DNA of 64,000 nt from Camelus dromedarius (lineage: Eukaryota): NCBI RefSeq assembly GCF_036321535.1, contig NC_087447.1, forward strand, positions 12,648,001 to 12,712,000, given 5' to 3'. Numbering within the stretch: the stretch's first letter is position 1; each line of letters begins with the position of its first letter. Of this stretch, positions 1 through 64,000 are shown one piece after another. The notes beneath the pieces were generated by a model that saw nothing but the letters and a program-made list of their open reading frames with translations, made no database searches and had not been told where the DNA came from. Position numbers and translations under genes: made by a program.

Positions 1-399
1 TTTGGGAATTGCAATATATTTAAAATTTATATTTATTTTGATGGTCTTGGTTTGAGAGATCTATAGAATAAAATGGATTTTTTCCTAGAAGACTTGCTCT
101 ATTTAATGACCTTAATGGCAGCCTGTTTCACCTGGGCAAGACTATATTGAGGACAAGTTTCATCTTATTTTACATCTCAATTAATAGAAATATCTTAATA
201 TGCTTGTGGTGACATATTAATTTAACTCAGCTTAAAGTCGTTAAGGTTTATCAAAAGCAAGACACTGTAGTTTTTAAGAATGATTTAATATATGCGTACT
301 GCCTATAAAGAGTGATGTTTATTTATGGAAAAAAAACCTCACAACTGTTTTACCATGAGACTTCCTAGGATAAGAGAAACTGTTAATGTATTAAAAAAA

Positions 400-560
400 A
401 TTGTTTTGTGAGCACAGAGGAAGAAAAAATTAATTCTGACTAAGGCTTTTAAGGTAGTTCTTCCGGAGGAGATGACCATAGAGCTGGGCTTTGGAAGTTG
501 TATAGAATTTCAAAAGGTAGAGGTTGGGTGCAAAAGCATTTTCTAAAGAAAGAGGCAACT
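400..560 (-). mobile_element. L2 fragment
   Basis: ggcttt...ggaggagatgaccatagagctgggctttggaag resembles antisense L2 3' region. Confidence 0.45.
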
Positions 561-1420
561 GATGGAAGGGAGAATAGCTTGGTTGTGCCTGGGACACCAA
601 TTACAGACAAAAAAATCCAGAAGAGGTGAGGCTAAATAGTAAACTGGATCACACGAGGAGTGAAGGGAGAGCTTTGCCAACATAATTAGACATAATTTGA
701 TATAGGTAGGAACCATCAATACTCTAACCTGAGTAGCACCATGAGGGGCATATAAGGGGCATATAACTTTTTCATTGTTCAACATGTTTTAACATGTTCA
801 ACGTGAGAGACAAGAATTCTGTGAAGGGCAATGCTTTCTTTTAACCAAGGTAGACAGTGACTGCATAAATGGCCACCATTGTTAATCTTACATTTTTATA
901 AGCAGGGCTGTCTATTTTGTGTGTGTTAGGAACTAGCTTAACTAGTGTATTTATACAATTTCTTATTTGCTAGGAATAAATGCATGGTTAGAGATAGTTA
1001 AAAAACTACATAGAAAGGTTAGGGTTAATTATATGGGAAGTACTAATGCTCATAATTTGAGAATTTTTATTTCTTCTAAATACTAAACAAAGGAAAGGCA
1101 GAAACTAAAAATTCCATGTGGCTTTTTTTTGCCTCACACATGGTCAGATGTTTACACACATTCTAACATTTCAAATCCTCAAAGAAAGCCCCTGGGACAA
1201 CATCTCCAAGGTGAGAACACTGAGACTTACAGAGGTAAGTTGTCTGCACAATTATAGAGCTTATGTGTACCACAGTTGTGATTTTTCAGATGAAATCTGC
1301 TCAGTTCCAAGACTTATGTGCTGATTTTATGACGTGAATATCAGTATTAAGGAGATCAGAAATATTTCACTACAAAATATGTATTTTTTAAATTTTGGAA
1401 AGTGTGGGTTCATCACCAGT

Positions 1421-1976
1421 TGTGGGTTCTGGCCAGCAGAAGTCCCACCGAGATGGAACGATTTACTCAAGACTGGGGGAAAGTCAAGAGCGCGAGAGGG
1501 AGTCGGGAGCCAACTCTGTGAGCCTCTCAAATCTCTTATATTTATTGAGTACAGTCAGAAGCAGGAAATTAGGGAAGGACAGGGTGGGATCACAATAAGT
1601 ACAAAGGCTTTGTTTGTTGTTGGTGTTTGGCTCAAGGTCAGAAGACCCTTTTTGGGGAATCCTGTTCGTGTTGAGTCTTTCAGCTTATCAGGGCGGAACG
1701 TATGGGAATCAGCTGCTTGACAAGATTTTTCTTGGACTCAGGCGGCTGTGCCTGTCTTAGGTTGCTCCCTCAGGGGATCTTACCTTCTCACCTCTGAGTC
1801 CGCAGCGCAGCTTTTTATAACTTGTTTACCATTCCAGCCCAAGGCTGTTTGGGGGATAGAAGACTAACAGCTGGCATGCCAAGCATTTATAGCCCGGGGC
1901 CTGGGTCATTGTTAAAACCTCAAGGCCATTGCTAAGTGCATCTTCTTTAAGAAGATAAGCGGCTGGGATCCTTACA
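1421..1976 (-). mobile_element. ERV-type LTR (probably ERV1 class)
   Basis: On the minus strand it runs TGTAAGG...CCCACA. AATAAA at ~1541-1546 and TATA-like sites at ~1815 and ~1888. A TGG-initiated PBS-like 13-mer follows immediately. No clean TSD. Family not verified. Confidence 0.55.
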
Positions 1977-2460
1977 ATTTGTTAACCCAATCATGGGCTC
2001 CCACAGGAAAGCACCAAGATACCTTGGTAGACCATTTTTAAAGAAGGCAAGACTGAAGAATGTGAACACACAAGAGGGTACGATGTGATGTCTCGGTGTC
2101 CTCTGCTGGGAGATGAGGAACAGATAGTGAGATATTCTGCAGGGAAAACCATGCACACACACTGGAGCAAAAGGTGAACTGCTTACAATAGTATGAAGAG
2201 GAAATAAGCAGTACTTGAGGTGGTTCCAGGGAATAAGAGAGAGAGATAAGAAATAGGAGGGAGGAAAAATAAGAGAAATTGGAGATGTGTTATGAAGCTG
2301 GGGATTAAATATGGAATCAAATACTATAAGTAGCCAGGGGAAAAATCCCGTGTTAGGGCGCAGAGGGGAATTTAGAGAATAAATGTCTAATGTTTACATT
2401 TTATTTTTTTATTCTTTCTGTGACAAATATTATCTTTCACCTACATTCCATAGAATTGCA

Positions 2461-2461
<1 letters not shown>

Positions 2462-2496
<35 letters not shown>
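2462..2496 (+). repeat. (TG)17 microsatellite
   Basis: Perfect dinucleotide run. Confidence 0.98.
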
Positions 2497-2498
<2 letters not shown>

Positions 2499-2734
2499 AT
2501 TTTGGACGTCTAAATGGCATGGAACGGATAGAAAAGAGGTTGAAGGCGATTTTGAAAGCTCTCAAGAGGCTAACATCTGGGCTACCTGAGCACTGTTATC
2601 ACAGTTTTAAAGTAGTCATAGCATGGTCCTTGGGTGTAAACTCTGAGGGATTAATTAAATTTTAACTAACAATTATCACTTGATGTAGATTTAGCTTGTA
2701 TAGCAGTCAGTCTTATGGGAGTCCTGAGCACTGA

Positions 2735-3200
2735 TTGCATTCGTTGGATAAGTTTCAGTTCCCACTAGAGTGAAAGAAAATGACTTAAACAAGTTAGAAG
2801 TTCAATTCTCATTTACATGAAATTCTCAAGTTCAGCCCTGCCATGATTTTAGGAGTTTCAATCTGCTTTTTCCACCATCTCATCCGGATGATCTGGGATG
2901 GCTGAGCACTCCATCCCTATCACAGCCAGTGGCAGGTGGACAAGTGGAAGAGGAGGGCAAGCCTGTGTTATAAAGGTTCAGATACAAATTGCACATTTCC
3001 CTTTAGTTACCTTCTCTTGTCTGGGACCTACTCTCAGGTGGTAGCAAATCTAGCTTGAGAATAACCAAAGAAAAGGGAAGTTGTTGTGGCTGTTTGCTTT
3101 GTTTACTTTGGTTTTGCTTTGTTTCTTAACTGCTGCCCCATAAAGACCAACTCTGGATCCAAGGATCAAAACTAATACAGATATGGGGGAGGTACTGCTT
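2735..3200 (-). mobile_element. Old MaLR (MLT1-like) LTR
   Basis: Degenerate similarity to MLT1 consensus (gacttaaacaa...tttattctc, atggctg...ctcca). Subfamily uncertain. Confidence 0.45.
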
Positions 3201-4059
3201 CTAGTTTAGACTCCAGTCAAATCCCAGCCTGTAGGTCTGTCTTGCCACATGACCCTTCAGTCTGTTCTCACAGTTGAAGCAACATGCTGGACTAAGTAAT
3301 TTCTGTGGTCTAATTCAGGTCCTGTGACTGAAAAAGTAACTTTGTTGCAGTTTATTGAATTAAGAGGAAAAATGTTAGAAGACTTTTTGAAAGTTTTCCG
3401 GTACATTATACTGGTTCCCATTCATGATAAAAGTTTTGCAACTGTTTGTCTTTTCAAAGATTTATCTCTTCTTTTATTTTTTCCCCCCAACTAGCACCTA
3501 GTCATTGTAAAATAGGAATACTGAGATTTTATATCTACAAAGGTGAATTAAGATATATCTTTTAATTGTTATCAGAAAAAGAACTTTTGGTACAAGATTC
3601 TCGACTGCTAATTAAGTTATCTGGTAAATTCAATTAGATAAGTGGTGAGGGTCCATTTGTTTATTGACACTGAGTGGCAAAACCTGGGATGAGAAATTTG
3701 ATGTAAGGTTAAGTAAAATATGGAGAGCAGACAGAGTAGAAATGGAAATGGGTAAGAAATGTCGTGACAGAAACCAAAAAGATAAATAGACTAAGAGAAA
3801 TAACAAAAATTAACAAAGAAAAACAATTGAAGTTGTCTAATGGCAGACACCCAGAGTCAGCTTGAGCATATTTGCTAGCATTTAATTAGATCTTGTTCTA
3901 ATTAACCACTATGTCTGGGGTCTATTAGGACAAAGACAAGTCACAGAAAATGAAAGCAAAAAATGCAGAGAAAAAAAATGTTCTAAGATTCTATGATATT
4001 TTTCAACTTAAAAAAATTCTGTATTGATCCAAAGTTCTCATTTCCCATTGAAGAAAATT

Positions 4060-4983
4060 ATGAGAAGAAACTTCACTTCAGTGACTGAGTTCATTCTCCT
4101 GGGACTGACCAGTCGCCTGGAATTGCAGATTCTCTTCTTTGTGCTGTTTCTGGCCATTTACGTGACCACGGTGGCAGGGAATCTTGGCATGAGTGTCCTC
4201 ATCTGGGTCCATGCACGGCTCCACACGCCCATGTACTTTTTCCTGAGCCACTTGTCCGTCATGGATCTGTGCTTCTCTTCCAACGTGACTCCAAAGTTGC
4301 TGGAGATTTTCTTATCAGAGAGGAAAACCATCTCCTATTCTGCTTGTCTGCTGCAGTGTTACTTCTTTATTGCCCTGGTCCCTGTGGAGATCTACATCCT
4401 GGCTGTGATGGCCTTGGATCGGTACATGGCCATCTGCAACCCTCTGCTTTATGGCAGCAAAAGGTCCGGGAGCGTGTGCACCTCCCTCATCACAGTGCCT
4501 TATGTGTATGGGGCACTCACTGGCCTGATGGAGACCATGTGGACCTACAGCCTCGTCTTCTGTGGCCCCAGTGAAGTTAATCACTTCTACTGTGCTGACC
4601 CGCCACTGATTAAGCTGGCTTGTTCCGACACCTACAACAAAGAGTTGTCCATGTTTGTTGTGGCTGGGTTTAACTTCACCTACTCTCTCCTTATCATCCT
4701 CATATCCTATAGCTACATATTCCCCGCTATCCTGAGGATTTGTTCCAGAAGGAAGGCGCAAAGCTTTCACTACCTGTAGCTCTGATCTGACAGCTGTCAC
4801 CATATTCTATGCAACTCTTTTCTTCATGTACCTCAGACCGCCCTCAAAGGAATCCGTGGCACAGGGGAAAATGTTGGCCGTGTTTTATACCACTGTGATC
4901 CCCATGTTGAATCCCATGATCTACAGTCTTAGGAACAAGCTTTCATCAGAGAACTGTTCCACAGAAAACTGCTTTCTAAATAA
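4060..4983 (+). pseudogene. OR5M8: Olfactory receptor pseudogene, OR5M8 orthologue (two frameshifting deletions)
   Basis: ATG at 4060 ([17 protein letters not shown]); [27 protein letters not shown]. The frame breaks at ~4747 (tcc a|gaa gga agg, inferred -2) and stops at 4777-4779. The shifted frame continues [17 protein letters not shown]...[13 protein letters not shown], followed by an inferred 13-bp deletion before the old stop at 4981-4983. 924+2+13=939 nt restores 312 aa. Very close to the recalled human OR5M8 protein. Confidence 0.92.
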
Positions 4984-6284
4984 ATTTGGATTCTAATTTT
5001 AAGCACTTTTATTTTGTATGTCCTATGACCTTCTTTTAGATCTTAGTACAAAAATAATTTGTCCAAATCCATATCTTTTTCTTGAAGGGGTGGGGGAAGT
5101 TTTCAGAGAGAAAATTTAACTAAAAGGAATCCGAGCATCGATGTCAACTGGTAAGAATTTTGAATTCTCCAGGAAGACTTTGCTTGTTGAGACCCAAAAG
5201 TAAAGACTTGTACATTGATGGATCACTGCCAGTAAGAAATTCAATTTACTCCTTGGGAAAAAAAACTATTAAAGCTAGAATTATATTTTATCTTTGGAAG
5301 GTTTAGTCATACAGTTTTAGCTGTCTCTTAATGGGGATTATGCATTTTAACATGTAGCCAATAACTTAAAAAAAAAACCAAAACACTTCTGCACAAATTT
5401 ACTAAATAAACATGCCTTCCTTACAGCTGAAAACCAGCACTGCACTTGAAATTTCAGAGTGGGGAAAATTTCCCCCCTACCTCATTTAAGTTCTTTTGAC
5501 TGGTCTAATAATTAAATGGACACAGGAAAGATAAACATAATGAAACGATTTAATTCATTTGCACAGAGTTGTCATAAAAAATGAGATGCTCAAAGTGACC
5601 AAAGCAAGCTGTTTACATACCATTTTTAGACAAGTCACCATTATTTGTGAAGATTTAACAAGACCAAGGCGCTTGTGCTGGGGTACTGAAGTAATGAAGA
5701 AGTAACGAGGTTTGTTATACAGCTTTCTGGGACCTGGATTCTCTTACTGTGGTGACAAAGATGCTCTCTATCCTCCTGCTGTGGAGGATACCTTTACATG
5801 GGAGACTTTTTTTCCCACATTTGAGGAAAAGAGGAGGGTCAGAGTCTTTTTTAAATAATTTTTTTTCACTACCTGTTTCTCAAGTAACTTTATTTCAAAG
5901 TAACCAGTATGCAATTGTGGTTCATCTTGGGGTGTCCTTCTCTGAGCCCCAACAAACTCATCCAACCTACAACACAAGTCTCATCTCAGTTAACTCACCT
6001 GGCACCTCAATTCTTGGCCCTTCTTCCACTAAACCCACCTCTGGCCTGAAATGCACCATAGACTTGGTCTCTCGGGAAGCACGCTTATCTCGCCATGATA
6101 TATTCCTGCCTATTCTCTTTGAACTCCTGAAGAAAAAAAAAGAAAAAATATTAATTGGTCAAATTGTATTTCTTAAAAGTCTGAATGAAGAGATATAGTT
6201 ACTTGATAATGCATTGAACATGTGTCTAATACTAGTATATCAACCCATGAGGTGTGCAACATAGTTATAATAAAAAGTCACCTC

Positions 6285-6470
6285 ACATTTGCACAGCACT
6301 TTGTAAATTCTACGGTCCTTTTCCTTACCCCCACTCGATTGCACAGAATATGAAGAGTAGATGATACTTATTTTCAATGGGAACCATGTGAACAGAAATT
6401 ATTTTTCCTATAAAGACAAAAACCTTGCAGCTCAAATGTCAAACTGACCACAGAGAGTCAAATCCAGCAC
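6285..6470 (-). mobile_element. MIR fragment
   Basis: ctcacatttgcacagcacttt... resembles the antisense MIR tail and core. Confidence 0.4.
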
Positions 6471-7644
6471 CAGCTCTTCCAGTCTTGTAGGTGTGGGTTT
6501 TCTGGGTGCTGACGCAGACAGGTCCCCTGAAGGTGACTTGGAGCTTTAAGGATAATCACCTGCATGGAAGATGAGAAGCCAGTGATGAGGCGCACACAAA
6601 GCGAGCGGTGAGAACAGAGACCCCTTATGGTACTGTGGTTGTTGAAGGGTCCCCATCTCTACACAAGCAGAGTCAGTGAGAACAACAACAAAACCAAAGT
6701 AGTCTGTTTAGGCTTTGACTAATGGAGACGTTAAAAATTATCTCATCTGAAAATTTAAAACAATAATTGAATTATTATGTCAATTTGAGGTTTAGATTTA
6801 CACTTCTTTCATGATCTGTCAGATCCTAAGCTCAAAAAAAAAAAAAAATTAAAGGGCTCCTAGTTTGGAAAACACTGCATAGGACTGGCACAAACATACA
6901 CAAATGCACGTCAAAGGAGTGAACTCTCAGCCACTCGGACCTCCAAGAATTTCCACAGATAAAGCTCCTGTTTATGCAAATTTTCAGGAAAATAAGAAAA
7001 AACATAGGTGGATACTCTCAACTTCAGATATTTGCATTACTTGATGCAAAGTATGACAAAAATACACTTACTAGTTAAAAGCGATAGAGGTTAAATTTAA
7101 AACTATGAGACTATAGATTGCAATATACAACCAGATCTTCAGAGGAAACTGACAGTTTAGAACTGAGGAAAAATTGGGTTTGTCAGGAAAACCATCTTCC
7201 AAGAAGGAGAAAAAACAGGTGACTATACACACACACACACGTACACACACATATATAAATACAGACTACATAGAGCAATAATACCATATAATTTGTGGGT
7301 TCAAAAGATACAACTGACTTCCTGGAAAACAGTAGATTATCAAGAAGGAGGAAGTGATGGTAGCTAAGTTTTGTTTTTTTTTCCTTTAATCTTTGTATTT
7401 TTAGGATAGTAAAAACATTGGGTATCTTCAGATTTATTAAGGTTAGTGTGGGTGTTAATCTACCAAATGTTATTAATGAAAGATTAAACATGGAATCTAT
7501 CTAGCCAAAATTCGGGAGAAAGATGGTCAATAGATAACACATTTATAGTGTTGGCTAAGTGCAGAATGATATTCAAAGCTCTTTACAGACTTTTTCCCAG
7601 ATATTTACAGATATCTGTCAATAGTCTTCAGAACAACTGAGACA

Positions 7645-7765
7645 CATAATGTTATTGTCTCAATTTTAAACTCAGAAAACCTGAAACAAAGAGTCGTTAA
7701 ATGACTTGCCCCAGATTATACAGGAAGCAACAGGCGGAACTGGAAATTATGATGTGATCTAGCTC
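7645..7765 (-). mobile_element. MIR core
   Basis: attgtctcaattttaaactcagaaaacctga...ttaaatgacttgccccagattataca. Confidence 0.65.
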
Positions 7766-7849
7766 TAATTTATGGTAGTTTGTTATAATACTACTGAATC
7801 AGTCCATGAGAGTGTGGGATAAATAGCACAGCAAATTATGAACTGTTCT

Positions 7850-8355
7850 CAACAATACACATTTAAAGAACCAAGTCACATGTCACAATGTGCTCAACTT
7901 CACTGGTGATCAGGAAAATGCAAATTACAACTACAACGCATACCACCCAGCAGAGGGAAAAGAAAAGAAAAAAAAACCCTCATAATATTAAGTATTGTAG
8001 AGACTGTGGAGCAACAGGACTGCTTACATAGTGCGCTCGTGGGAAAGTAAATGATAGAACCAGTTTGTAAAACTTTTCTGTTTGTAAAACTCAGTATCAG
8101 CTTAAGCACAATATATGCATATCCTGCAAACCAGCAACTCTACCCAGAGTTCTACCAAGCAGAAATGGATGAAAGTGGACATACAGAGATATGTGCAAAA
8201 ATGCATTTTGTAATAGCTGCATCTGGGTGCGCTCTAAATAGTTCTCCAAAATAAGAAGAATATATAAATTAAGTACAGTCATACAATGGATACTACACAG
8301 CAGTGGTAATAAAAGAATTACTGCTGTGCTCGTTACCTTCAGCAGCTTGAGTGGA
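7850..8355 (+). mobile_element. Old L1M ORF2 3' end / 3'UTR fragment
   Basis: tgctcaacttcactggtgatcaggaaaatgcaaattacaactaca, gtggagcaacagga, acaatggatactacacagcagt. Confidence 0.75.
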
Positions 8356-8361
8356 AACCAT

Positions 8362-8490
8362 GCTGCAGACTGAATATTTGTGTCCCGCCAACATTCACAT
8401 GCTACAGCTTAACCTCCAGTGTGGCGGTGCTAGATGTGGGGGACTTGGCTAGTGATGATGTCAAAGGCACAGACCTCAGGAATGGGATTA
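8362..8490 (+). mobile_element. MLT1A/B-like LTR 5' fragment
   Basis: tgc...gactgaatatttgtgtccc...acctcaggaatgggattag matches the MLT1 start. Confidence 0.65.
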
Positions 8491-8888
8491 GTTATTTAGT
8501 TATTAGAGTATGCTAGCTAGTCATTCATATATTTACGTGTACTTGTTGATTAGTTTCTATTAGGCACGATTATGGTCATGAGTAGTTATCAATCTCTTCT
8601 ACCTGTCACATTCCATGGGTTTTTCTTCTGGAAATTAACCATCTACAGCTATTACCATTTATTTACATCTCATAGGCATCCCTTCAAAGTGCAAACTCCT
8701 CTACAGGGAGGATGTAATTTTCATATTTGTATTCTAAAGATCAAAAAGCCTTGAACTTTGTGTTAAGTATATTTTTGCTGACAACTTTTAATTTTCAGAT
8801 GACTCATTTCTCTGACCTTAGAGCAACACTTTCAGTGTGTTCCCGCTTTCAGTATGTTCATTATTCTTGTCTTAATAGTTGGTTGTCA

Positions 8889-9050
8889 GGGGGGAGGTAA
8901 TAGCTCAGTGGTAGAGCAGGTGCTCAGTATGCACGAGGTCCTGGGTTCAGTTCCCAGTACCTCCATTAAAACAAACAAACAAACAAAATTACCTCCCCAT
9001 CCCAAAAATATAAATAAATAAATAATTTTAAAAACAAAAAACAAACAAAA
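8889..9050 (+). mobile_element. tRNA-derived SINE (camelid Vic-1-like)
   Basis: A box (tagctcagtggtaga), B box (gggttcagttccc), attacctccccc tail and A-rich end. 15-bp TSD aatagttggttRtcM at 8874-8888 and 9051-9065. Confidence 0.9.
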
Positions 9051-9685
9051 AATAGTTGGTTATCCAATATATACATAGATACCTCTGTCCTCTCTCAGTT
9101 TTGAAGTCTTCTTCACCGTGACCACCAACACATCGCCACCACCACTGTCATCACCGTCAACCACAATAACAAATACAGTCTCTTGTTGGGCTCCAGAAAA
9201 TGAGCTGGACTTGGTGGAAGACATAATGCATCAGTAGATGACTGAACTGGGAAATATGAGATGAAGATTTGATGGAAAACTCACTTTGTCTTTGTGGGAT
9301 TCCATTTGTCAGTGTTCAGAATGAACTTTACCTGTGTTATCATCAATGTCTTTTCTAACCTATGTAACTGTATGTATATATGAAACATGTAGACAGAATT
9401 CTAAGCATTTCCAAATTTAGATTATTATATTTCTTTGACATATAACTTATCTAGATTTTTTAAAAAAAATTTCCCTAAGTATTGAGATACTTAAGTTTTT
9501 AATTTTGTCTTTAGTCCCCAGCTTATTGGCACAGGGTGATTATAAACAACCTGAATGCAGATCATTTGTTGAAAAGCTTTCAGACTTGCTTTATGGTACA
9601 TGTATTGATGTCTAATTATGGAAACACTACTGAGATAGCATAACTAAAATCTTTTGCATATTTTTACAATATTTACCCCAGTACA

Positions 9686-9760
9686 ATTTTTTTCCGTATC
9701 TTTAAAGGAGATACTGGGGGTTGAACCCAGGATAAGCTCTACCACTGAGCTATACCCCTC
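9686..9760 (-). mobile_element. Same SINE family, internally deleted copy
   Basis: Minus strand reads tatagctcagtggtagagc-ttat-cctgggttcaacccccagtatctcc; ~17 bp of the anticodon-arm region is missing. Confidence 0.8.
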
Positions 9761-9862
9761 ACTTCCAGCATGGTACAATTTTTAACCACAGTTTCAGTGA
9801 TTTAAAAAATCTTTTATATCTCTCCTTAGATAATCAACCAATGCCTCACGTATGACAAAGAC

Positions 9863-10253
9863 ATGTTCAGAAGAAACTACACTGAAGTGACAGAATTTCT
9901 TCTCTTGGGTCTGACAAGCCTTTGCGAGTTGCTTTCTTTGTCTTGTTCCTTGCAGTTTACATAGTCATTGTGATAGGAAACCTGGGCGTGATTGTCTTAA
10001 TCAGAACTGATGCTCGACTTCACATGCCCGTGTACGTTTTCCTCTCAAGTTTGTCTGTTTTAGATCTGTGTTTCTCCACAAATGTCACTCCCAAAATCTT
10101 ACAGAATTTCTTATCAGAGAAGACGACTATCTCATATGCAGGCTGTCTGGTGCGGTTCTGTATTGTCATGGCTGTGGTCCTTACAGAACACTGCATGACG
10201 GCTGTCATGGCATACAACTGCTACGTGGCCATCTGCAATCCTCTGCTCTACAG
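9863..10253 (+). pseudogene. 5' half of an OR5M-like olfactory receptor, frameshifted and truncated after TM3
   Basis: MFRRNYTEVTEFLLLGLTS from 9863 and a frameshifting deletion at ~9920, then GN, LHMPVY, STNVTPK and [15 protein letters not shown] (DRY decayed to NCY). OR similarity ends abruptly at ~10253. Candidate acceptor tctccttag ends at 9829. Confidence 0.9.
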
Positions 10254-13173
10254 AAACCCAAGAATCAAGAAAGAGTTAGAATCAGGTTACTTGGCTGGTC
10301 TGAAAAACACATTACCCAAACCTCAAATATTAGATCCAGAAACATACGGGGGTCACAGGCTGAATTACCATGGGGTGAGAGAAGCAGCACCCAGTGGAGG
10401 GATGTGCCCAATAGTCTAAGTACTGGGCACCCCTGTGGTGCTTCCTCTCACATCTAGACCTGTTTCATAGAAGATGCAAGAACGTACTAAGCAGTAGTTC
10501 ATGTATAATGATTATTACTATTTTCTTAATGTTAATAAAATCTAAGCATTAGTTCAGTAAATGAGTCTTCTGCTTAAAAACAATTTTGCCAATAGAAACT
10601 CAGTTTATCAATACTGTGATTGTTATGATTATGAGGAAATGGAGTATGGTCTTCAGGGTTTGTGAGCATTTATTAAAAATGTGTTGACTGATAGGGGGTC
10701 CAAATGGTCTTGCTTCTCAGTTATTATTGTTAAAAAGCTTATTCAGTTAATGTTCGTTAATACTATGTAATTATATATTATATACATAGGACGCAAGGAA
10801 GAGGGGACTCAGAAATAAATAATAAATGTGAAAGCTGAGTTTTTAACATCTGTAACAGTATCTTATCTTTGGAGAAAGGGAGAGACAAAAAGTAAGCTCG
10901 AAGTTTTCAGGCTGTGTTTGCCTGAGAAACAGAGAAATCTATGACCTTAATCCAATTTCTTTGTGTTAGATTTGGGAATAGAGGGTAGACATGACACTTA
11001 TTCCATTAGATTTTTAGAATTCAAGTACAAGGGTGGCCTGTATTCTTTTTTTCTCACTGAACCACAAGCAACAATTCCCCTAAACAATGATTGTCCCATG
11101 TGTCTGGCTGGAGAGGGAGGGTCTCAGTCTCCCAAGGGCTTCTGTGGTCCAGTAGAGTGTGGTAGCTCCAAAGTATTTCCTGTTTCTCAAAGGAACAAAA
11201 AGCACATAAAAGTAAGAAAAATTAAGAGGTTGCAGAGTTCCTAATATGGAGAAAGCATCCAGTAAGAATGGCACTATAAAACTAGAATATAAGGTCCATG
11301 CGAGCAGGTACTAATATTATTTTTTTTCCTGGATTTCAGGCACATAGTAAATAGATAAATAAACAAATAAACAAATAAATGCATGTCACTGTCTAAAGAT
11401 AATGACACCAAGGTTAAGAATGCTGTGTTTTCCAATGCTTTGGGGGTACACTTACCCTCTACACAGGAACAACCCTGTGGAAAGCAGAGTAGGAATTAGT
11501 CAGGTTAACTTTCTTCCACTTTGGAAAATGGAGCCTTAAGATATGAATTAAGCTCAATTAGAGGAATAAAGTTGCACAGCTTACAATATAGAGATCATGA
11601 ACTAAAAATTATACCCATGGCATTTGCAATTATAAGTCAGTAAAAATTAAAATTATATTCCTCAAGTGCATTAATTTATTTTCTCTCCAAAACGGGTAGA
11701 AACTATAGGCATGAGAAGGATAGCTATTGTAGATCATCTTCTATCAATTAAAATAATTTATTAAGACAAGACCGGACGCATTCAGGGTGGTATGGGGAAT
11801 TTTTTTACAGTGTTAAAAAATAGAACAAAATATAAACCACAGCAATAAAAAACTGTCAACCCTAATGCAAGAATTAAGTTGGGTTTTAGAGAAGTCCATT
11901 AATTCTTTCAGACAAGGAAAAGCCCGTCTGAGGCTCATTACATGTGTATATGACATCCTTCTTTATTCTCCCATTGCTTACAATTCTTTCTTACTGAAAA
12001 ATGGGAGCAATGTTCTTCATTAATACAAAGAATTGTGCTAAGTACAGATTATTTGAAATATATGTTGTGGCTGATGCAATATTGACATGATTATTATCAC
12101 ATGGGAAACTAAGAACCACTCCCACCCACAAATGCAGCACAGTCACCAGGATACAGAGAAAACACTGTAAAAAAAAAAGAGGACAAAAAGCAAAATCTCA
12201 AGTTCTTTTAGCCCTTTAATTAATTAACTAATTTAAAAAACTCTAATTCTGCTGAGAGTTATTTTGCTCTTGAGTTTCATTTTCCACTACAGGTGATGCC
12301 ATCTGTAGCATTTTAATTATCTCTGCAGCTTTCTGTCCATATTCTCCAGTGAGAAAGCCCCACAGTGGGAAATCCAGCTCTTATAAATCCGTCTGAATCA
12401 CGCAGTGGTGATATCAGATGAGATGTTTCCAAGAACATTTTTTCTTCATGCACAGGTAGGTTCATGCACAGGTAGAGTCCATGTATTTTCATAAAGTCAG
12501 TCCAGAGTGTGAGCCCTCTAGGTTGCCCTTGTAATTCTCCGTAGGAAGAGAATGCTCTGGAAGGGATATTAGGAGGTGCCGTTAGAAAGGCCTCACTGTG
12601 GCAGTGGTAGTCAGTTGTGGTTGGGGGCTCTGGTTTGATGCCCTTGTCCAAGAACTGCAGTCATTCAGTGGCAAAATTGTACACCATCCTACCCAACAAA
12701 CAATGAGAATTCTCCCCATAAAGGGTCACTACGTGGCAATCAAACCGCTGTGTTTCTGTTTTCTCTGCTAACGACATTTTCTCTTCAGTGCAAGTGCTGG
12801 TCTCAGTCTCTCCCTCTCTTTCTGTCTCTGCTTCTCTCCTTCTCATATACAAACATAAAGTCATGAAATTAAACTTTTATATAGTACTAGCACGTATAAG
12901 ATACCAGTAACGTGTGTTCAAACACAGTTATTGATAAAAAAGCACACTGGACCTCAAAACATTCATAAATGATCCTGTGCTCCTTCCAATCCAGACCATC
13001 TTTTCCTCATTCCACCTCCTACACACTAGTGGTTGGGGTTTCACATGGGGGTAGCCTGAGGAAACATCTTCTCTTGGCATGTGATCTTCTAGCATTCTCT
13101 GCCCTGTTACAGCTAGCTCCCTGACGAAGCCTGTAGGACTCGGGCAGTTGTAAATCATGGGCCCAGCATTTCT

Positions 13174-13280
13174 TAGGGTGGCCAATTATCTTGGTTTGCC
13201 TAGGACTGAGGTGTTTCCCAGAGGCAAAACTTAACATTCCTAAACCGGGAAATTTCTGGCCAAATTGGGTGGGCACTATT
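13174..13280 (+). mobile_element. MER81-like hAT MITE
   Basis: tagggtggccaattatcttggtttgcctaggactgaggtgtttccc...aaaccgggaaatttctggccaaattggg matches the recalled MER81 consensus. Confidence 0.65.
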
Positions 13281-15410
13281 TATGCCACATTTCTCCCACC
13301 ACAGACTGAGCTGGTAGCAGACATAGATGGATTTCATTACAGGGTCAACTGTTTGAATCTCATTCTGCTCCCCTGTGCAGATTTGTCATTCAGTGGCAGC
13401 TAAAATTGAAGGCCTCCTTGGAGCTGAAAACTAAGCTCATGTAACTTGACTTATGCACTGATACGCTTATCACTAAGTGCTTAAAGCCTGATACCATTTT
13501 CCTTTTGCTTCTATTTCTTGATTACATTTGCTATAAAAGTGAAAAAACAGTTTAAAAACTTCTCATTACATATATAAGGTTTATTAAACATCAAATAAAT
13601 CAATAACATTGTAGAAAATGTTTCTTTACAATGCCTGTATAGAGCGTATAGAGGAGGCTGGGAACATAAACAGATTTCTTACCTAAATGTGCGGGAAGTG
13701 GCTAATTATTTGGAAGAGGAGGCAAAAAGAATCCTGCAGATCTCCCTGAAGCACAAAGAGGATATTCGAATAGACTTGACAGCATTCTCTATTTCCTTCT
13801 TTTACCAGTTCATGGTTAGATGAGGTAACACCTGTTTGCATTTGGTGCTTTGGCAGAGGCAACCTAGAGTGTCATTCTTTTTACTTTACTTTAGTCACTA
13901 CCAACATTCCAGGGGAGGATGAAAATCATCTATTATTTTTCCAATCTCCATCTGATATCTATCACATAAATTTCAACCAAGAGATGAGTAGTGGGAGGCA
14001 CAGACATAACAAGGAAGCTAAGATAGAGACAAATTCTAGGGGATGAAGAAGGAAGGATAGATCTCAACTAATGATGGGAAGGTAGAGAAATAGGCAAGAA
14101 ACAGGTTGGTCATAACAGCTTATTATAGATAAGAGAAGAACCAGTGATTTTTCAGAAAAGTGTTAACTACATGAATGAATGGATGAATAAATAAATATAA
14201 AAGTGATGATGATGTTTTTCTAACTTGTACTTTGATGGCAAATACAGGATATTTTATGAAGAACCATCAGCTGTGCACTCCCATGGCCCATAAATAAATA
14301 GACCATAAGTAAAATCTTACTGCTGGTAAATGAGCTCAAAATATTTAAACTAGCGTATCAAAATGTGCTAGAAGGGTCCAGAATCCAGACAGATCGGCCA
14401 TCTTAATCTGATACAGCCAAAAAGTATAAAAAAGAAACTTCCTCTCTAAACCCTCAAAAATTTTCCTTCACTTTCTGGTACATTTTAAAAATTTCATTAA
14501 AGTGTAAATAATTATAGAAGAATAATACAGTCCTTCATTTAGTTTTCTGTTGTTCCTATTTTATTCAAAGTTCTAAGAAAAAAGGAAGAGACTGCTATAG
14601 AATGTGTTAATGCTTCAAGACTCAAGGGAGGAGAAGAGTTTAAAAAAATGGAGGTGATGCTTCAATTTATCTCTTTTAGGCTTATTTGCAACATGGACAA
14701 TGGCTGGCAAGGATTCATTTTCTTATGTTGATTTTCAAAATAAAAAAAATCACTAAATCAATGTAATGCTTTAAGAGGTTTTTTTCTTTTCTTTTTTTCC
14801 AATATAGTTGTTTTATTTTAAACCATTTTATACAGTGTTATTAAGTCATATTTTAAATAAAAACAACTCAAGCTTTCAAGGTTAAGAAATGGAGGTATCA
14901 TTTAACTTTCTGATTATGGATCAGCATTTCTCTGCCTATGACTTTGAATAAATTTCTTACATATTTTATAGACCTTCTAACTCTATAAATCTAGTGAATA
15001 AATAAAATGTATGCACTTCCTAAAAGTTGGGGCCATTAGTAAAAATTCTTTCCCTTTCCAGGAGAGAGTCAGAACAAAAATTCTCACTGTAAACTTTTTC
15101 TTTATAAACAAGTAAAACTAGATGCAATAAGCTATGTCATTATATTCTATAATTTTATATTATTCTGCCACTTTCTCTGTAAAAGAAAACTTATGTGTAT
15201 ATATATGTGCATAAGGGAAAGAAATACTGCTAAGTAAAGACATGGGGGAAGGAGAGGAGAGATGAAAAGAAAACTTGCAGAGGAATTGAAAAAGAATGAA
15301 TCAGGAAGATAAAATACAAATGAAGAATGACTATAATTGAGATGTGTATTTTTTATTTCTGTTTATTTTATTAGACAAAGTGCATCTCTGCCTGGATCAC
15401 ATTCAAGAAA

Positions 15411-16343
15411 ATGCTCACTTTTACTGATGTGACAGAATTTATTCTCTTGGGACTAACTAGTCGCCCTGAATTACAGCTGCTGTTCTTTGTGGTCTTCTTA
15501 CTGGTCTACATCGTCACCCTGGTTGGGGACGTTGGTGTGATCATACTCATCCGGATCAGTCCCCAGCTCATCAGCCCCATTTATTTTTCCCTCAGTCACT
15601 TGTCTTTTGCAGATGTGTGGTTCTCCTCTAATGTCACTCCCAAAATGTTGGAAAATTTGATATCTGAGACCAAAACCATTTCCTACCCTGGCTGTATAGT
15701 GCAGTGTTTCTTCTTCATTGCCTTCGTCCATGTAGAAGTCTTCATCCTCGCTGTGATGGCCTTTGACAGGTACATGGCAATTGGCAACCCTCTGCTCTAC
15801 GGCAGTAGAGTGTCAAGGATTGTCTGTATTCGACTGATCTCTTTCCCTTATGTATATGGCTTCTTTATAAGTTTCATCTCCACATTGTGGACCCAAGTCT
15901 TGTACTTCTGTGGGAATATTGAGATCAACCACTTCTACTGTGCAGACCCAGCCCTCATCAAGATGGCCTGCACAGGAACCTTCATTAAAGAATACACCAT
16001 GCTCACATTGGCGGGTCTCAACTTCTCTTACTCTTTACTAGTCATTATTATCTCCTACATATTTATCCTTATTGCCATCCTAAGAATGCGCTCAGCAGAA
16101 GGAAGAAAGAAAGCCTTCTCCACATGTGGATCTCATTTGACAGCTGTCACCATATTTTATGGAACTCTCTTCTTCATGTACCTCAGAAGTCCAACTGAAG
16201 AGTCTGTGGAGCAGGGGAAAATGGTAGCTGTGTTTTATACCACGGTGATTCCCATGTTGAATCCCATGATCTACAGCCTCAGGAACAAAGATGTGAAGGA
16301 GACCATGAGCAAAGCGGTCAGTAGGACATACTTAATGAAATAA
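15411..16343 (+). CDS. Intact olfactory receptor ORF, OR5M3-like paralogue, 310 aa
   Basis: Uninterrupted single-exon ORF with [29 protein letters not shown] and [13 protein letters not shown]. Candidate acceptor ttattttattag ends at 15374. Several conserved residues are altered (GN>GD, PMYFF>PIYFS). Confidence 0.93.
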
Positions 16344-17899
16344 AATAGAAACTTAAAACGTATGACGAGACCCATGGTTCAATAGAAGGGTTAGAATTAA
16401 CCATTTCTCTTGGATAATGTTGAGAAAAATTGTTATTTTTGTTTTCAATGAACAGACAAAGATACTATACAATTGAATAAGGAGTAAGATGTAAGGATAA
16501 AAGAAGCACATTGTAAACAAGACTCCTGGGGTCTATAACACATGACGAGATGAAAGCATGCTGACAACAGCATCCTTTCCCACACAGTGTCAAAGTCGGC
16601 AGGTCATTTTGGAGCTGGAAGTGTTTGTTATGGCTTTTCAGTATTTTACAAGTCCACTCTTTCAATTCTGTGTTTAGAAGAACTGCAATGGTCCCTTCTT
16701 GCATCTAAAGGAGGTGGTGGTTCAGGATGTGTGTTGTTATTTTTAAATACTTAAATTGACTATTATTTCACTAGTAGTCATTGGTATAATTGTAGACAAC
16801 AGCCCTGACAGTGGAATCATTTCTGCAGAATATGTTACAAGCTCCATGTAAGAAGTGCTAATGAATTTAACTGTATGCTATATGAGTTTACCTTTTCAAA
16901 TGTATGCTAATCAATTAAATAAACCTCATTTACATGGAAACATATGTATTTAAATCCTATTTGTGTCTTACCTTATGATGACTATCAGAGGTAATGACAC
17001 AATCTCATTGGTTAGTTTTGGATTGTATTTCCATAAATCCATTGGGGAAAGTGTAGAGATATATTTACTTTTTCTTTTTTTCCTTATTTTTGAAGTGTTT
17101 TAGGGTTTGGTGGTAGTAGAAACCAGCTGAACCCTCACTGGTTCTAACTATATGCATTTGTAACTTGTCATCCATTTTATATCTGTTTTTAAAATTAACG
17201 TCATCAATATAACAGATGCCCTGAATTGTGTTTTTTTAATGATATTGTTGCCTCTGTTTCAAAATACTTTTACTTAAAAGATGAGAACAATTTGAGGCAC
17301 AAATTGCTGATTTTGATTGTAAACGCACAAAATCTATAACATTTCTTGTCAGGATTGAAGTCCTGTTCATTTTCTTTTATCTAACAATATTTTGTCAAGA
17401 AATTTAAAACATAGAGCAGGATTTTCACAAATAAAGCAAAATCATGCATGCATTATATATGTGTATATACATGTATACATACCTGTTACACACCCATCCA
17501 CATACATGTACATGTATGGATATTTCTGTTTGTATGTGTGTGTGTGTTTGTGTGGGTCCGTGTGTTTCAGAGTAGTCAACCTGATCAAGACTTTGCAGGA
17601 GTTGCTACTTAGGAATTTTCCAAAGGATCAGACTAGTTGTAACACAAATTAACCAACATAATTATGTCATTTATTACACTATACGTTGTGTTATATGCAG
17701 TCTCGTATTACACTATTTCCCCTTCCACTACGTTTAGTAATTTACTCCAAATGGCCTACTTCACCCACAACAGAACTATTTTCTCTACTTAGCTCTCTCT
17801 TGACCATAGATTGTAAAACTTAGTCCACTTGAAAACCAAAAGATTTTAGAGGTTGTTATGGCCAGCTGTGTTATTTTAACAATTATAAGCAAACTGTAT

Positions 17900-18095
17900 G
17901 GGGAGAGGGGATAGCTCGACTGGTAGAGCACGTGCTTAGCATGCATGAGGTTCTGGGTTCAATCCCCAGTATCTCCTCTAAAAAAAATAAACTTAATTAC
18001 CACCCCGTCACTGCCAAAACAAAACAATTTAAAATATAATAACAAATAAATAAAATATAAAAATAAAATGTTTAATAAATAAATAAATAAATAAA
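17900..18095 (+). mobile_element. tRNA-derived SINE (Vic-1-like)
   Basis: ggggagaggggatagctcgactggtagagcacgtgcttagcatgcatgaggttctgggttcaatccccag with an (aaat)n tail. Confidence 0.9.
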
Positions 18096-18357
18096 CTAAT
18101 CATTCACATAACAGCTCATGCAATGGGTACATACATTAGCATATTTATGCTTAATTTAAACAATTTAGAATTTCTTTTTTGCATGTGGTCTGAAGCAAGA
18201 AACTAATACTAATTTTCATAAAATATTAATTGCCACTTGTTTTTTTTTAATAATCTCCCTGTTCCTGATAATTTTTAAATGCCAGTAATATTATACATAA
18301 ACTTGTTTCTATTTCTCTTAGTTCGTTCCCCATCATTATAATCTGTTCTTTAATTAA

Positions 18358-18720
18358 TTAACCATTCATTCATCTAACAAATATTAGCTGAGTGCCTATT
18401 ATGTACCAGGCACTGTTTTAGTTATTTGTTATCAATGAGCAAAACAAAAAAAAGAAATTCTTGATCTCATGAGTCTAGTGGTGTGAGAAATATGTAAACA
18501 ATTAGCATAATATATAAATAAATCATATAGTATGTTAGATATGTTATGGTGAAATCTGGAAAAAAATATGATATAAAAGAGCAAAAGAGTGCTTCTAATT
18601 TAGGCATGGGAATGAAGGCAGATTTCATCGAGATGATAATTGAGCAAAAAACCTCTGCAGGTGGCTTAGAGCTGAGCCACGCAGTTGTGTGCTAGGTCAT
18701 AATTCTAGTTACAGGGACTC
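18358..18720 (-). mobile_element. L2 3' end
   Basis: cattcattcatctaacaaatatt..tgagtgcctattatgtaccaggcactgtt is the diagnostic antisense L2 terminus. Confidence 0.8.
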
Positions 18721-20423
18721 ATACTTGTTTCATCTTTCACTGGAAAAGCTGAGTTGCACAGACCGTGAAGTACAGAACACGGGACTGGCTTATGCAGGTC
18801 GAGTGACACCATCACCGGGTTTAGTGTGATGCAAACCCAAAGCAAATTATGTCATTTGATCCCAGGACACTTTCAAAATAACTTGAGTTTGAGTTTGGGG
18901 AAAAATAAAATTGTGCTAATTGTATATAAAAAAAACAACCCACAATCTCATCAGTATGTGTTCCTCTGGAGATGCACTTTCCTCAGGGTCATTTCTGAAG
19001 AAAGCTTCTTAATTGCTTCTTGTTTCCTAATGTAAACATTTAAGGAAGACTTCTCCTGTGTCCTTCCAGTTTCTCTTTTGCCTGGTTGATGATGTTTGCC
19101 ATCTCTTCTACAGCCTCCACTTTTTAATTCTGCATTCTTTCTGGGAACACTTCTGTTCATTCTGAGGTTGGTACACAAATGCATCGATCTGGAACTGGAA
19201 AATGAAGGTTGCATCTTGAATTTTATTTACATTTATTCTTTATCATTAACATTAACATAATTAACATTATTTCATAAATGTTATCTGTGTGTAGATTTGT
19301 ATTTGTGTGTGTCAGAGAGAGAAACAGAAAGAAATTTTCAATAGAGATTTGATTATTTGATTATTGCAAACTATTAATGGAAGCTACAATTTCCAGGAGT
19401 GCATTTAATAATAATTGTGCCTTGAATATTTATTATGTGTTAATGTGTAATAAATCTTTTCATATTCACAAACACACAAAGAAATCAATACTGTTATTAT
19501 TGTTACATCATATTAGTACAGTGAAATTATAAACAAAACAAGAGTAATCCTGTCCAAGTTCTTAAATAAGTCATGGAGCCAGAATTGAGCCAGGGTCTGA
19601 CAAAGCAACAGAATTCTTTAAATGGAATACTTAATATTCTCTCATGCCTGAACCTGAAGGAGAAAGAATCCACATTTATGGGTAACTTAATTTGAAATAC
19701 AAAATGCTGCAGTATGGCTGTTTGGGTACATCTGCTTTGCCAGGAGATGGTGAGGAAAATCCTGTCAGTGCTTCTAAGTTCCCCAGACCCTCCTTTTCCC
19801 CCAGATCTCACGCCCGCTGAGATCAGAGCTGATCATTCCACTTCCCTGTGAGCTCACCAACACTGTGTATCATCTGGCTAATCACCACGCACATTTACAT
19901 GGATTTAATTTTTGCAAAGTACTAACACCACCACTTTTTTATATCTTCTTTTTTTTTCTCAATCATCCTTGGTTGTCTGTAATTAGATCTGGTTTTCAAA
20001 CAAGAATTCCTCTATTGCTAATCTCTGATAAATCCAAGAGTGTGAAAACCACAGGCAGCCCAGGCACACTCTGCTGACTCCGCATCAGTGTGATCTGTGG
20101 AAAGGCTTGACATCCTGTTCCAGGCACAGAATCTCCCCTTCATCTTCGTATTTCCCCTGTCTTTTGTGATGCTGTCTTAAACAGATCTTCCACTAATTTC
20201 TCTTTGTCTATGAACCTGTGAATCTTAAAAAATCCATTTTTTCTTGTTAAGGAAATTCTTCTTTTTCAAAAGTTAATATATTATTTTTTACATTTTTACA
20301 AATGAATTAGCATAGTTTGGGCAGTTTACAGATCTGTGATCTGATTTTCCCATTCCTGTTCCCATGGACTGAACATGTTCACAGGCAGCTCGAAATGATC
20401 CTACAGCACATTCAGGACAGATA

Positions 20424-20735
20424 CAGTCCTCCCTCAGTATCTGAGAGGGATGCGTTCCAGGACCCCCACTGCATCCCAGGATACTGAAGTCCGCAGATGC
20501 TCAAGTCCCTTCTACAGAACGGCATAGTTTTTGCACATAACTGATGCACACCCCATACTTTAAATCATCTCTAGATGACTTCTAACACCCAATGCGATGC
20601 AAATGTTATGTAAAGAGTTACCATGGCCTGGCAAATTCAAGTTTTGGCTTTTGGAACTTTCTGGATTAAAAACAAAATTTTTCCATTCGAGGTTCATTGT
20701 ATCCATGGGTGTGGAACCTGCAAGAAGGCTGACTG
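20424..20735 (+). mobile_element. MER2-like Tigger MITE
   Basis: Termini cagtc...gactg flanked by TA on both sides (20422-23, 20736-37); internal gttccaggacccc, gatgctcaagtccctt. Confidence 0.85.
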
Positions 20736-23451
20736 TACTCAAAATATGTTTGCTCTCCTTTCCAGACTTTCTAGGCTCCGCTCTAAAGCCGAGCACGTAG
20801 CAACACACTACAGAAGCGTGCAACCAGCAGAGAATGAGAATGTTTTATCAATTTGTCTTCCTATTTGGTATTACCTGTTTTTTCTTTTTTCCCAAATCTG
20901 TGAAAACAGTTTTTTGATGGTTAAATACAAAGTTGAACAAGGTTTTAATTTGAGTGGGCATCAATATTTAACAAAATAGTTCAAAAATAAGTTTATCTTT
21001 ATGTCAGAATGATTCCACGGAAGTTCAAAAAATAAAAAGATGTGAAGAATTGGGTTGTCACAGGAGATATATATGAATATAGAAGCAGGTTGTGACGCAT
21101 TTGCTCCACACTGTCGAGAGCAAACCACACCATCACCGTAGTCACTCAATCGCCTGTCATAACGCAACTGGTTTATAATTTTGTTTGCATTACTTTACAT
21201 TTTTTTTTAGCTTTACAAGTGCCACACGTGGTTACTGAGCATATCTGAGAAACTTTGGAATTAAAAAAAAAAACCCAAACAAAAAATACCCATATTACTA
21301 CTTTCCACCTGGTGATTTGATGTCACCTTTTACTTCCTAAAGACTCACAAATATATTCCTTTAAGGAGATAATATAAGTTTTATAGCATGAATGATAAAT
21401 TGGTAGATACATAATTTTAGTAAATTTATTAATACACAGACTATGAATCATAAGCTGAATAATAGCAAATCAAGCGCTTGATTTAATCTTTAATATAATT
21501 TTAAGGAAACTCTGCTTTAGGCATAGATTGATGCCAAACTATAATCCCAAGTGATCACATGTGTTCTCTAAGCTTTAATGTGTCTGTGTCTGACTACGTA
21601 TTCTTAAATCCAAATGGTCACGTCCAATTGACCATTGAAAACTCTTCAAGGGGAGAATGAGTTCCATAAAGGTGACATGAAGCCTTGGGATGGGGAGGTG
21701 GGTGGATGGGGAGAAGAAACCAAAATTATACAGAAAGAATGGTATTCTTTACATCACAAAACAAAGGATTTTATCTTTTCCAATTTTAACTCTTATTATT
21801 CCTAATATTTTTAAGCCATGAGTTAATGCCTCAATTTTTTACTAATTAGCCTAAGACTCAGGAATCATTTGTCAGTCTAATTTACTTGGGTTCGTAGCAT
21901 TCTCCTTCCTCATGAAAAACCTTTCTTTCCAAACGGGGTGAGTAGAAGGCAGTGGATTACCTTTGTGAATAAGAGTGTGTTTATTTTCACTCTGGCAATG
22001 AGGTCATCTTCTTACCTGCTCTTATCTTTCCTGGTCCTAACACGAGGATAACTTTGGATACGCATCAAAGGGTAGTTGCACCAAGTGTAATCCTGGAGGT
22101 GAAAACAAGGGTTTGGGGAATAATCAAATGACATTTAGCCCTTGGAGAGCATGGCGCAGTCCCAGCTCCAACAAACTCATTGCCCTGTTGCAAAGCTCTC
22201 TCTGGAATCTTTTTTGATAGAATTACTCTCTGTGTTCCAAAGAACCTCAATGTTGGCTGATTTTGAGGAACTCTCTCTCTGTGTCTCTCTTTTTGCTTTA
22301 TTATTCTCTCTCCTTTCCTTCATCTTTAAGCTAAGTAAATGCCAGCTAGACTAAGCATAATAGAATTCTTTCCCACACAGCTTCTCACAGTTTACCTTTA
22401 CTAGATAAGTCATGTGTCTCTAAGAGTTTGCAGAAGATATAAAGATTTCTCATTATCTGATGAATGAACCCTTGTGGATTTTTCTCCACAATACCTATTA
22501 ACAGCATACAGAGCACTAGTGTTTCTATAGGAAAATAATTTCGGAAATATTGTTCTAGAAAAATGTTCCTATGACACAACCTATATCCAAGAAGAACTCC
22601 ATTGGATTGCCAAGGAAAAGGCAAACATTCCCCACTTTCTGCCTCCAGTATAACTCTGTAAGAGTACACCACAGTTTTAGAAAGACTATTGACATCAATA
22701 CCACTCTAAATAGACATTAATCTCCTTGTCTCACTTATATTTGATCTCCAGAACATAAGAGTGGATGATGTCTGGTAGATTATAATTACACATTAGAGAT
22801 GCCAAGAGTCCATGTCCAGGTACTGTGCATAATGTAGGAATGTGTATAAATGGCTTACACCTTTATTTTGATGACTGCTGTGATCATCAGTTCATCCCTC
22901 TTTAAATGAGTCCAAGGATGAGGTTAGATTAAAAATAATTTTTATTTGACAATTAGGGCTGATGAATTACTTGATTAAGTGGCTTCCTTCTCTAATCATG
23001 GAGAATATGCCTATGATGAAACAGAGATAACATAGTAATTTTGAGTGATGATAAAAAGAGAACTATAGACCTCCAAAACATCTTCAAAATATGAAAATAC
23101 CAAACAAGCCAGTGTTGGAAAAAAGGGATGTTGAAGAAGTGGTCTTGGAAATTTGGCTAAATTCACTATCGAGTACTAGCGTATTTCAGTCACATTTCGT
23201 ACACCTGTTATGTAAGTAGACTCTGTATTTATCCAACCAGGGAGCCTTCCGAGAGTACGTTACATTAGCAAATGGTCAGAAATGATTTGCTGAAAAGAGT
23301 AGCAAAATGCAGTCACAGATATTTAATAAAGAAAAAAATGAAAAAGGGCATGGATGAAAATAAAAATTAATAGTCAATATGTGATTTCAAAATTTATTTC
23401 CTTTTAGTTATCACAGGAATTTGTAACTAATATCCACCCAGAACTGAGAAA

Positions 23452-23833
23452 ATGCTCAATGTCACCGATGTGACAGAGTTTATTCTCTTGGGACTCACCA
23501 GTCACCGGGAATGGCAAGTCCTCTTCTTCATCATTTTCCTGGTGGTCTACATCATCACCGTGGTGGGTAATATCAGCATGATCATGCTAATTAAGGTCAG
23601 TCCACAGCTTGGCAGCCCCATGTACTTTTTTCTAAGTCATCTGTCATTAGTGGATGTGTGGTTTTCTTCCAATGTCACCCCTAAAATGTTGGAAAACCTG
23701 TTATCAGAGACAAAAACTATTTCTTACGCTGGTTGCTTGGTACAGTGTTTCTTCTTTATAGCCCTTGTCCACGTAGAGATTTTTATTCTCGCTGTGATGG
23801 CCTTTGACAGGTACATGGCAACATGGCAATTGG
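23452..23833 (+). pseudogene. OR5M3: 5' half of OR5M3 orthologue, truncated at the DRY motif
   Basis: [36 protein letters not shown] matches the recalled human OR5M3 N-terminus. Reads cleanly to MAFDRYMA, then an 8-bp duplication (acatggca x2, 23813-23828), attgg, then non-OR sequence. Confidence 0.9.
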
Positions 23834-25894
23834 TCTTGATAATGGCTGTGAGATTGTGTGATATTAAAGCTTCTTTCAGTGTGAACAATTGGTCTGTTCA
23901 GAAATTACTATTTTGAAAATAGCAATTCTATTGTATTTAATCCCTTTCAATGTTTCTGGTGTTTAAGAGACACAGCATGTTTTATAGATTCCACTCACTG
24001 CTGTATTTCAACTCCAAGTTTGCCAGGGATCAGCCTGTGTCCATCTCACGGCTAAAGTGTCTTCTTTCTGACTGAAAAGTGGGTCAAAGTAACAGATGTT
24101 TCATTTTGAAAGCACAGTTTTCACTTAAAAAATTAAATTGATAATCATGCGGAATATTTTATACATTTGTGATTTAGATATGGTACTTAAATACTTTAAA
24201 ATAATTTTTGTATTTGAAAGAAACAAAATACTGAGGATGTCCGTCTGTCATTAACATTGACATGTACTGATATAATATATTAATATAATCTGGTTCTCTC
24301 TTGCACCTCATTTAGGCAAGTATAAGCATGAGGCAACAACCTTACAACTTGAACTTCCATAAAGTTTCTGGGTCCTCTAATAAAAATAAATAAATGAATA
24401 ATAAATAATCTGCTCTTTTGGTGTAGAAAATACGTAACTACTGAAATGTCAATCACACATTTAAATGATGCATTTAAGTAATCGCAAATTGATCTGCAAA
24501 GATGTAAATACAATATGAAATAGGTGCAGTGTGAGGACAAACATTCTTCTTTGGACATTTTTGAGATTTTATTTTCCTTAAGGGAAACCAGTGATGCATA
24601 TGAACTCATTTCCACGTACAAGCACATACATCATGGTCAAAACTTTAAAGCTATTTGCATATAAATAAATTGCTTATTCAGATTAAATTATAATAATATT
24701 ACTTTGCTTAGAGTTGCAAAACTTAAACCCCTACAAGAATTTAAGATTTTATTTACTTACTGTTACTTTTTAGGTGAGTTAAAAGTAATTTCTTTTGGCA
24801 GTGATACCATTAATTCACTATTTATTGGAAAACTCGACATACCAAATTAGTTGCTGATTACTAACAAATTTTAAAATATGGTTTTAAAGCATTTTAATAC
24901 CTGTGAGCAAATGGCCTTGGATGATCTTTGTTACATCTTTTTCTTCAAAAGTGAACTACTTTCTCTGCTTACTTTTCAGAGTGTTGGTTTAGTGTTACAT
25001 GAAGAATGATGACAGCAAGGTAAATGGTTAAATCATGTTCCTGGTATGAGTTTCCAAATTTCAAATAAATTTACGAGTGACCTTGATCTAATCATTTCTT
25101 GTTATTCATCCAGTTAAGTTTTAGGTTCTAGTGTCTGACTCCGAGATCTCTTCTGGCTCATAATTTCCATAAGTTTGGACTCTTGAGCAGAACGTAAAGC
25201 AATTTTGCCATTTGCTGAAAATTCAGAATAGTTTTGTAAAATACTTATAAAAATACACCTTAATGTTACATTCATTTCTACATCTATCAACATCGTTACA
25301 TTTCAGCGTTTCCAACGTAAAGTGTATTTATCTTTCTCTGTCACTCTCTCTATTTTGCTCTCTCCAACACACACACAGACACACACACACACACACATTC
25401 TTCTTTTTAAACCTACATTTACTTGAGAGAGTGCACGTTACATTGTAATAACATGGTGCCAAAGAGTTCACCGGACGCACTGTCTTCATAATGAGTGAGA
25501 AGGAACTTAGAGTTGTGGGTACTCGGGGATAAAGAATGCAGAGGAAAACGTTGCCTGAGCACGATTCTGTCTATTATTTTGCAGATGGAATTGGGGCAGT
25601 ATATAGCTTAGAGTTTATGAACGATCCACATGGGCATTCTGTTTCTTTAACCTGTTAGCTACCTAAACTTGGTAGGAAAACTTAACCTCAGAGTTATTTT
25701 ACATATGCATATTTTTATCCTTCAACATAGCGATGATATTGACCACAGTCCTACAGAAGTGGCGACATCATACTTGTGAACTGTTTATAAGAGAAAATGC
25801 AAAAAGAATTTCAAGACTTTGAGAGCTTCATACGAGACAGACATTGTCCTGAGAGTTAGCCCTAGGTTATCTGAGATCCCTACCCCAGCCTGTG

Positions 25895-26030
25895 GGACAG
25901 TAGTCTCACATTCTGCAGATGAGAATTGAAGCTGAGAATCATTACTCACCCAAGGACACATAATTAAAGTGCAGAGTTAAGAAGGTTTGATTCCTGATCC
26001 TCTGACATCAAATTCAGTGCTCTACTGACT
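25895..26030 (-). mobile_element. MIR core
   Basis: cacattctgcagatgagaattgaagctgaga...cacccaaggacaca. Confidence 0.65.
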
Positions 26031-26394
26031 CCCAGAAGAGCCTCAATTAAGTGAGACAAGTTGTTCTACTATAATCAACCAATGACCTCTACTTTTACTC
26101 ATTCTCCCCAGATGTTTCCAAATGGTCTCTGAGGCACCTGCCATGTGTCTAACATCCATGAGAGGCGTAGGGCATGTATTGCTGTGATGGTCTCTCCTGA
26201 GAGATGATGCTTATTAGAAGTGTAGCACAACAGACATAAAACGACTGACCAAAATTTTATAATGCAAACCAAGAATGTTTTTCCGAGGTGCATAATTGCC
26301 AAGTGTGAATGGAAGGGAGCAGAACCCGTGTGAAGGAGGGAGAGATTAAACCATGATACTAAGAATTTTGATTTCTTAATTTTAGAACCGTAAG

Positions 26395-26583
26395 AATTAG
26401 TCTCCTGATTAGCACTCCTTAACTTCTCTTACCCCTGAGACGTTTCTAGAATTTTAAGTATCGTTTCTTTCATAATTACCTGGGTAGTTCCTTGGGGAGA
26501 GGCTCTCAATCCTCTCAGTGTTTAAGGTTTTATTATAAATAGTGAGTCATTATCATTTGCTTTTCTCACTGCTGAAGGTAGGT
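26395..26583 (+). promoter_or_regulatory. Predicted OR promoter / first exon (OR5M9-like gene)
   Basis: Homeodomain sites (aattag 26395, taatta 26473), O/E-like sites (acccctgaga 26431, tccttgggga 26489), TATAAATA 26534 and donor ag|gtaggt 26578. Motif prediction only. Confidence 0.45.
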
Positions 26584-27384
26584 CTGCAAATTTTACACTC
26601 TTTACAATACAGATTAATGCAGTCACATCTTTTAATTTTTATTCTTGTTTTGCAGAGTAGACTAAGACCTCATTTGTAGACTTATTGGTTATCACAGTGT
26701 TTTATTGTGTGGAAAAATATTACAGGGAAATAGTCTTATTTGTATCCACAGTTTATTTAAAACTTCATATGAATGATCTGGCTACAATGGGGGTTTACAA
26801 AAAATTTATCCTTCATTATTTATCCTTTTACCTCTTCTCTACAATGACCATTGATTTTCACATTGTGTTTTAAAATAAATGTAGATGGAGTTGAAAATTT
26901 TGTGTCAGTGGAAATGATTGAAGCAGTAATTATACCATCACTGTTTCTTTTCATTAGAAATTCCTAAAACATTACTAAAATTCATTTTTAAAACTCATAT
27001 GTTACACATTCTATATTTTTAATTGTTTAATAGATGATGCACACTTATATAATAAATTGGCTCCATCCCAGAAGTCACTTGGCCATCTGGTCCTAGGACC
27101 TCGGGATCGCCTCACCTTGAGTGGTAGCGTGAAGCAGTGGTCCATTTGCTCTGTAGTTCAGCCTGCTCTAGGGTCATGCAAAGCTCTTCTGGTTCATCAA
27201 GAATGAACTATTCAAAGGATAACATTCTTCTTTTTTGGAAGATCCTCGAACTGAAATTTTAAATGTAAAGAAATAGAATACTGGGATAGGTTATCAAAGA
27301 GGCAGAAATATAAGGTTATTAAAGATGCAACACGGAAGTTGAATTAATTGGTTTGCATCTCAGGCTGACCAGTTAGCAGATGTC

Positions 27385-27520
27385 CGATCCAGGGAGACCT
27401 TCTTAGCCTTTCAGTGCTTCAGTTTCCACATTTTTAGATTGACTATGCGAATAGAACCTGGTCCATCGGAACTTTACGTGCAAAGGATTTAGTAAGCATT
27501 CAACAAAAATTAGCTATTCT
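27385..27520 (+). mobile_element. MIR
   Basis: cttagcctttcagtgcttcagtttccacattttta...gtaagcattcaacaaaaattagctatt. Confidence 0.6.
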
Positions 27521-28289
27521 TACTCATATTTTAAAGCTGAGACAGCTGCTAAAACTGTCTTTCCTAGAGGCTTTAATAATATTGGAATACTGTAATGCAT
27601 TACATAAAGCTGATCTAGAGATCAGGACACTTAAAAAAATCTGAAGTGTGAATATCGCTGCGAATCAGTTACATTTAACAACTAAGCCAGGCAGTTTAAA
27701 GAGTTCCAAGATGAATGAGACAAACGCTACTAGCACAGAGCTGGTGATTATGTGTAGAGGAAGAAAACTGCACACATCACGCAGGAAGCAAAACTGAAGC
27801 AGTTTTAGTCTATGTTTCTTAGATGCCTTGATGCTTTTGTTAAATATATTTTATGCTTAGTAGTACCATTAACCCAGTCAGACTCTGTCGGTCAGAGCAT
27901 TATGGGCTCATCGAGCAGGGTCAGGAGTTTTCACACAGGAAAGTCCCCGACCTTAGCTCTGCTTCCTGACCAGAGTCTGCATCTCTCATCTGGCTGAGTA
28001 TTTCCACACTTAAGAGAAGCCAGATGATCTACAATCATGGAAATCTACAGTAAGGGGGAAGCCAGATCAGAAAATGAAGCTTCAGTGTCTCCTATCTTAT
28101 GTGCCCAATTTACTTTATACATGGTGTACTTCATTCCCATGTGAATAATGAGAGATGGGAAAATAGTTCATAGAGACTAATGAACTTCCTTAATGTCCTC
28201 TGCTATGGATTGGAGGGGACCGTGATATAATCATGGAATTTACACACTGTTTAATGTCAAAGGAATGGCTCTAGAAACACTCTTTTTCT

Positions 28290-28620
28290 ACATGGCAAGC
28301 TAAGAGTCCCTTTTGCATTTTCATTCTCTTCTTTCCCATATTTCTACATGGCTGGTTTCTTCTCACTAAGTAAAGAGTCATATTTTCAAAGAGATCTTCT
28401 ATCACCCTGTCTGCATCCTGCCTCTCCTTGTTTCTGATCTCATTGGCAAACTGTGTGTTTGTCACTGCAGCTCCAGTCCCTGAAGTATCTCACTTGTATA
28501 TTTATCATTTACTTCTTTTCAGCAAGAATAAATTATGATGCAGGCCAGAATCCTGTATATCTTGTTTAACCTCCTATTTCCAGAATTTACAATACTTCTA
28601 GATATAACAAATATATCTGA
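28290..28620 (+). mobile_element. L2 3' region
   Basis: ttttcaaagagatcttctatcaccct...gcaggccagaatcctgtatatcttgtt. Confidence 0.55.
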
Positions 28621-29889
28621 CATATAACTAGCTTTGATGTTTATAAAATGAATTAATCTAAGCAATTACAAGCAAAGGCCCATTTATATGTCAGTAACAT
28701 CCCCTTCAAACACTATTAATATGGAGAGCTTAAATTCCCAAGATGATGATAATTATACAGATGCAGCCTTAAGAACTCACAGCAAATTTTTATTTCTTGG
28801 AGAAGTCAACAGGGGAAATGTATTAAAAGGAGAAAAGATTTCTTGGGAACATGTCCCTTGTGGTGACATTAAATTTGCATATAAATAGGCATAGAATTGA
28901 TTGTTCCTGAAAACCGGTTTAATCTGAAATGAGAGACAATAATTATTAAAACGTGTCACCTCAATTTTACCTCATGGTATTTGTCTAGGTAGTTATCTAT
29001 AGACATAATTCTGATATTGGGTGCTACGTGGTTTAAACACCTGTGGTTTACGTTTTTTTTTTTTAAGATAAAAGCTATTAGAGACTGTGCTTTTAAATAC
29101 CTCTCACCTTACCCTGCTAGTGGCAGTCATCAAGCAAGTATCATGTAAGGCTAAACAAACTAAAATGTGACTAGGAATTTCATTATGTCGAAAGCACGTG
29201 GTATCATGTACTTGCATAACGTAGGACTAACACGTCAATAACTAGGTTATAAGACCAGCGTATAAGACCACTGTCCCATAAAATTATATAAATAAGAGGT
29301 TACTGTCCAAAGCATGTGAAAATAGGTAAGTTAATATCACACGTGTATTTGTATTTTTATTGACATTGAGAGCCAACTATCATACTGGAAAATGGCATTC
29401 AGTGGAGTTTCAGAGGATTCAATGTACTTACTTCCCTGTGAGTACTAAGTGGCTAGCTGACCTTGCGTGAACATTTAACACTGATGAGTCTCAAGCTTTT
29501 TTCTAAAAAACAATATATTCGAATGGATTTAGTCATTCTCTGACAACTCTCAGTCTGGCTTTAGTCTTATCTGAGCCCTGGGATGTTAACATTATGGTAA
29601 TAATTTACCAAATATAAATATATATTTCTGGTAATATGTGAATGCAATTGTCTATTTTAGGACTAAGAAACTGATATAAATATTGATGGTCATTACCTAT
29701 AAGACCTACTAAAGGAAATAATTGTGCTTACATATTCTTTTATTGGACACTGTGTGAAACATACATTAATTTTTTCAATTATTTGAATTAGAATACAGAT
29801 ACACATGACACAAGACTTTCAAGAATAAAACAAATCCATTGTTTTTTTTTTCTCCCACAGATGATACAGACTGGGTCTCCATGAAGGCA

Positions 29890-30826
29890 ATGCCAAATTT
29901 CACAGAGTTGACAGAGTTTATTCTTCTGGGGTTGACCAGTCGTCAGGAGCTTCAAGTTCTCCTTTTTGGGGTGTTCCTAGTGGTTTACATGATCACTCTG
30001 TTAGGGAACATCGGTATGAGTATTTTGATCAGCATCAGTCCCCAGCTTCAGACCCCTATGAAGTGTCTTTTTCTTGAGTCACCTGTCTTTTGTGGATGTG
30101 TGGTTCTCTTCCAATGTCACTCCCAAAATGCTGGAAAACTTATTATCAGAGACAAAAACCATCTCTTACGTGGGGTGTCTGGTGCAGTGTTACTTTTTAA
30201 TCGCCCTTGTCCACGTGGAGGTCTGTATCTTGGCTGTGATGGCCTTTGATTGCTACATGGCCATCTGCAACCCTCTGCTTTATGGCAGTAAAATGTCCAG
30301 GACTGTCTGTATTCAGCTCATCTCTGTGCCTTATGTCTACGGATTCTCTATTAGCCTAATATGCACCCCGTGGACATATGGCTTGTACTTCTGTGGAAAT
30401 TTTGAAATTAACCACTTCTATTGTGCTGACCCTCCTCTCATCAAGATTGCCTGTGGGGGGATACACATCAAAGAATACACCATGATAGTTACTGCTGGGA
30501 TTAACTTCACATACTCCCTCTCAGTGGTCTTCATGTCCTATACCCTCATTGTAATAGCCGTGCTACGCATGCGCTCTGCTGACGGGAGGAGGAAGGCGTT
30601 CTCCACCTGCGGGTCCCACTTGATGGCTGTTACCATGTTTTATGGGACTCTCATATTCATGTATCTCAGGAGGCCCACTGAAGAGTCTGTGGAGCAGGGG
30701 AAAATGGTAGCTGTGTTTTAAACCACAGTGATTCCCATGCTGAATCCCATGATCTACAGTTCGAGAAACAAAGATGTGAAAGAGGCAGTCAACAAAGCAA
30801 TCATCAAAGCAAACTTGGGGCAGTGA
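29890..30826 (+). pseudogene. OR5M9: Olfactory receptor pseudogene, OR5M9 orthologue
   Basis: [16 protein letters not shown] from 29890. Net +4 insertion at ~30060-30073 in the PMYFF motif; DRY>DCY; TAC/TAT>TAA nonsense at 30719-30721; old stop TGA at 30824-30826. 937-4=933 nt gives 310 aa. Strong acceptor (t)n-ctcccacag ends at 29860. Confidence 0.92.
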
Positions 30827-31924
30827 AACTGCAATAGATATTTCTGAGTATGTTGCTACTTGTGATGTGTCCTGGCATGAAAGTTCCTAGCTCGATACAG
30901 ACTGTCTAAAGGCAACTCTTACATATACTAAGAGCTCCAGTCTAACCCAGTGATGCTTTTACCCCATGCATGACCTCTAAATACTAAGATTGTTATTCTG
31001 CATATGCAACTATATTATTCAAACTGACATATTACACATTCAAAGTGTATTCAAAATTGTGTTGTCATTGGACGACTCATAAATAAGTTGAGATAAATAC
31101 ATGGTGTTTTGGAGATATCTTTGTTAGAGTTGAACATGATTTCTATGATATTTTCTTTACTCAGATTTCATAAGAAATATATAATTTCATGAGGAAAAGA
31201 ATAGGAATTCATCTCTCTTCCCTGATTACAGAATGCTGATGGACCCTGATTTACCAAATAACTTTTTGATAATGTTCATACACACATGGACTTTTGATAA
31301 CAAAATTGCATTGAGAATCTTCAACTAGTGTTGTAACACAGTCCTAAGTTTTGTTCTCAGTATGTATAGCTTGATAATTATCAACACTTTTTGTGTGTCA
31401 AACAATCTGTTTACTTACCCTGATTCTACTCCTTAGCATGGATTCTGGTTAGTTTTCTTGGTTTTAAAGGGTGAAATATTTATGACATAAGACTTTCCTG
31501 TCTTCATCATAATAAAAAAAAATGAACCAATATGAGCTTTCTGATATTTAAAAATCTAACCTTTGGTCATAGCCTTCATCCTATTAAACCTTTGGTTGAT
31601 ATGACTTGAAACTATTGTTTGGTTCTAATTTCTTCTCATGAATGTTACATTCTTTGGTTCTGTTTTAGCAGCTTAAATCAAGCTTCCAGGGCTTAGAGCG
31701 GATCAACCAGATAAGAAGCCCTGTTCAACTAAAAGCCATTGCATTGGGTATGCATTAAAATATGGTCGATACAGCTCAAAATGATATCCATCAGGGCCCA
31801 GTTAAAAGTTCTCAAAATCTCACTGTTCCATTTATCTAGATTGGTACCCACTTAATCTACATTCATTCTTGCTACAAGAATACAGACTTTTCTGTATTAA
31901 TGACTCTCATCAGCATAAAGGTGA

Positions 31925-31972
31925 ATGGGAAGTAGAAGTAATTTCTGATGATTGAGTTTATTCTTGGGACTA
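31925..31972 (+). pseudogene. Probable ~50-bp 5' stub of a deleted OR gene
   Basis: atgggaagtagaagtaatttc...att gag ttt att c ttg gga cta aligns with the N-F-x...TEFILLGL start of neighbouring ORs (compare 29895-29935). Candidate acceptor cag at 31911-31913. Short and contains indels. Confidence 0.55.
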
Positions 31973-32579
31973 AAGAAGCCCTGTTTACTTACCCTGATTC
32001 TACGCAGGGCTAATTGAATTAAAAGGAGTGCACAATGGAAAATGTGCAGGAGGACTCTGAGAAGTAACATATGGTGGTGGTAACACCACTGGGAGGATGG
32101 ACTAATTCAAGCACAGAAAGTATGGCTGCTCAGGCTAACTTGCTAATTAACCGTAAGCCACGTTCCTTCTAATTGGATCAGAGAAAAGGTAGCTGGTGGG
32201 AGGAGGGCTGTTATTTTTCATAAATTTAGGTTCTGAGCAGGAAGAAAAAGTACCATTAATTGCTATTGGAAATTATATTAACAAAGTGGATTTCTTTTTT
32301 ATGTTGTCAAACCACCCAAATCTGGTTCTAAAGAGTTCATGTCAATGTAGTGTCAAAGTAGGACTACTCGAGACACTTTAGCTTTCACAGAGATTGGCAT
32401 TACAGCCTGACAGTCTAAGACCATATTTCTTCTGATCCCTATGGCAGAAATATTCCTCAAGGGCCACTATTTTATTTTTTTCTTTTAGAAGTAAAACACT
32501 AGCCCTCCAGCTGTTAGCCACAGTTGCCCTCATTTCTATTAGCCAGGTAGCTAACGTTGTTACAAATGTTTTGGCAATG

Positions 32580-32840
32580 AGCTGTCAGTAGAAAGATATG
32601 TCTAAAACCCAAGATCATTTCCTCAAGTCAAAGCCACTAGAGCTGGACTTGTTCCTTTCTCTTCCTTCTTGAAAATGTTGCCACTGAAATGGTTGCTGTA
32701 GACTGAGACAAGAAAGCCACATGTGGAGGGTCTAATTGCCTAACCCAAACCCCATAACTCACACTGTCCCCTGAGAGAGGAATCTAATCCTATCTCACTA
32801 AGTCACTGCATTTTGGGAGTTTGCTCCTTACAGAGCGTGG
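32580..32840 (+). mobile_element. Old MLT1-like LTR 3' part
   Basis: Ends with ctaagtcactgcattttgggagtttgctccttacagagc, resembling a MaLR LTR terminus. Confidence 0.4.
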
Positions 32841-34439
32841 CTGAAATTGTTCTTATAATTCTTTCCAGGAACATGGTCCTTAGCACCTGGCTTCTGCATC
32901 TGACCACTTCCCAGGGCAAATGTTGCCTTGAGGATGAATGTCTCCTCAGAAAATGTCTATTCTGACACTGAGTATACTGGGTAAAGAAGGGTACCTGGTT
33001 CTCTGTCTTACCAGAAGGAGGGAAAACTCAACCTCCAGTCTTAGATGTTAGGTTTATCCCCCTTTCCTAACTACTTGATGAGCCTTTGGACTTGTCATGA
33101 CCTCCAGCTGTCACATTTAGTTGGTTTCGAATCCCTTTGGCCCCAACTTATAGGTGGCTTCTCCTCACTAGTCTTTGCAGATACTTACAAGGCTCTGTCA
33201 CAGGCTCAGGGAATCTCAGCCACTTCCTCTGTGCTGTGTTTGTAGGTGTGGACCGGGTGAGTTTCCACCAGACGTTTTAGACAACACATCTTTAGTTCTT
33301 CTTACTTAGCATGAGTTGAATTGTGTCCTGATAAAATGAATATATTCCTTCACCAATTTGCTGCAACGTTGGGACTCTGGTTTTTCTATTAGGCTTTTTG
33401 TTTCAGTAAACCAGGCTCTACCTCGGGGAGGTAAGCTATCATTCTTGCTGCCCCGGGAGCTCTTCAAACCCCTCTGAGCTTTCTTTCTGAAACTGTGTGA
33501 TTTTGCAGCAACCTCACCTGAATCCACTGTGATACCCAGAGGAAGGGGCAGCAGATTCCTCTCCAAAGAGTCACTAACCTTTACATCTCACTCGCATCGC
33601 CAGGCTCAGGTTGGGCCCTTACTGCTTGTTTCCAGGAAAACGGCTCCTCTATCGTTAGGAGATCTTTTCTACTTTCCAGTTTTCTGTATAAACTCCATGA
33701 TGGTCTCTTCGCTGTTTAATACTAAGCTTTGGGGATTACAGAACAAGCAAAATAAACATAGCAACAACAAAGGTGTTTTCCTTATTTGAGTTTTTGCCCT
33801 TGACAGTCATGACTTCCAAGATTCATATTTTGGTTTGATGCCTCTGCCCCCCAAAGAAACTAATCTAGAGCCTGAAAGGCATAGTTGTAATTCTGCCTTT
33901 CTTCAGAATCTGTACCGTTTGCATCCACTTAGAACACCTCATTGTTGATTTAGTGATAGAGTTGGTGTTGGTTAGGGAGGATGTAAAAATAATTTTTAAG
34001 ATACATAATTTAATATGACAATATTGATGTCTTCACATAAATCTAAATTCTAAATTTAACCATGAACACTGTCCTAACATAACTTGGAATAGCAAACTAA
34101 AGTGGTTATCATGGGCTTCTGATTAACTTCTATAATTTCTCTTGCCAGTATTTCCCAAAATACAGCACAAGAGATAATTTCACATAGTACCCAGAGATTG
34201 TGTTATTTTAACTTTTTGAGTGTTTGGAATTCTTGTTACTTTATGATGATTTTGGCATGGATTTTTCTCCTTTGCAGTGGTTACAGAAAGTTTAGTTTTC
34301 AGATTTATTTAAATAAGCTTGTGAGTCAATTAAAATATATTAAGCAAATAATAAATGTGTTGGGCCAATGCATGAAAAATAACAAAACATAATATTAACT
34401 AAAAGTCAGAAAATGCAACCCTATGGCAAGTCACTACAA

Positions 34440-34610
34440 TCACACACACACAGAGACACACACACACTATCATATATATATAGATAGATAGGTAGATAGA
34501 TAGATAAACACATAGACAGATAGATAGATAGACAGACCTAGTTACTCTATACATAGTATATAGTACAATATGTGTATACTATATATACTGTAGTATATAT
34601 GTATATGCTT
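34440..34610 (+). repeat. Compound (CA)n/(GATA)n/(TA)n microsatellite
   Basis: Read directly from the sequence. Confidence 0.9.
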
Positions 34611-34812
34611 AACTCAGCAGCTTCTCGGGGTACTAGCTTTGTATCAGACACTACTTCCCGTGGGGTTTTTAAACCACCCCATCTTTAATTTTTTCAGAGC
34701 TCCATAGTTTCTGCAATTTCCAAGACTATTAAGTCATTCAAGCGGCACAAAATCTGGTAAGTCATTTGTGAAAGTCTCTGTTGTCGTGCTGTTTTTTATG
34801 TTAATTTTAGTC

Positions 34813-34816
<4 letters not shown>

Positions 34817-34848
<32 letters not shown>

Positions 34849-34882
34849 TATATGTATATATATATATGTGTATATATATATA
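34817..34882 (+). repeat. Interrupted (TA)n microsatellite
   Basis: Read directly from the sequence. Confidence 0.95.
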
Positions 34883-35383
34883 TCAAAGAGAATTGAAGGG
34901 AAATCAGGGAAATCTATCGGAGGGACACCAATGGGTTTCCCATGTTGTTCAATTAACTGTGACTCTAGGACAGAATCAGCTTTGAACGCCTGAGCTTTAT
35001 AAGCACCCCTCACTCAGAACTTAATATTGTTCAGGCAACTGTTTCCCATCACTGACAGGTGGTTTTGAGGAGCCTGGTTAATGAAAATCATAGATGCTAT
35101 TCAGCATCACCTAGCTGGAAGTGGTAATACTCAGGTTTCAACACAAAAGCACAATTCCAAGAATGAGTTTTTTTGTTTTTTTTTTTTTTTTTTCTAATTT
35201 ACTGAGATGCCATAGCTTGAACACAGGCAGATTTTGATTCCTGGTCATGCCTGGTTTAGAATCATGAGCCTTTCATGAGATGAAAGCAGGACTGACAGAG
35301 AAAATGAAAAAAGAAATCAGCTCATGGTAGTGGAGGGCTCACACGTGATCCTAGCACATACATCATTGGCATAGCTTCACCTC

Positions 35384-35468
35384 GTTCATTTGATAATGAA
35401 CTTCATTTGTTCATTGCTTGTTCACTTTGTTCATTGTTTATTGTTCACAACTGCATTATCAAATGAAC
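35384..35468. repeat. Foldback: perfect 15-bp inverted repeat around a ttgttca array
   Basis: gttcatttgataatg (35384-98) and cattatcaaatgaac (35454-68); the 55-nt spacer holds 4 exact and 1 variant ttgttca. Confidence 0.9.
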
Positions 35469-36850
35469 AAAATTATTTCCTGGTTTGCTAGATTCATTCT
35501 AACACCTATCACAGTACGTAGGTCATGGTGGCACAATATTATAATTCAGCAGGCTGACTTATTTCGAATCCATTCACTTTCTAGTTGTCTTATTCTTAGA
35601 GGAGGTCATTGAAAGGATGTTTCTGCTAAGTGACTCACAAGATAAACCCTGGCCATTTGGTGGCTCCTTACTCACTCCCTTCTCCTTTGAATGTATGTTC
35701 TGCCCACTGTTCCCAAAGTAAGAGGATGCAGATGTTGTTGAGACCATCTGGATGGTATGTGAAAATGAATCAAGTTAAAGCTTCTTTATACACGTTGAAG
35801 ATTCTGGCAGACAAATGTAGAGATCTACATCCAAGGCAAGCCTCATATGTAAGTTCTTTTCCTTATCAAACCTGCCACCAACGAATCTAAACTGGTCTGT
35901 TGCTAGCTGCCTCTTCTCCCAGAGTCTCCAACACTGTCAGGCAGGAAATATTTTGTTTGTTTGTTTGTTTTTTGCTCTCCAAGAATGACTCACAAAATCA
36001 TGCACATGGTAGACATGAACATTTGAATTTATGCTTGAAACAATAATCTATTACATTCCAGTTGAAGGTTTAAGCGGGTTTTGGATTATGTCTCTTTATA
36101 GTACCTGAACATAAACTATATTCTTGACATGTAATAGCCACCATATTTATCTCTTGGTTTTAAGCTACCCCTTCCTGTCCCCCAACCCACTGTAATTTCC
36201 TCATACCCCTAAATCCTTAAAAGACCTTTAGAAAGCACAGCTTTGCTTAGGGAACTTAGGGATAGCTCTGCATTTTTGTTTTGATAGAATAATAAAAGGG
36301 AATATGGTTTTCCAAAAGCTAATCCTGGTTCCCAGATCTACATGGTGAAAAATGACTTTCTTTCAAAGGATGTGCTAATCATGCAATTTCAGGGAGTGGA
36401 CAGTAGTGAATCCAGGGGTCAGAAGCAGAGAGAGGAATGATGGGTCACAGACAGGGAACATTGGAGGAGGAGGCTATCACATGGAATGACATAAAGATGG
36501 ATAAGAAACTTACTTCATCACCATCCTTGCCCCTTTCTCTGTCTTCCATGATATACAAAACAGGAACAATTTTTAAAAGACTGATTAAACCTTATTATCA
36601 GTTGAATAGAAGCTAGTCAGGTCAAAGTTATCAGTGTCACATACCCTAAGAGTAGCAATTTGTTAAAAATGTAAATTCTATTCATTTAAAAATTTCCTCT
36701 TACTATCAATTACATGAAAACTAGAACTCATGTACAAAATCATTTTACTCATATAAAGAACAGTAAAAATAAAATGTACTTCATCAAAAGATTAGAAAAA
36801 CAACATGTCTATCTGCAAGTGGCATTGTTCCAAGTCAGGCTTTGTTCAAG

Positions 36851-37807
36851 TCACTTTTTAAAGTTTATTAGAGGCAGGACATAGCATTTGTCAATGGCTT
36901 TCCTCAAGGCATTCTTTACTTCTTGGTTCCTCAAGCTGTAGATCATGGGGTTGAGCATAGGAATGACTATTGTGTAGAACACAGAGGCCATTTTGTCCGT
37001 GTCAAGGGAATGGTTTGATTTGGGCTGCAGATACGTGAAGATCAGAGTCCCATAGAATATAGTCACAGTGGTCAGATGAGAGCCACAAGTCGAGAATGCT
37101 TTGCACCTCCCTTCTGTCGACTGGATTCTCAGGATGGCAGCCACAATGTATAAGTAAGAAATAAGGATGGTGGTCAAAGAGCTGATCAAGTTGAGTCCAG
37201 CAAAGATGAAAATCAAGATCTCCTTGAGGCTGGTGTCTGAGCAGGCAAGGGCCATCAAAGGGACATCATCACAGTAGAAATGATTGATGACATTGGGGCC
37301 ACAGTAGATCAGTTGGAAAGTAACAACTGTGTGGAGCAAAGCAACAGAAAAGCTGTATAAGACAGGGCCCGTTACCAGCTGCAGACACACCTTTGGGGAC
37401 ATGACCACCACGTAGAGAAGAGGATTGCAGATGGCAACATAGCGGTCATAAGCCATTACTGAAAGAAGGAACATCTCCAAGATCAAGAAGTTCAGGAAAA
37501 AGCCCAGCTGTGTGGCACATGCATAGAAAGATATGGACCTGTGTCTGGTCAGGAGGGTCTGCAGGAGCTTGGGGGCTATTGATGAAGAGTAGCAAAGGTC
37601 TACAAAGGCCAGAGTACTGAGAAAAAAGTACATGGGCGTGTGAAGTCGAGAATCCAGTCGGATTAGTGAAATCATCCCAAGGTTTCCTACCAGAGTTAGA
37701 GAATATACCACTAAAACGAGCAGGAAGAGAATGAGTTCAATCCCTCTGCGGACTGAAAAGCCCAAAAGAATGAATTCCGTCACCCTGGTGCTGTTCCTTT
37801 CAGTCAT
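36851..37807 (-). CDS. Intact olfactory receptor, OR8U subfamily-like, 318 aa
   Basis: The true start is probably ATG 37807 ([17 protein letters not shown]), preceded by acceptor tgtctttcttcag/cag at ~37828. All canonical motifs are present: [43 protein letters not shown]. Shares [19 protein letters not shown] with the 54625 gene. Confidence 0.94.
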
Positions 37808-38769
37808 TTGTTCCAATCTCTCAACTGCTGAAGAAAGACAAGTTAAAGACTGAAAAATTACCGGGCATAAGAAATTGTCACCAGGCATCAACTCTTGTGT
37901 GTTTCAGCTTCAGAAATTATTGTTCATTGTGGTAGAATATCAGAACAAACACATCCCATTTCAAACTCTCCTCTCTGGCTGTTTATAATTTTATGAGGTC
38001 AAAAGTCGAGTTCTCATAAAGATAAACCAATTAAAGTCTGCAGAGTAAAGGTGAAAAGATGAACAAAATGGTGTATGTTTGAAAAGATATTTAATATTTT
38101 AGATTCAGACCATTTTCAATTATATTGAATAAAGAGAAGAAACCATTTTTTTTATTTCCTGCTCCCGTATCTTCTTCTTGGTAGAGCAGAACCTTAATGT
38201 AGTAATTTATTGCCTCTTTGAGTAGATATTTTTATTTGTTTTTTAAAGTATAGTTATCTAAATTAAAGTGTTGTGCCATGTTGCATTTTAACTATTTATG
38301 ACATTTATAATCAAGAATGTTTTCTACAATTTCTGTTAAATTTTCAGTGATTATAACTGCATTCCTCCTTTTAAAAGGTGGTAATCTCTTTGAAAACGAG
38401 AGAAATAGAAAATGTGAGGAAGTGAGATTCCTGCCTTATGCTGTTCCTCTTGGACGATGTGTCATTGTGAATTCGATGCCCCTTTCAACTTCTAAAGGAA
38501 GATAAATAGCTAACTTTAATTTCAAGAGGAATGTAATAAAATAAAAAAAATTATCATCCTTATCAAATTAAAAAAGTGTACAAAGTAGAAAAAATAATTC
38601 CTGTTTTCTCCTCAAACATTTTGTCCAAAGGGAAACTTTTTTTTCTAACAGTTTAGTGAGAGTGGTCAGAAAATTATTCCTTTAAATTTTTTTCTTCTCT
38701 CTCTATTGAATCATCTTAATACTATTACTTGTACCTAATGTGCTCTCTAAAAACAAGAAACAAAAAATA

Positions 38770-38880
38770 TATATGCATACATACACAAACATGCACATAC
38801 ATATATACACAAACACACACATATACATACAGATATGTGCATATATACACACATACGCAGTTACATATAAGTGCATATAT
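38770..38880 (+). repeat. Degenerate (CA/TA)n low-complexity tract
   Basis: Read directly from the sequence; similar tracts lie at ~7225-7258, ~17455-17560 and ~25365-25398. Confidence 0.85.
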
Positions 38881-39639
38881 AAAACCTGACATGAAAACAG
38901 AATTTCCCTCTATCCGTTTATTTTCCACTTAGCGAAGTCGAAACCCACCGTGTGAGAGGTGTTGAACTGGCTTGTCTTCCTGAACTGGCATCCTAACACA
39001 GCTACGGTGCTATAGCTCACTATTCTGGGAATAGAATAGAAGAAGAAATGAGAAAACACTGATTTGGCTGCCATGTGCTCACTACCATCCATGGCAACAT
39101 GACTCTGGTCCCACTCTCGGTCTTCCACGATAAGTATCCTTTCAGATGTTTTAGGGGTAATTAGTGGAAGTGTTGGTACTGAGTTACTTTTCTTTGTGCA
39201 TACATTGGAATTAGGCTTATTTTTTTATTTTTCTTCTTTTTAATTAAATAACTTTCAAAACCCGGACACGCTCATCAATTTCAAATTGACCCATGAATTT
39301 CTCTGATAGATGTTTCTTAAACCTCAGCATTCCCCCCTGAGAGAAAGACAACTCCCACACACACAAAGGTTCTTCATCAGAGGATTTGACTTCTGATTGT
39401 TTATCAACAGATAAAACGTGTTTTCTTCTTCTAAAGGACACCCAAGTCTCAGGCAGCAGTTGAAGAAGATATTTCATTTGGGGAGGGTTAAGAAAGGTGT
39501 TTCGTTCTTGAGAAGAGACATCAGCTTCATCTAGTTGGAGCTGAACTAGCCAGGGCCATCTCCTTTGTTTTAAATTGGGGAAAATTGTGGATGACTTGGA
39601 AATAAGGCGCTATGTAATGACCAACAGCAGTACTTGTTA

Positions 39640-39845
39640 ACCTACCAGCATGTGGAAGAAATCTTCCCCCGAATATTTCCCCAGGGGTCTCCTTTCCAAG
39701 GACTCTCTCAGACAGTCGAGATATGTGAACCAGTGCTCCAGGCCTTTATATAATGCAGTCTCGATTCTGTTGAGAGTTAATTCCCAGTGTTCCCCCAATG
39801 TGAGCGCACCAGAGTGCAACTGTGCACCCTCCAGGGTGCAACCTG
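39640..39845 (-). promoter_or_regulatory. Predicted promoter / first exon of the OR8U-like gene
   Basis: Minus-strand TATATAAA at ~39745-52, donor tg|gtaggt at 39645, O/E site tccccagggg at 39678-87 and ttaattccc at ~39778. Motif prediction only. Confidence 0.45.
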
Positions 39846-40561
39846 ATAAGAAAGTTCCAATCAGATGAAGATTAGCTGATAAAAACAAAGGTAACTTTAA
39901 GTTATGTTTGAAACTAGAATAATGTCAGCATGAAATCACTAGTCCTTGGTTACGTATGTCCAGTTCAACTGCTATAAACAAAACAAAGAAAAGCAAAACC
40001 AAATGGCAAACAATTTAAATATTACAACTACTTTTAATGTATTCATCATTTGTTTTCATTTGTCCCTTCCATTCCCTGTGATCTTCTCAGCCAAAGGGAT
40101 TCTGATTCAATTATTTGTTCTATATTTACTGAGTGTGTTTTATACCTTGAAGTTGTAAGTTATCCAGCAATCTGTTTGTTTACTTTTATAATATGTAATC
40201 AATAAATACCTGATATCTACATCCTAGAGAGTAAACATTTAACTCTTTATAATCACCTGGCATTGATTTGTTGTATGACCTAGGCAAGAATTAAGCTATC
40301 ATATGTACAAATAGCTAACTAATTGCCCTGATGTTATTAATTGAATAATCCACCTCTTTCTTATTAATTTACAGTTAATGGACTTTAAACATATCGCCTC
40401 ATTTACTAAAATAATTCAATAAAATCAACCAGTTTCTGTATATATTAAAAAAAACAACCTTGGAGTATTAGTATTGATAGGTATGGGGCATTTTTATATA
40501 TCCTTTATTTTGTTAAAAAAATATATATATACATACATTTTTCTAGGATGAAAAGAAAGTA

Positions 40562-40771
40562 CAGTTGAAACCTGAACAACACAGGTGTGAACAGCGTGGA
40601 TCCACTCATAGGAGATTTTTTTCCAATAAATACGGCTCCAGTAGTACACCTCCCCTGGTCGGGTGGCTCTGCAGGTGTGGAGCTGCAGGTGCAACTCTGC
40701 TGTAAACTTATAGGCAGATTTTCCATCTGGAGGAGTTGGTGCCTCTAACCTCATGTTGCTCAAGGTCTATG
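40562..40771 (+). mobile_element. Tigger2-derived MITE
   Basis: ta-cagttgaaacctgaacaacacagg...gttgctcaaggtctatg matches the Tigger2 TIRs. Confidence 0.75.
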
Positions 40772-40944
40772 TTAGCTGTTTACAAAATCTGATATACAGA
40801 AATATATGAAAAAAAATCTCTAGAAGTAACTGCTCTTTTAAGTTTGGGGACGATTCATTTTTCATTTTTCTTTTTTTTTTTTTGTATTTTATTAAATTGT
40901 GTTCAGAGTATATGACAATTTACTGCTTGTAATGAATTTTTTCC

Positions 40945-41158
40945 CAGCAATTCATTTCTATGGGGAATTGGTTCCAGGACACCTCTTCCTTCCCCCAGCG
41001 CATCATTGCCCAAACCAGTGGATGCTGAATTCCCTTATTCACAATTGCATAGGGCAGTCGGACCTTCAATCCAGGGGTTCCACATCAGCGGATTCACCAA
41101 CCATGGATCTTGGATGAATCACACATTCAGGACCCACAAATATGAAGGGCGGATGGTA
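40945..41158 (+). mobile_element. MER2/Tigger2-family MITE
   Basis: ggggaattggttccaggac...gatgctgaattccctta...ggttccacatcagcggattcaccaacc. Confidence 0.7.
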
Positions 41159-43389
41159 TCCTGGGATACATAACATTCGACATTCTTCCCAAAGCATGTC
41201 TCTAATTTACTATATTAAAATCTTGTTATTTTTTTCTAATTTGGAAAATAATAATGCTATGATAAATTCTCTTAGTCAAAATTGGTTTAGAATGATCCAA
41301 TATTTTTAGGATAAAATATTAAAAAATAGAATGAATAAAATAATGTGTCTGTTTTAAAATACTTTGCCTATTGCTAAATTATCTTCTTTTCCAGCACTGT
41401 TCCTAGCAGAGTTGTGTGTGTTTCCATGTTGCCTCCAAATCAGGTCCTCCGACATTTCTCAAGATCGTTCCAGTAAGCCTTTTCCCCCCATTATTCAGTG
41501 GAAAGTCCCCTTACTGAGGTCGTGTTATTCAGCCTAACAGTGGTATTTGCCATAGCTCACCACTCCTTGGTTAACCTTCTCCACTCGAATTCCCTCCTCT
41601 CCTGGTTTTCCTCCTGCACGTTCCTTCGCAGGTTCTTTGCTGGCTCCTCCTCATCGCCTTGACATCTAAATTTTGGGGGGACATAGCTCAATTTCTTGCA
41701 GAGCTGTAAGCATGTCCATATTTTTCTGCAGGAACAGTAACAATTATCCATGCAGGTTTTACTTTTCCAAGCTTATTCTCTAAAAATGGTGTTTTCTCTT
41801 TTATGTATATTTCATCATTAGTAAACTACATATTAATCATTGGTAAGATTTATATTTTAGCGATAATTAAGCACATATTAGCAAAAGAAGAATCATCCTT
41901 TTAAAAAAATAACGAGCTTGGCATAGGTGGGAGTCAAATTGCCAAAAAACTTTCTGAGAGATTCATTTTTGCTCAACAATAATATATTAAATCCCCAGTT
42001 TGTGTCAGGAACTACAGATCAAGTGTCTAAAAAGGGACTTCTATTTAGTTCTTTTTTCTTTTTAATTCCTAAATCAGTTTACATTAAGCATTTTATTTTC
42101 TTCACCCAATTTTTGGCACTTAATTCCTAACGTACCTAGTTTCAGTCTTTCTTACTTAATGGCAAAGGAGTGTATGGCTCCGCATGAAGGGTCTTCTGCA
42201 TGTAACTTCATTCACATTCTTTTAGTTTTTATTGAAACACACACACATATGCAGTTATTTCCCTGAGGCTTTTAAGCTGCAAATTTGACTTATTCCTTCC
42301 AGCAAGTTTATTTTATTCATTTTTCATGGAGTGACTGAATTTGATATCTTTTAATATAATGTTTTGATTGTGGTAAGATTTTTTATGTCCTGCTCGTTTC
42401 ATTAGAAAATGATCAAACCAGAGTAATAAACACTTTATCACAGTTCAGATTATAATTTATATTCCGAAAGTATGCAGAAACCAACCCTTTGCCCACTTAT
42501 TGCAGCTCACAGACCATCACCTCCATCCAAACTGTGCACACGTGGTATATGCTGTCTCATACTGCCTGTAGATGTATTTCACATTTGCTATTGCAATCTT
42601 ATTTCCATCTGAGTAGACCTTTGCCTTTCAGACCTTTTTGGATTTCTTCATTCAGGGAAGGATTAAACCCACCACTATCCTTTCATGCATTCTAGCAGGG
42701 CATTCCGCCTATAACATATGTCAAAAACCTTAATTGTGAAAAAAGTAGTAGCTTGACATCGAATTTGAAAAGTTTTAATATGTGATTAAATTTCCAAATT
42801 TGGGGGAATTGGTCAATATGCAGTGTCTCTCCACAGAATTTAGAAATTCGCAAGTGCCTATTGTTTGCTCGTGCTGTATAATATGAAAAAAATTAAGTTA
42901 GCGTTTCCATCTCTGGTCAGGCTGCAAAAGTTCAGAATATGTGGGAAAATTAAGAAAAATGCCATTTTTTTGGTAGCAATTGTAATTCTCCTCTTGTTGA
43001 CTTTAATTAAATAATTGCTGATTATTAAGTAAAGAGGAATTGAAGTCAGTCATTGCTTACGTGTTAATGATGAAAGTCTCTCTGGGTCTTATTAAAAAAT
43101 TCTTCATTGCCAATAGAATTCCCTACTGTGAGTTGCTAAAAGTGGATTTACTTGCTAATCAGTTTCAAGGGGGCTTATTACAATGCATTTCTCAGCTTTT
43201 TTATGGGACATATTAACAGAAACCAATCTCAACAAACATGAAGTTTCAACTTCAGATTAATGACCATGCCGTGTAGTTTGAATGTGTTGAAATAATCATC
43301 TGATTCCTCAAGGGCGGCAGTTTCCTCAGCCTTGAATCTCTTTCCTCTGGGTGACAAGAAAGCAGTGGGAAGAGAAGAAGATTTGGAGC

Positions 43390-43530
43390 AGGATCTGGGT
43401 TTGCACTCAGGCTTGTCTACTCTGTCCCCATGTGCACTTGGGAAGGTCATAAACCCTGAGCCTCAATTAAGAAATAAAAATACTACTTACAGTGCATGGC
43501 AAGTTTGAGGAGAAAACCTTTAAAAGATAT
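43390..43530 (+). mobile_element. MIR
   Basis: ggatctgggtttgcactcaggc...gtcataaaccctgagcctcaatt. Confidence 0.5.
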
Positions 43531-43624
43531 TACATTACTTTGCAAACTGCAACCTGATGATTCTGTGATGATTAGGAGAAGAATGATCATGATGACAATC
43601 GTGACAACAGTGACTGAAGTTCAT

Positions 43625-43810
43625 TAGGTGTTTATTAAGTTCCAGGCCAGGCATCAAAAAGTTCTCCATACAGCACACCACGATTCCTCGCAAACACTAT
43701 AATGTTGAAAAATGTTCCCCCATTTCAGATAAGAGAAGCCCAGAGAATTTAAATAATTTGCCTCAAGTCACAACTGATGAATATGTTAGCTGGAATCAAG
43801 ATTCAAGGTG
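43625..43810 (-). mobile_element. MIR
   Basis: cccatttcagataagagaagcccagagaatttaaataatttgcctcaagtcaca. Confidence 0.7.
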
Positions 43811-44269
43811 GAGCTGCAGAATGGATATATAGTTCAAAATTAATCTAACCCTAAAATTCTCAAGAATGTGTTATTATAGTGTCCCTTTTAGTATGTATAA
43901 TAAAAATCTTGGATACTTCTCTTATTTGTAGTAATAGTTTGAATATTGCTGTAAGTAGGTAGGTAGATACATACATACATAAACACATATATAAATATGC
44001 ATTTATCATTACATTATGTTACATATCTCAACCAAATAAATTATTTTTCACTCCTCAAGGAGAATTTCACTTTAACTATGAATCTCTTATCAAGCCAGCA
44101 ACCTAACCCAGGGAATAGTAAACTATGTAAGTGCATCTCTGCATTCTCTTATTTTTAAGATACATGCATATCATATAACATGTAATTTTTCATTCTGAAT
44201 TTCATTTTTTTATTAATTTATCTGTGTATCAGTCTCTTTCAAATTCACTGCATGTCATTCCACAGTGTT

Positions 44270-44810
44270 AAGCCACTATCTTGTTTAAGGGAGCTCTTTG
44301 AAAAGTATCTGACTGTATCAATCTTGTAGATAAGACATTCCCATTGTTTCTGTCTCCTATAGGATTCAGTCCAAACTCATTAACGTGAAAGGCAACACTC
44401 TGCGTCCAGGGCCTTGACTGTCTCCCTGACTCCCCTGCTCCCCCCTCCACAACCTGCCACACAGTCTCTCCTTCCCTGACTGTGACTCTTCCTGCTGTGT
44501 TTGTGCTTTCTGTGTCAGTGAAACGCTTTCCCACAGCTTTTCCATTCTGCGTAAATGTCTCATTTCCTTCTCATCTTCTCACGACAAGCTCAAAAGATAA
44601 CTTTGTGGTAGAGATTTTTTTTTCCCAGTTTACCTCAATCTTCTCTCTACCTGACCCCCAAGTGGAAGGAGGGCTGTTCGACCATTTCTCAGTATCCTCT
44701 GTGACCTCCTTGTGTCAGTTACGTTTTTCACACTATGTTGTGATCTGCGTGTTCCATATGTCTCTCCTCTCACTCAGCTGTGAGCTACCTGAGGGCACAG
44801 ACTCCAGCAG
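44270..44810 (+). mobile_element. L2 3' region
   Basis: ggattcagtccaaactcatt...ctgtgagctacctgagggcacagac. Confidence 0.7.
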
Positions 44811-45699
44811 AGTCATAACTTTAACTTCAGTAATTTATATAGGGTGACAATGAAGGTTATTATTTTGTTATTTTAGTAAACACTGAGCTAATTTGAATAA
44901 AATCTAAAAGGAAAGCAGCAATGTATTATAGTATCATTTCTAAGCCAAAAATTCCATTCCTTTAGTGTCTTTTTATCTGATTATTTTTAATGTATATCTT
45001 AGTTCAATACACATACAAATAATAGGTCTCACACTGTTGTAAATAAGTTTTCCTCCATTGTTTTTTCTACATTTCTATTATAATGGGGTGTCATATGGGG
45101 GAAGTTTTAATTATTCTGATTGATTTCCTTGGGGTGTGCTGATCACATTATTTGTAAAACATATTTTTACTTCTTTCTTTCAAAAATCTATGCTTCATCC
45201 CTGATAAGCCTTAGAGGTGGGTAAGAACTAGTTTCTGGAAATCGGTTTGGTTAGATAAGGCTTCAGATTTCAAAGGTCTTTTTAATTCAGAATGCTTATT
45301 AAAGGATTGCTAGTTCCCTTTTAACTAAGAACCGAATTCATTATGTCTTTTGGAATTAAGACCAGTGCCCTCTGCTTTAAAAGCTAAATCTTCTTCTCTT
45401 TGTTGACATATATTAAACCCTGTTTCTAAATCTTAGTTCTAAGCTCTTCCTTAGTCAGATTCAGAGGTATTAATTTTAAAGGACAGTTTCTTACTTATTT
45501 AGAAAATATTTTGAAGGTATATACATACATATATGTACGTAAATATGCATTTCTTATTTTTCCTGAGTAAACATTTTTTGGCCTCTATGATAATACTTTT
45601 AACAGAGACGTGCTAATATTTCAAACCCCAAAATGATGCTACTTATAAATTTTAACAAATTTTAATCTTTATACTAAAGAAACTAATTATTATATAATC

Positions 45700-45899
45700 A
45701 ACTCTTTATTATGGAAATTTTCAAACATGTACAACATTCGAAGATTTGATAGAATAATCCCCACCCCACCACCAGAAAAGCTGCTGGCCTCAGCGTGTCC
45801 ACTCATGGTCAGATAGGTTTCATCCAGTCCTCTTACCCAATCTATTAACCCCCAAAGATATTTTGAAGTAAATCTCAGACTTTACACCATTTCGTCAAG
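45700..45899 (-). mobile_element. L1ME 3' end
   Basis: tttattatggaaattttcaaacat...gatattttgaagtaaatctcagac. Confidence 0.65.
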
Positions 45900-46374
45900 T
45901 GATATTCTCCAGGCACAGGCCACCAGGAACCTGCAGCCACAGTTGTGTTGCTGTTGCTTGCTTCAGCTAGGGAGCTCACACACCACGGCAAACAGGGGCA
46001 TCTCAGTAAGAAGTCTTAGGGACCGGGCTTTCTAAGAGATTTCAACCTAAGAGGTTGTTTATAACAGGGTTCAAGAAGGCACGGTTACACTTTCAATTGG
46101 ATGATGTCAAATGAGTTGGTACGTTAATGGTTCCTGTTTAGAAAGTGGATATATTGGAGGAAGGCGAAAGCTTTACGTGGTAGAGAAGCAGCAGTCCCTT
46201 GTGTTGGCCGGATGGGCAGGGTGTCTGACGGTTTTATGGTTTAGGCAGCGTTACTGGTTTTGCCTGTGCTCTGCCGTTATTACAGAGGGATCCTGCCTTG
46301 CCTCACTTCACCACCTTTACCACGTAAACTTTTCTCATATTCACGTTTTGGGAAATCATTGATATTCTGTAACA
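45900..46374 (-). mobile_element. ERVL LTR, MER74/LTR53-like
   Basis: On the minus strand it runs TGTTAC...ggttcctggtggcctgtgcctggagaatatCA, the terminal motif of this group. No TSD seen. Confidence 0.6.
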
Positions 46375-46549
46375 GAATGCTACGGCTTAGCTTTTAGTGC
46401 CAGACCAGATAGATCCCTTTCTATTGGCTGCATCCACCCGGATCTGGCTACCGGGCATGTGTGGGAGATACGGTGGGTATGACTGTGCTTTGGAGCAGAG
46501 CAGGGTGGAGAAGGGTAAATGAAGGTTATGTCTCTGGAGTCTGTCACAA

Positions 46550-46760
46550 GCATGCTCTTCCACTGACTTGGTGTGTGACTTTGACCAAGGTGCCCGACCT
46601 CTCTGTCCTCTCTGTACTTCAGTGCTTCCCTTGTAAACAGAAATACTGATAGTATTTATAACAGAATTCTTCTGAGCATTACGTGTACTAACACACAGAC
46701 TGCTTGCAAGAGTGCCTGCCACAATATAAATGACCCTATGTAAGTGTTTGTGGATATTAA
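46550..46760 (+). mobile_element. MIR
   Basis: tcttccactgacttggtgtgtgactttgaccaagg...cttcagtgcttcccttgtaaacag. Confidence 0.7.
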
Positions 46761-46782
46761 TGTTAGTAATGTTACTATGCTC

Positions 46783-46900
46783 TTTTTTGGGGGGTGGTAA
46801 TTAGGTTTATTTATTTATTTTTAATGGAGGTACTGGGGATTGAACCCACAACCTTGTGCATGCTAAACAAGCATTCTACCACTGAGCTATACCCTCCCCC
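46783..46900 (-). mobile_element. tRNA-derived SINE (Vic-1-like)
   Basis: ggaggtactggggattgaaccca...ctaccactgagctataccctcccc, plus the antisense ctaattacc tail. Confidence 0.9.
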
Positions 46901-47201
46901 TAAGGTTATTAAAGATGGTGATGTTCTTTTATTCACTCCTAGCTGGAAATGGAGAGAGATAATTACATAAGGTTGAGGAGCCTTACTTTGCTCATCTGTT
47001 TAAATGACCACATTAAACTAGCTGATCTCAAATGTTTCAATTGAGGGTGATGCAAATAATGAGTGGTGGGAACTTGAAAAATTGAAAGCAAGGGTTAGAA
47101 CACAATCTTGACATCTGGTGGTAAGTTGTCTTTCCATATGCTTATAACTTACTTTTCAGAGTGCTTATGTATTCAATTATATATGAGTTTACTTATTTGA
47201 C

Positions 47202-47232
<31 letters not shown>

Positions 47233-47249
47233 TTCAATAAGGAACCGTG

Positions 47250-47575
47250 TTAGTAGTCAGGGATTCAGTAGTCTGCAAAACAGACACAGACCCTGTCTCA
47301 CAGAGCTGACAGTCTATTGTGAGAGAGACTTAAATAAACAGTTAGACAAAAGGGCATTTAATCATAAGCTGTGGTCATTCCTTTCAGGTAGAGGTACACA
47401 GTGATGAGAAAATATAACAGAACCCCAGGAAGTTCAGGTTTCAGCAAAACATCCCTTAGAAAATGATGCTCAGTTTGAATTCTCTAATAAGAGTTGACAA
47501 AAGGGATGGGAGGTAGGGACATTATCTAAGAGAGAAGAAACAGTGTACCAAGTTTTGTGGCAGGAGGAAACTTAG
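47250..47575 (-). mobile_element. L2 fragment
   Basis: aaaacagacacagaccctgtctcacagagctgacagtcta. Confidence 0.7.
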
Positions 47576-47579
47576 GAGA

Positions 47580-48222
47580 AGTGATGGTATAGTCACTAAG
47601 AAAGCAGTGTAGAGGGTCCTCAAAAAATTAAAAATAGAACTTCCATATGATTCAGCAGTCCCACTTTTAGATGATACATATATAATCAATATATCATTAT
47701 ATGTATACATATATATATAAAATCATTGAAATCAGGATCTAGACTAGATATCTTACTCCCATGTTCATTGCAGTACTAGTCACCATAGCCAACACATAAA
47801 AACAACCTAAATGTCCATCATTGGATGAATGGATAAAGAAAATGTGGTGGGTACGTAGAGTGAAACATCACTCGGGCTTAAAAAAGAAGGAAATCCTGCC
47901 ACATGTGAAACCACGGATGAGCCTGGGGGATATTATGATGGGTAATATAGGCCAGTCCTAGAAGGACACATGGTGCGTTATTCTACTTCTGTGATGTATC
48001 TGAAATAGTCGGTCATAGAAACAGAGTCAGATGGCGGTTGCCAGGGACTGGGAGGAGGGGTGAATAAGAGTTGTTTAATGGAAAGAAAGTGTCAGTTTAT
48101 AAGACAAGTAGCTCTAGAACCTGGTGTGCAACACTCTATCTAGTTAATACTACTGTACTGTGTACTTCAAAACTTAGCAGCAGAGATCTCACGTTAAGTG
48201 TTCTTCATACAATTAAAAAAAG
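47580..48222 (+). mobile_element. L1MA/MB-type ORF2 end and 3'UTR
   Basis: cctcaaaaaattaaaaatagaacttccatatgattcagcagtcccactt, aacctaaatgtccatca, ggttgccagggactggg. Confidence 0.9.
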
Positions 48223-48455
48223 AAACAAGACAAGGAAATTGTGGTATCAATGACAGGAAGTAGATAATGTACACATTTTCAAATTTCAAAGAGACTCAAC
48301 TAAGACTGGAAAAATGTTTACTGTATTTATTAATAATGTGAGAGTCAGGCTAGAAAGGACTGGCTTCAGTGGCGTAGGGAAAAGCTGGATGGAAAGAACA
48401 AACGTGTACAGGAAATCGGAACAACTGCATGATTTCTTCAAGAATTTGGGCTACT

Positions 48456-48598
48456 AGAGGGGGTGGGTATAGCTCAGTAGTAGAGCATATGCTTAGTATG
48501 CATGAAGTCCCAGGTTCGAGCCCCAGTACTTCCATTAAAAAAAAAAAAATAAATGAATAACCCTAATTACCTCCCCTGCCCCACTTAAAAAAAAAAAA
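48456..48598 (+). mobile_element. tRNA-derived SINE (Vic-1-like)
   Basis: A and B boxes, ccctaattacctcccc tail and polyA. 16-bp TSD aagaatttKggctact at 48440-55 and 48599-614. Confidence 0.92.
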
Positions 48599-48899
48599 AA
48601 GAATTTTGGCTACTGCTCTGAGCTGTTTTACACACACACACATTCTGAAATTGGTTGGAAAATGGTTTTCTAGTTTGAAAATTGTGGAAAAAGCTGGATT
48701 TCACCATTAATAATAATACATTTCCCTTATAGTGTAGATTCACCAAGAGAGACTCTGACACTGTGGTAGAAGTAGTTCTGTTTTTCAAGTAAGTTCTTGG
48801 AGTATCTTCATTTTATTTATTATTCTGATTTGTCTTACTTTTTAAGCAAATATCTTTTGAATACTAACTACTTATCATAGAGTTTGCTGGGATATTTGC

Positions 48900-49030
48900 A
48901 TACAATAATTCATCTAACATTCACAAAAACATAAGAGATGTATCATTTTGACTTGATTTTACAGTTGAGGAAATTGAGACTTAAAAAAAAAACAAATGTG
49001 GATGTTGTCCACATTCTCATGAGTTCAGTT
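48900..49030 (-). mobile_element. MIR core
   Basis: attttacagttgaggaaattgagactt. Confidence 0.6.
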
Positions 49031-50503
49031 ATCCAAAATTTAAATGCTGGTTTTATTCTTTCACATAACTTGATATTCTTATTCAAATGAACCAAAGTTT
49101 ACTGTTCTTTTTTTTTTTTTTTTTTATGCCTGTAGTATAGCCTTCTTTAACTTTACTGGAGATTGACTGGTATACTTGAAGTATAGTTCCTTCAAGAATA
49201 CAGGTAATTTTTTAATCCCCAATATAATTTGTCCAGCTCATCTTACTTCCAGAAAAACAGGGAAGGGAATATTACCACATTCAGGTATCTCTAGAGGTTC
49301 AAGTTTAGACTCAGAGGGATCTAGGAACTAATAAATCACCCGAAGAACTTCAGAATGAGCTCTCTGGGAGCCAGGATCTGGCTAAGCAGTGAGTCATACG
49401 GAGTTTGTACATGGAGTGAATCGCCAACCCTCCAGCCACAAGCTGGCTTCCCGGTAAAGACATCTCCCCTTGGTGAGCTGTGGCATTTAATTGAGCCAGT
49501 CTGCTTTTAGAGATAATGCCTCTAACATCCTGATTGCATTTCTTACTTTCATGTCCTCTCCTTTGCAGTTCTTTGTAAAGGATATGTGGTTGTACTTAAA
49601 ATACTGCACCAATCTTCTAATCTCTTCCTCCCTTCACTCTGTCTTTATCTCTCTCTTTTACACACACACAGACACAGATACATTAAATGAACTTATATTG
49701 AGTTAACCAAATAGAATTACCTTCCCTCCTGCAGTGGTACCCACAGAAGAGAACAGCTCCTCTTCTAGGTTGATGGATTAGAAATACGAGAGTAGGTGAG
49801 ATTTCCTGTCTAAAGTTGTCCCATGGGAGTGGGTCACCAAGAATGGCTGTATACTTAGGTGTAGGTAACAACGCTTTCTGAGTCCATTTTTGGTCTTTGG
49901 AAACACCAAACATAAGGTAAAAAATTTCTTCTTAAATAAAGAACGGATGCTCACTGTTATTTTTAATGTAAAATAGAAATTGGTATTTCATTTCTCTAAT
50001 ATTGCTTCTCAGAATAGGTATTTGCCCTCAAATTGCACTCTAAACAATCAGACTCAAACCAGTGCATCCCAGCCTCTTCCCATGCCATGTCATGTTATTT
50101 GCATGTGTTTTGGGATACACGGAGGGAGCGTCTGATGGCTGAAGAAGTCGCCAGGGCTGCACATCGGCGGTGCACTGGTGGTAAACAATGCCTCTGCAGG
50201 CTCTGGTACAGAGATCAAGCTCCGTGTAGCTGGAGAATGAAGGATGCTTGGCTTGGAAAAGCCACTGGAGACCCTGGTAGAGCACCAGGCAGGACATGGT
50301 ATCACTAGGTGGTAAGCAAATCAGGAAATTTCTTGATTAATAGAGCAGAGGGAGTTTCTCAATGACCATTTTTCTTCTTTCTTATAATTAAACACAATTG
50401 TGCAAGCCATTTCTGTGTAAAAGTAGTTTATTTTTACTACTGAAACTATTTCTTTGGTTATTTTACCTTTTTTCTTAATTTACTTCTTTAAAATTCAGAT
50501 AAA

Positions 50504-50505
<2 letters not shown>

Positions 50506-50534
<29 letters not shown>
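50506..50534 (+). repeat. (CA)14 microsatellite
   Basis: Perfect run. Confidence 0.98.
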
Positions 50535-50536
<2 letters not shown>

Positions 50537-51148
50537 ATTGGGATTTTATTCTTGTAACCATAAGTTACTATAGATTCTATGTATTATAACAGTAAAATAT
50601 TTGTTTGCATTAAAATTAAAATTATTTTAGTATAAACTGATTACAATAGCCTATAAACTTCCAATTTTTATGATTAATCATTAAACATAAATTTAACTTT
50701 TGTTTGAAATTTGTCTTATTAATTAGATAGGAGTGTTTTGCTGAAAGGAATTAACTAAATGCCTAAACTGTTTAGAACTCTGAATAGTTTTATACTTTGG
50801 AGAAAGGAATCATATAAGATTTCAGATGAGTGAGAAATATTTTCATTTGTAAGCTGGGAGAAGGCTGGACTTTGAAAAGGCAAGATAAAAAAGGACCAAA
50901 ACCATAGGTGCTCTCAGGCAATCGTTTTCACAGACAGACTTGGAAGCGGAGGTACTGAAAATTAATCTTCTTAAAACTGCTCTTGTCCTCCTAATCCTTG
51001 GTGAGTCTTTTCATATGAAAAAAAATAGGCATATTCTAAGTTGAATTTGACTGGCATGATGGACTCATTCAGTCATAGCTTGGGCAAACAAAACCAAGAG
51101 AAACAAGTAACTTTGGAAGTATGTGTGAGTTACTCCTGCCATTCAAAC

Positions 51149-51631
51149 TGTGGACTGAAATAAATGCACAACCTAAAAGTTGAGTTATGTTTTATTCGGT
51201 GGACAATTCTGAGGATGCAGCCCGGGATGACAGCCTCTCAGATCACTGAGGGACTGCTCTGAAGAGGTAGGGGAGGGGCTAGGATATATAGGAGCTTTAC
51301 AGCAAAGACCAAGTAGTTGGAACATTAAAAGATTGCTTGTTAACTAAAGAAAACCAGGCATCTCAAGTTAAAGAATTTAGCACTTTTCTGTGTATGGGAG
51401 GAAGCAAATATTTGGGCTCAGTGAATTCATTCCTTTGACAAGCACCTAGCCACCTAGGGCCAGCATCCTGTCCTTTCTTATTCTGAGTCCCCTCAGAGTG
51501 CACTATTGTGAGTGGCTGCAGAGACCAGGCTGCAGACTTGTCTTCACTGGGGGGTGGCGGCAGCTGCTGATGACTTGATGGCTTCAGCATTCTCTGTTTA
51601 CTGATATGGTTTGCAGTATTTTTCGTTCACA
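51149..51631 (-). mobile_element. Solo ERV1 LTR, MER41-like
   Basis: TG...CA termini. The plus strand reads as antisense MER41-type text (gaaataaatgcacaacctaaaagttgag, tctcaagttaaagaatttagcacttttct). Flanks caaac/caatc. Confidence 0.8.
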
Positions 51632-51659
51632 CAATCATTGAATTTGTTCTTTCGACTAC

Positions 51660-51825
51660 TGATTCTCAAACATGGCTATCCATTAGAACCACTGGGGAGC
51701 TTTAAAAATGCTGATGCCTCAATGTTTCCCAGATGTTCTGAATAAATTGGTAGAGGGGTGCCTGGATATTGGGATGTTAACAACTTCATAGGTTTCAACG
51801 TGCAGTAAAATTTGAGGCAAAACTC
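51660..51825. mobile_element. MER5A-like hAT MITE
   Basis: ttctcaaacatggct..ccattagaaccactggggagctttaaaaatgctgatgcc. Confidence 0.75.
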
Positions 51826-52264
51826 ACGTAGGGAAAGATGCAATGAAGCAAGAAACACGTTGCTCATTAAAAATATTTTGCGGTCAAATGTGTCAATGCT
51901 TTAAGGATTTCCCTCAAAATTGATAGAGTGTGGGAATGTCTGAATAAATGGTGAGGCTTTGTGTGGTAACTGCTTCAGAGCAATCTCAGAAACTAACTGG
52001 AGCCTACGAAGAAACATTACTTTTAAAAAACAGAGGAATTAATAAAATAATCTAGAAAATTGTAGATTAGGTGCAAAATCATAAATGCTGCACTCTTTAA
52101 GCATTTTAAAGGTTTTCATAGGTAACTTTATTTCCATGTAATTTTTAAGTTTTTTAAATTTGGAATCCAAACTCCAGCTTAACATGCAGCTCCATTATAT
52201 ATAAACTTCATTTTTGTACCATTAATTTGCTGCGTAAATATTCCCCTTAATAGTAAGTACCTAC

Positions 52265-52729
52265 TGTTACGGAAACGACAGGCCAGTCAAGAAATAAGCA
52301 CCACTCGGAGGGTTGGAGTGCTCAGATGTATTACGCCGGCGGGCTCAGAGGGGTTTCTGCTCCAAAGCTCTGAGCACCTCCAAGACGTGCGCATGAGGTT
52401 TTATAGGGTAAAGTACAAGCTTGGGGTATTCGGCCAATAGGCATGGAACAGCTTTAGCAGCATTATTATCACAAAAGTGGAGGCGGGGAGGCAGCAAACC
52501 AACATTCCAAAGCCAGATATGTATCTTTGAAAACCCAGCTGGCTAGCAAAAAAACATAAACAGCAAACCAACACTAATTAACTTAGATTTACAAGTTAGT
52601 CCAGCAGAACTCAGATCAGTATTCCGATACTTAGACTTGTGAGTTATCTTGTTAGCCCAGCCCAGCCTCTCCTTCACAGTCCTAGACCTGTGAGTTCTCT
52701 TGTTACACCAGCCCAGCTTTTCCTTCACA
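52265..52729 (-). mobile_element. Young solo ERV LTR with 4-bp TSD
   Basis: ctac|TGTTAC...TTCACA|ctac. CpG retained. Minus-strand TATA (ccctataaaa, ~52400) and a CCAAT box. Duplicated 47-bp terminal unit. Confidence 0.85.
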
Positions 52730-53309
52730 CTACCATAGTTAATGTTCTCATTGATGCATTTATTTTCTCACTGAGCTGATTTGACATGTATGTTGCACCC
52801 ACCACAAACCTGAAGTTACATAAAATAGAAAACAAAAGAAACTAATGCACAGGTGGCCTTTGTTATTTTAGTAAAATTTTATGATAGATTATAAATCAAC
52901 CTCTTCCTCTGACCCCATTTTTCAGCAAGGGGTGGTCTGCTTAACTTTTCCATTGTATGGTAGCCTTTTCATTATTCTCAACTAGCAGTCAAACCATGTC
53001 ATCACAGCTGGAATTGATATAAAAGACTGTGAGAACACGTTGAGTATGTTCAAGCCCTGTAGAGAACCCTTAATTGAGAGTGTTCTTGAGTGAAACAGTC
53101 ATTTACCAGGAGGGACAGCATGACATAATAACATTTTAGAAGCTCAGGCTTCTGCAATTTTACCTTGGCAAAGCACATGGAAAGCTTAGCAATCTTTAAG
53201 AAACTACAGATTTTATGTTTGTCTTCTCTAAGCTTGAAACGTTAGGTTCATACTACAGACAAATGGATGTATCTGCCAGGATGGTTGCTGGCAGATACAC
53301 TGGGCAGCA

Positions 53310-53470
53310 TAGTTTGATGTTTAGGAATATGGGCTTTGCAGTCAGACAAATCTGATCACCCCCATACTATACCATGTGATCTCTGGGACCATAGCTCTAA
53401 ACCTGGGTTTTTTTCAATTGTTAATCAGGGATGATGGGATAGAATTTCATCATACTCTCAGTAAAAGACT
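53310..53470 (+). mobile_element. MIR
   Basis: gaatatgggctttgcagtcagacaaatctg. Confidence 0.6.
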
Positions 53471-54624
53471 ATCGTAAGTCAATTCATGTTTTGCGCAAAT
53501 TAGAATATCTGATAAGGGCAGTCCTCAGCAGCAACAGATAAATACTTATAGCAGCAATAAATAAAATTAAAATATGAAGGAGTTCGATGTGATGATCTTC
53601 CAAGGCTCCTTTCTTTGTTAATATTTTATGGTTCCACTTGGTGGGAAAATAAAGCCAGGGGCAAAAATAAATTTCAAATAGACTAACGTTGGGCTTAATG
53701 AGATTAGTCCTTTTGTTTTTCAGAGTTGGCAGAAATAAAAATAATTGCAATTTTTCAGAAGTGTTCATCAAGAACTGTACCCACCTGTATATGTTTCCAG
53801 AGAAGTTTGATTACAACTGGCTGTTCTTTAGGATACGTTGCTAAAAGCGAAACCTACTAGAATAAGACTTTGGGTGTCGCAAGCCCTTCATAAATATTGA
53901 CACATATTTATGGCGAAAGGGGTTTATCTACATGTAGTTTAGAATAAGTTATCTAATAAAGTACTTAATGGTAACTCTTTGGGCAACAAACTTCAAAGTG
54001 TGGTTAATTTTGAATTGGAAAGAAAAACATGTCTCCTTAATTTTTATGCAGATAAAATTGGATGCTTTCCCACAGTTCTGGTTAATTTCCTTTTAGCTTC
54101 TACAGCATCCAGTCCTTACTCTGTAAGTCAGGGAAGGGACGCAGGAAAGTGAGTCAGTCACAGATCGCTTTGACAATTTTTAAAACTGTTGGAATGTGCA
54201 CAAAAATGAAAAACGGGAATATAAATTTGCTTTTATTTATAAATTATGTATTTTTGTGCTGTGCTGCCATATTTATATGTGCATAGAATATTTAGGGGCA
54301 CCAAAACCACTGAAATATTACTGGTAGCTGTCTCAGGTGCTTTCTTTCAGATAATATTTAAGTTTAACCAACATTCTCCCATCGTTTCTAAAATCACAAA
54401 ACAAAATAATGCTTAAGAGGTGTATTCTGAGAGCAAAGAACTCTTTCCCTGGGGCAAGAATGGCATGTCGTTGGAGAGCTAAGGTGTCCTTTTTGTCCAC
54501 AAAGTAACACAATTCAAGGCTAGAAGATGCTAGTGAGCACCTCCCCCAGCACTGACACAGGCCATAAAAAATATCATTCTTGTTCTTCATCTTATAGTAA
54601 AATCTGCAGCCTTCATCAGAATCA

Positions 54625-55584
54625 ATGGCTGAAGTTAATGTCACTCATGTTACTGAATTCATTCTCAACGGAATTACAGACTGGCCAGAGCTTCAGGCCC
54701 CATGCTTTGTGGTGTTTTTAGTCATCTACCTGGTCACTGTGCTGGGCAACCTTGGACTGGTTTCCTTGATCAGGATGGATGCTCGGCTCCACACACCCAT
54801 GTACTACTTCCTCAGTCACTTGGCCTTTGTTGACCTTTGTTACTCCTCTGCTATCACGCCGAAGATGATGGTGAATTTTGTTGCGGAACACAACACGATT
54901 TCTTTCCACGCTTGTGCAATACAACTGTGCTGTTTTCTCACCTTCATGATCACAGAGTGTTTCCTTTTAGCCTCCATGGCCTATGATCGCTATGTAGCCA
55001 TCTGTAGACCCCTGCATTACTCCACATTGATGTCAAAGAGGGTCTGCATTCAACTAGTGGCGGTTCCATATGTATACAGCTTTCTAGTTGCCCTCTTCCA
55101 TACCATTATCACCTTCCGCCTAACTTACTGTGGCCCCAGTGTTATTAACCATTTCTACTGTGATGACCTCCCTCTCTTGGCTCTGTCCTGCTCAGACACA
55201 CACATGAAGGAAGTTCTGATCTTTGCCTTTGCTGGTTTTGATATGATCTGCTCCTCTTCCATTGTCCTCACCTCCTACATCTTTATCACTGCCGCCATCC
55301 TGAAGATTCACTCTACCCAGGGGCGACACAAGGCCATTTCTACCTGTGGCTCCCACATGGTGGCTGTCACTCTCTTTTACGGCACACTGATCTTCATGTA
55401 CCTACAGCCCAAATCCAACCACTCCCTGGACACAGACAAAATGGCATCCGTATTCTACACGGTGGTGATCCCCATGCTGAACCCCCTAATCTACAGCCTC
55501 AGAAACAAAGACGTGAAAGATGCCTCCAAGAAAGCCTTGGAGAAAGGTTGTGAAACTGTAAAGATGTTAAATTTAAGAAAATAA
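54625..55584 (+). CDS. OR8U3: Intact olfactory receptor, OR8U3 (formerly OR5R1) orthologue, 319 aa
   Basis: [14 protein letters not shown]...[43 protein letters not shown] closely match the recalled human OR5R1/OR8U3 protein. Candidate acceptor ttcatcttatag ends at 54597. Confidence 0.94.
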
Positions 55585-55840
55585 TAGTAATAATAGTTTA
55601 TTAAACACAAGAAGGTAAATGAATCAAGCTTTCTCTTTCTGACATTTCTTATAATTCTTTCCCAATCAACTGGAAATGTGGCTTTGATATGTTCTACCAG
55701 GTCCCTGGTCAATTCTGGAAAGTCAGTTTGATTCTGAGTCCTGTTCAGGCCACCATAGCCTTTAGAGATCAGTGAAATTATGTTCGAATAGAAACACAGA
55801 CATGGTCTCAAATACACATACATGTATCCGAAGCAAGGAC

Positions 55841-56085
55841 ATCACTGTGTTTTTGTTAGAACTCAGGACTCTGCAACCAAGACTGCCTAAACTTGAATTC
55901 TATCTTCTTCCTTTTTTGACTGTGCAGCTTTGGGCCAGGAACCTGAACTCTGTGTGACTATCTTTCCATGTTTGGAAAATAAATAAGACCCAACTCACTG
56001 TTTGGTTTTAAAGACTAAACATATTAATATTTATAAAACACTTATAGCAATACCCTGTGATAATAAGTACTATGTAATTGTTTGC
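55841..56085 (+). mobile_element. Near full-length MIR
   Basis: caggactctgcaaccaagactgcct...ctgtgcagctttgggcc...aacacttatagcaataccctg. Confidence 0.75.
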
Positions 56086-57706
56086 CATATAAGTGTTTGT
56101 TATATATAATTAAAAAATAATTCATCGAGCTCTCAAAAATTTGCGTCTTTAAGTAAGAAGGAAAAGCCTGATTAGGTTTCTACTACCTGCCGGGCACTTA
56201 ATCACGTAGTGTTACTTGTTGCAATAAAACAAATCTCAGAGTTGGGTAAGATTTCACCTCTGGGCCTCAACTTTTCATAAATTGTGTAAGGTCACATAAT
56301 TAGTAATATGAAAATTCTAAATGCAAATGAAAGTCTTTCTGAATTTTGTTTTCTTAACCACTATGAGTATTATAGAGTATCTGGACTTAAAAATGTCATT
56401 ATTGGATTTTTTAAAATATAAGTGAAATAACATGGTTTATAAGAAACTGTGTTTTAAAATAAATAACTGATACATTTGCATATTTGTTCAAATAGAAATA
56501 ACCTTTGTTTATAATGTCATTTATTCAATCACCCTTGTAGGATCATGATAGGAAAATATTAGTGATTTGACATGCTTTAATTATTTTAACATTTCATAAA
56601 AAATAGTTAAATTAGTGATTTAGTATTATCTTATTATTTTACCATTTTAGAAGGAGATGCTGACAGTTACAGTCGCTATATAAAATGCTGTTTGAGGTTT
56701 GCAGTACAAGGGGATTATTTCTTCTTCTGAGATTAATTTGTAAATAACTCATTTATGCTGCCATGAGGTGCTTTTCAAATCTTGTGAACTGAATGAATTC
56801 TCAACTTTTTAAAGCAGGTTTGACAGAGAAGCATGGTGCTTCTATTTACCACACTGTGTCTTGTGAGTGTATATTTGTATAGACAGATGTCCACACACAT
56901 CCTCTCACATATCACGTACGGGGCCCACAGGCGCAGCATAGCCAGTCTCTCTTACAGGCAAAGGAGTTCAGACCTATAGAATCTTAATGCCTCACTGACG
57001 AACACCACTTTTCTGGACTTTCATTTTATCTTTTTCCTTCATAATATTTATAACAGCAATGCTTAAACACTAATTGAATCGAAGTTTACACGTCTTTACA
57101 CAATTTTAAAAGCTAGGGAAAAAAGGGTGACTCACAAGATGTCATCCAAAAACTAGGTTTAAATTAATCTTTTAATTAGAAAACAATTTGAAAGATATGT
57201 GAGCCTGAATCTGGCACAACAAACGGGCCTTTCATGTCGTACTGGACGCTGGAGAAGAAAGTAAAGGGAAAAAGTGACCACGTTTGGGGCAGAGTTTCTC
57301 CACCTTCATCATCTCTTCACTTATTTTGTTAAAACTAAGATTTAACAAAATTAAACTCAAATCTTGTGGGTTTTTTTCTAGTTTTTAGCTACATGTTTAT
57401 TAATAAATTACATAAACTGTTTTGGATCTCTTTATTTTTAAAATATCTATCTCAGTAGGTTGTTATAAAAATTAACTGAGACTGTCTATTTAAAGCATTT
57501 CATTCAGCTCCAGACACACAGAAAGACATTCAATAGACGGTAGCTTTATTTTTACTTTGAAAAGTTTGAAACTAAATAAATGCATAATTTATTAATGCAA
57601 TTTTTACTAAATGTAACAAAAGCAGCTTAATTTTTTTTCAAGAAAAAATATGCTTATTTTAATAGCAGAAATGAAGGATTCAAAATTCAGTTTAAAATAT
57701 GTTTGT

Positions 57707-57893
57707 AAATAGATAAACAACAAGTTTATACTGTATAACACAGGGAACTATATACAATATCTTGTAGTAACTTACGGTGAAAAAGAAAATGAAAACAAAT
57801 ATGTGTATGCTCATGTATGACTGAAGCATTGTGCTGCACACCAGAAATTGACACAACATTGTAAACTGACTATATGTCAATAAAAATACATTA
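57707..57893 (+). mobile_element. 5'-truncated young L1 3' end with TSD
   Basis: actgtataacacagggaactatatacaatatcttgtagtaac...gacacaacattgtaaactgactat. TSD aaaatatgtttRt at 57694-57706 and 57894-57906. Confidence 0.9.
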
Positions 57894-58139
57894 AAAATAT
57901 GTTTATAAACCCACACAAAAAGAAATTAAAAAGAGTTAAATTGCTTTAAAGATTACGATAAAATAACTTGTTAGCTTTTATATTTTCATTTTGTTGATTC
58001 TAAAATAAAGCATATAATGTTGGCAACTATTTCTGGAAAGAAAAAAAAAAAGACTACTACCTGAAACCAAATAAAAGAGTAATGTTGATGTAATAAAAAA
58101 GTTGATGTAATAACAATGCTATAAATAATTAACATTGCT

Positions 58140-58395
58140 CATTAGGTGTGAGTCAACATATATGAAGTGCTTGTCCTTTGCTAGGAGTTGTGTGATGCCT
58201 TTTATATTTGTAAGCTTATTGAACCTTCACAATTAGTCCAAGACAAAGGGAATTATTACATCCTTTTGCTGATGAAAAAACTAAAAAACAGAACTGTGAA
58301 CTAATTTACCCAAGATAACAGCTATTACTTGGAAAAGCTAAAATTGCTAGCCAAACTGTGTGAATGAAGATCCACGTTCCTAATCACACACTTAC
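58140..58395 (-). mobile_element. MIR
   Basis: attattacatccttttgctgatgaaaaaactaa...aatttacccaagataacagcta. Confidence 0.7.
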
Positions 58396-58981
58396 ACAGA
58401 ACAGGCAATGATTTAAAATGGTGTGAAATGGCTCCAATGGACTAAACTGACACAGCATAAGTGTCACCGAGTGTTCAATGTCAGGCTGCCCTTGTAGCTG
58501 AGTTGCAGGAAGCGGAGTGCTAGGAAGATTGTCTAGAGTGTTAAAACCAAATATCCTTGCTCTTAAGCTTCAACATGCTTTCAAGACTATCTGTGCAGCA
58601 CGCTTGAAACATAAGATACCAGATGTTGATTTACCATTTCAGTACAACGCAGATTTCTCAATAGATGACACGGAATTCAGATAAAGCCTCTCTTTTCCAA
58701 TACTGCTTCTTTAATGAGGAAGAGGGTGTTGTGGTCAAACAGGATTAAGATCTCTCTCTGTCTCTCTCTCTTTTTTTCTCTCCCCTTTTATAATTCAGTA
58801 AATCATAATTTACAAAATGTGTTTCATGTGGAAATCACTAAGAATGAAACAGTGGGTGAGACATATTCTGAATGGATCTGAGCCCTGGAAGTGAGGAAGT
58901 TGGTTCATTTATCAGCATGGTGACTCTAAATGAGCCACAATTCCAAGTCTTCTGATGCCTTCCTGTCCAATGATTTTTCAG

Positions 58982-59918
58982 TTACTTGACAGCCAAACAC
59001 AACTTCCCTGTAATTCTTTTCAGTGCACTTTTTACTTCCTGATTCCTCAAGCTATAGATCAATGGGTTTAACATGGGAATCACCACCACATAAAACACCA
59101 AGGCAAACTTATCTGTGTTCAGAGAATGGCTTGACTTGGGCAGTAGGTACATAAAAATGATTGTCCCATAAAATATGGTGATGGAGGTCAGATGGGAAGC
59201 ACAGGTGGAAAGGCTTTCTGACTTCCTTCAGCAGAATGGATCCTCAGGATGGCAAGGAGGATGAAGACATAGGAAATGATCACGACCAGTAGAGAGCACA
59301 GCGTATTGAACCCAGCGATGACTAACAACATCAGCTCTTTGACCTGAATGTCAGAACAGGCCAGCGCAACCAAGGGCACGTCATCACAGTAGAAGTGGTT
59401 GACCATATTGGAGCCACAAAAAGACAACTGGAATGTCGCCACTGTCTGTACGAGACCCACACTGAACCCATAAACATACATGCTAGCGATGATTCGGTTA
59501 CAGAGTTTTTTAGGCATGAGAATGACGTAGAGTAAAGGGCTGCAGATGGCCGCATACCTATCATATGCAATGACTGAGAGCAAATACTGCTCACAAACTG
59601 AAAATGTGATGAAGCAGCACACCTGAAGGGCGCATGCATAAAATGTTATGCTTTTAACATCACGTAGGAAATTCACCAAGGTGTTGGGGGTAACAGAGGA
59701 TGTAAAAGAAAAATCAACAAAAGCCAGGTGGCTGAGAAAAAAATACATGGGTGTGTGAAGCTGAGGACTGACTTGTATTAGCACAATCAAACCAAGATTA
59801 CCCACGACACTAGCTAAATAGATTACCAGGAATACACCAAAGAAAATGGCTTGAAGCTCTGGATTATCTGTGAGTCCCAAGAGGATAAAGACACTGCTGA
59901 ATAATTGCCTTTTGCCAT
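58982..59918 (-). pseudogene. OR5AL1: Olfactory receptor pseudogene, OR5AL1-like
   Basis: accATGg at 59918 (MAKGNYSAV). Inferred -4 deletion in the TEF codons (~59890) and -1 deletion in KAFST (~59210). Old stop TAA at 58984-58982. 937+5=942 nt gives 313 aa. VSPQLHTPMY, SSVTPNTLVNF and CFITF are typical of OR5AL. Confidence 0.88.
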
Positions 59919-60078
59919 GGTACTGATTTTCAAATATTTTTACAATAAAACCCCCAGAGCACACATTCTGAGTATTCCTGTCTCCCTTGGCAATAATCAA
60001 GCAGGTATTAGAAGCTGGTTCTGACCCACCATGATCTTATGATGAATGTGTTCAGAGGAGAATCTTCACGTTAGCTCT

Positions 60079-61182
60079 GGCAATGGAAATAAAAGCGAAA
60101 ATAAACCAGTGGGACCTAATTAAACTTATAAGCTTTTGCACAGCAAAAAAAAACCATAAGCAAAAAGAAAAGACAATATTTGCAAAGAATGTGACTGACA
60201 AGGGCTAACTTCCAGAATGTAAAAACAGCTCATACAACAACAATAAAACAAACAACCCAATCAGAAAATGGGCAGAAGGCCTAAACAGACATTTCTGCAA
60301 TGAAGACATACAGATGGCTAATAGGCCTGTGAAAAGATGCTCAATATCTTTAATTATCAGAGAAATGCAAAACAAAACTATAATAAGGTATCACCTCACA
60401 TCTGTCAGAATGGCCATCATTACAGTGTCCGCAAATGATAAATGTTGGAGAGACTGTGGACACTGTTGGTGGGAATGTAGATTGGTGCAGCCACTATGGA
60501 AAACAGTATGGAGATTTCTTAAAAAACTAAAAATAGACTTACAGTATGATCCAGCAATCCCATCCCTGGGCATATATCCGGAGAAAATTCAAATTCAAAG
60601 GTATATTTGCACCCCAGTGTTCATAGCAGCATTATTTACAAGGGNNNNNNNNNNNNNNNNNNNNNNNNNNNNNNNNNNNNNNNNNNNNNNNNNNNNNNNN
60701 NNNNNNNNNNNNNNNNNNNNNNNNNNNNNNNNNNNNNNNNNNNNNNNNNNNNNNNNNNNNNNNNNNNNNNNNNNNNNNNNNTGGACCTAGAGATTATCAT
60801 ATTAAATGAAGTAAGTCAGAGAAAGACAAATACCATATGATACAACTTACATGTGGAATCTTAAAAAATGAGGCAAATGAACTTATTTACAAAACAGAGA
60901 CAGACTCATAGACATATAGAAAACAAACTTGCAGTTATGGGGAAGGGAAGGAGAGTGAGGAGATAAATTAGGAGTTTGGGGTTAGAAGATACTAACTACT
61001 ATGTATAAAACAGATAAAACAAAGTCCTACTGTATAGCACAGGGAAATATTCAAAATCTTGTAATAAACTATGATGGAAAAGAATCTGAAAAGTAACATA
61101 TATATATATGACTGAATCCCTATGGTGCACAACAGAAATTAACACAGTATTGTAAATCAACTACACTTCATTTAAAAAAAAA
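60079..61182 (+). mobile_element. L1 ORF2 C-terminus and 3'UTR (lineage-specific, 5'-truncated)
   Basis: ORF 60314 translates as L1 ORF2 ([34 protein letters not shown]). The 3'UTR ends caactacacttcattt(a)n. Contains the N gap. Confidence 0.95.
60645..60781. other. Assembly gap (137 N)
   Basis: Run of n inside the L1. Confidence 1.
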
Positions 61183-61599
61183 TGACAATATGTCTTCTTA
61201 GATTCTTGACCTTGGGATCGGGGGCCCTGCCATCATTCCACTTGCAAGTCCCACTCCATGGCTCTATTTGAAAAAAATGATTTAAATGGCAATAGAGCAA
61301 ACGCTAAATATCTAAAATTAATTTTTTTAATGACCATAATTTTCTGCCCTTTCTTTCACCTCATTTATAACACTTCAACTTTTTATGTATCTACTCACTG
61401 CACTGGTATAGTTAAATAAAACTAGGTCGGTATTTTAAGCAAAATAATACAAAATAATTTTGGTAGAGGATACATATACATATGATTATACTGTATGCTA
61501 GACCAGCACTTTAAATTAATGATGTCTCTCCCTACACTATATGAATATATACATAATGAGTGTCTTTTCCCAATATATTTATTAATTACAAAGGAGAAA

Positions 61600-62070
61600 A
61601 ATTAATTAAATATGAAAAGACTAGCTAACAAAGGTGTCCATCAGACTGATCAAATTAAATGATAGATGATACCCACTGTTGGTAAAGGCATGGGAACGTG
61701 ACGTAGGCTTACACGTCCAATAGAGGCATAATTGTCGTCAACTTTCTGGAGGGTAGTGTAAGTGTAAGCTTCAAAATTGTTTAAAATAGTCCTGCCCCTT
61801 GACATAATGACTTCAACTCTAGGAACTTAGGAAAGTCATGAAAAGTATGCAAGTGTCTGAATTGTTCTGGTTTTACTTGCTCCAAAACAGGAAGTTGTCT
61901 AGGTATATTCTAATAGTTGTTTAGATCTTACATGGCTCTCCAGTAAGTTAGTAAATGGCAACTATAAAAGCTGAAGTAGGTCTACATTTACTGATACTGA
62001 AAAACGTTCATGATATAATCAAGTTAAAAAAGCAGCATGCTAAACAGGTTATACAGTGTTAAATAATTCC
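61600..62070 (+). mobile_element. Old L1ME fragment
   Basis: atacccactgttggtaaaggcatggg, actttctggagggtagt, ttcaactctaggaa. Confidence 0.65.
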
Positions 62071-62769
62071 TGTATATTCACATCATATGTAATGACCTAG
62101 AGATATGCATGCAAACAGAAAAACGCTCACATTGTATGTGTCAAATGATACCAGTTGTTCTGTCTATGAGGTGATACTGTGGTCCTTCTTCCTGTTCTTC
62201 TTAATCAGTCTTCACAGTCTGTGCTGTACTCTGTGTCCACACACTTGATGTCAGTGTCACATGTATATTTCTGTCTTGCATTCCATGTGTATGAATATTG
62301 ACAGTTTAAGTTTTCATATTGTTATTGCTATAACTTGTGCTTATCTGGTGCCCGTATGGATGTCTGAAGTATTTTGAATTATTTACCACTAAAATGCACC
62401 TCATAATCTCACCTTTTGGGGGGAAATGTCTCATTGTGATATGTTTCTTAGGTAGATTCATAGGTTAAGAAATTTGAACTACTTTGGTAATTGAAAGCAG
62501 TCATCCTCAAAAAGGACAAAATCAATTTACAAAATCACCACATTTCAGGTGAAAATCATGACAATTTTTTCTTTTATATTCATAGTTCTGTACCATATCT
62601 TCAGTTTTCACCTGAAATTCTTAAATTTTACTGTAGATAGATTTCTAAATGTTCATCATATTCAAATAAGGAGTAGGAAATCTGAAAACTATTAATTCAA
62701 AAATCTTTTACTCTTAAATGTTTTTTATCCATTGTCTTTTTTGATCTTACGACAATAAAATTAGTAGTT

Positions 62770-62900
62770 GGTATTATTTTCACCTTCTTACTGATGAAGA
62801 AACTAAGGTATACAGAAGTGAAAAAAATTGCCAGAGATCTTTTTTTGACCTGGGAAATGTCAGACCCAGCAGGATTTTAGATGCCAAGCAATCTAGGCCC
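62770..62900 (-). mobile_element. MIR core
   Basis: attattttcaccttcttactgatgaagaaactaaggtatacagaagtg. Confidence 0.7.
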
Positions 62901-64000
62901 TTTCCCAGAAGAGCTGTGATGCAGTGACTGCTCCAGCCTGCCAAGATGGGAGGTCAAGGACAGTAATGACAGGCATCCGGTATCTAGAGGACAGACTCAA
63001 AACCTGCTGCAGGGGCTTTGGGAGAAAACTGGGAGCCACTGAAATGGTCCAATAGTAGGCAAATGTGTTTAAATAAACAATGAAAAAATTAATGTTTGAG
63101 AAACATGGATTAAGCTAGCCCTGTGTTCTGTGAGCAGTGAAAATATATGTTAAATCTCTCCTCTCTAGCTGTTAGTAGCAGCTTTGTAGTCTTTGTCATT
63201 AAGCATTCAAATGGCATATATATATTAATACCCATATATATTAAAATGATATGCATGAGTTGCAAACTCAAAATCAATTTCTATGTAACTGAAAATTATA
63301 AAATTATTACATTTGTTTGAAATGCATACAGGCGCATCTCTATCTCTGTCTCTCCATCTGTGTATCTACCTGTCCATATCACAGTTATCAGTTGTGTAGG
63401 GTAACCCCCATGTATAAATTGCTCCCTCAAGTTTATTAGTAGAGTTGGGACAAGAACTCAGGTCTTTAGACTCAGAGAAGGAAGGGAGATGATAGGCATG
63501 CACCTGCCATTTATTATTACCTTTTGTATGTTGTTTAAGAGTTTAAAAGTCTCCAAGTTTTGTAGTATTGTCCTTATTTAATTGGTAACTAACCTGGTGA
63601 GAGCCCACACCTAGTACAGTGCCCTCCTTGGACTACAAGGCGTACGTTCTTCTCCCAAGGATGCATTGCCTAATGGGTTCACTGTGTTCTAAGAAGCTAT
63701 TCCTTACCCAGTAATGACCAACTTACCCAAGATCTGCCCAGTATAACTGTACATAATCCTTGCTACTGGCAAGATGGTCTATGATGTTTCAATTATTTTG
63801 AGTGTGTTTATTTAGAATGTATGATGCCTCTGGGATTCTACCTTGAATTACACTGAATTACATTATTATTATTATTAATTTTTAGACAGTTGGAAAAAAT
63901 ATAATGAGGTCTCATAGGCTTAAAAAAAAAAAGCAGTTCACTTGAGAATTAGTCTTTAGAGACCAAACCAGACTTTAGGTCATGTTAAAGCAGTGACATT

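Follow-up and report, generated by a model that had tools for sequence, protein, structure and literature searches.

The stretch of DNA under consideration, hereafter the window, spans 64,000 nucleotides of the genome of the dromedary Camelus dromedarius (G000:C12:12648001-12712000) and corresponds to an olfactory receptor (OR) cluster, in which genes and pseudogenes of the OR5M type lie on the + strand at about 4057, 9900, 15411, 23452 and 29890-30826. Between the last of these and an intact OR on the opposite strand, a short OR-like relic adjoins a patch copied from two sequences located upstream. The features referred to in the following are, in order of position:

29890-30826, + strand: OR5M9 ortholog, a pseudogene, with a tblastn frame break at 30060-30068 and best protein matches named OR5M9; left anchor
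31407-31429, + strand: template 1, from which the 23-nt portion of the patch derives; its copy (23/23 match) lies 574 bp downstream
31713-31725, + strand: template 2, from which the 13-nt portion of the patch derives; its copy (13/13 match) lies 260 bp downstream
31925-31966, + strand: OR-like 5' stub, i.e., an ATG and about 40 nt resembling the N-terminal coding end of ORs up to the EFIL motif, aligning with small indels to the OR 5' ends of the window
31967-32005, + strand: camelid-specific segment of 39 nt, delimited by multiple alignments in which four camelid copies were set against deer, buffalo, horse, bat and elephant
31973-32003, + strand: two-template mosaic of 31 nt, with exact matches to templates 1 and 2
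32004-32005, + strand: 2 nt that separate the mosaic from the native right flank, without template match
32006-32100, + strand: native right flank, which aligns in every outgroup, elephant included, and directly adjoins the stub in non-camelids except elephant
36851-37807, - strand: OR8U3/OR1038, an intact open reading frame 100% identical to Camelus olfactory receptor 1038; right anchor

A protein named OR5M9 of Camelus dromedarius is 87% identical to the OR5M9 pseudogene of the window, and a functional copy of this gene appears to reside in a paralogous block on another contig (C15). Further downstream in the window, an L1 ORF2-like frame at 60314-60790 is broken by the only N run present (60645-60781).

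The patch is composed of two copies in direct orientation, namely positions 31981-32003, which repeat template 1, and positions 31973-31985, which repeat template 2. Within the mosaic, 31973-31980 match template 2 alone and 31986-32003 template 1 alone, and the five nucleotides in between, CTGTT at 31981-31985, are common to both templates and constitute the microhomology at the switch. When up to three mismatches are tolerated, the 23-mer is found at two sites in the window for an expectation of zero, and the 13-mer, with at most one mismatch, likewise at two sites for an expectation of 0.21. Among 20,000 random 39-mers drawn with the local first-order composition and matched to the flanks within 1 kb on either side, the longest flank match never exceeded 15 nt, and a match of at least 13 nt had a probability of 0.003. 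Both repeats lie exactly where the initial annotation had placed them, and its reading of the 31 bp as a mosaic of two nearby upstream sequences, with a 23-bp match beyond the reach of chance, is borne out by these figures.

Within the camelid-specific segment, the mosaic is preceded by 6 nt (31967-31972) and followed by 2 nt, and neither stretch has a convincing template. Position 32004 is moreover variable, i.e., G in the window (C12), A in both paralogous copies of the dromedary (C35 and C15) and C in alpaca. Two candidates for a third template of 31967-31972 were considered, namely ACTAAA at 31728-31733, adjoining template 2, and GGACTAA at 32099-32105, about 130 bp downstream; with about 6% and about 15% expected by chance, respectively, they do no better than chance and were rejected. 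The sole other occurrence of the camelid string TTGGGACTAA (31964-31973), which includes these 6 nt, is in the OR at 15447, 16.5 kb off, and this string is nearer the OR 5' consensus than that of any outgroup; parsimony on length says that the OR-consensus-like state at 31967-31972 is derived.

The patch is present in paralogous copies and in independent data. The 851-bp region containing both templates and the patch occurs in exactly three copies in the dromedary genome, carried by paralogous blocks of at least 30 kb on three contigs (window 18300-53900, G000:C35:9020000-9049999 and G000:C15:1480000-1509999), and a patch-free paralog that could serve as ancestral proxy was not found by the whole-genome searches, which returned these three copies, all with the patch. 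A blastn search of 30701-33500 against the window matched only the coding tail of the neighbouring OR. In alpaca, an independent assembly (L022) is collinear with window 24096-40111 at 91.3% identity and has the patch as well. The mosaic is identical in C12, C35 and alpaca; the C15 copy departs from it by one change, and in alpaca a single change affects template 1. Sequencing runs of three Camelus organisms yielded unitigs that span 31838-32003 and 31974-32150, and these display neither differences nor indels nor any alternative joint. An assembly artefact, the eventuality under which the initial annotation would have withdrawn its account, was rejected on the grounds that two paralogous copies, the alpaca assembly and the unitigs all display the patch. 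In the same alpaca block, the counterpart of OR8U3 is split into two tblastn pieces, which suggests that it is probably a pseudogene.

To establish the state of the site outside camelids, orthologs of the two flanking ORs were retrieved by protein search and their genomic surroundings were then fetched. Fallow deer (L018, L019) is collinear from 17172 to 13400 with window 29514-33308 at 74% identity, Przewalski horse (L020) from 19859 to 16505 with window 29889-33253 at 70%, and Asian elephant (L026) from 8219 to 12625 with window 28133-32594 at 69.5%; the bat Hipposideros (L023) is collinear with the window from 31059 to 33329, and buffalo (L024) spans window 31826-33308. Two further OR8U3-anchored loci, from hippo (L017) and elephant (L025), stop short of the site and lie outside the comparison. 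In brown bear (L021:15176-15900), the equivalent of 31454-31682 is inverted, 31683-34228 have no match and the wider interval 31450-34229 is rearranged or missing, i.e., a lineage-specific rearrangement has removed the site.

Both upstream templates, or their aligned context, are present in deer, buffalo, horse, bat and elephant. Template 1 occupies the orthologous place in horse with 3 differences and in deer with 7, template 2 is likewise in place in both species in a diverged form, and overall the templates carry 2-7 substitutions in horse and deer; with the templates found at their orthologous upstream places, the sources are ancestral. At the insertion site itself, deer, buffalo, horse and bat share an equal short length, 35 nt less than camelids, and have no patch. 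The ruminant site reads GAGTTTATTCTTGTTTAAGGGCTAAT, so that the 39 nt of camelids (31967-32005) stand against TTTA in ruminants, a net gain of 35 nt. The patch is also absent from elephant, which at the same TTAA has an insertion of its own of about 60 nt (L026:11950-12060, equivalent to window 31966-32010); this insertion has the look of an AfroSINE fragment in reverse orientation, truncated at its 5' end and with its tail next to the TTAA. The ruminant GTTT/AAGG at the site, with the slash marking the break, resembles an L1 endonuclease nick site, and it might be speculated that the camelid break began as an L1-endonuclease-like nick. The initial annotation had anticipated that outgroups would have single copies of both templates and no mosaic, and this is what the comparison reveals, i.e., ancestral sources and a derived patch. 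Found in all four camelid sequences (dromedary C12, C35 and C15, and alpaca) and absent from the outgroups, the patch is derived, a templated insertion that arose on the camelid stem. Its occurrence in the three dromedary paralogs and in alpaca agrees with the germline fixation proposed at the outset.

The age of the insertion relative to duplication and speciation can be read from the camelid copies. A maximum likelihood tree of 30900-33250 and its orthologs recovered the topology (C12,(alpaca,(C35,C15))), every node of which had 100% support, and the length of the camelid stem was 0.12 substitutions per site. C35 and C15 share 98.7% identity, against 92.3-92.7% for C12 compared with either of them; the C35/C15 pair is either very recent or possibly an assembly duplication. 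Since alpaca groups with C35 and C15, the older segmental duplication predates the camel/alpaca split, and the presence of the patch in all copies, combined with this topology, places the insertion before that duplication, on the camelid stem. As reconstructed for the camelid ancestor, templates and copies agree at 36/36 nt, which points to the later part of the stem, with an estimated divergence d below about 0.04 before the duplication at the 95% level.

The relic next to the patch has another history. The initial annotation had reported an OR-like stub there, which proves real: compared with OR 5' ends, the stub scored better than dinucleotide shuffles with P of about 0.001 in camel, 0.003 in deer, 0.008 in bat and below 0.001 in elephant, and with P of 0.17 in horse, so that the similarity appears genuine but modest and recurs across species. 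Deer, buffalo, horse, bat and elephant all carry the stub, which measures about 45 nt and has the orientation of the OR neighbours in the cluster. The OR5M9-OR8U3 blocks of the outgroups are collinear and their lengths match that of camel. As all outgroups share the stub with the same right flank and no OR there, the stub is older than the placental radiation.

From the juxtaposition of stub and patch, the initial annotation had deduced that the mosaic was filler sealing the near-total deletion of an OR gene, insertion and gene loss being one event. In keeping with this, the patch lies within 1-7 nt of the end of the OR-like similarity, and no OR coding similarity follows it (the best tblastn match for OR remains after the camel patch had an E value of 6.5). 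Such a deletion nonetheless requires that relatives without the patch retain the gene, i.e., the full OR5M-type open reading frame expected at the equivalent of 31925 in cattle and horse, and this was not found in deer, buffalo, horse, bat or elephant. On the contrary, these five outgroups, from four orders, are collinear and have the stub with the same right flank and without the patch; in deer, buffalo, horse, bat and alpaca, tblastn detected no OR in the interval bounded by the orthologs of OR5M9 and OR8U3, nor any downstream of the OR5M9-like gene of elephant, in blocks as long as that of camel. A full-length OR ortholog at the stub was found in none of the five outgroups reached. It is consequently highly improbable that insertion and gene loss coincided, and the idea that the insertion event erased a receptor gene should be abandoned. 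Any OR loss here predates the divergence of placental orders, and the insertion came much later, on the camelid stem. A repair scar beside a gene relic does not imply a shared origin for the two, which here lie tens of millions of years apart.

Other explanations for the patch concern its unity, its polarity or its very nature as a templated insertion. The ruminant TGTTTA at the site is also the centre of the mosaic, and the change can be written as insertions of 17 and 18 nt around a retained hexamer; hence the proposition of two separate templated insertions at a native TGTTTA at different times on the stem, with the part from template 1 placed on the right and the part from template 2 on the left. 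This would require no substitution and would give each insertion 4-6 nt of microhomology with a hexamer that ruminants do have, but it demands two rare events at one hexamer whose ancestral state is uncertain, bat reading TATGTA and horse another string. With both parts in all four camelid copies, and no intermediate kept in living camelids, such a two-step origin is unlikely. The resemblance of camelid TTGGGACTAA to the OR 5' consensus, closer than in the outgroups, could alternatively mean that camelids kept an older state and that the patch is ancestral and was separately lost in ruminants, horse, bat and elephant. This would demand three or more independent deletions that shared their boundaries and ended in one and the same length in deer, buffalo, horse and bat, and the 36/36 identity between templates and copies is incompatible with an age greater than that of the placental radiation, which leaves an ancestral patch barely credible. 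Finally, direct repeats of 23 nt that bound a discrete interval recall the target-site duplication of a 551-bp element, or the remnant of a 574-bp tandem duplication later deleted. The interval in question (31430-31980) is, however, present and collinear in every outgroup, has neither poly-A nor terminal repeats, and occurs in three genome copies that all belong to the same paralogous blocks; as both models also leave the 13-nt match unexplained, an origin of this kind is exceedingly improbable.

The mosaic is very probably a mutation scar, left by one complex templated insertion in the germline of stem camelids at an old, pre-existing junction and not tied to the loss of a receptor. The junction, between the OR-like relic of about 45 nt and an unrelated flank, was already in place before placental orders split. 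At this site, a 3' DNA end would leave its template, and the strand would take 18-23 nt from template 1 (31407-31429) and 8-13 nt from template 2 (31713-31725), with a change of template at the shared CTGTT, before synthesis returned to the original site with a net gain of 35 nt. The order of copying would be set by the strand synthesised: (i) a rightward-growing strand would copy template 2 first and template 1 next, and (ii) a leftward-growing strand would move ahead to template 1, pair its AACAG end with the CTGTT of template 2 and then go home. The latter path would equally describe a resected right-hand break end copying the single-stranded left-hand tail. The 5-nt overlap at the junction between template 2 and template 1 is the expected leftover of a microhomology-primed switch, and the outer junctions have 0-2 nt of microhomology, or 4-6 nt when the native TGTTTA is counted.

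Serial template switching, by FoSTeS/MMBIR or polymerase-theta joining, was the mechanism put forward by the initial annotation; the mosaic of two templates and the 5-nt microhomology speak in favour of it. MMBIR/FoSTeS-like switching and polymerase-theta joining are inseparable from sequence alone. The distances of 260 and 574 bp and the tract of 18-23 nt fit better with MMBIR-like complex insertions, and we lean slightly towards replicative or break-induced template switching of this type (MMBIR/FoSTeS-like). Polymerase-theta end joining, in which one resected end would be copied from the other, would come second, as a serious candidate of lesser probability, and some other enzymology would be rather improbable.

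Several known systems offer points of comparison. In FoSTeS and short template switches, the nascent strand switches serially among nearby templates and then goes back, and classical short template-switch events are mostly inverted and replace sequence in place. The camelid patch has in common with FoSTeS the serial switch and the return to the original template, whereas it differs from classical short template-switch events in that its copies are both direct and add length. Complex multi-template germline insertions with microhomology junctions have been described in humans (PMC8421209), and the camelid patch resembles the 'complex' class of these MMB-TI by its size of a few tens of nt, its two or more nearby templates, the 5 nt of microhomology where its two tracts join, its germline nature and its location outside genes. 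Unlike the human MMB-TI polymorphisms (PMC8421209), it is fixed in a whole family and polarised by outgroups; also in contrast to MMB-TI, both of its templates are direct and on the same side, and its outer junctions are poor in microhomology.

As for polymerase-theta, its templated insertions (TINS) comprise tracts of 3-30 bp that match flanking DNA exactly and may result from several rounds, and are typically local, with primary tracts rarely exceeding 10 nt (PMC7165422); direct-repeat insertions templated from the opposite resected end are also on record (PMC7165422; PMC4490562). The camelid tracts of 8-13 and 18-23 nt, identical to flanking DNA, are of this sort (PMC7165422; PMC4490562), as are the multiple rounds of synthesis, the direct orientation, which fits one resected end copying the other, and the loss of at most 4 nt at the site. 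In contrast to typical TINS, the camelid patch has its templates at distances of 260 and 574 bp and includes a tract of at least 18 nt. Taken against these systems, the camelid patch is a clean, well-polarised case of an already described type of mutation. It adds nothing new on OR gene counts or repair enzymology; its interest resides in being a multi-template germline insertion with both sources known, polarity given by five outgroups and age bracketed by duplication and speciation, and such cases help to calibrate genome-wide scans for template switches. The patch is also a rare genomic character marking camelids.

Nothing indicates a function for the patch, and its later recruitment, as a camelid-specific exon boundary or a selected regulatory piece, would be very unlikely. 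On the + strand, 31986-32006 comprise a pyrimidine-rich tract followed by CAG/G, which resembles a splice acceptor, and the variable position 32004 corresponds to the degenerate N of the acceptor-like NCAG. On the - strand, 31414-31423 and 31988-31997 both read CAGGGTAAGT, a consensus-like 5' splice site (CAGG/GTAAGT) that was duplicated by the insertion. No RNA record figures among the listed holders of 31700-32300, which is no proof of silence. In the 10.7-kb alignment of the four camelid copies, the 110-nt interval encompassing stub and patch (31902-32011) is the least variable, with 2 variable events for a mean of 11, an outcome of about 1 in 10 once the number of intervals is allowed for. 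The low variation near stub and patch could reflect constraint on a regulatory patch, or simply a mutation rate that is low in this region. Further intervals of low variation among the four camelid copies cluster at 31.1-32.8 kb (31172-32770), and motifs of the right flank, e.g., around 32015-32070, are conserved out to elephant.
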